Assembly: GCA_003135055.1 (NCBI GenBank)
Contig: PLDF01000473.1
Coordinates: 1,246 to 65,245 of the forward strand
Length of the DNA stretch: 64,000 bases
Direction of reading: 5' to 3'
Source: Bryobacterales bacterium
GTDB lineage: Bacteria; Acidobacteriota; Terriglobia; Bryobacterales; Bryobacteraceae
The notes under the pieces were generated by a model, which saw only the letters and a list, made by a program, of their open reading frames with translations, was not told the DNA's origin and ran no database searches. Position 1 is the stretch's first letter, and each line of letters starts with the position of its first letter. Of the stretch, positions 1 through 64,000 are shown in pieces. A program made the position numbers and the translations under genes.

Positions 1-609
1 CTGCGGTTTTCGCGGGATTCCGTGCGTGACTGGAACAACGGTCTAACGAACGTAGTGAAGCCAGTAATCGAGAAGCGTTTCGCAGTGATCGAGCGGAGCA
101 AGGCAACCACCCTCGGCTTCAAGAGAGTAGAGAAACCGGCTGTAGCTCCTCCCACACACCTACCAGTTGAGCCTCGGCTGCCCCGCCAAACAGCAAAGCT
201 CGACGTGTTCCTCTCACACGCCTCGGAGGACAAAGACGCCATCGCGCGGCCGCTTTATCAGGCGCTCATCGAGGCGGGTTTAACCGTCTGGTTCGACGAA
301 GCCGCCCTGCGCTTGGGGGATAGTTTGCGGCGGAAGATCGATGAAGGCTTAGCACGCTGCAACTACGGCGTTGTCATCATTAGTCCTAATTTCCTTGATC
401 TTGATAAGGAATGGCCACAACGAGAACTTGACGGCCTTGCGGCTCGTGAAATCGCTGGTGGCAAGACGATGATTCTGCCGGTCTGGCACGACATCGCTCA
501 TGCGGCAATCGCCCAGAAATCACCTACACTTGCTGACCGCGTTGCTGCGAAATCAACCGAAGGAATTCCGGCGCTCGTCGCCAAGATAATCCAGGTGGTC
601 CGCCAATAG
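1..609 (+). CDS. TIR domain protein (5' end may lie upstream of window; first in-frame start GTG at 22)
   Basis: ORF 22..609, with the frame open back to base 1. The C-terminal ~135 aa fit the bacterial TIR_2 pattern: DVFLSHASEDKD, GVVIISPNF, WPQRELDG, ILPVWH. Confidence 0.8.
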   Translation: MRFSRDSVRDWNNGLTNVVKPVIEKRFAVIERSKATTLGFKRVEKPAVAPPTHLPVEPRLPRQTAKLDVFLSHASEDKDAIARPLYQALIEAGLTVWFDEAALRLGDSLRRKIDEGLARCNYGVVIISPNFLDLDKEWPQRELDGLAAREIAGGKTMILPVWHDIAHAAIAQKSPTLADRVAAKSTEGIPALVAKIIQVVRQ

Positions 610-793
610 CGAACGTGAACCCTCGGATCAACTATAGCCGTAAAATACCCAGTGGGCGGCATCTCCCGAAGGGGACTTCTTGCCCGCGCTTCGGGAATCT
701 TGGCAGTTTCCGAGTAGCGTTTTCCGCCCGCAATCGACACGATCAGCGGCAGCCATCGAGTAGTAATATGTGATTCGTGGAATACGGGGGCGT

Positions 794-1810
794 TTACGCC
801 GCCGGATTGTTGAAGAATGGCGGTGCCGGCGGATGATAGGCTAGCATCAGGCCGTCAACCAGCGCATTTCCGCTGACACGGATCTTGACCTGGGTGATGG
901 CGGCCTGTGCTGTGCTCCGCTTGACGTACTTCGCCGTAGCGCCTGAAACAACCAGCATGGCGTCGTAAGCAACAAGCGCTTGGTCCTTGCTCACGAGCCG
1001 GGAGTGGTAGCGTACGTCTGGCTTGCACTGTATCGCCGAAATCAGCGAGGGGTCGAGCAGCGGTAATCCAAGTGCATATGCGCACGCGCACAGTTCATCG
1101 AGACGATGGATCTTGCCGTGGCTACCACCCTTCTCGAGAATGTAGCTCTTGAAGACCTTTTCTGCTACCTGCAATGAAGCCCAGTTGGACTGCCCGTAAT
1201 TCGGTGTCCGCAAGAGTAGGCATTCGGCTGCTTCCCGGAGATCGTCGAGCGCTTCTTTCATGTATGGCGCGTCACCGCCGCCTTGTCGCTCTGCCAATGC
1301 CCCCTCCATCGCCGAGAAAGATTGAAACATCCGGTGATATCGGGTCAGAATCGCGCCGCACTCGGTCGGAGATAACCGCCCTGCCAGTTCGGGAGTGAGT
1401 CCCTCGATGCTGTCATCGAGAAGGTTTATGATCGTTCGCTCTGGCCCATCCGTCCCGCGGTGTTGGATCTTCCGGCCCAGCATCTCGACGGAACAAATCG
1501 CGTACATGGCACCGTAGAACCGGAAGCAGCGAATTCGGTACGTGTCGCTGCGGATCGACACAAACGACTTGCCAAAATCTAGATCCACGTTCAGGCGATC
1601 GCCGTAGATCGCTTTGAACCAGTCGATGATGCGGCCCGCCACCGGGTCTCCGAGCGCCACGCTGATGTGAAAGCGCTGGCAGAACTTCGTCCAGCCCCGA
1701 ATCTCGCGGCCAACAATCCTGTCGTTCTCCCTCCGCAGTTCGGCGTCGATCTCGGTCATGACCGCATCGAATTCCTTGTCCGGAAGGTTCCACGCATCGA
1801 ATGGACCCAT
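794..1810 (-). CDS. hypothetical protein with C-terminal HEPN-like domain
   Basis: 338-aa ORF. The C-terminal ~110 aa follow the classical HEPN helix pattern (QVAEKVFKSYILEKGG..HGKIHRLDELCACAYALG ... DVRYHSRLVSKDQALVAYDAMLVV). The N-terminal two thirds are unrecognised. Domain call by eye only. Confidence 0.55.
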   Translation of the reverse strand: MGPFDAWNLPDKEFDAVMTEIDAELRRENDRIVGREIRGWTKFCQRFHISVALGDPVAGRIIDWFKAIYGDRLNVDLDFGKSFVSIRSDTYRIRCFRFYGAMYAICSVEMLGRKIQHRGTDGPERTIINLLDDSIEGLTPELAGRLSPTECGAILTRYHRMFQSFSAMEGALAERQGGGDAPYMKEALDDLREAAECLLLRTPNYGQSNWASLQVAEKVFKSYILEKGGSHGKIHRLDELCACAYALGLPLLDPSLISAIQCKPDVRYHSRLVSKDQALVAYDAMLVVSGATAKYVKRSTAQAAITQVKIRVSGNALVDGLMLAYHPPAPPFFNNPAA

Positions 1811-2130
1811 GTAATCATCTTCCCATCAGCCGCACGCTAGTAAGTCCTCTTCCGGTCGCCCCAGTGGCCTTTCTCCGCGGCCTGCCAGCTAGGACCGCTC
1901 GCGTGATTCCCCACGCCGATTGTGAGCGGCCTGTCGACAAAGAGGAAATTGAGATCGCGCGAATCTTTCCGGTCAACTTCTTGTTTGCGCGTCATCCGCA
2001 TCCTCAAATAGGTGGCCACTCGACCACCGCGGCAGGGCAGTGCGTTATGTTAGTTGTAGCGGATTAAAAATATGGGTCTGGATGGAGTTACCGTAGCGCG
2101 GACGTTTGCTCCTCGCAAGGTCCTTTTCCG

Positions 2131-2685
2131 ATGAGTCTTGACAACATTAAAGATCTGAGCCCTGACGTCCTAATGCTCTATCGCTATTTCGCATACGCCG
2201 CTTACATGCGAGGCAGGTTTCAGCGTGAGACTGATCCGGAATGGCTCAAGATGCTTGTGGTAGACGAATCCGGTCTTCTGATGTTCTTCTTATCGCCTCC
2301 AGGCATCTTCTTTACGTATTCGTACGCAGGAATTTACCTCGTTATCGAAGGATGGCGCCACCTCGGCCTCAAGGATCAAAGAATCGACGAGCTTCTTCAA
2401 TCGCCCTTCGTAGACCGGCTGCGGCTCTTTCGTAATGCTACTTTCCATTACCAAAAGGACTTGTTTTTTAGCTGGAAACACCTTCAGTTCTTCGGCACGG
2501 AAGAGGAGCGTACCGAGAAATGGGTCAACCAGGTTTATGACGAGTTCGAGAGGTTTTTCGCCGAAAACACTCTTCCGGTACCCGACGTGCTCCGCGGCGA
2601 ATTAAAGGGTCAGACTCATGTCGAGATTGCCAAGGCAGTCCAGAGGTTTTGGGCTGATAGAGCAGAACGTCGGTCTGACGATTAA
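2131..2685 (+). CDS. hypothetical protein carrying an R-N-x-x-x-H (HEPN-type) motif
   Basis: 184-aa ORF divergent from 794..1810. It contains LRLFRNATFHYQKD, matching the Rx4-6H HEPN RNase signature. No other family recognised. Confidence 0.55.
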   Translation: MSLDNIKDLSPDVLMLYRYFAYAAYMRGRFQRETDPEWLKMLVVDESGLLMFFLSPPGIFFTYSYAGIYLVIEGWRHLGLKDQRIDELLQSPFVDRLRLFRNATFHYQKDLFFSWKHLQFFGTEEERTEKWVNQVYDEFERFFAENTLPVPDVLRGELKGQTHVEIAKAVQRFWADRAERRSDD

Positions 2686-3083
2686 GTGTTGGTGAGGCGC
2701 AGTCCGCCTCGCGCGAGGTTCGAATCCTACTCCTACCCCGTTACGATCCCACGAGCGCGGTCTGGCCGCGAGCAAGAACCTACGGGAACGCGGGTTCCTG
2801 TTGTCGGCTCGGACGAGCCTGGGCGATTCGCGATAGCCGAAGCGTGAGAGGACTTCTGGGCGGATCGCCGGCCACTCGTACAGAGCTCGGATTGATCCCG
2901 CCGCGGCTGTAATCCGTTAGCTGGCCCCAAACCGTGTTCTGGGAAGCGTACTGGCTCAGCGTACCGCTGAGCCAGGCGGCGAAACCGTCTCGTGCGAAGG
3001 GTAAACCTTCCCAGGCTGTCAGCGCTTCTCGCTGGCGCGCTCCGCAGCGTTAGACGGCCAGAGAATCCGGAAACCGGCACTGA

Positions 3084-3356
3084 CTATGAACGGGCCCACA
3101 CCCGGTCTGCCGCCGGAGCGCCGCGTAAGAGACCCGCCGTACTTAGGTCCTCGTCAATCTCCGGCCAATGGATGCCGTAACCCGCGGCGCTGACCTGCCA
3201 GTTTTGGCGCTGCTCCGAACTCGCGTCGAGGAGTCTCGGGTACCAAACCAGTGGCACCACGATAGTGCGCCCGTCGATAAGGTCGACAGACAGAGTGTCC
3301 TCTGTAAAGCTAACCTTCTTCACGCGCTCTCCAGGCCTAATTTCCGAACCTTGCAT
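3084..3356 (-). CDS. DUF2442 family protein
   Basis: 90 aa. VSFTEDTLSVDLIDGRTIVVPLVWYPRLLDAS..QRQNWQV...GYGIHWPEIDEDLS is the typical DUF2442 pattern. It overlaps the upstream DUF4160 gene by 20 nt. Confidence 0.8.
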   Translation of the reverse strand: MQGSEIRPGERVKKVSFTEDTLSVDLIDGRTIVVPLVWYPRLLDASSEQRQNWQVSAAGYGIHWPEIDEDLSTAGLLRGAPAADRVWARS

Positions 3357-3573
3357 TCCATTTCTCCATCAGATCGTTTTCGTTTTCCCTGAGCATCTGT
3401 TGTATGCGCCGAAGCTCCACCGGGCTGAATCCTAAATTAAGAGCCAAGCCAACCGGCCTCAACCAGAATTTCGCGGACTGATCGTCGCGATCCACGTGAA
3501 CATGAGGAGGCTCGTTTGGCTCATGGCTGAAAAAGTATACCCGGTACGGACCCGATCGCAATACCGTCGGCAC
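3337..3573 (-). CDS. DUF4160 family protein
   Basis: YRVYFFSHEPNEPPHVHVDRDDQSAKFWLRP is the DUF4160 signature. The ORF extends to 3612, but GTG at 3573 (VPTVLRSGPYRVYFF) matches the usual family N-terminus. Confidence 0.75.
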   Translation of the reverse strand: MPTVLRSGPYRVYFFSHEPNEPPHVHVDRDDQSAKFWLRPVGLALNLGFSPVELRRIQQMLRENENDLMEKWNARFGN

Positions 3574-3886
3574 GGTCCCAGTATCGCACCATCGTGAATG
3601 CTGAGTGCTCAACTCGGCGAAAGTCTGACAGTAGCCCCAATCCGGGAAAGGACGCTCGGCCGGCTAGCTGTCCCGAAATCTCGTTCCCGCCAGCGAAAAC
3701 CCAAGAAGGCCCGGCTCCGGAGTTAGCGACCGGAACAACGGAGATCAGGCCCAAGGCCCCGCAACCGGACCTTGGCAGAGGGCCTCATCTTAACGCATAT
3801 GCCCAGACGACCGGGGCCCTATCCTCGCTTGGCGGGGAACATCCCGCCGCCGGGACTCCGTCTCGACTGCGTGGTTTGCGGTGCGG

Positions 3887-4216
3887 TCATTCTAACCGGC
3901 CTTTCCCGAAAACGCGTCGGCGCCCAGCCACCGCGGGCGGGTCTTTGCCGCGACGCCGAGATCGAACAGCCAAACCTCGCCGCGGGCGTGCTGCATTCTC
4001 GTCCTGGTCTAATGAAGCCGAAGAGCGCCTTGGCCGCCTTTCCAATCTCCTCGTCCGCAAGGGTCCGGAATCAAACGGCAGCTCCCGAGTCCGCCTCAGG
4101 ATTTCCACGGCGAAGGTCTGCTTGTCGTCAGCCGGAAGAGAGTCAAGGGCTTCCAGGAGATCAAGCGGCTGCTTGCTCGTGTATTCACGCGACCTTAATT
4201 CAGAGCGCGGCTGCAA
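3887..4216 (-). pseudogene. decayed antitoxin plus MazF/PemK-like toxin N-terminal remnant
   Basis: The 109-aa ORF starts like a small antitoxin (LLEALDSLPADDKQTFAVEILRR). Alternative frames read PLADEEIGKAAKALF and then GEVWLFDLGVAAKTRP, a MazF/PemK-type N-terminus, before ending. At least two frame changes are needed. Confidence 0.3.
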
Positions 4217-4336
4217 ATGCTACCGAGTGCTTAAACGTTTTCGGGATTCCTCGCTCGGCCGCGAAATCCCGCTCCCTCACGGTCGCGGCTCCGTAACTAA
4301 ACTATCTTGAGTTGAGACACTGTGAAACAATCGGTT

Positions 4337-4425
4337 GGCAGGCGAAAGCGCCTGCCCCACGGCTGAAAAAGCCAAATTCAAGAGAGCCGGCTGAAAGCCG
4401 GCTGCAGCCAGGATTGGCTGCCCCA
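4337..4425 (-). repeat. cluster of three hairpins, two of them REP-like with GTGGGGCA heads; probable terminator region of the ABC-F gene
   Basis: On the minus strand: GTGGGGCAGCCA-ATCC-TGGCTGC (4404..4425), AGCCGGC-TTTCA-GCCGGCT (4385..4403) and GTGGGGCAGGCG-CTTT-CGCCTGCC (4337..4360). They lie directly after the stop at 4426. Confidence 0.55.
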
Positions 4426-6216
4426 CTAACTCTGCTTCTCTTCTAACTCCGCCCAGCGGGCATAGAGCGTTGCTACTTCCGCCTCGGCCGCTTGTAACCG
4501 CTCGTAGCAGTCGTGCAACCTCACTCCGTCCGACACCACCTCAGGCGCCTGCATCTCTGCGCGGATCGCTTCCAGCGAGTGTTCGCCTTCGAGAATCCGC
4601 GGCTCCATCCGCTCCCACTCGCGCGCTTCCAGATACGACAGCTTCTTCTTACCCGCCGCTGCTGTCTTGGGCACGGCGGGCTTGTCCGTCTTCGGCTGCT
4701 TCGGCGCGGTCTGCGCCTGTTCCCACTGCCAGTAGTCGGCGAAGATTTGCGCGCCGCCTTGCCCGTCGAGACCCAGGACGGCGGTGGAAACGCGGTCCAG
4801 CATGAAACGGTCGTGCGTTACCAGCACCAGCGCGCCGGGGAAATCGGCGAGGCTCTCTTCGAGTACCTCAAGCGTCGTGATATCCAGGTCGTTGGTCGGC
4901 TCGTCGAGCAACAGAACGTCGGCGGGCTGCAGCATCAGGCGGGCGATCAGGACGCGCGCCTGCTCGCCGCCGGAGAGGCTCGATATGGGGCGGTCGAGCT
5001 GGCCAGCGTCGAAGAGGAATCGCTTGGCCCATCCGGCCACGTGGATGGGTTGGCCGCGAAAAATCACGTGGTCGCCGTGTCCTCCCAGGCCTTCGCGAAG
5101 AGTTTGCGTGGGGTCCAAATGCTCGCGGGCTTGATCGAAATAGACGATGCGCGGGGCGTCGGCGAGCTCCACGCGGCCGGAATCGGGCTGCGCTTCGCCG
5201 GCGAGGATGCGCAGCAGCGTGGTCTTGCCGGTTCCGTTCAGACCCAGCAGACCCAGGCGCACGCCGGGCGAGAGCGTGAAGTTGAGATCGCGGAAAAGCG
5301 CGCGGCCGCCCAGCGATTTGGCGACGCCTTCCACGGAAATCAGGCGCTTGGTGCGGCGTTCGGTGGCGGTGAAGTCGATGCGCGCGACGCCCTTGGCGGT
5401 GCGGCGTTCCAGGTCGGAAAGCTCGTCGATCAAGCGGCCGGCTTCATCGGTGCGGGCGCGCGATTTGCCGGTACGCGCCTTGGCGCCGCGCCGCAGCCAT
5501 TCCACCTCGCGGCGGACAATGTTGGCGAGCGATTCCTGGCGGCTGGTTTGCGCCAGCAGGAACTCCTCTTTCTTCTCCAGGAACTGGGTGTAACTGCCGG
5601 GCACGCGGAAGATGCCTTCGGGATAGGCGCGGTCGATCTCGGCCATCCCGCTCACCACGTTGTCGAGAAAGTAGCGGTCGTGGCTCACCACCACGCTGGC
5701 GAACGGCGCGTTGATGAGCAGTTTTTCCAGCCACAGGATGCCTTCGATATCCAGATGGTTGGTGGGCTCGTCGAGAAACAGCACGTCGGGGTTGGCCGCC
5801 AACTCGCGCGCGATGGCGAGGCGGCGCAGCCAGCCGCCGGAGAGCGAATCGGTGCGGACATCGCCGTTCGAGAATCCCGCGCGGCCCAGCGTGAGGTTGA
5901 TGCGGGAAGCGCGCTCGGCGTCTTCCATGCGCTCGCCGGCGATGGCATCGGTGACGATTTCGGTTGCGGTCTTGCCCTCGGGGAACTCGGCCTGTTGCGG
6001 CACGTAGCCCACGCGCGTGTTGCGGCGCAGAGATACGGAGCCTTCATCGGAATCGAGCCGGCCCGCGAGAATCTTGAGCAGCGTCGATTTGCCGGCGCCG
6101 TTGGGGCCGATCAGGCCCAGCCGCTCGCCTTCGGAAATGCCGAGCGCGATGCCGCTGAATAGAACCCGCGAGCCGAAGCTCTTGGAAAGGCCGGTGCAGC
6201 TTTCAAGCAGCGCCAT
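4426..6216 (-). CDS. uup: ABC-F family ATPase, Uup-like (two ABC domains plus C-terminal coiled coil)
   Basis: 596 aa with two Walker A motifs (GPNGAGKST, GLNGTGKTT) and two signatures (LSGGWLRRLAIAREL, LSGGEQARVLIARL). No TM domain. The C-terminal KKKLSYLEAREWERME...coiled coil resembles E. coli Uup. Confidence 0.9.
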   Translation of the reverse strand: MALLESCTGLSKSFGSRVLFSGIALGISEGERLGLIGPNGAGKSTLLKILAGRLDSDEGSVSLRRNTRVGYVPQQAEFPEGKTATEIVTDAIAGERMEDAERASRINLTLGRAGFSNGDVRTDSLSGGWLRRLAIARELAANPDVLFLDEPTNHLDIEGILWLEKLLINAPFASVVVSHDRYFLDNVVSGMAEIDRAYPEGIFRVPGSYTQFLEKKEEFLLAQTSRQESLANIVRREVEWLRRGAKARTGKSRARTDEAGRLIDELSDLERRTAKGVARIDFTATERRTKRLISVEGVAKSLGGRALFRDLNFTLSPGVRLGLLGLNGTGKTTLLRILAGEAQPDSGRVELADAPRIVYFDQAREHLDPTQTLREGLGGHGDHVIFRGQPIHVAGWAKRFLFDAGQLDRPISSLSGGEQARVLIARLMLQPADVLLLDEPTNDLDITTLEVLEESLADFPGALVLVTHDRFMLDRVSTAVLGLDGQGGAQIFADYWQWEQAQTAPKQPKTDKPAVPKTAAAGKKKLSYLEAREWERMEPRILEGEHSLEAIRAEMQAPEVVSDGVRLHDCYERLQAAEAEVATLYARWAELEEKQS

Positions 6217-6236
6217 TATGTTTTATCGCGGTCCGC

Positions 6237-7490
6237 TCATTCGTAACGCAGCGCTTCCACGGGGTCGAGCTGCGCCGCTTTCACGGCCGGCCAAACGCCG
6301 AAAAACACGCCCACGGCGACGGATACGGAAAAGCCCGCGATCAGCGCCCAGGCCGGCACTTTGGCGGAAATTGAGGGCACCAGCACGCCCACCAGCATGG
6401 TGATCATAATGGCCACGAACAGACCGAGCACGCCGCCGGCGCCGGTGAGCGTCATGGCTTCAATGAGGAACTGGCCGATGATGTCGCGCTTCCGGGCGCC
6501 CAGCGCTTTGCGGACGCCGATTTCGCGGGTGCGCTCGGTAACACTCACCAGCATGATGTTCATCACGCCGATTCCGCCCACCAACAGCCCGAGGGCCGAG
6601 ATGGCAATAGCCACCAGTCCGATGAGCCCGGTGATTTTATCGAACTGCTGAATAATCTGGTCGGGCGTGGAGATGGAGAAATCGTCTTCCGCGGCGGTTT
6701 CCAGATGGCGCAGGCGGCGAATGGTCCCTTCGGTTTCGTCGTAAGCGTCCTGGCGGTGGCCAGGCTTTGCTTTAGCGATAATCATGAAGCGGTTGATCTG
6801 CGGATAGCGCGATTCGGCCGTGCGCAGCGGAATGTCGATCTCGTTATCCTGCCCGTTTTCGCCGAAGAACCCGCCCTTGGCTTTGGCGTAGGCGCCGATG
6901 ACGGTGTACTCGGCGCCATCCAGCATAAAGGTGCGGTCCACCGCGTGGCCATCGGGGAAGAGCTGTTCGGCGACGTTGTGACCGATCATGGCGACGTGCG
7001 CGCCGCGCTGATCTTCTTCTGGCGTAAAGTAGCGGCCGGCGTCGAAATCGCGCGGCGAGATGGCGTACATGTTGGCGGAAAGTCCGTTGACGTTGATGGT
7101 GTCGGATTCGTATCCGGGCACGCGCGCGATCAGCGGATTGCCGTCCACCACGGGCGGAATGTAGAGAACCAGGCCGGTATCGGCGACCGAAGAGCACCAG
7201 CGCTTGATGTAATCGGCATACTCGGGTTTGAGCGGACGGCGCTTCTTTTCCTTGGGAATTTGCGAATCCTGACTGGGGTCGCCGGACGTGCGGTAGACGA
7301 AAATGTTGTCCGGACCCAGCTCCTGGAAGAAGACCACCACGCCCTGGCGCAGGCCGGTGAGCAGCGCCGAGACGGTAACCACGGTAGTGATGCCGATCAC
7401 GATGCCGAGAATGGTGAGCATCGAGCGGAACTTGTGGGTCCACACCGCGGCAATTGCCATGTGCATGTTTTGGCTTGGGCTGATGTTCAC
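6237..7490 (-). CDS. ABC transporter permease, MacB/FtsX-like
   Basis: 417 aa with an N-terminal TM helix, a periplasmic MacB_PCD-like region, and a C-terminal FtsX module (VTERTREIGVRKALGARKRDI ... PAVKAAQLDPVEALRYE). Confidence 0.9.
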   Translation of the reverse strand: MNISPSQNMHMAIAAVWTHKFRSMLTILGIVIGITTVVTVSALLTGLRQGVVVFFQELGPDNIFVYRTSGDPSQDSQIPKEKKRRPLKPEYADYIKRWCSSVADTGLVLYIPPVVDGNPLIARVPGYESDTINVNGLSANMYAISPRDFDAGRYFTPEEDQRGAHVAMIGHNVAEQLFPDGHAVDRTFMLDGAEYTVIGAYAKAKGGFFGENGQDNEIDIPLRTAESRYPQINRFMIIAKAKPGHRQDAYDETEGTIRRLRHLETAAEDDFSISTPDQIIQQFDKITGLIGLVAIAISALGLLVGGIGVMNIMLVSVTERTREIGVRKALGARKRDIIGQFLIEAMTLTGAGGVLGLFVAIMITMLVGVLVPSISAKVPAWALIAGFSVSVAVGVFFGVWPAVKAAQLDPVEALRYE

Positions 7491-7493
7491 GAT

Positions 7494-8768
<1,275 letters not shown>

Positions 8769-8812
8769 CTTACTCCAGGATAACGTACTATGAAAAGGCG
8801 CACCCGCTTCGG

Positions 8813-9163
8813 ATGCCAATTCTTCGTCTTCTTCGCCTCGCTTATACTACGCAATTTCTCATCGCTTTGATCGCGGTTTTTTTCCTGTGGGGCGAAGTCG
8901 GCGGCCAGGGCCATCTCGATCTTATGCCGTGGTACCTGAAACTTGGCCTGGGGGCGGGCGTGGCGTATGCCGTGGTGAAGGCCACGGCTTCGGCGGTGGC
9001 GCAGGAACCGGCCTGGAATATCAAAACCCTGAAATGGCTCGGCGCGATGCTGGCGCTGCTGGTGGCATGCGGCGTGGTGACCTATTACTATCACTTGTAC
9101 GGCGAAGAGGACGATCAGCAGGACGGGCAAGGCACGTCGATCGCGGGCGTGATCCGCCCGTAA
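8813..9163 (+). CDS. small hypothetical membrane protein
   Basis: 116 aa with three hydrophobic helices and an acidic tail (GEEDDQQDGQ). No family recognised. Confidence 0.4.
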   Translation: MPILRLLRLAYTTQFLIALIAVFFLWGEVGGQGHLDLMPWYLKLGLGAGVAYAVVKATASAVAQEPAWNIKTLKWLGAMLALLVACGVVTYYYHLYGEEDDQQDGQGTSIAGVIRP

Positions 9164-9496
9164 GCTGCGCAAATTGTAGGGCGGGCTCCTGGTCTACCCC
9201 CGGTCCGCGAGTCCCCTGGATTGGCCCACTGGACCCGCTCTTCGCCTGACCAAATCAGCCTCATGCCACTTCCGAGAGGCCGGCGAGGTCGTCCTTGCTG
9301 TCGCTGCCGGGGTGCTTAAACGTTGTCGGGAAAGGCCGGCTAAATGACCGCTAACCGACGTGCGCGGCTCCGTAACTATCTGCAAACCACACCGAGCGGC
9401 GACCGTCAGAGAGCGGGATTTCGTGGCCCAGCGAGGACGTCCCGAAAACGTGTAGGCGCCCTCTTGCTGACGCTATACCGGGGAGAGCGGACGTCC

Positions 9497-10297
9497 ATGT
9501 TACGCTGTCAATTCATGCGCAAAAGAGCATTGGCGGCCATATTGTGCGGGACCATCCCCGCGCTTGGCTGGGGACCGGAAGGACATAGCCTGATCGCCCG
9601 CATCGCGGAGGCGCAACTGACTCCGGCGGTGCACGCGAAGGTGGTGGAGATTCTGGGTCCGAACGTTACTATGGCGTCGGTGGCAAGTTGGCCGGATGAG
9701 ATCCGGCGCTCGCGGCCGGAGACCGGGGAATGGCACTACATCGATATTCCCATCGACAAGCCGCACCTCGATATGGCGCGCGATTGCCCCAAGGGCGACT
9801 GCGTGATCAAGAAGATCGAGGATTTCGAGGTAGTGCTGCACGATCCGAATACGCCGGCCGTGCAGCGGCGCGAAGCGTTGCTGTTTCTGATTCACTTCGT
9901 GGGCGACATGCACCAGCCGCTGCACGACTCGGATAACAAGGATAAGGGCGGCAACGACGTCCGCGTGATCTACAACGGGCGTAACACGAACCTGCACTCA
10001 CTGTGGGACAGCGGCTTGTTGGGACACATGGGAAAGGAAGACGAACTGTTTCCAGGGTATTCGGCGGAATCGGAGCGGCATGCGAAGAAGTGGGCGAAGG
10101 GGAGCGTGGAAGATTGGGCGGTACAGGCGCATAAATCGGCCGTGAAGGTGACATACGGAAAGCTGCCGAAGACGGATAAGGGCGCGGCGGTGGCGATCAC
10201 GGCTGAGTATGAGGCGAAGGCCGATCCGCTGATTCGGTTGCAGATTGAGAAGGCGGGAGCCAGGCTGGCGCGGGTTTTGAATGAGGCGCTAAGGTAG
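9497..10297 (+). CDS. S1/P1 nuclease family protein (secreted)
   Basis: WGPEGH at the mature N-terminus, plus WPDEIR, WHYIDIP, HFVGDMHQPLH, GGN and NLHSLWDSGLL, which are S1/P1 zinc-nuclease motifs. ATG 9497 is preceded by GGGAGAG. The ORF extends to 9344. Confidence 0.9.
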   Translation: MLRCQFMRKRALAAILCGTIPALGWGPEGHSLIARIAEAQLTPAVHAKVVEILGPNVTMASVASWPDEIRRSRPETGEWHYIDIPIDKPHLDMARDCPKGDCVIKKIEDFEVVLHDPNTPAVQRREALLFLIHFVGDMHQPLHDSDNKDKGGNDVRVIYNGRNTNLHSLWDSGLLGHMGKEDELFPGYSAESERHAKKWAKGSVEDWAVQAHKSAVKVTYGKLPKTDKGAAVAITAEYEAKADPLIRLQIEKAGARLARVLNEALR

Positions 10298-10785
10298 GGG
10301 TGAGCAAGGCCCAGCCGGTCGGCGTAGACTGCCGGGTGTCGGTGGGCGCCGCCAATTCTCGAGACCGTAGCTGGCGCCCGCGACTCCCGGAGCGTCCATG
10401 TAATTCCAGTTGGAGACCGACACCAGCTCCGGCGCCACCCCTATGCCGACGCTGAAACTGAAATGCGCGATGGGCGTGCCGAAAGCGCCGTAAGGAATCA
10501 CGCCCGGCGCATCGTTGCGAGGCGCGTTGGCATTCACTGAATTGCTGAAAGATCCGTGCGCAAAAATGCTGGTGAGGTTCAGGTCAAGGGTAGGGCCGCC
10601 GACCATGCCAAGCCGGCGGGATTCGCGGCCAGCGAGTCGATCACCCCTCCCTGGGATGGAAGGTACACTCCTCCGAGGGCCATGGAACGGGCGCTGGCGG
10701 TGTTCCAATAGAAACCCTGAGCATGAACGACGGTGGCCATGCCGACGGCTACAAGACGCCTAACGAACAGGAATGACGGCTTCAT
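10289..10785 (-). pseudogene. FadL/TodX/OmpP1-like outer membrane transport protein, frameshifted and internally shortened
   Basis: There is a signal peptide plus GFYWNTASARSMALGGVYLPS...ANPAGLA (OMPP1/FadL N-terminus) in ORF 10579..10824. It continues in another frame (10289..10708). The total is ~165 aa, whereas the family is typically much longer. A strong RBS (GGAGGA) precedes ATG 10785. Confidence 0.5.
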
Positions 10786-12250
10786 TTTGCTCCTCCGATA
10801 AGATTTGGACGCTATTTGCGCCAACGCCGGCGGATAGCCGCAACAGGTCGTGGGTGCTCGACCGTGCGCCGGCCTGGTGCATCATCAGCGCGTCCAGGCA
10901 TTGGGCGTCGATCGCCTGGGGCGCGTCCTTCTTCATGATTTCAAAAACTTTCTCGATCGGCAGCGCGTCGCGATACGGGCGTTTGGCTGCGAGGGCGTCG
11001 AAAATATCGGCAACCGTGAGGATGCGCGTTTCCAGGGAGATTTGATCCGCTGTCCATTGGCGGAAATAGCCGGAGCCATTCAGCTTCTCGTGGTGCGCGC
11101 CGGCGGTGACGCTCAGTTCCTCGAAACCTGGAATACGGCGGAGGACTTCGTACGAGTAGTAGGGATGTAGTTTGATCACGGCCCACTCGTCGTCGGTAAG
11201 CGCACCGGGTTTTTCCAAAATACTATTGGAAACAGCCAGCTTTCCGACATCGTGCAACAGGGCCGCCCGTCGCATGAACGTGATGTCTTCCTCGGGCAGG
11301 CCCAGTTGCCGTGAGATCCCGATCGCGGCGTCGGCCACACCGTTCGAATGCCGGTAGGTAAACGGGGTCTTGGCGTCGACGATCTCGGCAAAAGCCTGGC
11401 AGATATTCTCGATCGTCTCTTCGTTTGCCAGCAAGCGGCACTCTTCAGGCTCCAGCGCGAGGGCGTGATCGATCGTCTGCTGGTGGTCCAAACCGTCCCA
11501 TAACAGACCCCGCTTAGCCAGGGACGACGCGGCACGGACCAGTTCCGGATCGAACCAGAGCCCACTGCGCTTGCGCGCGACCTCAAGCGCCGCTTCCTTG
11601 CCGCGATTGACCAGGAAAACCTCGAGGGTCTGCGACAGGTTCATGATGCGGGCAAACAGAGGGATTTCTTCGCGGCGAAGTCCAACGGGGTACCCGCCGC
11701 CGTTCCAATGTTCGTCCAGGCCGTGAATGGCCTGCGCCACCGGCTCCGGAAATCCGATTTTGCGCGCGATCGAAGCGCCTCTTTCACACCGGATCTTCAC
11801 CAGCGCACTCGATTCGGTTTGTTGCTTAGCGGCGACGCGCACGAAAGTCCGTACGCGTTCCAGGAAGGGCGCTCCCGTGGCCACGTGGGTTAGAGCGAAG
11901 TGCAGGCTCTCCCAGCCGACGCGGGTCCAGTCTGTCAGCTTGACGTCTCGCTTAGCCCGGATCTCGTCGGCGCTCAGAAGATGGAACAGTTTGGACGAAT
12001 TGCTGCTGCATCCGGCGTCCTTGAGCAGCAGGGCGTAGTAAAGGTCGCTCTGTTCGGCAACGCTCAGACCGATCTCGGCAGCCATTCGCATGCCGATCAT
12101 GCAAGACCGCACCGAATGTCCCATGGGCCTGCCCTCCGTCAGGTCGAGCGCGTAGGAAAGCGCGGAAATGATTTGGGAGACTCGAATGGCAGGCCGGCGA
12201 ACGGCGTCTTTTCGCCGTAGGGCCGCCGGATTGGCAGTTTGCAAGCGCAT
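10760..12250 (-). CDS. tandem HD-GYP domain protein (c-di-GMP phosphodiesterase-like)
   Basis: The C-terminal domain carries HHEKLNGSGYF...ADIFDALAAKRPYR (HD-GYP). The N-terminal domain is a degenerate copy (LLKDAGCS, HWNGGGYPVGL). The ORF extends to 12421; ATG 12250 was chosen. Confidence 0.85.
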   Translation of the reverse strand: MRLQTANPAALRRKDAVRRPAIRVSQIISALSYALDLTEGRPMGHSVRSCMIGMRMAAEIGLSVAEQSDLYYALLLKDAGCSSNSSKLFHLLSADEIRAKRDVKLTDWTRVGWESLHFALTHVATGAPFLERVRTFVRVAAKQQTESSALVKIRCERGASIARKIGFPEPVAQAIHGLDEHWNGGGYPVGLRREEIPLFARIMNLSQTLEVFLVNRGKEAALEVARKRSGLWFDPELVRAASSLAKRGLLWDGLDHQQTIDHALALEPEECRLLANEETIENICQAFAEIVDAKTPFTYRHSNGVADAAIGISRQLGLPEEDITFMRRAALLHDVGKLAVSNSILEKPGALTDDEWAVIKLHPYYSYEVLRRIPGFEELSVTAGAHHEKLNGSGYFRQWTADQISLETRILTVADIFDALAAKRPYRDALPIEKVFEIMKKDAPQAIDAQCLDALMMHQAGARSSTHDLLRLSAGVGANSVQILSEEQNEAVIPVR

Positions 12251-12471
12251 CTTTTTTACGTATCGGCAATCCGAGTCAACACTTGAGAGTTTTTCCGTAT
12301 GACTCGCGAGAGCGGATGCGCGCCGCGGAGCTGCCGAAGGTAAGGGCGCGCCAGTGACGATTACGGCTGCGCATGAGGCGAAGGCCGATCCGCCAATTCC
12401 CGGATGACCCATGGCCAACAAGGCAATAGCGGGATCGGATGTAAAATCCTACAAAGGAGCCGCCGGATTAA

Positions 12472-12987
12472 GTGACGCGGCGCGGATCGAAACTGTCGGT
12501 GTTTGCGGCTGGAATCGCCACGGCTGTCAGTATTGGAGCGGCCGCGGCTTTTAGCCAGCCGCAGGCTGCGAAGCCTCTGGCCTTTGAGGTTGCATCGGTC
12601 AAGATGCCGGCGCCAGAAAACAATCGTCCGCAGGGGTTTCGGCTGCCGTCGGCCGTTATTCGCGGCATATCCGGAAATAGGTTGACTGAGTTCCACATCA
12701 CTCTGACAGAGATCGTCATGTAAGCATATGACGTCAAGGACTATCAGATCGCCGGCATGCCCGGTTGGGGCGAATGGCGCGGCGATCGGTTTGACGTCGT
12801 CGCCAAGGCGGAGGGCAACGGGACTCCGCCGGCCAGCCAGATACGCCTGATGTTGCAGACACTTCTGGCGGAGCGGTTCCATTTGAAGCTGCATCGCGCC
12901 GTAAAGGAACTGACGGTCTATGAACTCGCGATCGACAGGAACGGGCCGAAGCGGCTGCCGAGAAATGGAGAAGGCCGCTCCCAATGA
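12472..12987 (+). pseudogene. TIGR03435-family secreted protein with in-frame TAA and C-terminal truncation
   Basis: ORFs 12472..12723 and 12757..12987 are in the same frame, split by TAA at 12721. The read-through sequence IVM*AYDVKDYQIAGMPGW...RFDVVAKAEG...LAERFHLKLHR aligns with the intact paralog at 63524. It ends ~100 aa short. Confidence 0.7.
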
Positions 12988-13068
12988 ACCCAATGACATC
13001 GTGTCACGACATTGTCTGGCGTCTATGCTATCCTGGTTTCGTAAAGTGACCGCAAAGGATCGCCGCCT

Positions 13069-13356
13069 ATGCCGAACACCGAAACGCGTAGCGAGAAACT
13101 CGACCTTCGGCTGACGCCGTCGGCGAAACGCACGCTCCAAGCCGCCGCGCGCGCCGCGCGCCGCTCCGTCAGCGAATTCGTTCTGGAGAGCGCCCTCGCT
13201 CGCGCCGAGGAAACCCTGCCGGATCGCCAGCGCTTCGGGTTAAGCGCCGAACAATGGGAGGCATTCCAGGCGGCGCTTTCGGCTCGGCCCCGCGCGGCGC
13301 CGCGGCTGGCCAGGCTTCTCAAGAAGCCGAGCGTGTTCGAGAGCGGCAGCGTCTAA
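13069..13356 (+). CDS. DUF1778 (TacA-like) antitoxin
   Basis: 95 aa. KLDLRLTPSAKRTLQAAARAARRSVSEFVLESAL is the DUF1778 RHH signature. It lies directly upstream of a GNAT gene. Confidence 0.85.
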   Translation: MPNTETRSEKLDLRLTPSAKRTLQAAARAARRSVSEFVLESALARAEETLPDRQRFGLSAEQWEAFQAALSARPRAAPRLARLLKKPSVFESGSV

Positions 13357-13857
13357 GTGGCCACGCTCCGGATCGAAAAGCTGCAACGCGGCCACGGCGT
13401 CGATACGTTCGACCGCGGCCAGGAGGCTCTCAACCGCTTCCCGATACGATTCGCGTTTCAGAGCCAGCAGGCCGGCGCCTCACAAACCTACATCGCCCTG
13501 GCGGATGAAGAGGTCGCCGGCTACTACACGCTTGTCGCCGGCCAAGTCGAGTATAGCGACGCGCCCGAGCGCCCGACCAAAGGCCTTGCCCGCCATCCCG
13601 TGCCGATCATGCTTCTGGCTCGCCTCGCAATTGCGAAGTCATGGCAAGGCAAAGGCTTGGGCAGCGGCCTCCTCAAAGACGCCATGCTTCGCACGTTGCA
13701 GGCCGCGGACATCGCCGGCATTCGGGCGTTTGGGGTCCACGCAAAGGACGACGCGGCCAGATCTTTCTACGAACGCTTCGACTTTGCCGCGTCGCCGAGC
13801 GACCCGTACCATCTATTCCGGTTGCTAAAGGACATCCGGGCCGCTTTGAAATCGTAA
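13357..13857 (+). CDS. GNAT-family acetyltransferase toxin (TacT-like)
   Basis: 166 aa with a GTG start one base after the antitoxin stop. LARLAIAKSWQGKGLGSGLL is the acetyl-CoA binding motif, and the N-terminus (FDRGQEALNRF) is typical of TacT-type toxins. Confidence 0.85.
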   Translation: MATLRIEKLQRGHGVDTFDRGQEALNRFPIRFAFQSQQAGASQTYIALADEEVAGYYTLVAGQVEYSDAPERPTKGLARHPVPIMLLARLAIAKSWQGKGLGSGLLKDAMLRTLQAADIAGIRAFGVHAKDDAARSFYERFDFAASPSDPYHLFRLLKDIRAALKS

Positions 13858-14002
13858 CCGCCCCGTTGGTTGAGGTCGCCCGGCATTCACAGGACACCTT
13901 GCGGGATTTGCCGGGAACGCGAATGAAAACGCAGAGTACGGAATCGAAGGCGATGCCATTCATTAGCACATTTGTGCTACGTAAGCGGAGAGAGACGAAC
14001 GC

Positions 14003-14377
14003 ATGGCAATTCCGAAAGGGGAACAAAGAGAGGCGCCGGCCAGCTACCGCGGCAAGCAGGCCAAAACCGGCAACTCGCTGGGACTGCGCTTCGATAAAGC
14101 GCTCTTCAAGAGTCATCCGGAGTTCTCCGGCGAGGTGCGCGCTCATGTAATCGCGCCGGGACGCATGCTCGTGGTGGCCGAGCCGGCGACGAAATCGCGG
14201 CGGCACAGGGCCGATCCGGTAATGGAGGCGTTTCTGAGTTTCCTGGCGGACGACATGGCCCGGTCCCCAAAGCAAATTAAACCGCTGGATCGGGGATTGG
14301 TCAAGCGCATCAAAGCGCTGGTAGGCCATCTGCCCGTGAATCCGGATGAAGACCTGGGTGATCAGCCAATCCTATAA
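14003..14377 (+). CDS. prlF: PrlF/SohA-family antitoxin (AbrB/SpoVT fold)
   Basis: 124 aa. The C-terminal DPVMEAFLSFLADDMARSPKQIKPLD...VNPDEDL matches PrlF. Its stop overlaps the YhaV-like start (ATAATG). Confidence 0.8.
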   Translation: MAIPKGEQREAPASYRGKQAKTGNSLGLRFDKALFKSHPEFSGEVRAHVIAPGRMLVVAEPATKSRRHRADPVMEAFLSFLADDMARSPKQIKPLDRGLVKRIKALVGHLPVNPDEDLGDQPIL

Positions 14378-14826
14378 TGGAATCCCGAGGCTGGCGCCTT
14401 TTCGTTCACCCGCTGTTCCCCGCGCAACTGGAGAAGTTGGCGAGACAAGTCGAAAAACTGGCTTCCCGCGACCCGGAGGGATACGCGTCGCACCCCGCGG
14501 CGAAGACGCTGGCGGCCATCGTTTATTACATCGAAGAAGCCATCCCCCGCGATCCGAATAGCCCCGAGTTTCGTCAGGGGAACACACTGGGACCCGGCAA
14601 TCGCCATTGGTTCCGGGCGAAGTTTCACGGCCGGTATCGACTGTTCTATCGCTTCTCGAACGAGCAGAAGGCGATCGTCTATGCGTGGGCTAACGACGAG
14701 AAAAGCTTGCGCAAAGCCGGCTCGAAGACTGACCCTTATACCGTGTTTCAGGCCATGCTGGATAGCGGCGACGCGCCCAATTCTTTTGCCGATCTCTTAC
14801 GAAGATCGAAGGGGATGGAACGTTGA
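14377..14826 (+). CDS. yhaV: YhaV-family toxin (ribonuclease)
   Basis: 149 aa. GWRLFVHPLF..QLEKL, FRQGNTLG..NRHWFRAKF..RYRLFYRF....KAIVYAWANDE is the YhaV pattern. Confidence 0.85.
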   Translation: MESRGWRLFVHPLFPAQLEKLARQVEKLASRDPEGYASHPAAKTLAAIVYYIEEAIPRDPNSPEFRQGNTLGPGNRHWFRAKFHGRYRLFYRFSNEQKAIVYAWANDEKSLRKAGSKTDPYTVFQAMLDSGDAPNSFADLLRRSKGMER

Positions 14827-14878
14827 CATGAGCAAATAGAATACTATCGTAGCCAAACGGCAGAATGATGGGAGCGTT

Positions 14879-15400
14879 GTGCATGCGCTGCTTGACGGCT
14901 CCACGAAGCCGCTTGAACACAAGACTTGCTGGGCGCGGCTCCGGTCGATGACCGATGAGGAAGCTGAGGCGGCGGCTCTTAGCGATCCGGATGCGCGACC
15001 GATGACGCCCGATCAGCTCCGTTCGGCGCGGCGTGTGCCACGCATCAAAACCATGCGCCGGGCGCTTGCGCTCACGCAAGAGGAATTTGCCGCGCGGTAT
15101 CACATTCCAATCGGCACGCTGCGGGATTGGGAACAAGGCCGCTGTGAGCCCGACCAGCCGGCACGCGCCTATCTGACGGCGATTGCCCGCGATCCCGACG
15201 GTTTGAGACTCGCCTTAAAACGGAAGAAAGTTTTAGTTAATGGGGGGCGGCTGATTCGGAAGGCGGTGAGTTCTACACCCGCCGGCGCGGCGCCGCTGCA
15301 CTCTGCCAACACGCTCTCGAGACGCGGAATCCCGTGCGTAGATCTGGCATCAACCGACTGGAGCGCCAAGACATCGATTCATGACGAGGATTCCCTGTAG
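14879..15400 (+). CDS. XRE-type HTH antitoxin-like protein (orphan) with unusual C-terminal extension
   Basis: SDPDARPMTPDQL... then LALTQEEFAARYHIPIGTLRDWEQGRCEPDQPARAYLTAIARDP. No adjacent toxin ORF. About 60 extra C-terminal residues of low plausibility. Confidence 0.65.
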   Translation: MHALLDGSTKPLEHKTCWARLRSMTDEEAEAAALSDPDARPMTPDQLRSARRVPRIKTMRRALALTQEEFAARYHIPIGTLRDWEQGRCEPDQPARAYLTAIARDPDGLRLALKRKKVLVNGGRLIRKAVSSTPAGAAPLHSANTLSRRGIPCVDLASTDWSAKTSIHDEDSL

Positions 15401-15447
15401 CGGACGAGGGCCGGCCGGTTTAAGCAGTGACTTATGCGGACGCGTGG

Positions 15448-15981
15448 CTATTCGAAGACCGCCTTTACAGACAAGCTGGCGCCCCCGAAAGCCGCTAGAG
15501 AAATCTTGGCATCAACGCCATAGGTCTCACGCGAGCCGTCGCGCTGGACCACCGTGATCGATTTCAGGGCGCGATCCACAATCCAGAATTCGATCGCGCC
15601 ATTGGCCAGACAAAGCGACGCCAGCTCTTGCAGTCTCCGTGGTGAATTGGATGGCGATTTAACCTCGAATACCAAGTCTGGAGCGCCGTGGAGATTGTCC
15701 TCGGGATCGGCGGCGGCCGCACGCGCGGCCGAGACTGCCGCAACATCCGCCGCCCGCAGATCAAATTCCGCCAAGGGCCGGAACGCGTTTTCCACGCCGA
15801 TCTCGAAGCTTGGTAATGCGGCTTCGAGCAGGCGCGCCAGCCGCCGCTGTAAGCGTTCATGAGCCAGCCTCGGCCGGGTCATTCGAACCATCTCGCCGTG
15901 ATGCAATTCACAGGCGAATTCGCCGTCTTCCGGCAGTTGCCGGAAGTGTTCCACCGTGATCAGGTCGGGAAGCGCTGCCAT
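15448..15981 (-). CDS. Uma2 family (DUF820) restriction-endonuclease-like protein
   Basis: 177 aa. ELHHGEMVRM, APDLVFEVKSPSNS and GAIEFWIVD are Uma2 hallmarks. Confidence 0.85.
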   Translation of the reverse strand: MAALPDLITVEHFRQLPEDGEFACELHHGEMVRMTRPRLAHERLQRRLARLLEAALPSFEIGVENAFRPLAEFDLRAADVAAVSAARAAAADPEDNLHGAPDLVFEVKSPSNSPRRLQELASLCLANGAIEFWIVDRALKSITVVQRDGSRETYGVDAKISLAAFGGASLSVKAVFE

Positions 15982-16065
15982 TGGCCACCTCTCTTGGTTT
16001 CATTGTAGCCCGGCTTTGCAGGCGCCGCCCGTGTTACTATTCCGTTTTACTCAGGGAGCCAACCC

Positions 16066-18162
16066 GTGAAAGTCTACGACAGCAAGGACATCCGGAACGT
16101 CGGCGTGGTGGGTCACGGCGATTCCGGCAAGACGTCGCTCACCGCCGGGTTGCTCTTCACCGCCGGAAGTACCAACCGCCTCCTCCGCGTCGATGAAGGC
16201 AACACGATTACCGATTTTGACGAGGAGGAAATCTCGCGCAAAATCACAATTTCCACCGCCATTGCCTCGGCCGAGTGGAAGAAGACCAAGATCAACATCC
16301 TCGATACCCCCGGATACAACATCTTCATTAACGACACGCGCGCGGCGCTGGTGGCGGCCGAAGCGGCGCTGGTGCTGGTGGATGCCGTGGCCGGCGTCGA
16401 AGTCCAGACCGAGAAAGTCTGGGCGTTCGCCGGCGAGTTCAAGCTTCCGCGCGCCATCGTGATCAATAAGCTGGACCGCGAGCGCTCCGATTTTCAACGC
16501 GCGCTCGATAGCGTCCAGGAGGTTTTCGGCCGGGCGGCGGTGCCGATTCAGATCCCGATCGGCGCCGAGCGCGAATTCAGCGGCGTGGTGGATCTGATCG
16601 CCATGAAAGCATATACCTTCTCACCCGGCGGCGACGGCAAGGGCATGGAGGGCGAAATTCCCGCCAATCTGGCGGACGCCGCCAAGGCCGCGCATGAGGC
16701 GCTGGTGGAGATGGTGGCGGAGATTGACGACGCGCTTCTCGAAGAGTTCTTTGCCGAGGGCACGCTGCCGGTGGAGCACATTAAGGACGGCCTGCGGAAG
16801 GCTATCCGCGACTTGCGGATCTATCCGGTTCTGTGCGCTTCGGCGCAGCACAACGCCGGAACCGGCTTGATCGCCGATTTCATCGCCGACTACTTCCCGT
16901 CGCCCCTCGATCGCGAGCCGGTCACGGCGATCGTCGACGGCGCCGAATCCACGCGCAAGATCTCCGATAGCGGCCCCTGCTCTTTGTTCGTCTTCAAGAC
17001 GACGGCAGATCCCTTCGCCGGCCGCATCACCTATTTCAAAGTGATGACGGGCGTGGTGAAGAACGACGCCAACCTTTCGAACGAAACGCGCAACTCCGCC
17101 GAACGCCTGGCGCACCTTGCCAGCCCGCATGGCAAGACGCTGCAACCGGTTACGGAGCTGCGCGCCGGAGACCTGGGCGCGGTTGCCAAGCTCAAGGACA
17201 CGTTGACCGGCGACACGCTGGCCGATAAGGGCTTCCGCATTGCCTATCCGCCGGTAAGATTGGCGGAGCCGTCGATCGCCTTCGCCATCGAGGCCAAGTC
17301 GCGCAACGACGAAGACCGCATGGGCCAGGCCGTGCATCGAATCCTCGAAGAAGACCAGACGCTGCGCTTCTATCGCGACGCGCAAACGCGCGAATTCCTG
17401 CTGGCCGGTTGCGGCCAACAGCACGTGGAGATCGTGGTCGCCAAGTTGAAAAGGCGATATGGCGTGGATGTAAAGCTGCACCCGCCCAAGATCCCCTACC
17501 GCGAAACCATTCGCGGCCTGGCCGATGTGCAGGGGCGCCACAAAAAGCAGACCGGGGGTCACGGCCAGTTCGGCGACTGCTGGATCAAGATGGAGCCGCT
17601 GCCCCGCGGCGCGAAATTCCAGTTTGCCAACGCAATTTTCGGCGGATCCATTCCCAAGAACTTCATCCCGGCGGTGGAAAAGGGAATCGTGGAAGCCGCG
17701 GAGAAAGGCTTTTTGGCAGGCTTTCCGATGGTGGATTTCAAGGTGACCGTCTACGACGGCTCCTATCACGACGTGGATTCTTCGGAGCTGGCGTTCAAGC
17801 TGGCCGCGCGCAAGGCTTTCAAGGCGGCCATGCTGGCGGCGAAGCCGACGCTGCTTGAGCCGGTGATGAACGTTGAAATCCAGGCGCCGGTGGAATATGC
17901 GGGCGACCTGATGGGCGATCTGAACGGCCGCCGCGGACGTATTGCCGGCATGGATACCAAGGGCGCCACGCAGTTCATCCGCGCCCAGGCGCCCATGGCC
18001 GAGATGCTGAACTACCAGAACGACCTGACCGCCATGACGCAGGGCCGCGCTTCATTCCACATGGAGTTCGATCATTACGATTACGTGCCCCAGTTGCAGG
18101 CCGAGAAGATTATCGCCGCGGCAAAGGCGGCCAAGACGGGTGAAGAAGAGGAGGAAGAATAG
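16066..18162 (+). CDS. elongation factor G paralog (EF-G2-like GTPase)
   Basis: 698 aa with a GTG start. Full EF-G domain order, but the G1 motif is GHGDSGKT (not AHIDAGKT), followed by DTPGY and NKLD. Acidic tail GEEEEEE. Not in an rpsL-rpsG-fusA context. Confidence 0.9.
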   Translation: MKVYDSKDIRNVGVVGHGDSGKTSLTAGLLFTAGSTNRLLRVDEGNTITDFDEEEISRKITISTAIASAEWKKTKINILDTPGYNIFINDTRAALVAAEAALVLVDAVAGVEVQTEKVWAFAGEFKLPRAIVINKLDRERSDFQRALDSVQEVFGRAAVPIQIPIGAEREFSGVVDLIAMKAYTFSPGGDGKGMEGEIPANLADAAKAAHEALVEMVAEIDDALLEEFFAEGTLPVEHIKDGLRKAIRDLRIYPVLCASAQHNAGTGLIADFIADYFPSPLDREPVTAIVDGAESTRKISDSGPCSLFVFKTTADPFAGRITYFKVMTGVVKNDANLSNETRNSAERLAHLASPHGKTLQPVTELRAGDLGAVAKLKDTLTGDTLADKGFRIAYPPVRLAEPSIAFAIEAKSRNDEDRMGQAVHRILEEDQTLRFYRDAQTREFLLAGCGQQHVEIVVAKLKRRYGVDVKLHPPKIPYRETIRGLADVQGRHKKQTGGHGQFGDCWIKMEPLPRGAKFQFANAIFGGSIPKNFIPAVEKGIVEAAEKGFLAGFPMVDFKVTVYDGSYHDVDSSELAFKLAARKAFKAAMLAAKPTLLEPVMNVEIQAPVEYAGDLMGDLNGRRGRIAGMDTKGATQFIRAQAPMAEMLNYQNDLTAMTQGRASFHMEFDHYDYVPQLQAEKIIAAAKAAKTGEEEEEE

Positions 18163-18314
18163 ATTGCTATAGCCTCGCGGCACAGGCTCCGTTGGTTACG
18201 GATTCCGCTTGCTAATTGGACTGCGGAGGCGTCGCAGGTGTGGCAACATTCGAGGGCGTCATTTCATTGGATAGCTGAACGACGCTCTGCCGTCATCCGC
18301 CGACGGTCGATCCT

Positions 18315-18752
18315 TTACCCGGAGCGAACCAGCAGTACCGCCTTCGGCATTGTCAGTCCGAGCGCCTGGACCACCTTCAGAATTCGGGCGAAGCTGGCGC
18401 TCCGGTAATCGGTCGCTTCGTAGCGCTGTACCTGTTGCGGCTTGACGCCCATGCGGCGCGCGAGACCTTCCTGCGTCATTCCGGCCGCGATGCGGGCGCG
18501 GATCAGGGCCTTCGGCAAGTCCTCGACGGCGTCAAGAACCACTTCCTTGCTATGGCCCACGTGGAGCTGTTCGTAGGCTTCAACCTGCTCCTGTAAATCT
18601 CCCATCTGGCTCTGGGCTGCTTGACGTTGGGCTTCCCATAGGCGCGGGCTGATATTCGAGGGACGCGCCTGACCGGCCAACCCGGCGAGAGCGTCCTGAA
18701 ACCGCCGGACTTGCGCCTTGGTGATCCGGTACTGTTTTTCGTTCTTGATCAC
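18315..18752 (-). CDS. XRE-family HTH protein, putative antitoxin
   Basis: 145 aa. The C-terminal HTH is MTQEGLARRMGVKPQQVQRYE. The N-terminal coiled region resembles long HigA-like antitoxins. Its GTG start overlaps the upstream gene's stop (GTGA). Confidence 0.8.
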   Translation of the reverse strand: MIKNEKQYRITKAQVRRFQDALAGLAGQARPSNISPRLWEAQRQAAQSQMGDLQEQVEAYEQLHVGHSKEVVLDAVEDLPKALIRARIAAGMTQEGLARRMGVKPQQVQRYEATDYRSASFARILKVVQALGLTMPKAVLLVRSG

Positions 18753-19195
18753 TTTCGCCCACCTCTTCCCAGCCGGACTGCCACAATCCCTTTCGGCTCG
18801 CCACTCAACTTATTCACCTGGAAGAAGTCCATAAACGCCCTGCCGGTCGCGCCCTCCGGTAGTTGCGCCGGCAAGAACTCTCCCAGGAACCGTCGCTTCT
18901 GCGCCGCACGGCCTCGCGAAAAATCCCAGAAGACCGGGTCGAGCTTCCGGTCGTCCACATTCTGCACGTCCCAACAGGCATCGAAATCCCCGGGATGCTC
19001 CTTCCGTGTCACGAAACTGCCATCCAGGTAAACCAATCGGCAGCCGGCTGTCCGCAACTCCTCGCAAGCCCGCTGGAATCCCGCCAAGAGCCGCTGCCGC
19101 CTCGGATTGAAGCTCAAGCGATCCTCGATCTCCCGCCAAGTCGCGAAATGAACACCGGGCGGAAGGTCGCCACTGGTAAACCATGCTGGAATCAT
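18749..19195 (-). CDS. minimal nucleotidyltransferase-like protein (DUF6932-type), putative toxin/effector
   Basis: MIPAWFTSGDLPPGVHFATWREI...RRQRLLAGF..ACEELRTAGC.LVYLDGSFVT.KEHPGDFDACWD matches my recollection of the DUF6932 pol-beta-fold family. The ORF extends to a TTG at 19213. Confidence 0.6.
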   Translation of the reverse strand: MIPAWFTSGDLPPGVHFATWREIEDRLSFNPRRQRLLAGFQRACEELRTAGCRLVYLDGSFVTRKEHPGDFDACWDVQNVDDRKLDPVFWDFSRGRAAQKRRFLGEFLPAQLPEGATGRAFMDFFQVNKLSGEPKGIVAVRLGRGGRK

Positions 19196-19443
19196 TGTAT
19201 CAACACTACACAATCATTGTATTGATCGGGCTACTTAAGGGAAGCGGTATTTTCGGCCGGCTGCCAAAATTGGTGACGAAGAGGAGAAGGGATAGACACG
19301 CCGAGGCGATTTGACACACATGCGTGTGCTAATACCCACAAGATTGCGGTTGCTTGACAGATCGATAATGTAGTAGTCTTTAGTTTCCGCCGTACGGGTT
19401 CGTACAGGGGAAGTACTTTATTTTCTTTATTTGAGGTTCGTGG

Positions 19444-21171
19444 ATGGACGGTCGAAAGAAGACGTTCTTCTCCTGTTTCGTATTTTCCGCAGCCTTAATC
19501 AGTGCCGGATGCGGTAGCGTGTCTGGTTACCAGCAATCCAAGTTCCAAAATTCGTTTCTGCCGCCGGCTCCGCAGACGCCCGCCTTGACCGCCGAGGATG
19601 TGCCGAAGGTTTCGGTTGCGCCACCCAATATCTACCTGCAAGAACTGCCTGCATTCCTGCTCACTTCCCCTTCTCTGCCGCCGCGCCGGACGTCAGGCGA
19701 TGCCACCGTGGACCGTGCCGAGCGCCGCTTCGAGGCCGGCAAAAGGTTCTACCAGGCGAACGATCTCGCCGGCGCGCGTCAGGAATTCGACGCGGCTGTC
19801 GATTTGATGCTGCAAGCCTCCGACGAGACTCCGGCAGACCGGCTGGATTACGAAAAAAAGTTCGATGAAATGGTGGAGTCCATCCACCGCTTCGATCTGT
19901 CCGGAATGGGCGCTTCGGCGAACATTGACGAGAGCAAATTCGAAAGAGCTCCGCTCGAAGATATCCTGCAGATGACGTTTCCCGTCGACCCCAAATTGAA
20001 AGATAAAGTTCGGGAGCAGGTGAAGGCGACGGTTTCGCAATTGCCGCTGTCGGTCAACGACGCGGTTCTCGGCTACATCAATTACTTCTCGAATCGCGGC
20101 CATAGGACGCTGGTGGCGGCGTATCAGCGCTCAGGCCGGTACCGGCCCATGATCCAGCGCGTTCTGGACGAAGAAGGCGTGCCGCAGGAGCTGATTCACC
20201 TGGCGCAGGCCGAATCGGGCTTTATTCCGCGTGCGGTTTCGCGGAAGGCGGCCGGCGGCATGTGGCAATTCCTGACTTGGCGCGGCCAGCAATATGGGTT
20301 GATGCAAACCCGCTATACCGACGACCGCATGGATCCGGAAATGGCCACCCGCGCCGCCGCTCATCATCTGCACGATCTCTACAACGAATTTGGCGATTGG
20401 TACCTGGCCATTGCCGCCTACAATTGCGGTCCGGGAACGATCGAGAAGGCGGTGGAGCGTACGGGATATGCCGACTTCTGGGAATTGCGGAGCCGTGGAG
20501 CCCTGCCGGCCGAGACCACCAACTACGTTCCAATCATTCTGGCGATGACCATCATGGAGAAGAACGCCGCCGAGTATGGCCTGGAAGGCGTACAGATGGA
20601 CCCGCCGCTCGAATACGACACCGTGAAGACGGATTCGCTCACAGGCTTGGCGCTGATTGCCGATATCACCGATACGCCCCTGAGCGAGCTGGCCAGCCTC
20701 AATCCCGCGGCCCTCAAGGGAATGTTGCCCGAGAGCCACACGCTGCATGTCCCGAAAGGGATGGCCGACACGGTTACAGCCGCGCTGGCGTCGATTCCCG
20801 CCGACCGCCGCGCCGCCTGGCGAATACACCGCGTGGCTCCCGATGAGACTCTGGCGGCGATCGGCAAGCGCTACGGAGTAACGCCGGCCGGCCTCATGGC
20901 TGCCAATAATCTGGCCGCTGCTCGGCCCGAGGCAGGCGATCTGCTCATGATCCCCACGGCCTTCCGCCCAGCCCTAAGCCCCGAGCCAGCGGCGCGTCCG
21001 GCGGTGCGCAAGAGCGCTCCCCAACGGACTACTCAACGGGCTACTCAACTCACGACACGCCCGGCTGGCGCCACGGCCCGCCGTCCACGGACAGCGCCGG
21101 CAAAGACCAGCGCCGCGGTAAAGCCGGCGCACAAGCCCGCGACTATCCTGGCAAGCTCCGCTTCACATTAA
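19444..21171 (+). CDS. mltD: lytic murein transglycosylase with LysM domains (MltD-like lipoprotein)
   Basis: 575 aa with a lipobox (LISAGC), an SLT catalytic region (AQAESGFIPRAVSRKAAGGMWQF, AYNCGPG), two LysM-like repeats and a Pro/Ala-rich tail. Confidence 0.88.
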   Translation: MDGRKKTFFSCFVFSAALISAGCGSVSGYQQSKFQNSFLPPAPQTPALTAEDVPKVSVAPPNIYLQELPAFLLTSPSLPPRRTSGDATVDRAERRFEAGKRFYQANDLAGARQEFDAAVDLMLQASDETPADRLDYEKKFDEMVESIHRFDLSGMGASANIDESKFERAPLEDILQMTFPVDPKLKDKVREQVKATVSQLPLSVNDAVLGYINYFSNRGHRTLVAAYQRSGRYRPMIQRVLDEEGVPQELIHLAQAESGFIPRAVSRKAAGGMWQFLTWRGQQYGLMQTRYTDDRMDPEMATRAAAHHLHDLYNEFGDWYLAIAAYNCGPGTIEKAVERTGYADFWELRSRGALPAETTNYVPIILAMTIMEKNAAEYGLEGVQMDPPLEYDTVKTDSLTGLALIADITDTPLSELASLNPAALKGMLPESHTLHVPKGMADTVTAALASIPADRRAAWRIHRVAPDETLAAIGKRYGVTPAGLMAANNLAAARPEAGDLLMIPTAFRPALSPEPAARPAVRKSAPQRTTQRATQLTTRPAGATARRPRTAPAKTSAAVKPAHKPATILASSASH

Positions 21172-21289
21172 GAGCGGCCCGTAAAGCCAGCCTCAAAAAT
21201 TCGCCGCTTTCGCGCGTTTTCTCTATTGCCTCTCCGCAAAAAAGGGGTATTCTATGGTTGACTGTGCCCAACTACAGGAGGCTTCTTTA

Positions 21290-21880
21290 ATGTTTGATGA
21301 CTCGAAAATCGTGATAGCCGACGAAGAAGAGATGGAAGACTTCCACGATTACGAAGACGAAGAGCATTCGGAACAGCATTCCAAGCTCGACGACTACGAG
21401 GACGAGGAAGACGATGAAGACGAGGATGAGATAACCGTAGCCCTCGTGATAGAGGCCGTAGGGCCGCCTGCGCCGGCTGGGGACACGCCAGGCGCGCCCG
21501 GAGCTCCTCCGAAGAAGCCCGTGAAGAAGGCATCCGCCTCGAAGAAGCCTCCAGCCAAGCCGGCTCCGGCGGCGAAAGCTCCGGCGGCGAAGCCGGTCGC
21601 GGAAGCTCCCGCGAAAAAGGCGGTTGCCAAGGCTCCGCCGAAGAAGGTAGTGCCGCCGGCCAAGACAGCCCCAGCCAAGGCAGCCCCGGCCAAGAAAGCG
21701 GCGGTAAAGGCGCCAGCCAAGAAGGCAGCCAAGAAAGCGCCAGCCAAGGCAGCTAAAAAGGCGCCCGTCAAAGCGGCTAAGAAGGCGCCCCCCAAGGCGG
21801 CTAAGAAGGCGCCGGCTAAAAAAGCGGCCAAGAAAGCGCCCGCCAAGAAGGCCGCTAAAAAGGGCGGCAAGAAGAAGTAG
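21290..21880 (+). CDS. bipartite acidic / histone H1-like lysine-alanine-rich protein
   Basis: The N-terminus is strongly acidic ([14 protein letters not shown]). The C-terminus carries ~120 aa of [12 protein letters not shown] repeats. ATG 21290 follows AGGAG (21276..21280). The ORF extends to 21254. Confidence 0.75.
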
Positions 21881-21886
21881 GTCAGG

Positions 21887-21974
21887 GTGGGACAGACGGT
21901 CGCTTGTTGCCGTCCGTCAGGCGGCGTTACCGTTGCAACCATCACAGACCACCAAAGGCGATGGTCTGTCCCAC
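21887..21974. repeat. 88-bp double-hairpin REP-like element, copy A
   Basis: GTGG-GACAGACGG...CCGTCCGTC (21887..21918) plus ACAGACCA-CCAAAGGCGA-TGGTCTGT-CCCAC (21944..21974). It is the reverse complement of copy B at 24173..24258. Confidence 0.8.
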
Positions 21975-21980
21975 CAGGTT

Positions 21981-22226
21981 CTAGCCCTCCTGTTTTACCG
22001 CCCGCCGGCACCGCGCGAAGAGGTCCAACAGAGCTTCCGCCTGCTCTTCCGCCGAGCGAGTGACGGCTTTCCCCGAAAATCCAGCCGACGATTGCGACCC
22101 CTTTCCATATCCGGTGGTCACCGCGATGAACTTGGTCAGCTCAAGCGCCACCTCATCCGCGCTGCGTGCGCCTGCCTGCGCCGGCGCACTCTCGGGCGCC
22201 CCCGTGGGATTTCCTGTTTCAGCCAT
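21981..22226 (-). CDS. small hypothetical protein
   Basis: 81-aa ORF divergent from the kinase gene across a 54-bp spacer. No family recognised. Coding status uncertain. Confidence 0.35.
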   Translation of the reverse strand: MAETGNPTGAPESAPAQAGARSADEVALELTKFIAVTTGYGKGSQSSAGFSGKAVTRSAEEQAEALLDLFARCRRAVKQEG

Positions 22227-22280
22227 CTGCGATCTCCAGCCTCCATGTGATACTACTTTAGGTTACAGCATTCGTTTCCA

Positions 22281-23108
22281 ATGCCGCTCACCGCAATCCG
22301 GCACGTGCGCAAGATGCGAGGAGGCGCTCAAGCCCACCTGCTGGAGGCCGACGACGGCAACTGGTACGTGGTCAAATTCCGCAACAATCCTCAACACTGG
22401 CGCGTGCTGGTAAACGAGGCCCTGTGCGCCACCTTGCTCGATTATCTGAAGATCGCGGTCCCGGAGACGGCGCTGATCGACGTGACCGGGGACTTTCTGG
22501 CGGCAAACCCGGAAGTCCATTTCTCATTCGGGCAAAAGCGGATTCCGGCGGAACCGGGATGGCACTTCGGTTCGCGCTACCCGGGCGACCCCGGCCGCGT
22601 CGCGGTGTACGATTTCCTGCCGGAGGCCCTGATCTCGCAGGTGGTAAATCTGGAAGACTTTCGCGCCGTCCTGGTCTTCGACAAGTGGGTGGGCAATACC
22701 GACGGCCGCCAGAGCATCTTCTATCGCGCTCTGGTGCGCCGCGAAGCCTCGGAAGGCGCGCGGCCGGGCTTTGTAGGCCGCATGATCGACCACGGGTTCG
22801 CATTCAACGGCCCGATGTGGGATTTCGGCGACTCGGCGATGCACGGCTTGTACGCCCGCCATGCCGTCTACAATTCGGTGCGCTCGCTGGACGATTTTCA
22901 GCCCTGGCTGGGCCAGGTGATGCACTTCCCCGAAGAAGTCATCGACCAGGCGTGGAAGCGCGTGCCGTCGGATTGGATCTCGGGCGATGAGGATGCACTG
23001 GAGCGCCTGCTCGAACGCCTGTACGAACGGCGGGCGCGAGTCCCGGAACTGATCGAGGCCTGCCGCGGGTGCCGCGTGCCTCCCTTTGGGAATTGGACCC
23101 GATCATAG
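22281..23108 (+). CDS. stand-alone HipA-like / PI3-4-kinase-fold protein kinase
   Basis: 275 aa. RGGAQAHLLEADDGNWYVVKF, VFDKWVGNTDGRQSIF and MIDHGFAFNG resemble the catalytic and Mg-binding loops of HipA-like kinases. There is no HipA N-terminal domain and no HipB-type HTH neighbour. Confidence 0.7.
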   Translation: MPLTAIRHVRKMRGGAQAHLLEADDGNWYVVKFRNNPQHWRVLVNEALCATLLDYLKIAVPETALIDVTGDFLAANPEVHFSFGQKRIPAEPGWHFGSRYPGDPGRVAVYDFLPEALISQVVNLEDFRAVLVFDKWVGNTDGRQSIFYRALVRREASEGARPGFVGRMIDHGFAFNGPMWDFGDSAMHGLYARHAVYNSVRSLDDFQPWLGQVMHFPEEVIDQAWKRVPSDWISGDEDALERLLERLYERRARVPELIEACRGCRVPPFGNWTRS

Positions 23109-23380
23109 AATTGCGCGATGTCCGGATTTGCCGCAGTCGCCGCCCCTATGCCGACCATTGGCCGACCATCTATCAGTCCGCCTCGACGGGAAATATCTTG
23201 GAAGGTTTCGCCCACAATATCAGTGACTTCGTGTGGGACCATCTTCATGTCTGTCCGAACCTGCTCGCTGGCAGCACGAATTCTTATCGGACCGACAAGA
23301 GAGAACGATTCCGTATTTGATCTCGATAAGGAGAAGCGTCATGGCATTATTGGCACGTGGGGTTCAGGGAGCCTACCGTG

Positions 23381-23773
23381 TCAACATCTCTCAAACCGAA
23401 GCCGGACCGATCCGCGCCCTACGATTTCGAATTGATTGCGCGTGCGCTCGCCCATGGGGTTCGGAGGTTCCAGTACGCACCATTTGTTCGGAGAGAAAAC
23501 GTAGGGCATATACAGAATTCGATATCGTCGTCGCCCGCCCTTCAAGGCTCCGCTGGCTACACGGCGTTCGTTCGCTGTCAGTTCAAACTCACCGCTGTCT
23601 TCCAGGGAGCACTTCACCTCATAGAGCCAGTCAGCCTTCGGTGTCTTCACGAGAAAGTCATAGCCGGCGGCATCATCTCCTTCGTCTCCCCCGAAGAAAT
23701 GAGCCCGGTTACCTGATATCCAGCAATCTTCATCCGCGCAATCGACATGGCGGCGTAAGAAGTGATAAGGCAA
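23381..23773 (-). pseudogene. DUF3883-domain C-terminal fragment
   Basis: 130 aa. GYDFLVKTPKADWLYEVKCSLEDSGEFELTANERRVA....YRILYM is the DUF3883 core, which normally sits at the end of very large proteins. Here it stands isolated in an AT-richer stretch. Confidence 0.55.
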
Positions 23774-23813
23774 CCGCTAGAGCTAGAGCATCATCGCGCC
23801 AACCACTACCGCG

Positions 23814-24172
23814 ATGGTGGATTTCGTCACGCGCATCGCCGGCTGGAAGGCGGATGCGCGCTACAACACGCTCAGCTACGAGGTGAATTCAGTGGGATCG
23901 CGACAGCAGCGTACTGCGCACGGGCGCTGTGCCCGATCTGAGGCAGGCGGTGGCGACAGACCCGAAGTTGCGCGTCATCATCGCGCACGGCTGGAACGAC
24001 CTCTCATGCCCTTTCATGGGCACGGGGCCGACAGTGGACCAGATGCCGGTGATGGGCGATCCGGCGCGCGTCGCCGTGCATGAGTATCCGGGCGGCCACA
24101 TGTTCTACAGCCGTCCGGGCAGTCGGGCTGCCTTGCGCAAAGACGTGCAGGCGAATGTTCGGCAAACACTAA
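23814..24172 (+). pseudogene. peptidase S10-like (serine carboxypeptidase family) C-terminal fragment, frameshifted
   Basis: ...ARYNTLSYEVN, then a frame change at ~23885, then LRVIIAHGWNDLSCPF...VHEYPGGHMFYSRP...LRKDV. Only the last ~110 aa of the family are present. The reading frame runs into the REP element. Confidence 0.5.
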
Positions 24173-24258
24173 GTAGGACAGACCATCGCCTTTGGTGGTC
24201 TGTCTCTCCTTGCGGGCATGGCGGCTTGACAGACGACGAAAGCGATCGTCTGTCCCAC
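24173..24258. repeat. double-hairpin REP-like element, copy B (inverted relative to copy A)
   Basis: GTAG-GACAGACCA-TCGCCTTTGG-TGGTCTGTC (24173..24204) plus GACAGACGA-CGAAAGCGA-TCGTCTGTC-CCAC (24228..24258). Confidence 0.8.
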
Positions 24259-24267
24259 AGTGACTGG

Positions 24268-26574
24268 TCAGCGCTTCGCCGTCGGATCCCACCCATCCGA
24301 ACCCGCCAGAAACCTCTTTGTCTCAAAACGCGCCGCCTCAGCCGCCGTCAGATGCTTCGCGTGCGGATCGCGCTCGCCGGAGTGCGCGCCGGGGCCCGAC
24401 GAATTGTATTCCGCGTAGAACGCCGTCTCCAGGTAATTCGTCTCGCCTGGATGCCATTCGCGCCAACCGGCCGGGCCGATGTGCGGGCCCATTTCCGTAT
24501 TCATGAAAACCACGCTCGCGTAAGCGCGCCACGGGCGGCCTAACCAGACGGTCCCAACGTTCGGCTCAGCGGTCAGTTTGCAATGGTTGAAGACGTAGGC
24601 GCTGTCCTGGTCCGGGTAGCGCTTGCTTTGCGCGGTGACGTAGCTGCCATTGTGCGGAGTGTTGCGGATCTCGCAGTTTTCAAATACCGAATCGCCGTCG
24701 CCGAAGATAAAATCCACGTTGCCTTCGATGTAGGAATCGGCGAAATACTGGCGTGCGGGCGTGCACGCCACCGGATTCTGCGTGCAGCCCCGGCTCGCGG
24801 TGTAGACGGTATCCTGATTGCCCAGGAAGCGCATGTTGCGGAAAACCGCGCGGTCGGCAATCACCGCCAGCGCCAGCGCTTGCGAGCCCTGCGAAACCTG
24901 TTCGTGCGTGCGGTTGTAGTCGTTCGAGAAAGTCAGGTTTTCGGCGGTGAAGTTATCGGCTTGTACTTCGACCGTGGCGGATTTGAGGGTGCTCCCAGTA
25001 GAGCCGGCGCTATCGTCGAAAACAATCACGGTCTTCTTCGGATCGGCATACGGGCTGCGCAGGTGGATATTCGGCTTGGTAATTCTCAACCGCTCACGGT
25101 AGACTCCGGGCGCAATAGAGATCACGGCGCCGGTGGCAGGGGCGACATCGATGGCGTGCTGGATGGAGTAATAATCGCCCGTGCCGGAAGCGGCGACGTA
25201 GAGCGTGGCGTCCTCGGCCGGAACCGTCACGGCAGCGGCCGGCGCGGTGGGGATTGCGGCGATGGGCGGAAAGCGGTTCTCGCAGTTCAGGGGAAGGGCG
25301 TCGGCGACGGTTTTGATATCGGCGTTCTCCGTTCGGGTCCGCTCGGGACGATTTCGGTCGCCTTGGCCATCCACAGTTACGTTATCCAGCGTGACGCCAA
25401 GTTTGCGATCGGCGTCGAGACCCAGATAAGTGACCCAGCCGGGCGTGACGCTGTGGACGTCTTTCAGCAGAATATCGCGATAGATGGGCAGCTTATCGCC
25501 GGGAAACGTGGTGTACATCGAAGTCAGCAGGATCGGGTTCGTGACATTGCGCATGCAGACGTTCCGATAAGCGACGCGCTGGACCAATCCACCGCGGCTA
25601 CGGTCGGACTTGATGCGGATGCCGTTTTCGGCGCCGTCGATGGAGAGATCGGTAACTTCGATATCGCTCACTCCTCCGCTGGTGCCGCTGCCGATGGACA
25701 TGCCGTGACCGGCGTAGAAACGGTTGTGCGCGATGGTCATGTGCGCAGCCGGGCCGGCGCCGGTCTTGATGGCGATATCGTCGTCGCCGGTATCGATGTC
25801 GCAGTGGGCGATGGTGACGTTAGTGGATGACGATGGGTCGATGCCGTCGGTGTTGCGCGCGGTTTTGGGCGTGCGGATCTTGACTCCCCAGGCGGTAAAG
25901 CCGTCGGTATCGCTAACGCCAACGTGAAAGTTAGGCGAGTTACGCAGAGTGATGCGATACAGCGTGAAGTTATTGGACTGGCGTACGGAGATCAGGCGCG
26001 GCACGGATTGGTTCTGGTCCATGATCTTGGCGGTCTTGGCGAGGTCCCACCAGGTTATGTGCGGACCGGCTTGCTTCACCACAGTTAGCCCGAGAAGCTC
26101 CGCGCCGCCGCGGCCGTCAATCGAGCCATCGCCCATGATGCCGCTGCCTGGCGCCTGGTTCGCCGTGATCAGCGATTTGCAGCCGGGGCCGCGCGCGCCC
26201 ACTATGCCGCAGCTTCCGGGTTCCACGTCGTAATCGCGCGGGTTGCGGGAGCCGAAAAGGGCGGCGTTGGCTTCGACGAGCAGCGTTACCGCGGGCTTGA
26301 GCGTCAGCGGCCCGGCGAGGAAGATATTCTTTGCGCCCGCGGGACGTAGCGCGACTGCTTTGCCCTGCTCGCATTTGTCGATGGCGGCCTGAATGCGGGC
26401 CGTATCCGGCGCGCCGCCGCTGGCCTCCGGCAACACGCCCTGGGGCGCGGCAAGTTGCGCCGTGAGCACGGCGCATATCGCGGGAAAGTGCGGCTCGGCG
26501 ACGTTGCGCGTGTCTTGCGCGTGAAGTGCGGCCAACGCGAAAAGTGCGGCAGGCAAGCAATAATAGCGGGGCAT
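24268..26574 (-). CDS. bifunctional pectin-degrading enzyme: GH28 polygalacturonase domain plus CE8 pectin methylesterase domain
   Basis: The N-terminal half has NTDGIDP, GDDDIAIK, GHGMSIGS and RIKS (GH28). The C-terminal half has QALAL, GNQDTVY, GNVDFIFG and LGRPW (CE8). The signal peptide starts at ATG 26574. The ORF extends to 26655. Confidence 0.9.
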   Translation of the reverse strand: MPRYYCLPAALFALAALHAQDTRNVAEPHFPAICAVLTAQLAAPQGVLPEASGGAPDTARIQAAIDKCEQGKAVALRPAGAKNIFLAGPLTLKPAVTLLVEANAALFGSRNPRDYDVEPGSCGIVGARGPGCKSLITANQAPGSGIMGDGSIDGRGGAELLGLTVVKQAGPHITWWDLAKTAKIMDQNQSVPRLISVRQSNNFTLYRITLRNSPNFHVGVSDTDGFTAWGVKIRTPKTARNTDGIDPSSSTNVTIAHCDIDTGDDDIAIKTGAGPAAHMTIAHNRFYAGHGMSIGSGTSGGVSDIEVTDLSIDGAENGIRIKSDRSRGGLVQRVAYRNVCMRNVTNPILLTSMYTTFPGDKLPIYRDILLKDVHSVTPGWVTYLGLDADRKLGVTLDNVTVDGQGDRNRPERTRTENADIKTVADALPLNCENRFPPIAAIPTAPAAAVTVPAEDATLYVAASGTGDYYSIQHAIDVAPATGAVISIAPGVYRERLRITKPNIHLRSPYADPKKTVIVFDDSAGSTGSTLKSATVEVQADNFTAENLTFSNDYNRTHEQVSQGSQALALAVIADRAVFRNMRFLGNQDTVYTASRGCTQNPVACTPARQYFADSYIEGNVDFIFGDGDSVFENCEIRNTPHNGSYVTAQSKRYPDQDSAYVFNHCKLTAEPNVGTVWLGRPWRAYASVVFMNTEMGPHIGPAGWREWHPGETNYLETAFYAEYNSSGPGAHSGERDPHAKHLTAAEAARFETKRFLAGSDGWDPTAKR

Positions 26575-26720
26575 AGTTACTTCTTCTTTGTGACCAGTTC
26601 TTTGTGACCAGACCTTGGGAGGCAAGCGCCATTTTGTGCTCGGGCCATCCGCCAACCGGAGCCTCTATTGTCAACGCGATTATACTCCCGCTCCGGACGC
26701 GGAACCAGCTAATTAATCTC

Positions 26721-26810
26721 TTTCATGAAAGGCGGATAATCCAGTTTCTACCATGAGAATCGCCGCAAACCTATGCAGGCCCCCAGGCAGCCCCGGCTTA
26801 TTTCATGAAA
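26721..26810. promoter_or_regulatory. two identical 10-bp palindromes TTTCATGAAA spaced exactly 80 bp apart in the pectinase/LacI divergent region
   Basis: TTTCATGAAA at 26721..26730 and 26801..26810. These are candidate operator pair sites; no assignment to a regulator is possible from sequence. Confidence 0.3.
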
Positions 26811-26842
26811 TCCGCTTGATAGAATGTAGTAGCATAATCAGC

Positions 26843-27934
26843 GTGCCGCGCTCTGGGAAAAAGAAACCTGCGACCATTGTGGACGTCGCCTCGAAGGCCG
26901 GCGTCTCGCTGGGAACCGCTTCGCGGGTGATGAACAACCGGCGAGGCGTCGATCCGGAGTTGCGCCGCAAGGTTACGGAGGCAGCCCGTTCCTTGCAGTA
27001 TGTTCGAGCGGCCAACGCGCGGCGGGCGTTGCGCGAGAACTGCCCGATCGTCACTTTCGTTCTGAGCAATCGCGACTTTCTGCATCCGGTGCACGCGCGG
27101 CTGCTGCAAGGCGCGGAGGAATATTGCGAGGAACGCGGCTTCTTCGTGGTCTTCAAGAGGCTCGATTATTCGTTCGATGCGCCGGTGAGCGAGTTGAAAC
27201 TGCCGGCGTTGCTACGGGAGCATGGCATCGCCGATTGTTTGATCCTGGCCGGCACGAATCATCTGAATCTGCTGGACGCCACGGAGCGCGCGGGCGTGCC
27301 TTACGTGCTTTACGGGAACAACCTGGTAGGACGCGCGCCGCACGGGCCGGTGGATCTGGTGCGTTCCGACGACGCGGCGGGAGCTAAAGACGCCGTGCGC
27401 TACCTGGTGCGGCTGGGCCACCGGAACATTTGCTATATCGGAGACATTTCGCTGCCGTGGTATGAGGTGCGGTATCGGGCGTACCTGGAAGTGATGGCCG
27501 AAGCGGGACTCGAACCGCTGGCGCAGACAGTGAGTCTCTCGCCGGACATTGCGCGCAACGGGTTCACGTCCGCGGAAGCGCTCTTGCGGCGCGGATTGCC
27601 CATCAGCGCCATCTTCGCGGGCGGAGACGATGTAGCGGTGGGAGTGTGGGAGCAGCTGCGGCTGAGCGGGCTGCGGGTACCGGACGACTTATCCCTGGTG
27701 GGCTTTAGCGATCTGCCCGATGCGCGGTCGACTGTGCCTCCACTTACTACGGTACGCGTGCCGTATCTGGAGTTAGGACGCCAGTTGGCGCGAATGGCCA
27801 TCGAGAAGGCGAACACGCCGGGCGCGCCGTTGCCTGAGACAGTGCTCGCGACGGAATTAGTGCTGCGCGGGACTACCTGGCCTTGCGCCATGCGCGGCAC
27901 TTCGGATGCCGGGATCTCATTGAGTGTGCGCTGA
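26843..27934 (+). CDS. LacI-family transcriptional regulator
   Basis: ATIVDVASKAGVSLGTASRVMNN is a LacI HTH, followed by a periplasmic-binding-protein-like sugar domain. GTG 26843 matches the usual N-terminus. The ORF extends to 26753. Confidence 0.88.
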   Translation: MPRSGKKKPATIVDVASKAGVSLGTASRVMNNRRGVDPELRRKVTEAARSLQYVRAANARRALRENCPIVTFVLSNRDFLHPVHARLLQGAEEYCEERGFFVVFKRLDYSFDAPVSELKLPALLREHGIADCLILAGTNHLNLLDATERAGVPYVLYGNNLVGRAPHGPVDLVRSDDAAGAKDAVRYLVRLGHRNICYIGDISLPWYEVRYRAYLEVMAEAGLEPLAQTVSLSPDIARNGFTSAEALLRRGLPISAIFAGGDDVAVGVWEQLRLSGLRVPDDLSLVGFSDLPDARSTVPPLTTVRVPYLELGRQLARMAIEKANTPGAPLPETVLATELVLRGTTWPCAMRGTSDAGISLSVR

Positions 27935-28044
27935 GGCCGGATTTACACGGTAGAGGCAGACTTCTCTCACTATAAGTGGCAGACAAGGCGGCGTCATAGA
28001 ATGGCCTGCATTGGGGAGCAGTTTGCCGCCTGCGCCCCCGTCCC

Positions 28045-28081
28045 GGGCTGGTGTTCCGGGCTGGTGTTCCGGTCTGGTGTT
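28045..28081. repeat. 13-bp tandem repeat (GGGCTGGTGTTCC x2 plus a partial third unit)
   Basis: Read directly: gggctggtgttcc gggctggtgttcc ggtctggtgtt. Confidence 0.8.
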
Positions 28082-28670
28082 GAAGTAACGATTCGATGTC
28101 GGAGGGACGAGCGAAATCCCTTACCCATTTCTGGCACTCCCTCTGAAGGCCACTCCAAGCCTGTGTCCAACTGGACACTCGCGATATCGCGCCGACACGT
28201 GTGCCGGTCGTTACGTTGTTTGGTCGGCCATTGCGACAACTGGCCGCCGGCTTGCATTGGATCGTCACGCGAGGGCTTGCAGAGTATCCGCTCGGCGTCG
28301 AGCCGGATGCTGACATTCCCATCGTTTTCGGCTATTTACTGCTTCTGGAACACAAGTCGGCCGGCTTCGACAATATCCTCGCAATACTCGCGCCGTCTTC
28401 GCTCTGCGAGAGTACGATTTGTATCGAACGCTGGAAAGGCGGAGGCTCGGCATGGACATAGCATGGACGGATGCGCACGAAAACGACCGGCAGCAGGGTT
28501 ACAGAAACGGTCTTCCGCGTCGAACCCTCACTCTCCACCGGAAACGCATCCAAACCCCAACCATCCTAACCGATTCAGGGAAATTGTATTGGTTGTGGTC
28601 AAAACTACGCCTTATGAAAACCTGCGCGACTTTTATGGAACTTTTTCATGCTGAGTGAGAACTTGCACGT

Positions 28671-28919
28671 GTGAAGGTTGCTTTCTCAGTTGCGGTGGTC
28701 TTATGGTTAGTGTTCGGCTTCGGAGCCGGGCAGACCAAAGCCGCTTCTTCAACAGTCCTTTTTTCCTCGATCGGCCCTGGTTCGGGAGGGATAAGCTGCG
28801 TCTATTGCGCAAGCCTCTCCTGGAACCACACGGTAACCGGGGCAAACCCGACGCTTGCCGTCGGCGTGGGGTCGGGAACAACAACGACGCGGGCCCGCCG
28901 GCATCTTACAGGGTCATAA
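28671..28919 (+). pseudogene. N-terminal fragment of a secreted repeat-domain protein (paralog-like of 29322..31349)
   Basis: 82 aa. A signal peptide is followed by SLSWNHTVTGANPTLAVGVG, typical of the N-terminal domain of such exoproteins, and then it decays into Arg-rich sequence. Confidence 0.3.
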
Positions 28920-28962
28920 CGGCGGGGTCAATGCAACGGCATGGCGCCCGAACGAAAGAACG

Positions 28963-29240
28963 TAGGCCTCGAGTGGCTACGACGAGACGATTCGTTTGTG
29001 GGACGTCGCCAGCGCCAGGACTTTGGCAAGCTGGGCTACTGGCGAGGGCGTATTAAATACAAATAGCGTCGTGTGGAGTTCGGAGGGTAAGACTTTAGCT
29101 TCGGCTGGTTCCGCCACTGTTCAGATCTGGGACGCCGAGAAACGCCAAATAATCGGCGGTTTTGAGTGTCCGGTTACATGCGTTTCAATGTGACATGGAG
29201 TCCTGATGGCACGACGCTTGCTGGCCTTCGTCTGACGACC
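28963..29240 (+). pseudogene. WD40-repeat remnant with frameshift
   Basis: SGYDETIRLWDVASARTLAS...SSEGKTLASAGSATVQIWDAEKRQ, then a stop, then WSPDGTTLAG in another frame. About two blades only. Confidence 0.45.
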
Positions 29241-29321
29241 TGATCGACTGCCAGCAACTCCCAACCCGGCGTTCGCGGGAGAACTTGTAGACAGGCACTC
29301 AATTCAAATAGAGAACAAGCC

Positions 29322-31349
29322 ATGAGGCAACTCAAGACTATGGATATCAAAGTGGAAATACCATCGGTGAACAGGTCGGTTACGAACCGCGCGGCAATGC
29401 TTCTGATTATCTTGTTGTCGTTTTCCGCCTATTCCCAAGCGCAGAGCCCAGCTCTGGTTCATTCACTGTCGCTTGCGGCTCCCGGTGAGGCGGGGAACGG
29501 GTTCAAGATTCAGTATGGCGGCTCGATGGGAAGCGGATCGCTTGCCGGTAACCTAATGACGCTAAGAATAACCGCTCCCCATGGTTCCACGATCTCATCC
29601 ATCACAGATAACCTCTCTGACAGTTACACGTTAGGCGTGAGCGTAGATAGCGGCTCGGGCGGATGGGTCACGGCGATGTACTACATCGCCGGAGCGCCCG
29701 CTGGAATCACTCAGATTACGGTCGCGTATTCCGCGAGCGTTGCCGATTGGCATGGGGCGGTTATGGAATATTCCGGCGTGGCAACAAGCTCGCCTGTAGA
29801 CGGCGCCTGTTCGAACCACTCGACAACTATAGCTTGCGGTACTGCGATGACCACCACAGCGACCAACGATTTGATCGTTGCCAGTATGATCGGACTCAGC
29901 GGCAACGGCATGATATGGCAAAATACGATGACCGGCGTCACGCCCGGAGGCAGTTTCTTCTTCGATGCGGCGGACACGCAATGCAGCGATGCCGACGCGG
30001 AATATGTTCAAGCATCGCCCGGCTCAGTGACGCCATCTTTCACCGCGACGGGAAATTCCGAATCCTTCAATATCGTGGGAATGGCATTTAAGGCAGCCGA
30101 CGCTGGAACCATTCCGACGGGAATGTACATCCGGCGTCAGCAACACGTACAGATCAATGGGGCGGCGAGCAGGGAGACCGTCTATTTCGTGTCGAGCGGG
30201 AATTTGCTTTTAGCGGCCACTGACGTCGGACCATCCACCAGCACCGTGACGATCGGCGGCTGCACACCGTCGAATGCTCTTACAGAGCAAACGAATGGTT
30301 CTCTCTATCCGCAATATTTTTACCTAACGTCGACGTCGAATCTTTCAACCAACTTGCATTGTACGGTTTCGACCACGCAGCAGGGTCAGCATGGAATCTT
30401 AGCTATCTACGATATTGTCGGGGCTGCGGCTTCTCCATTCGATGCGTTCGGCCCGGAAGGGTCCGGCAGCGGCAGGACTATTACGAACACTGTAACCCCC
30501 ACCTGGGGGCCTGGAATCGCGTTCGCTTCGGAAAACACTGGACTGGGACCAGCCACGGGAGTTGGCAGCGGCGGATTTATTTTCGACAATACTCCGTACA
30601 CGGGAGAGTCGGACGGCGGCCAGTTGAACAATGGCGACGGCTGGCAGCATCATTTCTACACTTCTGCGTCGGAGATAAACTTCACATGGACCCAAGCGAG
30701 CAGTACCTCTTATCTGCAGGCGGGCGCGATCGCATTCAATGCCGCAAGCGCCTCAGGCAGCTCTGGTACGGCCGCTCCAAGCGTTCCTACGAACCTTGCC
30801 GCAACCGCAGTCTCTTCCTCGCAGATCGATCTCTCCTGGACCGCATCGACCGACCCCGATTATGCGCCACGGCAGATTAGCTACAACGTGTTCAGGAATG
30901 GCGCCCAGATTGGAACCACCGGGCCGGGTGCGGTCACGTATCAAGATACCAACCTAACGCCAGGCACGACGTATATGTATGCCGTTTCAGCTTACGATCC
31001 GGCAGGCGACAATTCCGGCCAAAGCGCTTCTGTATCGGCGGCGACGCAGGCCGCCTTCGGTTCCACGCCTCCCACGGTCTCCATCTCTTACCCAGCCAAC
31101 AACGCCACCGTTTCAGGAACTATCTCCGTTTCCGCCACTGCCTCTGACAACGTTGGGGTTGCGAAGGTGGAGTTCTACCTCGACAGCGTCCTCCAGGTGA
31201 CGGATACCTCTTCCCCGTACATCTGGAATTGGAACACTGCTTCAAGCTCGAATGGCAGCCATACTTTACTAGCCACGGCCTATGACGCGGCGGGGAATGT
31301 CGGGACTTCTCCCGCGGTCGTCGTGACGGTTTTCAAACGTCGCCAATGA
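29322..31349 (+). CDS. secreted protein with two unrecognised beta-rich domains, an FN3 domain and a bacterial Ig-like domain (possibly truncated at C-terminus)
   Basis: 675 aa with a signal peptide. FN3: VPTNLAATAVSSSQIDLSWTASTD...YNVFRNG...YMYAVSAYD. Ig-like: VSISYPANNATVSGTISVSATASDNVGVAKVEFYLD. A degenerate further FN3 copy follows the stop. Confidence 0.85.
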   Translation: MRQLKTMDIKVEIPSVNRSVTNRAAMLLIILLSFSAYSQAQSPALVHSLSLAAPGEAGNGFKIQYGGSMGSGSLAGNLMTLRITAPHGSTISSITDNLSDSYTLGVSVDSGSGGWVTAMYYIAGAPAGITQITVAYSASVADWHGAVMEYSGVATSSPVDGACSNHSTTIACGTAMTTTATNDLIVASMIGLSGNGMIWQNTMTGVTPGGSFFFDAADTQCSDADAEYVQASPGSVTPSFTATGNSESFNIVGMAFKAADAGTIPTGMYIRRQQHVQINGAASRETVYFVSSGNLLLAATDVGPSTSTVTIGGCTPSNALTEQTNGSLYPQYFYLTSTSNLSTNLHCTVSTTQQGQHGILAIYDIVGAAASPFDAFGPEGSGSGRTITNTVTPTWGPGIAFASENTGLGPATGVGSGGFIFDNTPYTGESDGGQLNNGDGWQHHFYTSASEINFTWTQASSTSYLQAGAIAFNAASASGSSGTAAPSVPTNLAATAVSSSQIDLSWTASTDPDYAPRQISYNVFRNGAQIGTTGPGAVTYQDTNLTPGTTYMYAVSAYDPAGDNSGQSASVSAATQAAFGSTPPTVSISYPANNATVSGTISVSATASDNVGVAKVEFYLDSVLQVTDTSSPYIWNWNTASSSNGSHTLLATAYDAAGNVGTSPAVVVTVFKRRQ

Positions 31350-31505
31350 CATTACGCCAACGACGGTTCCAACCAACCTTTCGGCGACCGCAACCTCTTC
31401 TTCGCAGATCGGTCTCTCCTGGACGGCATCGACCGCCCCCGATAATTACGCCATCGCGGATCGGCTACAACGTGCTCAGGAATGGCGCCCAGTCGGGAAC
31501 GATCG
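31350..31505 (+). pseudogene. degenerate FN3-module remnant after the stop of 29322..31349
   Basis: The +1 frame relative to the CDS reads SNVANDITPTTVPTNLSATATSSSQIGLSWTASTAPDNYAIA, then shifts again to GYNVLRNGAQSGT. It is paralogous to 30775..30910. Confidence 0.55.
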
Positions 31506-31518
31506 CCCTACCGCGGCA

Positions 31519-33012
31519 TTATCGAGCTGAAGTAACCGAACTCTTGCTCAACGCCGCTTTAAGATTCAGATTTCGGATCAGGCGGTGAAGGTAGTTCGGA
31601 TGAATGCCCAGCAACCGGGCCGCTTCCGTATAATTGCCGGCGGTCTGCTGAACGGCTTTGAGAATAAGGTCTTTCTTGGATTCCTTCACGGTCTCGTGGT
31701 AATAGGTTCCGGCCGCGCCGGCAGGTTCGGTTTCGGCTAACTCTTCCGGCAGATCTTCCGGCAGAACCCATTCGGCGGAGCCAAGGACCACGGCTCGCTC
31801 GATGGCGTTTTCCAATTCGCGAATGTTCCCCGGCCAATCGTATTGCATAAGATAGGCCAGCGCGGCGTCCGAGACTCCCCGCACCTGGCGCCGCGCCTTG
31901 CGCGCGTGCATCCGCGCGAAATGCGACGCCAGCAGCGGGATATCCTCGCGCCGCTGTCGCAGCGGCGGCGTCGTCAGGGAAACAACGTTCAAGCGGTAAT
32001 ACAGATCCTGGCGGAACCCTCCGGCTTGAATGGCGGCTTTCAAATCTCGATTGGTGGCCGCGATAAGCCGGATGTCCACATGGATTGGGCGCGTGCCGCC
32101 CACACGCTCGAATTCCCGTTCCTGCAACACCCGCAGCAGCTTGGCCTGAAGGCTGGGAGCAAGCTCGCCCACTTCGTCCAGAAACAGCGTGCCGCCGTCC
32201 GCCACCTCGAGTTTGCCCTTCTGCTGGCCCACGGCGCCGGTGAACGCTCCCTTTTCATGGCCGAAGAGTTCGCTCTCCAGCAGGGTGTCGGTGATGGCGG
32301 CGCAATTGATAGCCACGAAAGCCCGGTCGCAGCGCGGGCTATTGCGGTGAATGGCGCGCGCCACCAATTCCTTTCCCGTGCCGCTTTCGCCTCGGATGAG
32401 AACCGTGGAATCGGTGGGAGCCGCCCTCGCTATGAACCTCTCCATCTCGCGAATCGCGGGCCCTCCGCCCACCATTTCGTGATCGACCGCGATCTCGGCG
32501 CGCAGCCGGCGGTTCTCGCTCTCCAGCCACTCAATCCGCCGTGCATCCTCCAGAACCAGCGCGGCGATTCCGCCGATCGCCGACAGCCACTCGAGTTGCT
32601 CGGGCTCAAAACGCGCCTGCGGGTCCGTGCTGTCGAGATAGAGCACTCCGCGGATCCGCTGGAAGACCACCAGCGGTACGCACAACGCCGCCGTGATCCG
32701 GTCCCCGCCCCCGCAGTTTTGGAAGTTCATCGCGGCCGAATCCCGATTTGAGAGCAGCGGCGCCTTTTCGCGAAGCACCCGATCGATGATGGCGCGGCTA
32801 TACCCGGCGGGACGATTCAGCGCCCCGCCGGAATCCCATCCGCATACCGACGCAAACTGCTCGCCTCTCTCTCCCAACAACATAATGGCGCCGCGATCGG
32901 CGTACAAGGTTCGAGAGATTATTTCCAACAGATGCTTCTCAAGGGTTTCGAGGTCGCGCGTGGAATTAATGGCGGCGCTGATTTCGAGCAATGCATTCCG
33001 ATCGGCCGGCAT
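31519..33012 (-). CDS. sigma-54-dependent transcriptional activator (GAF sensor, AAA+ domain, Fis-type HTH)
   Basis: 497 aa with an N-terminal GAF-like domain, [14 protein letters not shown] and the [15 protein letters not shown] loop, and a C-terminal [22 protein letters not shown]. Confidence 0.9.
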
Positions 33013-33026
33013 TGCCGATCAGTATA

Positions 33027-33079
33027 GCGCGCCGGATTATCCGAATGGTTGCCGTGCTATCCGAACGGATAGGCGCGCC
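33027..33079. promoter_or_regulatory. imperfect dyad, candidate activator binding site (UAS)
   Basis: GCGCGCC-GGAT-TATCCGAATGG (33027..33048) and its inverted partner TATCCGAACGG-ATA-GGCGCGCC (33058..33079). It lies 50-100 bp upstream of the -24 element. Confidence 0.35.
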
Positions 33080-33126
33080 GTCTTCAATCGGACATGAATC
33101 TCAAAAGGAATCAAGCACTTACAGTT

Positions 33127-33142
33127 TGGCACGCGCATTGCA
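33127..33142 (+). promoter_or_regulatory. sigma-54 (-24/-12) promoter
   Basis: TGGCAC-gcgca-TTGCA matches the consensus TGGCAC-N5-TTGCW exactly. It lies 33 nt upstream of ATG 33175 and is followed by the RBS AAGGAGG (33163..33169). Confidence 0.65.
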
Positions 33143-33174
33143 TTTACAGCCGCGACCGAAAAAAGGAGGTCAAT

Positions 33175-33597
33175 ATGAAGAACCGGGTTGCTCAACTTCT
33201 CAGCGTCGGAATCGCGTTGGCGGCAGTGGCTGCCGTTCATGCGCAAGACAAAACCATGATGGCCAATGTGCCGTTCCACTTCTACGTAGGCTCCAGCCTG
33301 ATGCCGCAGGGCGCTTACCGGGTCGGTGAAATTTCGAGCGGCACGGTGGTGCGGATCAGCTCGACGCAGACAAACGCCTCCAGTGCCGTGACCAGCCTCA
33401 AGGTTATGGGCAAGGAACTGAACGAGCCGGCAAGGCTGGTATTCCACCGCTACGGCGAAGACTATTTCCTGGCCCAGATCTGGACGGGCGGCATGCCGGT
33501 TGGGCGGGCCCTCACCTGTTCGCCGCGTGAAAAGGAGTTGGCGCAAAGCGGCGCGGCGCCAACCCTGGCGGTGATCCGGATCGCTCTGCACCAGTGA
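33175..33597 (+). CDS. small secreted protein of an uncharacterised family
   Basis: 140 aa with the signal peptide AVAAVHAQ. The core is VPFHFYVGSSLMPQGAYRV...LVFHRYGEDYFLAQIWTGG. Strong RBS. The ORF-track start at 33094 is an upstream extension. Confidence 0.75.
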   Translation: MKNRVAQLLSVGIALAAVAAVHAQDKTMMANVPFHFYVGSSLMPQGAYRVGEISSGTVVRISSTQTNASSAVTSLKVMGKELNEPARLVFHRYGEDYFLAQIWTGGMPVGRALTCSPREKELAQSGAAPTLAVIRIALHQ

Positions 33598-33885
33598 CCG
33601 CCAGCGGCCGGTCCGCTCGGCGGCGGCCTTCGGCCGCACGTCGATTCTCCGCGGTTGAGAAGCGATTTGGAGTGGCGCCGCCCACAGCGCGGGATCGCGG
33701 TCCCAGGGAGTATGACTCTCGGCCCGCGATCCCGCTTTTCGCAGGACCGGCTCGAAAACCCGGGTGCGGCAGGCGTCACTTGCCTCACCCGCACGACCGC
33801 ATTGCAGCCACGCCTCTTCTCACTCCTCGGCCTCCGGCAATTCGTCCCTGACGCCCGTTAGGTCATACCGGGCATTCTCCCCGCC

Positions 33886-34233
33886 TCAATCGGCGCAAAT
33901 TTCGAGCCGGTGCGCGCAGAAAAGCGGCGGACGGCGCCGGGCTACGAGGGCGAAGTTGTGACGACTGCCCGCAGCGGCGACTACGGATTGTAACTGCTTC
34001 GCCAGAGCCTCCACGTCGAAATGGCCGATCGATCCATTCCAGGTATCGACGCTCATGGTCAGCTTATTGACGCGCGCCTGCCAATCGGCCAGGTAGTGCG
34101 TCATCACGCCCCACTTCGCCTCCTGCATCCAGTCCGCGCGATGCTGCGCCATTGCCGGCGCGGGGATCGCGAGTAACAACGTGAGTAACGACGCGAATGA
34201 CAACGCGAATGACAACGCCGCTCGATACCGCAT
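33886..34233 (-). pseudogene. N-terminal fragment of a secreted glycoside-hydrolase-like (fucosidase-like) protein
   Basis: A signal peptide is followed by RADWMQEAKWGVMTHYLADW...FDVEALAKQLQSV, then nonsense sequence and a stop after ~115 aa. Family call weak. Confidence 0.3.
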
Positions 34234-34240
34234 ACTCACC

Positions 34241-35008
34241 TCACCTGGCGCGAAGCGCGTCGATATCGCGCACAATGTAGTCGATCTCCGCCTTGGCGAT
34301 CTTCTCACCCTTGGCCCGGGTGGCGAGCGTGGCGTCGCCATAAATTCCGCTGGGCGAATAGCCCGCGCCATCCGGGTCCTTCCACTGCAACGGGCTGCCC
34401 CGGGGAAAATCCTTCGCCGCCAGCTTCATATTGACGCTCTCCGGAGCAATATACAGCATTTCGGATGTCTCGATCTCGTCGGCGTGCGTGCCCTCTTTTT
34501 CCTGCTTGATTTCGCTCTCTACGGCGGCGTCCGCCTTGAGCAGATCCGTGTAGCGGAGCGTGATTCCATTCTTCGCCAGTTCGGCAACGGCGGCTTCGAG
34601 AGGCCGCACGGTGGAGACGCCGGTGTTCAGAACGTAGAAGCGGCGCGGGCCGAAGCGGGCGAGGCCGCGGCAGATATCCACTACCAGATCGCGCGCGGTT
34701 TCGAACCGCAGCGACGTGGCGCCGGGGTAATCGACGAAGGCCGGATAGAAATGGTAGTTGATGGTGGGCGCGACTACTACGGCGGTGCGCTGCATCACCT
34801 GGTTAGCGAGAAATTCGGCCATCAGGCGGTCGTTCGAGAGCTTGAGGTGCGGGCCGTGTTCTTTAGACTCCGCGCCCAGCGGAATCATGACCACGGCGCC
34901 GGGTTTTAGCGCATCGCCAGCCTCTTTCCAGGAGAGATCGGCGAGACGGACGCTACGCGGTTGGGCAAAGCAGGCGCCGGTTAAGGCGAGGATCAGGGTG
35001 ACGCGCAT
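34241..35008 (-). CDS. creatininase-family amidohydrolase (secreted)
   Basis: 255 aa. PLGAESKEHGPHLKLSND, TINYHFYPAFVDYPG, GTHADEIETSEML are creatininase/MftE-type metal-binding motifs. An N-terminal signal peptide is present. Confidence 0.85.
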   Translation of the reverse strand: MRVTLILALTGACFAQPRSVRLADLSWKEAGDALKPGAVVMIPLGAESKEHGPHLKLSNDRLMAEFLANQVMQRTAVVVAPTINYHFYPAFVDYPGATSLRFETARDLVVDICRGLARFGPRRFYVLNTGVSTVRPLEAAVAELAKNGITLRYTDLLKADAAVESEIKQEKEGTHADEIETSEMLYIAPESVNMKLAAKDFPRGSPLQWKDPDGAGYSPSGIYGDATLATRAKGEKIAKAEIDYIVRDIDALRAR

Positions 35009-35066
35009 TGTGTCCGATAGTCTACAACGGCTGCGGGCGGGGGCTGAGGCGATGTGGAACGAATTG

Positions 35067-35330
35067 TCACTCGTTTCTCAGAGCCTTCAATGGGTCGAGA
35101 CGAGCGGCGTGGCGTGCCGGAAAGTAGCCGGCAAAGGCCGCGAGACAGACGATCAGCAAGGCCATCGCGGCGATGGTTGGCGGATCGTTCGGTTGAAGGC
35201 CGAAGAGCGGCGTAGAGAATGACGGCACCAGCTTCGCGCACAAAAGCGCTATGGGAATTCCTACGATTGCGCCGGTCGCGGCGATCAGTATCGCCTGGCG
35301 AACAATCATCCAGGGCACATCCGCCGGCTG
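35067..35330 (-). pseudogene. C-terminal fragment of an FtsX/MacB-like permease
   Basis: Only the last two TM helices and the terminal motif are present (YFPARHAARLDPLKALRNE). Upstream sequence in the ORF is Arg-rich nonsense. Confidence 0.6.
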
Positions 35331-35795
35331 GACGAGAACCGTGAAGGAAGCAAGAGAGATCGGACCCGCGGCCGGCCGGGAACGTACTGTCATCGCGTAC
35401 ACTACTGTACCCGCACGGCCTTCGTGGCGATGGCCGCGGTCGCCGCGATGCCGGGGCCGGCGCGCCGGCTTTGCCGCATGCCGTTTTAGGAGACATTCCA
35501 CTTAGGGGTAGACGAATTATCGAGCCGCCCGGTTAGCCTTTGGTTAGCGGGCCGGCGGGCCGGACAACCTTGCACAATCGAAGGTCTCGGCGTGGTTACG
35601 ATTCGGCGGCGCTCGGGTTTAACCGGGCATGGTGTGTGGCAACCGCGCGGACCGTGGCGAGGCCATGGTCTGCCCAGTCCCGAGCCGCTCCCAGCGCTCG
35701 GCCTTTCGGGGATCGACCTTTGATTCGCTTCACCTGGACTGGCGATGGCTCCGTCCCACGACTTGCGAAAAACGAGTAGCATTATGCTTTAACCT

Positions 35796-35820
35796 GGACA
35801 GGCCGGGAGGCCTGTCCTAC
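35796..35820 (-). repeat. REP-like hairpin with GTAG head
   Basis: GGACAGGCC-GGGA-GGCCTGTCC-TAC. The reverse complement reads GTAGGACAGGCC..., as at 49479..49502. Confidence 0.7.
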
Positions 35821-35822
35821 AT

Positions 35823-37054
35823 ATGCTTGGCATTAGAGACAATCTGTGGCTCGCCTTCGATGCCGTCCGCGCGCATAAGCTCCGGGCGGCGTTGACGGGT
35901 CTTGGCCTGACCATGGGCGTCGCCACCCTGATCACGGTGATGACGCTCGTGCAGGGCGCCAATCTCTATGTCGAGCAGAAGATCGCCAATTTGGGGACCA
36001 ACGTTTTCCGGCTCGCCAAGACTCCCTTCGCAGTCGTCGATTTCACGGTGGTCGTGAAATCGCTCAAGAACAAGAACATCGATATCTCGGACTATCAGGC
36101 TGTAGCCGATCTCTGCAAGTCGTGCGAAGAAGTGGGCGCCTCCGCCAGCGGACGCTTTCGTTGCAGTATGGGAATAAGCAGGCGGACGACACTTCCATCA
36201 TCGGGTATACCCCCGGCATGGCGGATATCGACACGCGCACGCTGGACCTCGGGCGCTACTTCACTCCGGGCGAAGACAGACATGCGGCGTATGTCTGCCT
36301 CATCGGCGCCTCGCTGGCCGATCAGTTCTTTCCCGACGTGAACCCGATCGGCCGCAACATTCGCACCGGAAGCCTGGAATTCACGGTCATCGGGACGTTT
36401 CAGAAGCTTGGTTCCGTGCTGGGCCAGGATCAGGACAATTTCGTAATTATTCCGCTTACGACTTATCTGAAAGTTCGAGGCTCGCGGTCCAGCCTGACTC
36501 TCGAAATCAAAGCCTCCGGCGGAGAGCAAACCTTCAATGCCGCGCAGGACGAGGCGCGCGTCATCATGCGGTCGCGCCGTCATGACGCCCCCGGCAAGGA
36601 AGATAGTTTCTTTATCGGCACGTCGCAAAGTTACATCGCGCTGTGGCAGAGCATCAGCGGCTCGTTCTTCGCGGTATTCGTGATGGTGAGTTCCATCTCG
36701 GCGGTGGTGGGCGGAATTGTCATCATGAACGTGATGCTGGTCAGCGTAACCCAGCGCACGCGCGAGATTGGCGTGCGCCGTGCCATGGGCGCGACGCGGT
36801 CCGATATTCTGCGCCAGTTTCTCGCTGAAAGCCTGCTGCAATGCCTGATCGGCGGGGCGATCGGCATCGCGATCGGCTTCGGATGCGCTCTCGCACTGCG
36901 TACTCTGACGTCGTTTCCGGCCTCCGTGAAGACCTGGGTCGCGCTGCTCGGCGTTGTCCTCAGTTCGGCGATCGGGCTGTTCTTCGGAATCTATCCGGCG
37001 CGGAAAGCGTCCCGTCTCGATCCCGTGACCGCGCTCAGAACGGAGACCGGATGA
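35823..37054 (+). pseudogene. MacB/FtsX-like permease interrupted by a single-base frameshift near 36150
   Basis: ORF 35823..36341 covers the N-terminal TM helix and the start of the PCD. ORF 36122..37054 covers the rest, including VTQRTREIGVRRAMGATRSDI...ASRLDPVTALRTE. The join reads ...EEVGASASG|TLSLQYGNKQ if one A is restored in GCGGA-CGC. Confidence 0.75.
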
Positions 37055-38307
37055 CGCGGCACGAAGCGTTTGAAAACCTGTCGGTCGCGCTCGATACGCT
37101 GCGCGCCCGCAAGGTGCGTTCCGGCCTGACCATCCTCGGAATCGTGATCGGAGTGACCACGGTAATCGCGGTCGCCTCCATCATCGACGGACTGAATGGC
37201 GAGATCAAGGAGCGCGTGCAGCGGCTCGGGTCGAATACGCTCTTCGTCACGCGCATCCCGCCGATTCAGAATACCGCCCGGCTCCCGGCGAAAATCCGCG
37301 TCAGGAAATATCTGCAAGAGGAGGATGCCGCTTTTATTGAAGAGTCCAGTCCGGCGGTTTCGTACGCGACCGTGTTCGCGAATCGCATCAACTTCAACGA
37401 TCAGACCGATGAGATTCGATACGGCGATGCGCACGTCGAGCGTTTTTTTCTGCGCGGCGTGCAACCGGCCTACATCAACGCCTTCCCGCTGTTCGCCGTC
37501 GCCGAGGGGCGGTTCGTTTCGGCTTACGACGAGGAGCACGCGCGCAATGTGATTGTGATCGGGCGCGCCATCGCGGATTCGCTTTTTCCTTCCGTGGACC
37601 CGCTGGGCAAACCGGTGCGGCTGAACGGCCGCCTCTATGAAGTGGTAGGCGTCTTCGAACCCGACCAGGGGCTCTTTGCGAGCTTCGGCGTGGATCAATT
37701 CGCCTGCATCCCCATGAGCAATTTCCGCAAAAGTTTTCCGGAGATTCGCGAGCGTTTCATCGCGGTGGCGGGCAGGGATGGGTTTTCCCTCGACACGATG
37801 AAGGATCAAGTGGAGGAGGCGCTGCGGCGAAAGCGCCACGTGCCCCATAACGCGGAAGACGATTTCGACATCACATCGCCCGACTTTCTCAGCTCGTTGT
37901 GGAATCAGCTCACCGGCGCGATGGTGCTGCTCACCGGCATCATCAGCGGCGTCGGATTGCTGGTGGGCGGCATCGGCGTCATGAATATCATGTTGATTTC
38001 GGTGACCGAGCGGACCAGCGAGATTGGGATTCGCAAAGCCGTGGGCGCCCGCAAGTCGGATATCCGGATTCAGTTTCTGCTGGAAGCGATTACGCTTTCG
38101 TGCATTGGCGGCGTGATTGGGATATTGGTTGGCGCGTTAATCGCATTCGCGGTGAGAACGGCGCTGCCCGCGATCCCGGCGTTCGTCTCGCCGTTGTGGG
38201 TCGTTCTGGGTTTTACAATTTCGGTGAGCGTGGGGTTGTTCTTCGGATATTATCCGGCGACCCGCGCGGCGAATCTCGATCCGATCGTTTGCCTCCGCTA
38301 TGAGTGA
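37051..38307 (+). CDS. ABC transporter permease, MacB/FtsX-like
   Basis: 418 aa from ATG 37051, which overlaps the upstream stop (ATGA). VTERTSEIGIRKAVGARKSDI...ATRAANLDPIVCLRYE. The ORF-track start at 36841 is an out-of-gene extension. Confidence 0.9.
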   Translation: MTRHEAFENLSVALDTLRARKVRSGLTILGIVIGVTTVIAVASIIDGLNGEIKERVQRLGSNTLFVTRIPPIQNTARLPAKIRVRKYLQEEDAAFIEESSPAVSYATVFANRINFNDQTDEIRYGDAHVERFFLRGVQPAYINAFPLFAVAEGRFVSAYDEEHARNVIVIGRAIADSLFPSVDPLGKPVRLNGRLYEVVGVFEPDQGLFASFGVDQFACIPMSNFRKSFPEIRERFIAVAGRDGFSLDTMKDQVEEALRRKRHVPHNAEDDFDITSPDFLSSLWNQLTGAMVLLTGIISGVGLLVGGIGVMNIMLISVTERTSEIGIRKAVGARKSDIRIQFLLEAITLSCIGGVIGILVGALIAFAVRTALPAIPAFVSPLWVVLGFTISVSVGLFFGYYPATRAANLDPIVCLRYE

Positions 38308-38384
38308 GCGAATTCGTCCTATTAGAGCTTCGCGTAATTTGAGTGACAGCCGATGATTTTGCGGGGCGGGCAATCTTGCCTGCA

Positions 38385-38403
38385 AGCCGCCTTTCAGGCG
38401 GCT
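38385..38403 (+). terminator. hairpin downstream of permease gene
   Basis: AGCCGCCT-TTC-AGGCGGCT followed by CTTTC. A weak U-tract, so only a tentative intrinsic terminator. Confidence 0.3.
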
Positions 38404-38709
38404 CTTTCGGGCTATGCGCGAGTCTTCGCACCCGGCAAGCGCCGGCTCCATCAGAGGCGCGACCGTAAGGGGGCGGTTTTCCGCAATCACGCGAAATCAT
38501 GCGGTCACAGCGGTAGAGTTAGTTAGCGGCGCGGCCGCGGCCTACCTTCGTCGAAGAGGGCGCGGCCGGCCTAACCTTCGAGGAAGACGCCTCCGAAGTG
38601 GAAGGGCCTCGGCGCGTTTGACTGCCGCCGGGGGTAGCCGGCAATCTCCGATATCGCCAGCCACTTCCCGTCCCCCCACCCCCCGCGCGCTCTTGCAATT
38701 CGCCATATA

Positions 38710-39078
38710 ATGGCGTGCATGATCCGACGCATTCTCCTTACCGCGCTCGCGGGCGCGATTCTTCTGCTGGCCGCCGACCCCACCGGTACCTGGACCGGCG
38801 ACCAGCCGGGCCCCGGCGGCAATACCTACAGCATCACTTTCAAATTGAAAGCCGATGGCGGGAAGCTCACTGGCACCATGGGCGGCGATCAGTTCGAGCA
38901 GCCAATCCAAAACGGGGAAATCCACGGCGACGACATTTCTTTTACGGTCCACTTGGACTTCGGCGACGGTATCGATTTGAAGTACACCGGCAAAGTGGCT
39001 GAGGACAAGATCGATTTCAAAGTGCAGCGAAGCGGCGACGATAATGCACAGCCGTTCGTTGCCAAAAAGACCAAGTAG
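38710..39078 (+). CDS. small secreted beta-rich hypothetical protein
   Basis: 122 aa with a signal peptide, then TGTWTGDQPGPGGNTYSITFKLKADGGKLTGTMGGD...ISFTV...KYTGKVAEDKIDFKV. Confidence 0.6.
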   Translation: MACMIRRILLTALAGAILLLAADPTGTWTGDQPGPGGNTYSITFKLKADGGKLTGTMGGDQFEQPIQNGEIHGDDISFTVHLDFGDGIDLKYTGKVAEDKIDFKVQRSGDDNAQPFVAKKTK

Positions 39079-39199
39079 GACGCGGCGTACGGGGCTCCCT
39101 CTGGGCCCATGCGTGCGGCGTTCACGCTCGTGCGAACGCGCTTCGGTCCTCCCGCGCCACGTTGAAATGGCACGATTATTACGTGACAAGAGTCCTAGT

Positions 39200-39982
39200 T
39201 CAGTTTCTGCAGCGCCACCATCCACGCCTTCGGAGTGGTTCCAAAGCTCCGGCGGAACATTTCCACGAAAGCGCTGGGCTGGCAATAACAACCCCGAACG
39301 CAACCTCCTTGACGGAGCAGCCCGAAACCAGCAGTTCCACCGCCTTCATCAAGCGAACCTGGCGCCGCCACGCTTCGAAACCGGCGCCGGTATCCTTCCG
39401 GAACGCCCGCTCAATGGTTCTGACGCTCACTCCGGCATCGGCGCACAATGCCGCCAGCGTCTTCGAGCGAGCTGGGTTCGCCAATACAGCCTGTGCCACG
39501 GCGAGCGCTCGCGATTCCCTGGGCAAGGTTACAAAGGTCGGTACAGGGGATGCTTTCTCCAGGTGCGAGATCAGCAGGTCGCGCAACGCGCACTCATAAT
39601 CGTTCCGCGCGCGAAGCTGCCCAACGCGCACGGCTTCCACGGTCAGCTCCCGCAGCAGCGGAGTCACGTGCAGCACGGCGCAATCGGCCGGCAGCGCCGA
39701 GACCAGCCCCCGCCGCAGGTAGAGCGTGCGCATGGAAACGGGTCCCGGCATGTGAATTCGATGGCAGGCGCCCGCGGGAATCCAAAGCGCAAAATGCGGC
39801 GGGATCAACCACACGCTCGGCCCCGCGGACACCTCCATGACGCCGCGGATCGCGTAGATCAACTGATCCGACCCGTGCGCGTGCTCCGGAACCCGAAACC
39901 CGGCCGGGTATTCGTAGGACAGCGTCGCCACGGAAACGCCGCGCTTCGGATCGAATTTACGCGAGATGCCGTCGTGTTTCAA
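39200..39982 (-). CDS. AraC-family transcriptional regulator with N-terminal cupin domain
   Basis: 260 aa. The cupin has HAHGSDQLIYAIRGVMEV. The C-terminal AraC HTH pair is LAALCADAGVSVRTIERAF...GCSVKEVAFGV. TTG start. Confidence 0.85.
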   Translation of the reverse strand: MKHDGISRKFDPKRGVSVATLSYEYPAGFRVPEHAHGSDQLIYAIRGVMEVSAGPSVWLIPPHFALWIPAGACHRIHMPGPVSMRTLYLRRGLVSALPADCAVLHVTPLLRELTVEAVRVGQLRARNDYECALRDLLISHLEKASPVPTFVTLPRESRALAVAQAVLANPARSKTLAALCADAGVSVRTIERAFRKDTGAGFEAWRRQVRLMKAVELLVSGCSVKEVAFGVVIASPALSWKCSAGALEPLRRRGWWRCRN

Positions 39983-40013
39983 CGTGGTGGCTCAATGTCG
40001 ATTTTGTGGGGCA

Positions 40014-40048
40014 GGTTGGCAACCGTGGTTGGCAACCGGTTGGCAACC
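40014..40048. promoter_or_regulatory. three tandem copies of the palindromic 11-mer GGTTGGCAACC in the AraC/VOC divergent region
   Basis: Copies at 40014..40024, 40027..40037 and 40038..40048. Related motifs GGTTGGCAAACC and GGTTGCCAACC occur at 41490..41519. Confidence 0.4.
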
Positions 40049-40215
40049 TGCGGCCGATTGCGAATTGGCCTCTGCCCGCTCTGGCGAACTCCCCAGACCA
40101 ATGGAGAGAGGCCCGCGGCTCGATAATGTCGTGTCCCAATGAGTGTCGCAATAGAGATATATTATGGCGCAATGCCGGTCTTGCGCCAAATGGAAAATCC
40201 GCTCATGATAGCCGC

Positions 40216-40620
40216 ATGCCCTCGCACACCGGACTCGCCCAGTACAACATTATCGGCTTCGTAACCATTGTCGACGTGGCCCGCGCCAAGGAATTCTACG
40301 GCAACACGCTTGGCTTACGCCTCATCAGCGAAGAGCCCCCATTCGCGCTGGTGTTCGATGCCCACGGCATCATGCTGCGCCTCGGCATGGGCAAGGAGCT
40401 TCCGCCGGCTCAGGGCACGGTCTTGGGATGGCAGGTTCCGGACGTTGTCGCGGTGGTGAAAGACTTGGGACAAGCCGGCGTCGCCTTCGAGCGCTACGGC
40501 TTCATGCAGCAGGACGAGCTTGGCATCTGGACCACTCCTACTGGCGCGAAGGTGGCGTGGTTCAAGGACCCCGATGGAAATATTTTGAGCGTCTCCGAAC
40601 ATCCGGATTGGGAAAAGTGA
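40216..40620 (+). CDS. VOC/glyoxalase-family protein
   Basis: 134 aa. FVTIVDVARAKEFYGNTLGL...AWFKDPDGNILSVSE. ATG 40216. The ORF-track start at 40006 covers the repeat array. Confidence 0.85.
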   Translation: MPSHTGLAQYNIIGFVTIVDVARAKEFYGNTLGLRLISEEPPFALVFDAHGIMLRLGMGKELPPAQGTVLGWQVPDVVAVVKDLGQAGVAFERYGFMQQDELGIWTTPTGAKVAWFKDPDGNILSVSEHPDWEK

Positions 40621-41180
40621 ACCTCGCGCATCGTTGGCTGTGCTCTTCGCCGCGCTGGAAGCAAACCGTCGCGGTGCGCATCCCCTGGGTGCTCGAAGGC
40701 GTGGATCTCGGAGCGAACGTCCTCGAAGTAGGCCCGGGCTACGGCGCCGCCACGGATCTGCTGCGCGGCATGGCTGCGCATTTGACCTGCGTCGAAGTGG
40801 ATCGCGGACTTGCCGAAGGTCTGCGCCGCCGCGCGCTGGGCCGGAATGTGACCATCCTGCACGCAGACGCCACGGCGATGTCTCTGCCGGACGCGGCGTT
40901 CGATGGGGCGGTATGTTTCACAATGCTGCACCACGTTCCATCGGCGGTGCTGCAAGACCGGCTGTTGGCGGAGGTGGCGCGAGTGCTGCGGCCCGGTGGC
41001 GTTTTTGCCGGCGCGGATAGCCGCTACAGCCGCACTTTTGGCTTGCTGCACCTGTTCGACACGATGGTAGTGGTGGATCCGGAGACCTTTCCGGAGCGCC
41101 TGAAGGCCGCGGGATTCGAAGATGTGCATGTGGATGTGGTTCCGGGCGCGTTCCGGTTTCGCGCGCGCAAGGCGGCTTGA
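40617..41180 (+). CDS. class I SAM-dependent methyltransferase
   Basis: VLEVGPGYGAAT (motif I), CVEVD, FDGAVCFTMLHHV, LRPGGVF. GTG 40617 overlaps the VOC stop (GTGA). Confidence 0.85.
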   Translation: MNLAHRWLCSSPRWKQTVAVRIPWVLEGVDLGANVLEVGPGYGAATDLLRGMAAHLTCVEVDRGLAEGLRRRALGRNVTILHADATAMSLPDAAFDGAVCFTMLHHVPSAVLQDRLLAEVARVLRPGGVFAGADSRYSRTFGLLHLFDTMVVVDPETFPERLKAAGFEDVHVDVVPGAFRFRARKAA

Positions 41181-41194
41181 GCGGAACCAGGAAA

Positions 41195-41272
41195 ATGGTG
41201 GGCGCGCAGGGACTCGAACCCCGGACCCCCTCGGTGTAAACGAGGTGCTCTAACCAACTGAGCTACGCGCCC
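41195..41272 (-). tRNA. tRNA-Val(TAC): tRNA-Val (anticodon TAC), CCA encoded
   Basis: The reverse complement folds as GGGCGCG-TA-GCTC-AGTTGGTTA-GAGC-A-CCTCG-TTTACAC-CGAGG-...-TTCGAGT-CCCTG-CGCGCCC-A-CCA. One extra G lies at the variable/T-stem junction (78 nt). Confidence 0.85.
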
Positions 41273-41343
41273 GCATGGGTTTCCTTCTATTCTACCCGCT
41301 GCGAACGAGCCCCCGCAAAACTATTGATCCAACGCCGTTCTTG

Positions 41344-41510
41344 TGGGGCACGGTCGAAAACCTCGCCGCCTCAAGCTCCTCCCAAACGCGCGACGTCCCA
41401 GCGGGTGGTTGCATCTATATATCGAGGGAAGGAGTGTGCCCGGGCGAGGTTTTCATCGCCTTTGGTGGCCCGCAGGGCCATGCCGACAGGTTGGCAAACC
41501 TGCGCGGCGG
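41344..41510 (+). repeat. ~170-bp structured repeat, copy A
   Basis: It shares with 61277..61450 an identical 24-nt 5' block (TGGGGCACGGTCGAAAACCTCGCC) and an identical 60-nt 3' block (GTGTGCCCGGGCGAGGTTTTCATCGCCTTTGGTGGCCCGCAGGGCCATGCCGACAGGTTG). The blocks contain complementary 12-mers GAAAACCTCGCC / GGCGAGGTTTTC. Confidence 0.85.
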
Positions 41511-41819
41511 TTGCCAACCGCCGCCGTCTCTGCATCGGCGAAACTCCGGATCGGCGGCCATCCCCGCCAGTTTCGAGCGCCTGCATTCCATTTCAGCCCC
41601 GAAGACCCCATCCAAACCGCTTATAACCGTGCATAACCCGCTTCACCTCAGCAGTTAAGTAACGTGCACCCTCCTCTCACCGTCCTGCGCCATTTTCACC
41701 CAAATCCGAGTCGCCGAAAGTTACAAAGTCTTTCCGCCATGGATAGTTGAAATATACCTTTAGTAAGTGCAGTAAGTGCGGAGAGGGTAACTAAGGATAG
41801 TGCGGGGCAGGGTAGCTTT

Positions 41820-41909
41820 TCACTTCTTGCCGGCGCTGTTCACGCGCTCTCCGCCAGGCAAATTCTCCACCTTCGATAGGTTGCGCGCCACTTCGAAGCG
41901 GGCGTTGCG
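41820..41909 (-). repeat. 90-bp duplicate of the 3' end of the PPIase gene (copy of 42971..43060)
   Basis: About 88% identical by eye. It translates on the minus strand to ...NARFEVARNLSKVENLPGGERVNSAGKK, versus the genuine C-terminus NAYFEVARNLSKVENYLAESIVNNASKK. Confidence 0.8.
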
Positions 41910-42018
41910 GAAGGCGCAGGAGTGCGAAGCACGATTGGCGCACGCTGTCTTGCGGCGCAGCTCGGGGTGGCGGGAAACTTCACGCCGGTGGAGTATGATA
42001 GCTGGCTGGTGCATCGCT

Positions 42019-42876
42019 ATGACACGACGATTGGGGTTGTGCAGCTTGATTGTGGTGACGGCGGGTTACGGCCAGAAAGCCAGACCTATCGATAACGCCG
42101 CGATGGCGGCAAGCACGTGCAGCGCGATCCAAGCCGATCTGCGGATCGGCGATCCGGAGCACGCCAGTTTGACGGCCTACACCCTGGTGAATGTGACGGC
42201 AAGCTTCAATCCCCCAAGACCGATGCCAGCAGCGGAAGGCGGATCCACGGGCGACGTTCGCGAGGCGGTGGCCAGCGCCTGCAGCCAAATCGCGGCCGCC
42301 TATTCGGCCAAAGATCCGGCGAAGGCGCAGCAAGCCGCGGCGAATCTATTCCAGGCGCTGGCTCACGCGGTGGCGGATCTGCCTTCCACGCCACAGGCGA
42401 AGTTCGCCAGGATGGACGCGGCTGTCTCGCAGTTGGACGGGCTAGAAAAGTTCTACCGTCTGGTGGGGCTGGCCAAAGCCGCGTTCGATGCCGGTGAGAT
42501 GGATAAAGCCGCGGACAGCGGCCACCAATTGCTCGATATGGCCGCGCTGTATCCCACCGATTGGAATTATGGAAACGGCATTTATTTCGGCAACTGGGTG
42601 TTGGGCCGAATTGCCTTGCGGCAAGGCGACGCTACGCAGGCGGGAGACTACCTGTTGCGCTCCGCGGCCACTCCGGGCTCTCCGCAACTCAACAGCTTCG
42701 GCCCGAACACCATGCTGGCGCAGGAGCTGCTCGAAAAGGGCCAGACCGCGGCGGTCTTGCAGTATTTCGATCTCTGTGCGAAATTTTGGAAGCTGGAAAA
42801 GGGCAAGCTGGCCGCTTGGACGACGGTGGTAAAGGGCGGCGGCGTGCCGAATTTCGGCGGCAATTTGCTTTATTGA
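42019..42876 (+). CDS. hypothetical secreted protein
   Basis: 285 aa from ATG 42019 (MTRRLGLCSLIVVTAGYG). The C-terminal region is NGIYFGNWVLGRIALRQGD...GSPQLNSFGPNTMLAQELLEKG. The ORF-track start at 41800 runs through the duplicated segment. Confidence 0.65.
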   Translation: MTRRLGLCSLIVVTAGYGQKARPIDNAAMAASTCSAIQADLRIGDPEHASLTAYTLVNVTASFNPPRPMPAAEGGSTGDVREAVASACSQIAAAYSAKDPAKAQQAAANLFQALAHAVADLPSTPQAKFARMDAAVSQLDGLEKFYRLVGLAKAAFDAGEMDKAADSGHQLLDMAALYPTDWNYGNGIYFGNWVLGRIALRQGDATQAGDYLLRSAATPGSPQLNSFGPNTMLAQELLEKGQTAAVLQYFDLCAKFWKLEKGKLAAWTTVVKGGGVPNFGGNLLY

Positions 42877-42886
42877 CCGGACAGGT

Positions 42887-42970
42887 TTTCGACGCAGAGA
42901 CGCAGAGAAAACACAAAAAGAATGAAGAGTTCTGCGGTTGTCTCCGCGCCTCCGCGTCTCTGCGTCGAAA
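42887..42970. terminator. 17-bp perfect inverted repeat (long hairpin) between convergent genes
   Basis: TTTCGACGCAGAGACGC (42887..42903) and GCGTCTCTGCGTCGAAA (42954..42970), separated by a 50-nt spacer. Confidence 0.45.
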
Positions 42971-44005
42971 TCACTTCTTGCTGGCGTTGTTCACGATGCT
43001 CTCCGCCAGGTAATTCTCCACCTTCGATAGGTTGCGCGCCACTTCGAAGTAGGCGTTGCGCAAGACCTGATCGGCGCTGCTGCGCAGGTTTTCGCGGATG
43101 TTCTCCTGCACGCGCGGGTCGTTCAGATCGCGCTGCCCAGCCGGCTCCTTGGAGATCAGCTTCAGAATGCGGTAACCATCCTGAGTGTGGATGATGGGCG
43201 AAACGGCCCCGGGCTGGAGCGACATTACTATGCGGCGCAAATCGGGGTTGGCCTTTTCGAGCGTCGATTCCGGAATGAAGCCCATATCGCCGCCATTGGG
43301 CGCGGTGTTCGTATCCTCGGAAAAATTGGTCGCGAGCATGGTGAAATCTTCGCCGCGGTCCTTAATGCGGCGCTCGAGGTCGGTAATCTTCTGCTTGGCC
43401 TCGGCCTCGTTCTGCGCTTTGCTGCCCTTCAGATTGCGCACATTAGGGTCGGGAACGGGCGTCACCATGATCTGCGCCAGGTGAACTTGCGGCTCCGCAA
43501 GATTGAAGCTGGCTTTGTTGGCATTGTAGAAATTGGCCACGTCGGCGTCGGTGATGGTGATGTGCGACGCGATCTCCTTGGCGATGAGCTTATCCACGGT
43601 GAGCTTTTGCCGTATCTGCGCCTTGAGATCGTCCAGCGTCATGTGGCGATCGGCGAGCTGCTTCTCGAACTCCTCTTTGGTCGGGAGGTAAGGCGCTTTC
43701 ATTTTGGCGAGTTCGGCGTCCACATCGGCGTCCACGGCCTGCAAGCCCAGCCTCAAGGCGCGCTGCAGCATGATCTCATTGGTGATCAGGCTGCCCAGCA
43801 ATTCGAGCTTCTGCGACTGCACCAGATCTTCATTGGCGTTTTCGGGGACCTGCGGGTATTGCGTGCGGTAGGCCTTTTCGAGCTTGTCGTAGGTGATCGG
43901 CTGGCCATTGACTTCAGCCGCGACTCCGGCCGGCGGCGTGTGCTTGCAGGCGCCCAAAGCGAGAGAGGCGGCAACCGCCGCGAACAAAGCAAAATAGCGC
44001 TTCAT
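42971..44005 (-). CDS. SurA/PpiD-like periplasmic chaperone with PpiC-type peptidyl-prolyl isomerase domain
   Basis: 344 aa with a lipoprotein-like signal (LALGAC), a SurA_N-like helical region, and the rotamase core FTMLATNFSEDTNTAPNGGDMGFI. Confidence 0.85.
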   Translation of the reverse strand: MKRYFALFAAVAASLALGACKHTPPAGVAAEVNGQPITYDKLEKAYRTQYPQVPENANEDLVQSQKLELLGSLITNEIMLQRALRLGLQAVDADVDAELAKMKAPYLPTKEEFEKQLADRHMTLDDLKAQIRQKLTVDKLIAKEIASHITITDADVANFYNANKASFNLAEPQVHLAQIMVTPVPDPNVRNLKGSKAQNEAEAKQKITDLERRIKDRGEDFTMLATNFSEDTNTAPNGGDMGFIPESTLEKANPDLRRIVMSLQPGAVSPIIHTQDGYRILKLISKEPAGQRDLNDPRVQENIRENLRSSADQVLRNAYFEVARNLSKVENYLAESIVNNASKK

Positions 44006-44043
44006 GAGGTGAACTCCCCATTGTAGCTGGCTCGTTCGGTAAA

Positions 44044-45066
44044 ATGGACGCTCCTATGAAAGTCGGAATTATCGGCACCGGGGCCATCGCCCACAAGCAC
44101 GCGCAAGCGTACCGCAACATCGGATTTGAGCTGACGGTCTGCACCGACGTCAGCGAAAAGTATGGACGCATTTTCGCGGACCAGTGGGGCGCGGAATTCG
44201 TGCCGACCTACGAGGAGGTCTGCCGCCATCCGCGGGTGGATTACGTGGATGTCTGCACGTTCCCGGATTTCCGTTTGCAGCCCATCGAGATCTGCGCCCA
44301 AACCGGGAAGCACGTGCAAGTGCAAAAGCCTATTTCGACCAGTCTGGAGACGGCGCGGCGGATGGTGGATACGGCGGCGCGCGCGGGAATCCTGCTGGGC
44401 GTGGTGAGCCAGCACCGGTTCGACGATGCCAGCCTGTTTCTCGCGAAAGCGCTGGCGGAGGGACGTTTGGGCAACCTGCTGCAGTGCGACTGTTATGTGA
44501 AGTGGTACCGCTCGGCCGAATATTATTCGCGGCCCATCAAGGGCAGTTGGCAGACCGAGGGCGGCGGCGCGCTGATGAACCAGGCGATTCACCAGGTGGA
44601 TATACTGCGGTGGCTCGCAGGCCCGGTGAAGGAAGTCTACGGGATGTGGCAGTTGGGGGCGCTGCACAAGATCGAATCGGAAGACGTGGTGAACGCGGTA
44701 GTGCGCTATGCCAGCGGGGCCACGGGCGTGATCCAGGCGGCGACAGCCTTCTGGCCGGGCTATCCGGAGCGGATGGAGTTCCAGGGAACCAAAGGCACGG
44801 CGGTGGTCTCGGGCGACAAACTGACGGTGTGGGACGTGGAGAACGATGCGGGCGAGCCGGCGCCGGTATCGAAGGAAGTGGCGTCGGGCGCGTCCGACCC
44901 GATGGCGATTTCGCTGGAGCCGTTCGAGCGGCAGTTTCTCGATTTCGGGGAGGCGATACGGACGGGGCGGAAGCCTAAGGTGTCGGGCGAGGAGGGGTAT
45001 CAGGCGCTGGAGATTGTGGATGCGGTGTACCGCTCGTGCAGGACGGGAGAGAAGGTGGAGCTGTGA
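44044..45066 (+). CDS. Gfo/Idh/MocA-family oxidoreductase
   Basis: 340 aa. KVGIIGTGAIAHKH is a Rossmann motif, and EKPIS-like VQKPIS is present. The C-terminal alpha/beta domain is typical of the family. Confidence 0.9.
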   Translation: MDAPMKVGIIGTGAIAHKHAQAYRNIGFELTVCTDVSEKYGRIFADQWGAEFVPTYEEVCRHPRVDYVDVCTFPDFRLQPIEICAQTGKHVQVQKPISTSLETARRMVDTAARAGILLGVVSQHRFDDASLFLAKALAEGRLGNLLQCDCYVKWYRSAEYYSRPIKGSWQTEGGGALMNQAIHQVDILRWLAGPVKEVYGMWQLGALHKIESEDVVNAVVRYASGATGVIQAATAFWPGYPERMEFQGTKGTAVVSGDKLTVWDVENDAGEPAPVSKEVASGASDPMAISLEPFERQFLDFGEAIRTGRKPKVSGEEGYQALEIVDAVYRSCRTGEKVEL

Positions 45067-45072
45067 CCAGTG

Positions 45073-45107
45073 GTAGCGCCGGCGGTCTTTGCCGCCGGTG
45101 TTTTCCC
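45073..45107 (+). terminator. GTAG-headed hairpin plus T-run; REP-like terminator of the oxidoreductase gene
   Basis: GTAG-CGCCGGCGG-TCTTTG-CCGCCGGTG-TTTTCCC. Related copies at 46033..46067 (same orientation) and 49529..49555 (inverted). Confidence 0.6.
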
Positions 45108-45222
45108 AGACTGAAGAGGGATGGTTAGTAATCAGATGACGCCCGAATGACAAGAGAATTCGAACGGCAACCTGCCAGAACCCATCTTCGGATCCCGCTA
45201 TAATTGTTTCAAGGGTGACACC

Positions 45223-45543
45223 ATGTCGAAGGAGTACCTCGAACAGCGCAATGGCGGCTATTACGTGGCCGGGACACGTGTGTCTCTCGATTCCATCGTC
45301 GAGTGTTTCAACCAGGGACTTTCGCCCGAGGCAATTCTGGGAGAATTCGAGACCCTCAGCCTGGCCCAGGTCTTCGGCGCGATCGCGTTCTACCTCGAAA
45401 ACCAGCCTGCCATTGATGCCTACCGCGTTTGCCAAATGCAGCGATTCGAGGCAGCGCGGCGGGCTTCCGGGTCTCTTCCGGAGGGACTGAGTAACCGGCT
45501 TGAGGCTGCACGCGAGAGTCTTCAGTCCGGACACTCGCGTTAG
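45223..45543 (+). CDS. DUF433 domain protein (antitoxin-like)
   Basis: 106 aa. YVAGTRVSLDSIVECFNQGLSPEAILGEFETLSLAQVFGAIAFY is the DUF433 core. Confidence 0.8.
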   Translation: MSKEYLEQRNGGYYVAGTRVSLDSIVECFNQGLSPEAILGEFETLSLAQVFGAIAFYLENQPAIDAYRVCQMQRFEAARRASGSLPEGLSNRLEAARESLQSGHSR

Positions 45544-45896
45544 ATGAAGCCGCGGTTTCAAGCTGACAACGACCTCCGGATCTCGATCCGGACTGGCGTG
45601 CTGCAACGCGAGCCTTCCATCGATTCCGGAGCGCTCGCACGGCCAGCCTCGACGGTCTTCCCGACCCCGAAGTGCTGCGGTTGGTCACCACGCAGGGCCG
45701 TATTCTCATCTCGCACGACGAGAATTCGATGCCCGGTCACTTCAGTAACTTTCTCGGTAGTGGGAACCATTGCCCTGGCGTTCTGATGGCCCCGCAAGGC
45801 GCGCCGGCCGGACTCGTCATTGACAGCATCCTGCTCATCTGGGTCGCTTCCGAGCCCGATGAATGGATTGATCGAATTGTCTGGCTCCCTCTTTAG
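45544..45896 (+). pseudogene. DUF5615 (PIN-like, partner of DUF433) gene with -1 frameshift near 45622
   Basis: MKPRFQADNDLRISIRTGVLQREPSID, then the sequence continues in another frame as FRSARTASLDGLPDPEVLRLVTTQGRILISHDENSMPGHF...PGVLM...LLIWVASEPDEWIDRIVWLPL. One missing T in GATTCC restores the frame. Confidence 0.65.
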
Positions 45897-46005
45897 CCAG
45901 GGCGTTCGCTTGGCCCATGGTCCGCGATCAAGCGTTAGCCTACCGCTCCGAGCCCAGCCTCTGCACCGTCTCCTCCAATTCGGCAACGCGCCGCGCCAGA
46001 TCGTC

Positions 46006-46067
46006 GATGCGGTGTACCGCTCGTGCAGGACGGTAGGGCCGGCGGTCTTTGCCGCCGGTGGTTTCCC
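46006..46067 (+). repeat. duplicate of the oxidoreductase gene 3' end plus its hairpin (copy of 45019..45046 plus 45073..45107)
   Basis: GATGCGGTGTACCGCTCGTGCAGGACGG is followed directly by GTAGGGCCGGCGGTCTTTGCCGCCGGTGGTTTCCC. It lacks the 26 nt holding the genuine stop codon. Confidence 0.8.
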
Positions 46068-46527
46068 GTCGCTCTTGCGTGAGCCTGGAGTCGTCTTATC
46101 GATAATCCGGAAGGGATCTAACTAACGATCTGATACTGGTCGATCCCCACTCCAACGCCGACCGCGACCAAAACCGGTACTCGAATACCTCTGCCGGAAT
46201 GCTAAGCTGCCAGTCGAACGATAAACTCGCCGACCGCCTGCTTCAACTATCGACGATTCCAGCGCGCCTGCCAAGCGCGCGGCCCGATGACCTGATGGCC
46301 GAACTCGGTGAAGGTGAGACCGGCGTCTCCGGGCGCAGGCAGTCCCTGGGGAAGCGCGCTGGAACGGGCAACTGGGCTGACGCTTGGCGACTGCTTACCC
46401 CTGTTTCGTTTACCAAGCGCCGCGCGCCACCGCCCGAAGGCCGGTCCCACCTACTATTAGATCCGTTTCCAGTGGTAAAGTGTTTCTTCGGCTGGCCCCG
46501 AAGCTACGCCGATCAGGAGTGCTTTAC

Positions 46528-49476
46528 ATGGCAGGTCGACGTGGTTGGTTAGTTTTTCTCATCACGCTGTGCGTGGTGGCGTTACTGGGATTAGGATTGT
46601 GGGCCCAGCAGATGAGCCCCGCGGGCCAATACCCCAACAACCTGCTTTCCGGTTTGCAATGGCGCGACGTGGGTCCCATGCGCGCCGGACGCACGTTTGG
46701 CGTCGCCGGTAACGCCAGCCAGCCCGATACCTTCTATTTCGGCTCGGTCGGCGGCGGCGTTTGGAAGACCGAGAACTCGGGGCGTACGTGGTTCCCGATC
46801 TCCGACGAGGGCATTCCGATCGGCTCCATCGGCGCCATTGCGGTGGCCCCGTCGAATCCCAACGTCGTCTACGTCGGCACTGGCGAGCCTGACATCCGGA
46901 GCCAACACTCCTACGGCATCGGCATGTACAAATCCACGGACGCGGGCAAGACCTGGACCCATATCGGCCTCGAATCCACGCGCCAGATCGGACGCGTGGC
47001 CGTCGACCCCACCAACCCGAATCGGGTTTATGTAGCGGCGCTCGGCCACGTGTACGATGCCAACCCAGACCGCGGCGTGTATCGCTCCACCGACGGCGGC
47101 GCCACCTGGAAGAAAGTCTTAGTCAGCGCCAAGGACCCCAACAATGTCGGGGCGATCGATCTGACCATCGATCCCAAGAATCCGCGGGTGCTCTACGCGT
47201 CGCTGTGGGCCACGCGCCGGCCTCCGTGGTCGGTTTATGCGCCCAGTAATCTGGTTGGCGGCGGGCTGTACAAATCCACCGACGGAGGCGACACCTGGAA
47301 GCAATTGAGCGGCGGGCTGCCCACCGATGAATTTGTCGGCAAGATCGGCATCGCGGTCGCGCCCAGCAATCCCAACCGTCTGTGGGCGGTGGTTGACGAC
47401 CTCGGCAGCGCCGTGGCGGGCGGCGGCGGTGGTGGGGGCGGCGGCGCAGGGGGCGGCGGACGCCGCGGAGGCGGTGGCCCGAGCACCGGCGGCGGAGTCT
47501 ACACCTCCGACAATGCCGGCGCCACCTGGAAGCTGGTCAACGCCGAGAACCGGCTGTGGGGCCGCGGCTGGTACTTTGAAGCCGTGACCGTCGATCCCGC
47601 CAATCCCGACCGCGCCTACGTCATGAATACCGGCACCTTCATGACCATCGATGGCGGCAAGACGTTCGTTCCGGTCAAGGCGGCGCCCGGCGGCGACGAC
47701 TATCACCAGCTCTGGGTCAATCCCAAGGACGGCAACCGCATGGTGCTCAGCAGCGATCAGGGCACCGTGGTCAGCGTGGATGGCGGCAATAGCTGGAGCA
47801 CCTGGTATAACCAGCCCACCGCCCAGATTTATCACGTGGCCGCCGACAACCGTTTCCCGTATTGGCTTTACGGCGCGCAGCAGGATAGCGGCGGCGTGGG
47901 CGTCGCCACCTGGTCGCGCGAAGGAGTGCTCTCGTTCCGCAACTGGGAGCCCACCTGCCTGGCCGGCGAAAGCAATACCGTTGTCCCCGACCCCAAGGAC
48001 GGCAACATTCTTTACGGCGGCGGCGCGGGGCGGTGCGATCAGTACATCAACGTGGCCGCTCCGCTCGGGGGGCAGTTGCCCGCGGCCGATCCCGACGATC
48101 CCAACCGCAAAACCTGGACGCTTCCGGAGGTCTTCTCGCAAGCCGACGAAGCGCTTTACTACTCAAATCAATTTGTGATGCGCTCGCGCGACCGCGGCCG
48201 CACGTGGACAAAAATCAGCCCGGACCTGGCGCGGCTGCATCCGGCGGTGCCCGAAACTCTCGACCCAGTCACGGCCAAGGATATCGACCAGCCGATGACC
48301 GACCGCTTCGGCGTGGTCTATAGCATCGGCCCTTCGCCGCTGCAGGCAGCCACGGTCTGGGTTGGCACCGACGACGGCTTGATCCACGTCACGCGCGACG
48401 ATGGCAAGACATGGAACAACGTCACGCCGGTGGACATCACATCGTGGAGCAAGATCTCGCAGATTGAAGCCGGCCATTTCGATGCGGAGACCGCATATGC
48501 GTCGGTGGACCGCCATCGCGTCGCCGATAACAAGCCTTACATCTATCGCACGCACGATGGCGGCAAAACCTGGCAGAACGCGACCGCCGGCATCCCCGAA
48601 GGCGCCTATGTCAACTCGGTGAAGGAAGACCCGCAGGCCAAGGGGCTGCTCTACGCCGCCACCGAGCTGCGCGTTTACGTTTCCTTCAACGATGGCGCGC
48701 AATGGCAGCCGCTGCAGAACGGCATGCCGGTCACTTCGGTTCGCGACATCGTGGTGCACGGCGACGATCTGGATGTCGCCACCTATGGCCGCGGCTTCTG
48801 GGTGATGGATCAAATGGCCGCGCTGCGGCAAATCGCCACGCAGGGGGCGCAGATCGTTTCCGCCGGCGCTTACTTGTTCAAACCCGGAGAGACTTTGGCC
48901 ATCCGTGCCGGCGGCATGAACGGTACGCCGCTGCCGCATGAGGAACCGCAGGAACTGAATCCACCTTCGGGCGTTCTGGCCTACTATTGGCTCAAGACCG
49001 CCTCCGCGCAGCCGCTGAAGCTTGAGCTGCTGGATGGCTCGGGAGCCGTGCGCGCCTGCGCCGCCAGCGACACGCCCGTTCGTGAAGTGGATACCGAAAC
49101 CTTGAACGTTCAGGAAGTTTGGGAACGGCCGGCGCCGCCGCCTTCGGCCGCTGCCGGAATGCATCGCATGCCCCTCGGCGGCGCGGCCGGCCGCGGCGGT
49201 GGTGGCGGACGCGGTGGAGCTGCTGCTGCTGCGCCGCCGGCGGACGCCTGCAATCCTGCAGGAGCGGCTCCAGCCGTGGCGGCTGCCCCGCCCGCGGGTG
49301 GACGCGGCCGCGGCGGACGTGGCGGTGGTGGCGGGGGCGGTGGCGGTGGACGCGGCGGCGCCGGAGGATTGCAGGCGGGCCAGTACACGGTGCGCCTCAC
49401 CGTGGACGGCCAGACTTATACTCAGCCGGTGGTGGTGAAACCGGATCCTCGCGGCGCGCCTGGCGGCGGAGATTAG
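46528..49476 (+). CDS. large secreted BNR/Asp-box (sortilin/VPS10-like) beta-propeller protein with glycine/arginine-rich insertions
   Basis: 982 aa from ATG 46528 (RBS CAGGAG), with a signal/TM segment. Repeated S.D.G.TW Asp-box motifs (SGRTW, STDAGKTW, STDGGATW, STDGGDTW, DNAGATW, DDGKTW, HDGGKTW). The ORF-track start at 46384 is an extension. Confidence 0.85.
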   Translation: MAGRRGWLVFLITLCVVALLGLGLWAQQMSPAGQYPNNLLSGLQWRDVGPMRAGRTFGVAGNASQPDTFYFGSVGGGVWKTENSGRTWFPISDEGIPIGSIGAIAVAPSNPNVVYVGTGEPDIRSQHSYGIGMYKSTDAGKTWTHIGLESTRQIGRVAVDPTNPNRVYVAALGHVYDANPDRGVYRSTDGGATWKKVLVSAKDPNNVGAIDLTIDPKNPRVLYASLWATRRPPWSVYAPSNLVGGGLYKSTDGGDTWKQLSGGLPTDEFVGKIGIAVAPSNPNRLWAVVDDLGSAVAGGGGGGGGGAGGGGRRGGGGPSTGGGVYTSDNAGATWKLVNAENRLWGRGWYFEAVTVDPANPDRAYVMNTGTFMTIDGGKTFVPVKAAPGGDDYHQLWVNPKDGNRMVLSSDQGTVVSVDGGNSWSTWYNQPTAQIYHVAADNRFPYWLYGAQQDSGGVGVATWSREGVLSFRNWEPTCLAGESNTVVPDPKDGNILYGGGAGRCDQYINVAAPLGGQLPAADPDDPNRKTWTLPEVFSQADEALYYSNQFVMRSRDRGRTWTKISPDLARLHPAVPETLDPVTAKDIDQPMTDRFGVVYSIGPSPLQAATVWVGTDDGLIHVTRDDGKTWNNVTPVDITSWSKISQIEAGHFDAETAYASVDRHRVADNKPYIYRTHDGGKTWQNATAGIPEGAYVNSVKEDPQAKGLLYAATELRVYVSFNDGAQWQPLQNGMPVTSVRDIVVHGDDLDVATYGRGFWVMDQMAALRQIATQGAQIVSAGAYLFKPGETLAIRAGGMNGTPLPHEEPQELNPPSGVLAYYWLKTASAQPLKLELLDGSGAVRACAASDTPVREVDTETLNVQEVWERPAPPPSAAAGMHRMPLGGAAGRGGGGGRGGAAAAAPPADACNPAGAAPAVAAAPPAGGRGRGGRGGGGGGGGGGRGGAGGLQAGQYTVRLTVDGQTYTQPVVVKPDPRGAPGGGD

Positions 49477-49478
49477 TT

Positions 49479-49555
49479 GTAGGACAGGCCTCCTGGCCTG
49501 TCGACTCGCCGGCCCTACAATGGAAAAGAACCGGCGGCAAGACCGCCGGCGCTAC
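49479..49555. repeat. composite REP cluster between convergently headed hairpins
   Basis: GTAG-GACAGGCC-TCCT-GGCCTGTC (49479..49502). The reverse complement of 49503..49520 gives TTGTAGGGCCGGCG. The reverse complement of 49529..49555 gives GTAGCGCCGGCGGTCTTGCCGCCGGTT. It ends 1 nt before ATG 49557. Confidence 0.7.
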
Positions 49556-49556
49556 C

Positions 49557-50942
49557 ATGCCCAATACCATCAGGCAGACTTCCAGGCCTGGGCTGCTTCG
49601 CCAACTAGGCTTGTTCAGCGCCACCGCGCTGGTGATCTCCAACATGGTGGGCACGGGGATCTTCGCCACTCCGGGGCTGATGGCCGGCGATCTGGGCAGC
49701 GCCTGGTTGATCCTGGCCTGCTGGGGCGTGGGCGCGCTCTTCGCATTCGCCGGCGCATTGAGCTATTCCGAGTTGGGCATCAACTTCCCCAGCTCCGGCG
49801 GCGAGTATGTCTACCTGACCAGCGCGTTCGGCCCGGAATGGGGATTCATGACCGGATGGGTCTCGTTCTTCGCCGGATTTTCCGCGCCCATCGCCACCGC
49901 GGCCCTGGCCTTTTCCGATTATCTGGGCTACTTCTTCCCCAGCTTGAAGCAGGCCAACGCCACTTTTGCGATCGGCTCGGGCGCTTTCTCGCTGCATCTG
50001 GGAGCGGGCCAGGCGGTAGCGTCGTCGCTGATCGCGGTCTTCAGCATCCTCAACTGTTTCGGCGTGGGCCGCACCGCCAAAGTACAAAACGTGCTGACTT
50101 CCACCAAGCTCATCGTGATCGTAGGCTTCGTGCTGCTCGGCCTGCTGGCCGGCGCCGGAAGCTGGAGCCATTTTTCGGAGCCCGCCATTCGCACTTCGTC
50201 CGTGAGCCTGCCCGCGCAATTTTTCATCAGCCTGCTGTTCGTCATGTTCGGCTACAGCGGATGGAACGCGGCGACGTATATCGCGGAGGAAGTCTCGCAG
50301 CCGGAGCGTACGCTGCCCGCCGCGCTGGCCGCGGGATGCGGCATCGTCGCGGTGCTCTATCTCGGGCTCAACGTTCTCTATATCTACGCAACACCGCTTG
50401 AAAGCATGAAGGGCGTCATCGCGGTCGGCTCGCTTTCGGCGGAAAATCTTTTTGGACCGCAAGTGGCGGGCGTGTTTTCGGCGCTGCTGGCGCTATGCAT
50501 CGTCTCCACGGTCAACGCGGAATTGACGGTAGGCCCGCGCGTTTATTACGCCATGGCGAAGAACCGGGCGTTCTTCAGCGCCGCCATGACGGTGCATCCG
50601 CGGTGGCACACGCCGGTGGTCGCGATCCTCAGCCAGGGCATGTGCGCCATGGTGATGACGCTGACGCCGTTTCGCGAGCTGGTGACCTATATCGGCATGA
50701 GCCTGACGCTGTTTACGGCGCTATCGGTGGCCTCGCTGCTGGTGTTCCGCAGACGCCGCGCGGGTTGGCAGAAACTGCGCGCGGTGAGCTTCGCCTATCC
50801 GCTGATCCCCGTCTCGTATATCCTGGTAGGCGCCTGTATGATGATCTACGGCGTGATTTGGCAGCCGCGAGCGTCGCTGACGGCGCTGGCGACGGTAGGA
50901 GCGGGCGCGCTGGTGTACCGGTTCCGCATCCGGCAAGCCTAG
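49557..50942 (+). CDS. APC-superfamily amino acid permease
   Basis: 461 aa with ~12 TM helices. The N-terminus LLRQLGLFSATALVISNMVGTGIFATPG is typical of APC transporters. The ORF-track start at 49119 overlaps the previous gene. Confidence 0.9.
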   Translation: MPNTIRQTSRPGLLRQLGLFSATALVISNMVGTGIFATPGLMAGDLGSAWLILACWGVGALFAFAGALSYSELGINFPSSGGEYVYLTSAFGPEWGFMTGWVSFFAGFSAPIATAALAFSDYLGYFFPSLKQANATFAIGSGAFSLHLGAGQAVASSLIAVFSILNCFGVGRTAKVQNVLTSTKLIVIVGFVLLGLLAGAGSWSHFSEPAIRTSSVSLPAQFFISLLFVMFGYSGWNAATYIAEEVSQPERTLPAALAAGCGIVAVLYLGLNVLYIYATPLESMKGVIAVGSLSAENLFGPQVAGVFSALLALCIVSTVNAELTVGPRVYYAMAKNRAFFSAAMTVHPRWHTPVVAILSQGMCAMVMTLTPFRELVTYIGMSLTLFTALSVASLLVFRRRRAGWQKLRAVSFAYPLIPVSYILVGACMMIYGVIWQPRASLTALATVGAGALVYRFRIRQA

Positions 50943-50988
50943 CTGCTTGGCGGCGCGAAAGTTAGCTAGCTGGGGGAAGGGAAGTGGA

Positions 50989-51855
50989 ATGTATTCGAGA
51001 CGGGATTTCGGAAAACTCGCGGGACTGGCGGCGGCAATCCCGCTAAGCCGGCTGTACGCGGCGGCCAAGGTCTATTCCACCATTCACGGCGTGCTCATCG
51101 GCGCACAGACCTACAGCTTTCGCGATTTGCCGCTCGATGGCGCCATTGACGGGATGAAGCAGATCGGCCTGAGCGAGTGCGAGCTCGCCATGGGCCACGT
51201 GGAGCCGAAAGGCATGAGCGGCGACGATCTCAAGAACTGGCGGATCTCGACGCCGCTGAGCTACTTCGAGGATATTCGCAAGAAGTTCGACGCGGCCGGG
51301 ATTCGGATCTACGCCTATTCGCTGAATTTCAACGACGGCTTTTCCGGCGAAGAGCTGGACCGCGGTTTCGCGATGACTAAAGCGCTGGGCACGGACCTGA
51401 TTACCACATCCACCACTCTCACCTGCGCCAGGCGCCTGGCCCCATTGGCCGAAAAGCACCGCGTGCGCGTGGCGCTGCACGGGCACGATCAGACCCAAAA
51501 GCCGAACGAGTTCTCAACGCGCGAGAGCTTTGCCAAGGGTCTCGCGCTTTCGCCGATGTTCAACATCAATCTGGATATTGGCCACTACACGGCGGCCAAT
51601 GGCGATGCGGTGGCCTATCTGGAGGAAAAGCACGATAGAATTCTGGCGCTGCACATCAAAGACCGCAAGAAAAACCACGGCGATAACGTGCCGTGGGGCG
51701 AGGGCGACACGCCGATTAAGCCGGTGCTGCAACTGGTGCGCGGCAATAAGTGGAAGATACCCTGCAACATCGAATACGAATACGGCAGGCCGGGCATGGA
51801 TACCGTTGCCGAAGTGCGAAAGTGCTTCGAGTATTGTAAGCAGGCGCTGGCATGA
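50989..51855 (+). CDS. sugar phosphate isomerase/epimerase (xylose-isomerase-like TIM barrel) with Tat-type signal
   Basis: MYSRRDFGKLAGLAAA is a twin-arginine-like leader. The TIM-barrel AP-endonuclease-2 pattern follows (ECELAMGH, RVALHGHD, NLDIGHY, LHIKD). Confidence 0.85.
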   Translation: MYSRRDFGKLAGLAAAIPLSRLYAAAKVYSTIHGVLIGAQTYSFRDLPLDGAIDGMKQIGLSECELAMGHVEPKGMSGDDLKNWRISTPLSYFEDIRKKFDAAGIRIYAYSLNFNDGFSGEELDRGFAMTKALGTDLITTSTTLTCARRLAPLAEKHRVRVALHGHDQTQKPNEFSTRESFAKGLALSPMFNINLDIGHYTAANGDAVAYLEEKHDRILALHIKDRKKNHGDNVPWGEGDTPIKPVLQLVRGNKWKIPCNIEYEYGRPGMDTVAEVRKCFEYCKQALA

Positions 51856-53132
51856 GCGCTATTGTGACCGCGCGGCCAACCCGAGTCCGCTACTGGGTGA
51901 TCGTGTTTGCGGTCGCCCTGGCGGTAATTACGTATATCGACCGCGTCTCCCTCAGCGTGGCGGAGAAATCGATCCGCGGAGATCTGGGGCTCACTCATGA
52001 GCAGATGGGAATCATCTTCTCGTGCTTCGGCTTCGCATATGCGCTGTTCGAGATTCCTGGAGGATACCTGGGCGACGCCATCGGCCCGCGCAAGGTTCTG
52101 ATGCGGATCGTACTGTGGTGGTCGTTTTTCACCGCCGCCACGGGCCGGGCCTTCAGTTTCGCGTCGCTGGCGGTCACTCAGTTCCTGTTCGGCGCGGGCG
52201 AGGCAGGATGTTTCCCGAATCTAACCAAGACTTTCACCACATGGCTGCCCGAAAACGAAAGAGTGCGCGCGCAGGGCATCATGTGGTTGAGCGCACGCTG
52301 GGGCGGCGCATTCACTCCACCCCTGGTTGTATGGTTGATGCGAGCGGTGGGTTGGCGGTATGCGTTCGAAATTTTCGGCTGCGTGGGCCTGGTGTGGGCG
52401 CTGGCATTTTACCGCTGGTACCGCAACAATCCGTTGGAGAACCCTAAGCTCAACACTGCGGAACGCGAACTGTTGAGGGAAAGTGCCGGCCGCGCGTCCG
52501 GCCACGGGGACGTGCCTTGGGGTAAGTTCGCAAGCTCACTGCAGGTTTGGATGATTTGCCTGCAATATTTCTGTTTATCCTACGGCTGGTATTTTTACAT
52601 CACGTGGCTGCCGACGTATCTGAAGGAAGCACGGCGCCTGTCGATCGTCTCCAGTGGATGGCTGAGCGTGCTGCCACTATTTTTCGGCGGGTTGGCGAAC
52701 CCAATCAGCGTGTGGATCGGAGCCAGGCTGGCGCGCAAAATCGGCGACGTGGCTCAGTCGCGCCGAATCATGGCGTATATCGGTTTTTCCGGCGCCAGCG
52801 CGTTCCTGCTCTTTTCGACGGTGGTTGACAATCCGGTATATGCCATGCTTTCGATCGGCATGGCCAGCTTCTGCAACGACCTGGTGATGCCGGGCGCATG
52901 GGGGGCGGCCATGGATGTGGGCGGCGTGCATGCCGGATCGCTCTCGGGCGCAATGAACATGATGGGAAACATTGGCGGCGCCCTGTGCCCGCTGGTAATC
53001 GGCTATATCCTGAAATGGTCCAACAGCAACTGGAACCTTACGTTCTACGTTTCAGCGGCGATTTACCTGATGGGAATCGTGTGCTGGAGGTTTCTGGACC
53101 CGGTTACGCCGCTCGAGGCTGAAAAACATTAA
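51852..53132 (+). CDS. MFS transporter (anion:cation symporter / hexuronate-type)
   Basis: 426 aa with 12 TM helices. GYLGDAIGPRKVLM is the MFS loop 2-3 motif. Its start overlaps the upstream stop (ATGA). Confidence 0.9.
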   Translation: MSAIVTARPTRVRYWVIVFAVALAVITYIDRVSLSVAEKSIRGDLGLTHEQMGIIFSCFGFAYALFEIPGGYLGDAIGPRKVLMRIVLWWSFFTAATGRAFSFASLAVTQFLFGAGEAGCFPNLTKTFTTWLPENERVRAQGIMWLSARWGGAFTPPLVVWLMRAVGWRYAFEIFGCVGLVWALAFYRWYRNNPLENPKLNTAERELLRESAGRASGHGDVPWGKFASSLQVWMICLQYFCLSYGWYFYITWLPTYLKEARRLSIVSSGWLSVLPLFFGGLANPISVWIGARLARKIGDVAQSRRIMAYIGFSGASAFLLFSTVVDNPVYAMLSIGMASFCNDLVMPGAWGAAMDVGGVHAGSLSGAMNMMGNIGGALCPLVIGYILKWSNSNWNLTFYVSAAIYLMGIVCWRFLDPVTPLEAEKH

Positions 53133-53441
53133 GGCCGCGACTGATTTAGGTTGGAGCGCCGCGCCGAGGGTGCACGCCTGGCGATTGCCGCCAGGGATCG
53201 TAACGCATCGTTCACGGAATCCGCCGTCTGGGAACAACTCGGCAACTTCCGGGTCAAGGACGGCGACGTGCGAGTTCTTTCGGATCCCTCCGGCCCTCGC
53301 GGCAATCTGCGCTGGGGCACGCGCTTGCCGGAGCGGCATAACTAATCACAGCGTCCGAAGTGTCCACCCATGTGAGTTGAGCGGGCGCCAAGCAAGCTGC
53401 GCTTCAGCCGCCTTGGCAAACGCTAGCATGACTAGCTCTGT

Positions 53442-54773
53442 TTAGCGAGCGGCCATCGTGTAGCGGCCGCGGGGTGTCCGGTCCACAAAATAACTGGTAA
53501 TCCGATCACCGTCTATAGCGGCGATCCCGTCAGTGGCGCCCAGATAGACAACTTCGCCGGCTCTGCTGATGGAGGCGGCGATCGATGTAACAACGTCCGG
53601 TATGGCAAAACTTCGCACCTGAGCGGTCTCTCGATCCCAACGCAGCAGGCCGCCGGAGTTGTTTCCATACTCGCCGCGCCGGCAGAGCGCCAGCCAGACG
53701 CAGCCGGTTTCCACCAGGATCGCGGACACCGACCAGCGTTGAATCTGAGGCGGGGAATAGAGGCGGTAGGTCGCGGTGGCAGCGTCGAAATATCCAAATC
53801 CGCCTACGCCGGTCGACCCTTCGCTGTTGTAGAAGGTCTTGCCGAACCAGAGACGGCCGCCCTCCAGTTGGTGCGGACCAATTTCCTCGTTCATCTCCGC
53901 CTGGTTGGGCCGGATGAAGGTCTTGGCGTCGTCGGGACGAGCCTGCTGCCAGGTGCGCAGATCCGATTGGGCCAGCGGGTAGGATTTCTGATTCGGGCCC
54001 GGACGCTCCACGATTACCGTATATTCGGAGCCATACCGGTTCTTTTCCTTGGACAGCCGGAACTGTTGGCCGGGTCCGAATCCGGCGACGGAATCGGGTG
54101 GAGGCACGGGCGTGTGGAACGTTCGGTCTCCGATGCTCGATGCCTCCATCGGGATTTGAGATAGCACGCGGCCGGCTTCCGCGGCAGGCGCCACACGAAG
54201 CGCGCCCGTGTCCCGATCCACGTCCACGAGCAGCAACTGCTGATTGTTGGCCATCACGAAATGCGGGCCGCCGCGGCCGCGTAACACCTGCGCGGTCCAG
54301 TAAGGGGGATAAGAGAAGTAGCTCACCACCGCCTTCGCGCGGACATCGTAGATGAACTTACGATTGTCGTAGGTGGCCCATTTCTCGCCGACGCACGACA
54401 GCACTAACTCTTGCGCGGTCATGCGTTCGACGCTGGTGGAGCAATCGTCGTTGGGACCGGGTTCGATGGCGAGCTGGTACACGCGGCCCGGATCGGACCT
54501 GGACTGTAGAAACAGCCCGAGACGGTCTTTGAGCGACCACGCATACCGGCCGCCTGCATCGACGGTTTGGGGCTGACGCGAAGCTATCGCTAAAACCAGA
54601 TCCAACCGGTCGTCCGCGGGCATCCGCCTGACGATCACGGCATTGGCCATCGCCGGAGCGGCGCGCCGGAGGGCGGCGATGACGGAGCCGTCAGCCACGG
54701 TTGGATCCGCCGCCCGCAACAGAGGTATGACGATCAGGCAGGCCAGCGGCGCACGACGAAGCAGTCTATGCAT
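53442..54773 (-). CDS. hypothetical secreted protein (beta-propeller-like C-terminus)
   Basis: 443 aa with a signal peptide (LIVIPLLRAADP). A long uninterrupted ORF with GC3-rich codon usage. No confident family. Confidence 0.65.
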   Translation of the reverse strand: MHRLLRRAPLACLIVIPLLRAADPTVADGSVIAALRRAAPAMANAVIVRRMPADDRLDLVLAIASRQPQTVDAGGRYAWSLKDRLGLFLQSRSDPGRVYQLAIEPGPNDDCSTSVERMTAQELVLSCVGEKWATYDNRKFIYDVRAKAVVSYFSYPPYWTAQVLRGRGGPHFVMANNQQLLLVDVDRDTGALRVAPAAEAGRVLSQIPMEASSIGDRTFHTPVPPPDSVAGFGPGQQFRLSKEKNRYGSEYTVIVERPGPNQKSYPLAQSDLRTWQQARPDDAKTFIRPNQAEMNEEIGPHQLEGGRLWFGKTFYNSEGSTGVGGFGYFDAATATYRLYSPPQIQRWSVSAILVETGCVWLALCRRGEYGNNSGGLLRWDRETAQVRSFAIPDVVTSIAASISRAGEVVYLGATDGIAAIDGDRITSYFVDRTPRGRYTMAAR

Positions 54774-55124
54774 GACGTCTTGTCAGGGCAATTCAGTGCC
54801 CGCTCTTTGAGTTATTTGGTTTGAGCGAGGGCGGTGTCTTGATTGTGTTCGGACCGCACGGGACGTGGGGCGGCAGCCACAGGGTGATGGCTGGGCTGAG
54901 CTGTAAGTCGGCGAAGGGGCTATACCGATGGGCCTTGGGAAGAGCGCGGCGGCGTGGATTCCCGCGGGCCGCGGGTGGAGCGAAGGCGAGGGCGGCTGCG
55001 CGAGGCCAAATCGGCGGGCGCATGGGCGCGCAAGCGGGAGTAATCCGCGCTGGACGGCCCTTCTTCCGCACTGGCGGGCACTCACTGGACGCGCGCCGGG
55101 CGCGACGGATATTCTGGGAACGAT

Positions 55125-55679
55125 TTGCATGTTCACTTGACGGCAGAGGATTTTTCCGCGGCCGACCTGATCGCGTTTTCAGCGGGGGTGCTGATTACCA
55201 TCCTCTTGCTCGCGCTTACGTTGCGCGCCGCGAAACTGCCGGGGACGTCCAAGGCGAACATCCTTTTCGCGGTGTGCGCACTGGCGTGGAGCTTGGGCGG
55301 ATTGCTGCAGACCGCGCTGGTGGCCGCCGGGATGGCGCGGGCCAACCAGTTGGTTCTGGCGGCGCGCGCCCTGCAACTCACGGGCGCGGCCGGGTTCCCC
55401 CTTCCCGTTCTTCTGGTCTGGCGCAGCTTCGCATCCGAAGCTTGGCAACGGAACGCAGCGTGGCAGCGGAACGCCATGCGGACGGTGATCCGGATCGGGG
55501 CCGTCTCCGTAGCAGGGGTAACGGCGCTGCTGTGGCTTCCGGCGGTGCTCGGCTTTTCACCGCAAGCTCTGCCACCAGCACGGCAGGCGACGGCGTGGAA
55601 TGCGGCAGCCTTGCTACTGGCGGGCGTGCTGATTTCGCTGCGCCGCCACGCCGCGCCGCGGCCAGCGGCGGTGAGTTGA
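55125..55679 (+). CDS. multi-pass membrane protein, possibly an orphaned N-terminal sensor module
   Basis: 184 aa with five hydrophobic helices. It ends abruptly at the junction with the TonB-receptor remnant. No output domain. Confidence 0.4.
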   Translation: MHVHLTAEDFSAADLIAFSAGVLITILLLALTLRAAKLPGTSKANILFAVCALAWSLGGLLQTALVAAGMARANQLVLAARALQLTGAAGFPLPVLLVWRSFASEAWQRNAAWQRNAMRTVIRIGAVSVAGVTALLWLPAVLGFSPQALPPARQATAWNAAALLLAGVLISLRRHAAPRPAAVS

Positions 55680-56340
55680 CCGCGACCTGCGGGCGGAATG
55701 GGGCCCTTCGTCGTATGGCGCGATCCGCCATCGCCTGGCTTCGGGCGGCTCCGTCGCGGGGCCGTGGGGGTTCAGCGTGAGTCCGTTTCTGATCGTCAAC
55801 AGCGGCGTGCCGTACAACATCACAACGGGCCTGGACCCTGGGGACACCGGATTCCCAGCGGCGCGGCCGGCGCTCCTGGCAGGCGTCGCGGCGGGGGCGT
55901 GCAAAGGCGCCAACCTTGTATATGCGGCGGCGTTTGGCTGCTTCGATCTGTTGCCGCCCGCGGGGATGGCCGTGATTGGGCGCAACTTTGCGAGCGGGCC
56001 GCCGGCGGTGAACATCGGGCTGCGCATCGCGCACACCTGGGCGTTCGGCGGCGAAGGGCCAAGCGGGATTTCCCGGGTGGCGGGGCATGGCGGGCCGATG
56101 CACAACGGTCCGCCGGCGGGGATGTTCGATCTGCCGGCGGGAAAGCGATACAACGTGACCATCTCGGCGTTTACGCTGAACGCGCTCAACCACGCCAGCT
56201 TCGCGCCTCCGGAGGGCGATCTCTCTTCACCTTATTTCGGACAGCCGCTCGGCCTTGGCGGATTGATTGTGATGGCGCACGGCGGCGCGGCCGGCACTTA
56301 CAACCGCAAGATCGACTCACAGGTTCGTTTTACATTCTGA
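55675..56340 (+). pseudogene. C-terminal fragment of a TonB-dependent-receptor-like outer membrane protein
   Basis: The frame opens at 55675: DLRAEWGPSSYGAIRHRLASGG...FLIVNSGVPYNITTGLD...FTLNALNHASFAPP...LSSPYFGQ...QVRFTF. It has a terminal aromatic residue typical of OMP beta-barrels. Only ~220 aa of the barrel end are present, with no plug or N-terminal domains. Confidence 0.6.
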
Positions 56341-56659
56341 CGGGGATGCGAACGCAAGGAATTCGCCATTGATATCCCCGCGGGATACGGGAGTCGAGGG
56401 AGGGAGGCACAGACCAGGAGGGCCGCAGGCTGTGACGTACGATTTCATTGTGGATGACATTTGGCGTGTTCATGGGTAACAGGCCGCCAGATACGCTTTC
56501 GACGTGAAGACAATTCTAGCCGCGGCGAGGAAAAGCAACGCCCGTCGGGGGGAAGGTTGTGTCGCTGGTGCGGAAGAAGAAGTTGAGCGCCTGACTTGAG
56601 GGCTAACCTGGCCGCCTTCCCAGCCGTTTTCCATCTCCCCTGCTAAAATAGTTTTCAAA

Positions 56660-57607
56660 ATGATTCAAACCCTGTTCGGCTCCGTGGAGCAAGAGCCGTC
56701 CCTTCTCGAGAAGCTCAAGAGCGGTGTGCAAAAGACCCGCGCCGGTTTGGTTTCGGCACTCGAAGACGCCATCCAGGGCAAGAAGGAAATCGACGCCGAC
56801 CTGCTCGATGAGCTCGAATTCACGCTTATCTCCGCCGATATCGGCGTCCGCACCACCGCCGAGATTCTCGACCGCATACGCGAGCGCGTGGGCCGCCACC
56901 AGCTCGGCGACGCCGCCGAAATAAAAGGTCTCATTCGCGAGCATCTGCTCGAAATTCTCGAGGCCAGCGAGCGCGCTCCGGCGCGAGTTACCGTACCGCC
57001 CGCGGTGGTGCTCGTCATCGGCGTCAACGGCGCCGGAAAAACCACCACTATCGGCAAGCTGGCCAGCCGGTTCAAGAGCGAAGGGCGCTCCGTGCTGCTC
57101 TGCGCCGCCGACACGTTCCGCGCGGCCGCCATCGAGCAGCTCGAAATCTGGGGCGAGCGCACCGGCACGCAGGTCATTCGCCAGATGGCGGGCAGCGACC
57201 CCAGCGCCGTGCTCTTCGACGCCGTCAGCGCCGCGCGCGCACGCCAGGTGGATTACGTGATTGTCGACACCGCCGGCCGCCTGCAAACCAAGGACAACCT
57301 CATGGCCGAGCTGCAGAAAATGAGCCGCACCGCCAAGAAGGTGATTCCCGAAGCGCCGCACGAAGTGCTGCTCATCATCGACGCCACCACCGGCCAGAAC
57401 GGCATGGAACAGGCGCGCAAATTTACCGAAAATTCCGGCGTCACCGGCATCGTGCTGACCAAGCTCGATGGCACTGCCAAGGGCGGTATCGTAGTGGCCA
57501 TTGCGCGCGAGTTGAACCTGCCCATCCGTTACATCGGCGTGGGCGAAAAAGTCGACGATCTGCTGCCCTTCGATTCCGAAAAATTCATCGAGTCGCTGTT
57601 CGAATAA
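56660..57607 (+). CDS. ftsY: signal recognition particle receptor FtsY
   Basis: 315 aa with NG domain motifs [31 protein letters not shown] and [13 protein letters not shown]. Confidence 0.95.
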
Positions 57608-58710
57608 TGCACCATGCCTTCATGCGCGAAGCGTTGGATCTGGCCCGAAAAGGCCGCGCCCTGGCCACTCCGAACCCCATGGTGGGCGCCGTGCTCGCGC
57701 AGGGAAGCGAGGTGGTGGGCCGCGGGTTTCACACGTACGCGGGCTTGCAGCACGCCGAAATTGTCGCGCTTGCCGAAGCCGGCGACAAGGCGCGAGGCGC
57801 CACGCTCTACGTGAATCTGGAACCCTGCGCGCACCATGGCCGCACGCCGCCATGCGTGGACGCCATCGTCGCGGCGGGCGTGGCGCGCGTGGTGGCGGCA
57901 GTGGAAGACCCCAACCCGCAGGTTTCCGGCGCTGGTTTCCGCCGTCTGCGCGACGCAGGCATTGAAGTGGAGCTAGCGCCCGAATTCGCCGCCGAAGCCG
58001 CCAAGCTCAACGAGCCGTTTCTGCACTTCATGCGCACCCGCCGTCCTTTGGTGACGCTCAAGACCGCCATCACCCTCGATGGCAAAATCTCCGCGCCCGA
58101 CGATAACGCCGGCTGGATCACCAGCGAGCGCGCCCGCGCCCACGTCCAGGAATTGCGCCACGATCACGATGCGATCCTCACTGGCATCGGCACCGCCCTG
58201 GCCGACAACCCGCTGCTCACCGACCGCACCGGCTTGCCGCGCGACCGCCCGCTGCTGCGCATTGTGATGGATTCGCAGCTTCGCCTGCCGCCCGATTCGA
58301 AGCTGGTCCGCAGCGCGGAAGGCGATGTGGTCGCAGTGGCGACTTCGGCCGCGTCCGCCGAGCGGCGCAAGGCGCTCGAAGCGCGCGGCATCCAGGTGTT
58401 GAGCTTCGACGGTCCCGGCGGCCGCGCCGATTTGCGCAGCGTTATCGATTGGCTGGGCGAGCGCCGTTATCTCTCGCTGATGATCGAAGCCGGCAGCAAG
58501 TTGAACTGGACGGCGCTCGAATCCGGTTGCGTCGACCGCATCTTCTTCTATTACGGCCCTAAAATTCTGGGCGGCATGGAAGCGCTGCCGCTGGCCGGCG
58601 GCATCGGCCGGCGCAAGCGGTCCGACGCCATACGCATTCACAATGTCGCCGTGCATTCCATACCGCCGGACGAATTCGCCGTGGAAGGCTATGTTCACAG
58701 GGATCATTGA
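57607..58710 (+). CDS. ribD: bifunctional riboflavin biosynthesis protein RibD (deaminase/reductase)
   Basis: 367 aa. HAEIVAL and LEPCAHHGRTPPC form the CMP/dCMP deaminase zinc site. The C-terminal RibD_C reductase domain is present. Its ATG overlaps the ftsY stop (TAATG). Confidence 0.95.
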   Translation: MHHAFMREALDLARKGRALATPNPMVGAVLAQGSEVVGRGFHTYAGLQHAEIVALAEAGDKARGATLYVNLEPCAHHGRTPPCVDAIVAAGVARVVAAVEDPNPQVSGAGFRRLRDAGIEVELAPEFAAEAAKLNEPFLHFMRTRRPLVTLKTAITLDGKISAPDDNAGWITSERARAHVQELRHDHDAILTGIGTALADNPLLTDRTGLPRDRPLLRIVMDSQLRLPPDSKLVRSAEGDVVAVATSAASAERRKALEARGIQVLSFDGPGGRADLRSVIDWLGERRYLSLMIEAGSKLNWTALESGCVDRIFFYYGPKILGGMEALPLAGGIGRRKRSDAIRIHNVAVHSIPPDEFAVEGYVHRDH

Positions 58711-59302
58711 AGATCTTGGCAAAGTGGTAGAGCTTGGCAAGGCGGAAGAGTTCGGCGTGCCGGAATCGGCCGGCGCGCGCCTGCGTGTCCGCTGCGCCAC
58801 GGTGATGAGCGATCTCACTGAAGGCGCCAGCATCGCGGTGAACGGCGTGTGCCTGACGGCCGTGGATCTTCGGGCGGATTCGTTCGGCGCGGACCTTGCG
58901 CCGGAGACCCTGCGCCGCAGCAACCTGGGCGATCTGCATGTGGGCGCGAGCGTGAACCTGGAACGCCCGCTGACGGCTGGGGGCAGGCTGAACGGCCACA
59001 TTGTGCAAGGCCACGTGGATGGCACGGGCGAATTCCTGTCGCTGGAGGAACTGGGAGACGATAACTGGTGGCTGCGCATCCGCGTGCCGGCGGAACTGGA
59101 TCGCTATGTAGTATTCAAGGGGTCGATCGCTATCGATGGAATTAGTTTGACTGTTGCGGCTATTGAACACTGCGTGGTGTCAGTTACTATCATTCCGCAT
59201 ACTTACCGGAATACGACGCTTGGCGGGTATCAGCCCGGCGCGCGCGTGAATCTGGAGTGCGATGTTCTGGCGAAGCACGTGGAAAAGCTGATGCAGCGTT
59301 GA
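58691..59302 (+). CDS. ribE: riboflavin synthase
   Basis: 203 aa from ATG 58691. MFTGIIEDLGKV plus the internal repeat GHIVQGHVDGTG and SIAIDGISLTV. Confidence 0.92.
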   Translation: MFTGIIEDLGKVVELGKAEEFGVPESAGARLRVRCATVMSDLTEGASIAVNGVCLTAVDLRADSFGADLAPETLRRSNLGDLHVGASVNLERPLTAGGRLNGHIVQGHVDGTGEFLSLEELGDDNWWLRIRVPAELDRYVVFKGSIAIDGISLTVAAIEHCVVSVTIIPHTYRNTTLGGYQPGARVNLECDVLAKHVEKLMQR

Positions 59303-59334
59303 GCCCGATGGATCGACTGAAACATAGGCGAGCC

Positions 59335-60629
59335 GGATGAATTATCTGGACAATTCGTCGATTTTCGTTTACCGTAGTGTGGATGGCCAGATCCGATCGT
59401 CGTTCTCCTGAGGAGAGCCGGTGGCTCAAAGTGCTGAGTACACTTAACGAGTTTCAGGCGCGGTTGTTTGTCGCCGATAAGGCTCTGGATCAGGGGCGCG
59501 GCGGGATCAGTCGCCTGTCGGAGTTAACAGGCATGTCGCGAACGACAATTACCAAGGCGGTGGCCGAGTTGAGTAGTAGGAAGAAGTTGCTGCCATCGGA
59601 AGGCAGGATTCGGGAGTTGGGGGCCGGCCGGAAGCGAGTGGAGGAAGAGGATGGACAACTGCGGGCGGAATTGACGCGGATATTGAACCAGACTACGGCG
59701 GGAGATCCCATGAGCGCCTTACGATGGACCAACAAATCCACGCAAGCGATGGCGGATGAATTGACGCGGCGGGGGCACCCGGTGAGCGACAAGACCGTGG
59801 CCCGGTGCTTACGCGCGATGGGTTATTCGCTGCAGTTGAACCGCAAGACCAAGGAGGGCGTGCAGCACCCCAACCGGGATGCGCAGTTTCGATATATCAA
59901 CCGCCAGGAAGCGCTGTATCGGGCCAGCGGCGATCCCGTAATCTCGGTGGATACCAAGAAGAAGGAGTTGGTGGGAGCCTTTGCCAACAAGGGCCGCACT
60001 TGGCGGCCCAAAGGGCGGCCGTATAAGGTGAAGGTGCATGATTTCTCCTCCGAGGCGGAAGGCAAAGCGATTCCCTACGGCGCCTATGACGTGATTCAGG
60101 ATCGGGCAGTGGTGAACGTTGGGACCTCGCATGACACGTCGGAATTCGCGGTGGAGAGTATTCGCCGCTGGTGGAAAATGGACGGTCGGCGGCGGTACCG
60201 TTCCGCCAGACGCCTGCTCATTTGCGCAGACTCGGGCGGAAGCAACAGTAGCCGCACGCGAGCTTGGAAGGTAAACCTGCAGGAACTGGCCGATGAGAGC
60301 GGTCTCGCGATCACGGTATGTCATTACCCGCCCGGAACGAGCAAGTGGAATCGAGTAGAGCATCGGTTGTTCTCGTTTATCAGCCTCACCTGGAAAGGAC
60401 AACCGCTTTGGGACCATGAAGCGGTCATCAATCTCATCGGAGCCACCCGTACCAAGAGCGGGCTGAGAGTCAAGGCTGTGCTGGACAAAAACGAATATGA
60501 GACTGGCGTTGAGATCTCAGACGAGCAGATGGAGGAACTCTGCATCCGTCGCCACAAAACTCATCCGGCCTGGAACTACACCCTCTCACCACGCCGCGCC
60601 TAGCTCATCATTGTTCATTTAATTGTTCC
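59335..60629 (+). mobile_element. ISAzo13-family insertion sequence (boundaries approximate)
   Basis: A single transposase ORF flanked by imperfect inverted repeats, GGATGAATTATCTGGACAATT (59335..59355) versus the reverse complement of 60609..60629, GGAACAATTAAATGAACAATG (15/21 matches). The ends are AT-richer. No clear target duplication seen. Confidence 0.6.
59377..60603 (+). CDS. ISAzo13-family (Rhodopirellula-type DDE) transposase
   Basis: 408 aa. ISVDTKKKELVG, IPYGAYDV, LLICADSGGSNS and CHYPPGTSKWNRVEHRLFS are characteristic of the DDE_Tnp_ISAZ013 family. Confidence 0.9.
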   Translation: MWMARSDRRSPEESRWLKVLSTLNEFQARLFVADKALDQGRGGISRLSELTGMSRTTITKAVAELSSRKKLLPSEGRIRELGAGRKRVEEEDGQLRAELTRILNQTTAGDPMSALRWTNKSTQAMADELTRRGHPVSDKTVARCLRAMGYSLQLNRKTKEGVQHPNRDAQFRYINRQEALYRASGDPVISVDTKKKELVGAFANKGRTWRPKGRPYKVKVHDFSSEAEGKAIPYGAYDVIQDRAVVNVGTSHDTSEFAVESIRRWWKMDGRRRYRSARRLLICADSGGSNSSRTRAWKVNLQELADESGLAITVCHYPPGTSKWNRVEHRLFSFISLTWKGQPLWDHEAVINLIGATRTKSGLRVKAVLDKNEYETGVEISDEQMEELCIRRHKTHPAWNYTLSPRRA

Positions 60630-60643
60630 GCGTCCCCATAGGG

Positions 60644-61213
60644 TTACTCCGCAAGCAACAACTGGAACCATGGGTAATTACGAACATCCGCAAGGTTAGG
60701 GTCGGCGGCCATCCCTTCCCTGGTTATAAGCCGCCCCGGCTCCCCACTTTTTTCCAGCCATTGGCGACACTCGTCAAATTCTCCCGATCGAGCGCAGACG
60801 CATGCCAGGTTATACGTGCTTCTCAGCGGGTCACGGGATGACGCCTCCGCGTATTTTTGTTTGGCATCTCGCAGTAAGCGGCCGGCATCCATCCCGGAAG
60901 TGCGGTCTGCCTGCGCGAAGATTATCGTTCCCCAGCCAGTGAGAATGCTGCCCTGCGCCGTAGCGCTGCATACTGCCTTGAACCTCTCGAACGCCATAAC
61001 CGGAGCCCGGTCGATATCCTCCCCCGGCACGGCGCGTGCTTGCTCATGAAGCACGAGCGCCCATATGTTCAATGCATCAGAGTGGTGCGGCTCCGGAAAT
61101 AAAGCCTTCTCGACCAGTTGGCGGGCGCGCGCAAGCGGGAGATCGGCCGCTTCGGAGGGCTTTAGCCGACCGCGCCGCACAAGCACCAATGCTAAGATTG
61201 CGAGGATATCCAC
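60644..61213 (-). CDS. TPR-like hypothetical protein (possibly N-terminally truncated)
   Basis: 189 aa with a GTG start. The C-terminus STYNLACVCARSGEFDECRQWLEKSGE...DPNLADVRNYPWFQLLL is typical of a TPR terminal repeat. It lies next to repeat copy B. Confidence 0.55.
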   Translation of the reverse strand: MDILAILALVLVRRGRLKPSEAADLPLARARQLVEKALFPEPHHSDALNIWALVLHEQARAVPGEDIDRAPVMAFERFKAVCSATAQGSILTGWGTIIFAQADRTSGMDAGRLLRDAKQKYAEASSRDPLRSTYNLACVCARSGEFDECRQWLEKSGEPGRLITREGMAADPNLADVRNYPWFQLLLAE

Positions 61214-61276
61214 ATCTTCACTCGCAAGGCTTAGTTAGTTGACTGTTTTCGCGAAATGCGGGGTGAACCGCGTTCG

Positions 61277-61450
61277 TGGGGCACGGTCGAAAACCTCGCC
61301 CTAGGCTATTCCCAACTGCGCGAGCTGCCCGCAGTCGGCTGCATCCATATACCAGAGGGAGACGTGTGCCCGGGCGAGGTTTTCATCGCCTTTGGTGGCC
61401 CGCAGGGCCATGCCGACAGGTTGTTAACCGGATGCCATCCTGCGCGGCGG
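61277..61450 (+). repeat. ~170-bp structured repeat, copy B
   Basis: See copy A at 41344..41510. The terminal blocks are identical. The central ~65 nt are roughly 70-75% identical by eye, with a 3-nt length difference. Confidence 0.85.
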
Positions 61451-61784
61451 AGGGCGGTTCAAGCGTAGCCGGGCTAGAGCGGCAACTAGTGCCGATTAGA
61501 AAGCCATTTAGAAGGCCGCGAAAGAGACTCCGGTTATCGAATGCGGCCGCGCGCAAGTTCATCGTGCATTGCTTGACGCGGCGCGCGGGGAGCCCTCTGG
61601 GCCCGTGCGAGCAGCGTTCACAACCGTGTGAGCGCGTTTTTTCGCTTCGCGAACCCGGCGTCCTCCCGATTGTGAACGCTGGTGGCGCCAGGGCGCGCGC
61701 CACAACGTCATGTAGTATCGCAAAGGCGCTTGTAACCTTGACAAGACTGGCGAGTGTAAATTCCGCGCTATCATAGAAGTATCC

Positions 61785-63407
61785 TTGCTATCCATTAACA
61801 ATATCTCCATGCGCTTCGGCGCCAAAGTTCTGTTTGAAGACGTCGATTGCACATTTCTTCCGGGGCGGCGGTATGCTATTACCGGTCCGAACGGCGCCGG
61901 TAAATCGACGTTGCTGAAGATTCTCACCGGCGAGATTGAACCCGGGAAAGGTTCCGTGACGCGTCCGAAGAAATTCGGCGTGCTCCAGCAGGACCAATTC
62001 GCCTTCGACCAGTTTCGCGTTATCGACACCGTGATCATGGGCAATGCGCCGCTGTGGAAGGCGCTCGCGGAGCGCGACGTGCTCTATGCCAAGCCGCACG
62101 ACGACCTCACCGACGAAGACGGCATGCGTCTGGGCGAGCTGGAAGGCGTTGTCGGCGACGAAGGCGGTTATACCGCGGAGACCGACGCTGCCGTGCTGAT
62201 GGACGGCCTGGGCGTGGACGCTTCGCTGCACGAGCGGCGGATGGGCGAATTGCAGGGCGGGCAAAAGATGCGCGTGCTGCTGGCGCAGGCGCTTTTCGGC
62301 AGTCCGCCGGCGCTGCTGCTGGACGAGCCCACCAACCACCTGGATTTGAATTCCGTGCATTGGCTGCAAGACTATCTGCGCGAATATGAAGGCGTGCTGA
62401 TTGTCATTTCGCACGACCGTCATTTTCTCAACAGCGTGTGCACCCACGTGGCGGACATCGATTACGAAACGGTGATTATGTACACCGGCGGCTACGACGA
62501 TATGGTGCTCGCCAAGACGCAGATCCGCTCGCGGATCGAGGCGGGCAATGCGCAGCGCGAGAAAAAAATCGCGCAGCTCAACGAGTTCATCGCGCGGTTT
62601 TCCGCGGGCACGCGGTCGAGCCAGGTGATGTCGCGCAAGAAGGAAGTGGAGCGGCTGCAGACGTCGGAGCTGGCGAAGTCGAATATTCAGCGGCCGTACA
62701 TTCGCTTTGAGATGAAAAAGCAATCGGGACGCCATCCGCTGGAGTGCAAGGGGCTGGCGAAGGCGTACGATGGGCTCAAGATAATCGACGGGTTCACGGC
62801 GGCTGTATCGCGCGGCGAAAAGATCGCGGTGATGGGACGCAACGGAGCCGGTAAGACCACCCTGTTGAAGTCGCTGATGCGCAACGCCACGGGTTTCATC
62901 GACGATGCGGAGCGCCTGTTCGAAGCGGACGGCGTGGTTAAGTGGGGACACGAAGTAGTTGTCGGTTACTTCGCGCAGGACCATACCGATTCCATCGCCA
63001 AGAACACCACGGCGATCGAGTGGCTGCATGACTTCGATCCGCAAGCTTCGCAGGAGGAATTGCGCGGGCTGCTGGGACAGATGCTGTTCAGCGGCGAAGA
63101 CGCCCTGAAGCCGACCAAGGCGCTTTCGGGCGGCGAAGCGGCGCGGCTGATCTTCTGCCGGCTGATGCTGCAGAAGCCGAATTTCCTGGCGCTGGACGAG
63201 CCCACCAATCACCTGGACCTGGAATCGATTAATGCGCTCAATTTCGCCCTGCAGAAGTACGAGGGCACGGTATTGCTGGTGACGCACGACCACGACCTGA
63301 TTGAGGAAGTGGCGACGCGGATCTGGCATATTGAAGGCGGCCGGATTGAGGACTTCAAGGGTCCCTACGAAGAATACGTGGCTTACGCGCAGGAAAAAGC
63401 GTCGTAG
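61785..63407 (+). CDS. ybiT: ABC-F family ATPase, YbiT-like
   Basis: 540 aa with a TTG start. Collinear with E. coli YbiT (RQDQFAFxxFxVxDTVIMG, LLAQALFxxPxxLLLDEPTNxLD, ISHDRHFLNxVCTHxADxDY). Two ABC cassettes and no TM domain. Confidence 0.9.
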   Translation: MLSINNISMRFGAKVLFEDVDCTFLPGRRYAITGPNGAGKSTLLKILTGEIEPGKGSVTRPKKFGVLQQDQFAFDQFRVIDTVIMGNAPLWKALAERDVLYAKPHDDLTDEDGMRLGELEGVVGDEGGYTAETDAAVLMDGLGVDASLHERRMGELQGGQKMRVLLAQALFGSPPALLLDEPTNHLDLNSVHWLQDYLREYEGVLIVISHDRHFLNSVCTHVADIDYETVIMYTGGYDDMVLAKTQIRSRIEAGNAQREKKIAQLNEFIARFSAGTRSSQVMSRKKEVERLQTSELAKSNIQRPYIRFEMKKQSGRHPLECKGLAKAYDGLKIIDGFTAAVSRGEKIAVMGRNGAGKTTLLKSLMRNATGFIDDAERLFEADGVVKWGHEVVVGYFAQDHTDSIAKNTTAIEWLHDFDPQASQEELRGLLGQMLFSGEDALKPTKALSGGEAARLIFCRLMLQKPNFLALDEPTNHLDLESINALNFALQKYEGTVLLVTHDHDLIEEVATRIWHIEGGRIEDFKGPYEEYVAYAQEKAS

Positions 63408-63523
63408 CGTAACCAATGGCGCGGGGCCATGCCCCGCGTGCCGCGGCGGTTGTCACAAAACAAGGCCGGCCGTCGTCATGACTGCTGGAACAAACTTTCA
63501 CGGAAGCCAAGGAGATTTCGAGA

Positions 63524-64000
63524 ATGCGACGAGTTAGCATCCGCGCCGCTATGGTATTTTTCACATCCTGCGCAGCCTTCGCGCAGACTACCGCCGGCAC
63601 GCCGTCTTTCGAGGTGGCAACCATCAAGCCGGCCGCGCCGCCGGCCACAAGCATGGGCCCTGGCGGCGGGATGAGAATCGCGATGCGCATGGGCGCTCGG
63701 GGCGGTCCAGGCACGGCCGACCCCGGACAGATCACGTACTCGGGTATGCCGATGAAGGACCTCTTGGTGAATGCCTATGGAGTGAAGACCTATCAGGTTT
63801 CCGGACCAAGCTGGATGGATACCGAGCGGTTCGACATCGTGGCGAAAGTGCCGCCAGGCGCCAGCAAGGACGATGTCAAGCTCATGCTGCAAAACCTGCT
63901 GGCGGAGCGCTTCAAACTCACCCTGCATCGCGAAAAGAAAGACCTGCCGATGTACGCGCTGGTGGTCGCAAAGAACGGGCCGAAGATGAAGGAGTCGCCG
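63524..64000 (+). CDS. TIGR03435-family secreted protein (3' end beyond window)
   Basis: ATG 63524 follows AAGGAG. A signal peptide is followed by PSFEVATIKPA...LLVNAYGVKTYQVSGPSWMDTERFDIVAKV...LAERFKLTLHREKKDLPMYALVVAKNGPKMKES. Open to the window end. Not in the ORF track because no stop is reached. Confidence 0.8.
   Translation, partial: MRRVSIRAAMVFFTSCAAFAQTTAGTPSFEVATIKPAAPPATSMGPGGGMRIAMRMGARGGPGTADPGQITYSGMPMKDLLVNAYGVKTYQVSGPSWMDTERFDIVAKVPPGASKDDVKLMLQNLLAERFKLTLHREKKDLPMYALVVAKNGPKMKESP

What the first reader, a model, noticed from the sequence alone, without database searches (positions are those of the whole stretch)
1..2685. TIR protein flanked by two HEPN-motif proteins: candidate defence / abortive-infection cluster at the window edge
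Three neighbouring genes (+,-,+) carry defence-type domains. The first is a TIR_2-type protein with the W-x-x-R-E-L glutamate context (WPQRELDG) seen in NAD-cleaving bacterial TIRs. The second is a 338-aa protein whose C-terminus follows the classical HEPN helix pattern. The third is a 184-aa protein with FRNATFHY, the R-N-x-x-x-H signature of HEPN RNases. TIR and HEPN modules are effectors or sensors in many antiphage systems (Thoeris, Abi systems, CRISPR-associated RNases). I do not recognise this trio as a named system. A DUF4160/DUF2442 pair and a decayed MazF-like remnant follow, so the context looks island-like. The TIR ORF is open to base 1, so its N-terminal domain and any upstream partners cannot be seen here.
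Basis: partly seen in the sequence, partly recalled or inferred. Interest (0 to 1): 0.7.

Follow-up and report, generated by a model that had tools for sequence, protein, structure and literature searches.

The report
Three unlinked defence-type genes, not a system
The three genes are real (a TIR NAD-cleaving-type protein, a HEPN-domain protein and a small protein with a HEPN-like RNase motif), but their relatives elsewhere are never found together, so this looks like an ordinary patch of independently acquired defence or toxin genes rather than a new three-gene immune system.

Summary
The domain calls largely hold. Gene 1 (window 1-609, +) is the last 202 residues of a 372-aa protein. Its TIR domain is very close to AbTir/TcpB/PdTIR (E ~1e-52), with the catalytic Glu, the cyclisation Trp and the BB loop conserved. 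Its N-terminal domain matches the untested PADLOC candidate PDC-S54. Gene 2 (794-1810, -) has a true HEPN domain of the PF05168 type: all 25 relatives hit the Pfam model and the top four Foldseek hits are HEPN structures. It is the AF0298-like variant, with no canonical Rx4-6H. Gene 3 (2131-2685, +) belongs to a large unannotated family (about 1,300 clusters at 50% identity). R-N-x3-H is invariant among 41 close relatives and sits at the end of a helix, but no profile or fold search reaches significance.

No locus outside this organism's own contigs combines two of the families: 79 loci of gene 2, about 45 of gene 3 and 5 contexts of gene 1. The genes lie on alternating strands and differ in GC. 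No conserved partner gene was found for gene 2 or gene 3.

Best reading: an islet of independent mobile defence or toxin genes, next to a DhiTA-like pair. One lead remains: close relatives of gene 3 lie near unrelated TIR genes more often than expected.

The parts
1..609 (+). 3' part (residues 171-372 plus stop) of a 372-aa TIR protein. The full gene is L001 7361-8479. Its N-terminal domain (residues 29-225) lies mostly outside the window.
   Evidence: Open from base 1. The full gene was recovered on identical contigs. PADLOC PDC-S54 matches residues 29-225 (E 8e-24) and PDC-S66 matches residues 231-369 (E 1e-52).
181..597 (+). TIR domain (residues 231-369), AbTir/TcpB/PdTIR type
   Evidence: Pfam TIR_2 above its cut-off. 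The family profile matches PDB 7uwg, 8g83, 7uxr, 4lqc and 3h16 at E 1e-45 to 1e-52.
412..426 (+). W308-P-Q-R-E312: the alpha-C tryptophan (cyclisation) and the catalytic glutamate (codon 424-426)
   Evidence: Invariant in 32 relatives. Aligned with AbTir W204 and E208; E208A is inactive and W204A loses cyclisation.
794..1810 (-). Gene B: 338-aa protein made of an unknown N-terminal alpha/beta domain (1-175), a HEPN domain and a C-terminal beta-hairpin region (302-326)
   Evidence: ORF. 33 close relatives and 110 confirmed metagenome loci. AlphaFold model with pLDDT 85.
932..1261 (-). HEPN domain of B (residues ~184-293), PF05168 / AF0298-like variant. It has E217-x3-K221, invariant H235 (codon 1106-1108) and R267-Y268 (R codon 1010-1012), with no His after the Arg.
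   Evidence: The variant is described in PMC3710099.
2131..2685 (+). Gene C: 184-aa all-helical protein of a large unannotated family; probable HEPN-type RNase
   Evidence: ORF. 116 relatives. 1,309 cluster representatives at E<=1e-3. Model pLDDT 86. GC 0.497, below every 555-nt stretch of the window.
2431..2448 (+). R101-N-A-T-F-H106 motif of C. The conserved E73 is at 2347-2349.
   Evidence: R101, N102 and H106 are invariant in 41 relatives. E73, R101 and H106 are kept in at least 90% of 145 representatives. The motif lies at the end of helix 93-105 and the start of the following loop.
3337..3612 (-). DUF4160 protein (DhiT-type toxin). The true start is probably the GTG near 3573. It overlaps the next gene by 20 nt.
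   Evidence: Pfam E 3.6e-20. NCBIfam toxin_DhiT weak, E 5.5e-4. Not called by the public gene callers.
3084..3356 (-). DUF2442 protein (DhiA-type antitoxin)
   Evidence: Pfam E 9.4e-24. The DUF4160/DUF2442 pair is dhiTA of Dickeya (PMC8198452).

Best explanation
The region is a small variable islet in the chromosome of an uncultured soil or peat bacterium, probably Acidobacteriota of the family Bryobacteraceae. It lies between TauD/MFS genes and ABC-F/MacB genes. Independently acquired, self-contained defence- or toxin-type genes have accumulated there. They are not parts of one machine.

(1) TIR protein, 372 aa. This is a single-gene candidate defence protein. The N-terminal ~225-residue domain is shared with PADLOC candidate PDC-S54 and is inferred to act as a sensor or assembly module. 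The C-terminal AbTir-type TIR domain would, on assembly, cleave NAD+ and probably make a cyclic ADPR isomer. That would deplete NAD+ or signal. The conserved catalytic residues are shown here; the activity and the trigger are inferred.

(2) Gene B. This is a solitary two-domain protein. Its HEPN domain is the PF05168 / AF0298-like variant that uses an Arg plus an upstream His. It is inferred to be an RNase or RNA-binding toxin-like effector, controlled by its own conserved N-terminal domain rather than by an MNT antitoxin.

(3) Gene C. This is a solitary small helical protein with an invariant Glu...R-N-x3-H constellation. It is inferred to be a metal-independent HEPN-type RNase that acts alone, like single-gene Abi proteins.

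(4) A DhiTA-type toxin-antitoxin pair lies next to them.
For: Independence of the three genes:
- 79 non-identical B loci (53 with at least 1 kb on the side where C would lie, 42 on the TIR side) contain no C-family gene and no TIR of the window's family.
- 40 C loci from GTDB genomes (about 35 with at least 1 kb on each side) contain no B and no TIR.
- 5 distinct contexts of the TIR family (84%, 82%, 68%, 52% and 51% identity) contain neither B nor C.
- Clustering of neighbours found no shared partner for B or C, including small co-directional ORFs.
- The strands alternate (+,-,+). GC differs: TIR 0.562, B 0.582, C 0.497, against a window mean of 0.611 with sd 0.033.
- The three families show no profile-profile similarity to one another.

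Mobile or defence character:
- TIR relatives sit next to HicAB, Gp49/HTH, integrases, GmrSD+FRG and PIN/FitA.
- B relatives sit next to ApeA-HEPN plus type IV secretion genes, Mrr, FRG, NACHT, Type ISP and a TIR-STAND protein.
- C relatives sit next to a HEPN/MNT pair, as integron cassettes in Vibrio, and beside the integrase of a viral contig.

Domains:
- TIR.
- B HEPN.
- C motif and helix position.
- Weak hits of a few C relatives to three HEPN-clan Pfam families (HEPN_Cthe2314, Ribonuc_2-5A, pEK499_p136).
- Five of the 50 top, individually non-significant, Foldseek hits for C are HEPN proteins (1ylm, 7ae9_A, 7ae9_B, 7ae8_A, 8xeh_D).
Against: - Many metagenome contigs are short, so absence of a partner is only informative for roughly half of the B loci.
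- No context of a relative more than 84% identical, other than this organism's own contigs, was long enough to test. A very young, lineage-specific association therefore cannot be excluded.
- Close relatives of C (79% and 73% identity) lie near TIR-domain genes twice more, once in an operon-like arrangement. Pure independence does not predict this.
- No function was measured for any gene.
- C has no significant profile or fold match to HEPN.
- One B relative (71% identity) sits among ordinary housekeeping genes.
Confidence: 0.65

Rival explanations
1. The three genes form one lineage-specific defence system. The TIR protein senses infection and makes a nucleotide signal, and one or both HEPN-type proteins are RNase effectors switched on by it. 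This would be analogous to Thoeris or to type III CRISPR Csm6.
For: - Tight physical clustering within 2.7 kb.
- The TIR domain keeps the residues needed to make cyclic ADPR.
- TIR-domain genes also occur near two close C relatives and near two or three B relatives.
Against: - No co-occurrence of the families in any locus other than the organism's own contigs.
- The genes are on alternating strands and differ in GC.
- Close TIR-family relatives (84%, 82% and 68% identity) function in contexts without B or C.
- B and C show no recognisable ligand-sensing domain such as CARF, SAVED, SLOG or Macro.
- The TIR genes found near other B or C relatives have unrelated architectures.
Confidence: 0.05
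2. Only gene C is functionally tied to TIR proteins. A conserved small HEPN-like effector would work with interchangeable TIR sensors, as ThsA does with variable ThsB. Gene B would be an unrelated insertion between the two.
For: - Three of about ten contexts of the full-length C subfamily have a TIR-domain gene within 2 kb: the window, the P0036 contig, and L134/L135.
- In L134 the TIR gene ends 73 nt upstream of the C homologue on the same strand.
- The same TIR profile finds no TIR gene in 487 kb around distant C relatives, and none in the rest of the 64-kb window.
- Excluding the window, 2 hits in about 27 kb compare with roughly 0.08 expected. This is my own rough Poisson estimate, giving P of about 0.003, made post hoc on few cases.
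Against: - Only one of the three cases is operon-like. In the P0036 contig three genes, including a glyoxalase, separate them, and they are on opposite strands.
- 0 of 40 GTDB loci, L145 and L146 lack any TIR gene.
- Five contexts of the window's TIR family lack C.
- C has no evident ligand-binding module.
- Shared residence in defence islands explains the enrichment equally well.
Confidence: 0.1
3. Genes B and/or C are not defence or toxin genes at all. B would be a non-catalytic HEPN RNA- or nucleotide-binding regulator. C's R-N-x3-H would belong to a different, non-HEPN helical fold with an unrelated role.
For: - B lacks the canonical His of Rx4-6H, and one relative lies among housekeeping genes.
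- C has no significant match to any HEPN profile or structure.
- Neighbours of distant C relatives are mostly ordinary genes.
- No antitoxin-like partner was found for either gene.
Against: - B keeps every residue of the AF0298-type alternative site (E-x3-K, His in the helix 2-3 insert, Arg).
- In C the invariant polar constellation, the motif's position at the end of a helix and the conserved Glu in the preceding long helix fit the published HEPN description.
- The only recurrent weak Pfam and PDB hits for C are HEPN families.
- Both genes show a mobile distribution: integron cassettes, prophage, conjugative element.
Confidence: 0.2

Closest known systems
AbTir / TcpB (BtpA) / PdTIR / BtTir bacterial TIR NADases
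   Same: The TIR domain aligns over about 135 residues at E 1e-45 to 1e-52. The catalytic Glu, the alpha-C Trp needed for ADPR cyclisation and the BB-loop G-D-S-L are all kept.
   Different: Those proteins carry an N-terminal coiled coil and are about 270 aa. This one has a different N-terminal domain of about 225 residues, shared with PADLOC PDC-S54. The host is a soil bacterium, so a virulence role is unlikely.
Thoeris (ThsB TIR plus ThsA effector)
   Same: The PADLOC ThsB profile matches the TIR domain (E 8e-33). The chemistry is predicted to be the same.
   Different: There is no ThsA-type gene (SIR2/SLOG or Macro) among the genes called in the 20-kb stretch around it. NCBIfam Thoeris models score far below their cut-offs.
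PADLOC phage defence candidates PDC-S66 and PDC-S54 (untested single-gene candidates found by 'guilt by embedding')
   Same: PDC-S66 matches the TIR half and PDC-S54 matches the N-terminal half. Relatives behave as stand-alone genes in variable contexts.
   Different: Neither profile matches end to end: PDC-S66 positions 143-279 of 282, PDC-S54 positions 18-215 of 410. The protein is therefore a domain recombinant of the two. The candidates themselves are unvalidated.
HEPN-T family (Pfam PF05168), AF0298-like subgroup; HEPN toxins of HEPN-MNT pairs
   Same: Gene B has the fold (1ufb, 1o3u, 1wol, 2hsb), the E-x3-K motif, and the Arg plus an upstream conserved His in place of Rx4-6H.
   Different: There is no MNT partner in the window, and none among the 25 neighbour Pfam families that one search lists for about 75 relatives (107 matched in all). 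B has an extra conserved 175-residue N-terminal domain and a C-terminal beta-hairpin. It is 338 aa against about 120-140 aa.
Single-gene HEPN abortive-infection and defence proteins (AbiU2, AbiV, AbiD/F, AbiJ; HEC-08)
   Same: Gene C is a solitary small helical protein with R-[polar]-x3-H and is carried on mobile elements. In HEC-08, mutating the motif's His abolishes defence.
   Different: No detectable sequence or fold match to any of these families. No phenotype is known.
KEN-domain RNases (Ire1, RNase L; Pfam Ribonuc_2-5A)
   Same: Two relatives in each of two alignments give sub-threshold hits (E 0.018-0.08). From my own knowledge, these probably come through the shared R-N-x3-H-Y stretch.
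   Different: The hits are not significant. The architecture differs completely (no kinase domain), and the hosts are bacteria.
DhiTA type II toxin-antitoxin (DUF4160/DUF2442)
   Same: The same domain pair, with the toxin gene first and overlapping genes.
   Different: The NCBIfam DhiT score is far below its cut-off (20.5 against 100 bits). The pair is untested. It is not part of the trio.

Membership tests
Bacterial TIR NADase (AbTir/TcpB type) | TIR_2 domain scoring above Pfam's curated cut-off | tested here: met
   69.7 bits against a cut-off of 28; 68 bits on the full-length protein.
Bacterial TIR NADase (AbTir/TcpB type) | Catalytic glutamate at the AbTir E208 position | tested here: met
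   E312 is invariant in 32 relatives. It aligns to the E of AbTir 'WTNYEL'. E208A is inactive.
Bacterial TIR NADase (AbTir/TcpB type) | Aromatic residue at the AbTir W204 position and an intact BB loop (G-D-S-L) | tested here: met
   W308, G276, D277 and L279 are invariant. S278 is kept in at least 90%. Their roles are given.
Bacterial TIR NADase (AbTir/TcpB type) | NAD+ cleavage activity | not testable with these tools
   Needs an enzyme assay.
Thoeris | A ThsA-type effector gene next to the TIR (ThsB) gene | tested here: not met
   Precomputed Pfam hits for all genes called in the 20-kb stretch around the TIR gene (about 7.4 kb upstream, 12 kb downstream) show no SIR2, SLOG or Macro domain.
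PADLOC PDC-S66 / PDC-S54 | End-to-end match to the candidate's profile | tested here: not met
   PDC-S66 matches only profile positions 143-279 of 282. PDC-S54 matches only 18-215 of 410.
HEPN superfamily (gene B) | Helical-bundle fold matching solved HEPN domains | tested here: met
   The top four Foldseek PDB hits are 1ufb, 1o3u, 1wol and 2hsb, with probability 0.96-1.0 and target TM 0.53-0.65. Their E-values are only 0.08-0.5.
HEPN superfamily (gene B) | Match to Pfam PF05168 | tested here: inconclusive
   The window protein scores 20 bits against a cut-off of 22. All 25 relatives match at E<=1, best 5.8e-9.
HEPN superfamily (gene B) | Canonical Rx4-6H motif | tested here: not met
   R267 is followed by Y-(D/H)-S-x-L-V with no conserved His at +5 to +7. 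B fits the published AF0298-type exception instead: invariant H235 upstream plus E217-x3-K221.
HEPN-MNT toxin-antitoxin | An adjacent minimal nucleotidyltransferase gene | tested here: not met
   None in the window. No nucleotidyltransferase family appears among the 25 neighbour Pfam families that one search lists (107 matched in all, so a single occurrence could be hidden). No conserved partner was found by clustering.
HEPN superfamily (gene C) | Rx4-6H with a polar residue after the Arg | tested here: met
   R101-N102-x3-H106 is invariant in 41 relatives. R and H are kept in at least 90% of 145 representatives.
HEPN superfamily (gene C) | [quoted passage not shown] | tested here: met
   In the model the helix spans 93-105 and a loop follows at 106-114. 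E73 lies in helix 56-77. The criterion comes from PMC3710099. This rests on a predicted structure.
HEPN superfamily (gene C) | Significant profile or fold similarity to a known HEPN family | tested here: not met
   No Pfam, NCBIfam, PADLOC or PHROG hit. PDB sequence profiles give no HEPN hit. Best Foldseek HEPN hit has probability 0.30. Only scattered sub-threshold Pfam HEPN hits appear in 6 of 145 relatives.
Proposed TIR + HEPN + HEPN three-gene system | Conserved co-location of the three families in other genomes | tested here: not met
   Profile searches of 146 loci found no locus outside the organism's own contigs with B+C, B plus the TIR N-domain, or C plus the TIR N-domain.
Proposed TIR + HEPN + HEPN three-gene system | Operon-like organisation | tested here: not met
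   Strands are +,-,+. TIR and B converge; B and C diverge across 320 nt.
DhiTA toxin-antitoxin | DUF4160 gene followed by an overlapping DUF2442 gene | tested here: met
   Pfam hits and a 20-nt overlap on the minus strand. Domain pair as.

The most novel reading that the evidence does not exclude
Gene C represents a large, so far unannotated family of small solitary HEPN-type RNases. The family has about 1,300 clusters at 50% identity and no Pfam, NCBIfam, PADLOC or PHROG model. It travels on integron cassettes, prophages and defence islands.

In its acidobacterial subfamily it may act as the effector for interchangeable TIR-domain sensors, in a Thoeris-like arrangement with a HEPN effector. 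Three of about ten contexts have a TIR gene within 2 kb, one of them operon-like.

The probability given is for the TIR-coupled version. The weaker claim, that this is a new HEPN-type single-gene toxin or defence family, I put at about 0.35.
Probability: 0.1. Interest if true: 0.65.

Novelty: new member of a known kind. Interest (0 to 1): 0.3.

Why it matters
As proposed, a new TIR-plus-two-HEPN immune system would have been notable, but the evidence does not support it. What is left is more modest.

- **TIR protein.** It shows that the N-terminal module of one untested PADLOC candidate (PDC-S54) is combined with the AbTir-type TIR of another (PDC-S66). This is the sensor-effector shuffling typical of defence proteins, and the protein is a clean candidate for a single-gene NADase defence assay.
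- **Gene C.** It flags a widespread family that no annotation library covers. The family has an invariant RNase-type motif and a mobile lifestyle, and would merit a family definition and a toxicity or defence test.
- **Gene B.** It extends the AF0298-like HEPN variant to a conserved two-domain architecture with no MNT partner.

Tried and rejected
- **tRNA remnant.** A GGTTCGAATCC string near 2730 looked like a tRNA T-arm remnant, which could mark an island attachment site. ARAGORN and Rfam, including an E<=1 scan of 1-4500, find nothing.
- **MazF-like remnant.** Pfam finds nothing in any stop-free segment of the two spacers.
- **Small ORFs between B and C.** These are the 54-60 aa ORF on the minus strand at 1837-2019 and the 88-aa ORF on the plus strand at 1801-2067. 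Neither is conserved next to relatives of B or C, and the two tested have no Pfam hit (88-aa ORF; 54-aa gene call).
- **Shared domains.** hhalign of B against C, B against TIR and C against TIR gave nothing.
- **Phage and viral libraries.** C is absent from the phage collection. It has no BFVD fold match. B and C have no PHROG hit. Plasmids give only distant hits on Ralstonia megaplasmids.
- **Strain variants.** I looked up the neighbouring ABC-F protein to find strains with a different islet. Only the same arrangement came back.
- **Promoter and terminator scan of 1-4500.** Counts were no higher than in shuffled sequence.
- **The 245-aa gene upstream of the TIR gene (L001 6159-6896).** No family hit in Pfam, PADLOC or PHROGs.


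Full report
**What is there**

The first 2.7 kb of the window holds three ORFs on alternating strands: 1-609 (+), 794-1810 (-) and 2131-2685 (+). The first is open to base 1.

The window's first 12 kb are 100% identical to four public metagenome contigs. Two of them extend 7.9 kb further left, which recovers the complete first gene (372 aa; L001 7361-8479) and its upstream neighbours. These are a 245-aa protein with no family hit, then TauD, MFS and MacB-type genes. Downstream of the three genes lie a DUF4160/DUF2442 pair (3337-3612 and 3084-3356, both -), an ABC-F ATPase (4426-6216, -) and two MacB-type permease genes. Names attached to relatives point to Bryobacteraceae, Acidobacteriota.

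**Gene 1, the TIR protein**

- Pfam TIR_2 scores 69.7 bits against a cut-off of 28.
- A profile of 32 relatives matches the solved TIR domains of AbTir (7uwg, 8g83), BtTir (7uxr), TcpB/BtpA (4lqc, 4lzp, 4c7m) and PdTIR (3h16) at E 1e-45 to 1e-52.
- W308, E312 and the BB-loop G276, D277 and L279 are invariant in the family.
- In AbTir, E208A is inactive, W204A loses 2'cADPR formation and the BB loop is needed for activity.

The catalytic-Glu criterion is therefore met, and a cyclic ADPR product is a reasonable inference.

The full protein is modular. Residues 231-369 match PADLOC PDC-S66 (E 1e-52, profile positions 143-279 of 282). Residues 29-225 match PDC-S54 (E 8e-24, positions 18-215 of 410). 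Neither matches end to end. [quoted passage not shown] No ThsA-like gene lies in the 20-kb stretch around the gene.

**Gene 2 (B)**

The window protein alone is just below Pfam's HEPN cut-off (20 against 22 bits, residues 184-248). However, all 25 aligned relatives hit PF05168, best E 5.8e-9. The AlphaFold model (pLDDT 85) has the HEPN proteins 1ufb, 1o3u, 1wol and 2hsb as its four best PDB matches, with probability 0.96-1.0.

The invariant residues are E217, K218, K221, S222, H235, Q261, V266 and Y268, with R267 nearly invariant. There is no conserved His after R267. This is exactly the exception described for the AF0298-type HEPN-T family: the Arg is kept, the His is lost, a second conserved His lies in the helix 2-3 insert, and an E-x3-[KR] motif is present.

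B also has a conserved N-terminal alpha/beta domain (residues 1-175; invariant R35, E36, W64, G70, R72, D76, G80) and a C-terminal beta-hairpin. Neither could be assigned. The two-domain architecture is kept in relatives down to about 27% identity.

**Gene 3 (C)**

No Pfam, NCBIfam, PADLOC or PHROG model matches C. The family is nevertheless large: 116 relatives in the word-indexed search and 1,309 cluster representatives at E<=1e-3 in the exhaustive search. Most are single-domain proteins of 135-190 aa.

- R101, N102, A103, F105 and H106 are invariant in 41 relatives.
- E73, G74, R101, H106 and W131 are kept in at least 90% of 145 diverse representatives whose mean column identity is 10%. The motif is therefore far more than chance.
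- The model (pLDDT 86) is all-helical. The motif lies at the end of helix 93-105 and the start of the following loop, and E73 sits in the preceding long helix. That is where the HEPN literature places Rx4-6H and the conserved acidic residue.

Against this, no profile or fold search is significant. The only recurrent signals are sub-threshold:

- HEPN_Cthe2314 (3 relatives), Ribonuc_2-5A (2) and pEK499_p136 (1) among the 25 listed of 30 weakly hit Pfam families.
- Five HEPN chains among the top 50 Foldseek hits.

I rate HEPN membership as probable (about 0.7-0.75) but unproven.

**Is it one system?**

This was tested from all three sides.

- *From B.* 80 metagenome loci were fetched, 79 of them not identical to the window. 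53 have at least 1 kb on the side where C would lie and 42 on the TIR side. None has a C relative. None has the window's TIR family.
- *From C.* 40 loci came from one-genome-per-species GTDB contigs, about 35 with at least 1 kb on each side. None has B or any TIR gene. Five further contexts were also examined.
- *From the TIR protein.* Five distinct contexts at 84%, 82%, 68%, 52% and 51% identity were examined. They are HicAB/GAF; integrase + GmrSD + FRG; integrase/transposases + PIN-FitA; Gp49-HTH + LeuRS; and small unknown genes. None has B or C.

A final profile search with HMMs of all families over six-frame translations of all 146 loci found no locus, outside the organism's own contigs, that combines any two of them. 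Clustering of neighbours, including small co-directional ORFs, gave no conserved partner for B or C.

The genes also differ in composition. The TIR gene has GC 0.562, B 0.582 and C 0.497, which is lower than every 555-nt stretch of the 64-kb window (mean 0.611, sd 0.033).

**What the contexts do say**

All three families live in variable, mobile or defence-rich places.

- B relatives sit beside an ApeA-HEPN gene and type IV secretion genes. They also sit beside Mrr, FRG, NACHT, DUF6119, Type ISP and LA2681-HEPN genes and a 941-aa protein with an N-terminal TIR domain. One sits among housekeeping genes.
- C relatives sit beside a HEPN/MNT pair.
- In two Vibrio genomes C relatives are single-gene cassettes between attC-like repeats.
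- In a viral contig a C relative lies directly after the integrase and near the terminase genes.
- A C relative at 73% identity lies 2.1 kb from a DUF4160/DUF2442 pair that is 71-74% identical to the window's.

**A lead that cuts the other way**

Two close C relatives have a TIR-domain gene nearby.

- P0036 (79% identity) has a 519-aa TIR_2 gene 2 kb away. It is on the opposite strand with three genes in between.
- P0044 (73% identity) has a 412-aa protein with an N-terminal TIR-like domain that ends 73 nt upstream on the same strand.

The same broad TIR profile finds no TIR gene in 487 kb around distant C relatives, and none in the rest of the window. Excluding the window, 2 hits in about 27 kb compare with roughly 0.08 expected from the rate in the other loci. 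That is my own rough, post-hoc estimate.

The TIR proteins involved have three unrelated architectures, and only one case is operon-like. Shared residence in defence islands explains this as well as functional coupling does. I carry it as a rival at about 0.1.

**Mechanism, with shown and inferred steps marked**

- *Shown:* domain identities, conserved catalytic-type residues, lack of conserved partners, and mobile contexts.
- *Inferred for the TIR protein:* the N-terminal domain controls assembly, and the assembled TIR domains form composite active sites as in AbTir filaments. They then cleave NAD+, probably to a cyclic ADPR isomer, leading to NAD+ loss and growth arrest of the infected cell.
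- *Inferred for B:* an RNase or RNA-binding HEPN domain using R267, H235 and E217, gated by its own N-terminal domain.
- *Inferred for C:* a metal-independent RNase using R101, N102 and H106 with E73, probably as a dimer as in other HEPN enzymes, acting as a single-gene toxin or Abi-like module. How it is kept silent is unknown.
- *Neighbouring pair:* the DUF4160/DUF2442 pair is a DhiTA-type toxin-antitoxin module.

**Verdict**

The interpretation as a three-gene system is not supported. The locus is best described as an ordinary accretion of independent defence- or toxin-type genes. Its components are new members of known kinds. The unannotated family of gene C is the one element worth a follow-up.

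Noticed in passing
L024 219-850 (Vibrio sp. 10N.261.55.A7) and L038 3781-4472 (Vibrio atypicus): Distant members of gene C's family lie between repeats of about 95-120 nt (TAACAA...GCGTTAG) spaced 340-1500 nt apart. One is the L024 ORF 327-761, 144 aa, containing LFRNATFHYQK. The repeats look like chromosomal-integron attC sites, so these are single-gene integron cassettes.
   Followed up: partly
L134 4690-5928 and 6001-6570 (also L135): A 412-aa protein with an N-terminal TIR-like domain (SEWVRYEW; no Pfam hit on record) ends 73 nt upstream of a 73%-identical relative of gene C, on the same strand. A HEPN/MNT pair follows. A 79%-identical relative (P0036) also has a 519-aa TIR_2 gene 2 kb away.
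   Followed up: partly
L146 6818-8552 (IMG/VR contig): A 55%-identical relative of gene C sits directly after a tyrosine-integrase-like gene and near terminase genes in a viral contig. A small gene that looks HicA-like by eye follows it. This is the usual place for prophage accessory or defence genes.
   Followed up: no
window 13069-13857 and 14003-14826: Two more toxin-antitoxin-like pairs lie on the plus strand. One is a TacA-type antitoxin (13069-13356) with a GNAT acetyltransferase (13357-13857). The other is a PrlF-type antitoxin (14003-14377) followed by a 149-aa ORF (14377-14826). The labels come from precomputed Pfam hits on the identical contig.
   Followed up: no
window 3337-3612 (-): The public gene callers did not call the DUF4160 ORF on the identical contigs, although it matches the whole Pfam model (E 3.6e-20). 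Its real start is probably the GTG near 3573.
   Followed up: partly
L001 6159-6896 (-), just left of the window: A 245-aa protein with no family hit and a Pro/Ala-rich tail lies between the TIR gene and TauD. The region has a strong GC skew (about 0.3).
   Followed up: no
window 794-1810 (-), residues 1-175 of gene B: The unassigned N-terminal domain has its own invariant polar residues (R35, E36, W64, G70, R72, D76, G80, within YGDRLNxDxDFG). This suggests a binding or catalytic site of unknown nature.
   Followed up: no
window 2131-2685: Gene C has the lowest GC of the whole window (0.497 against 0.611). The neighbouring DUF4160 gene is also low (0.522). Both are consistent with recent horizontal acquisition.
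   Followed up: yes
L145 284-847 (+): A 187-aa ORF with no family hit on record overlaps the start of a 73%-identical relative of gene C by 20 nt on the same strand, an operon-like arrangement. It contains REAQNFFKHA, which is not a canonical Rx4-6H motif. No equivalent ORF is seen next to other C relatives.
   Followed up: no
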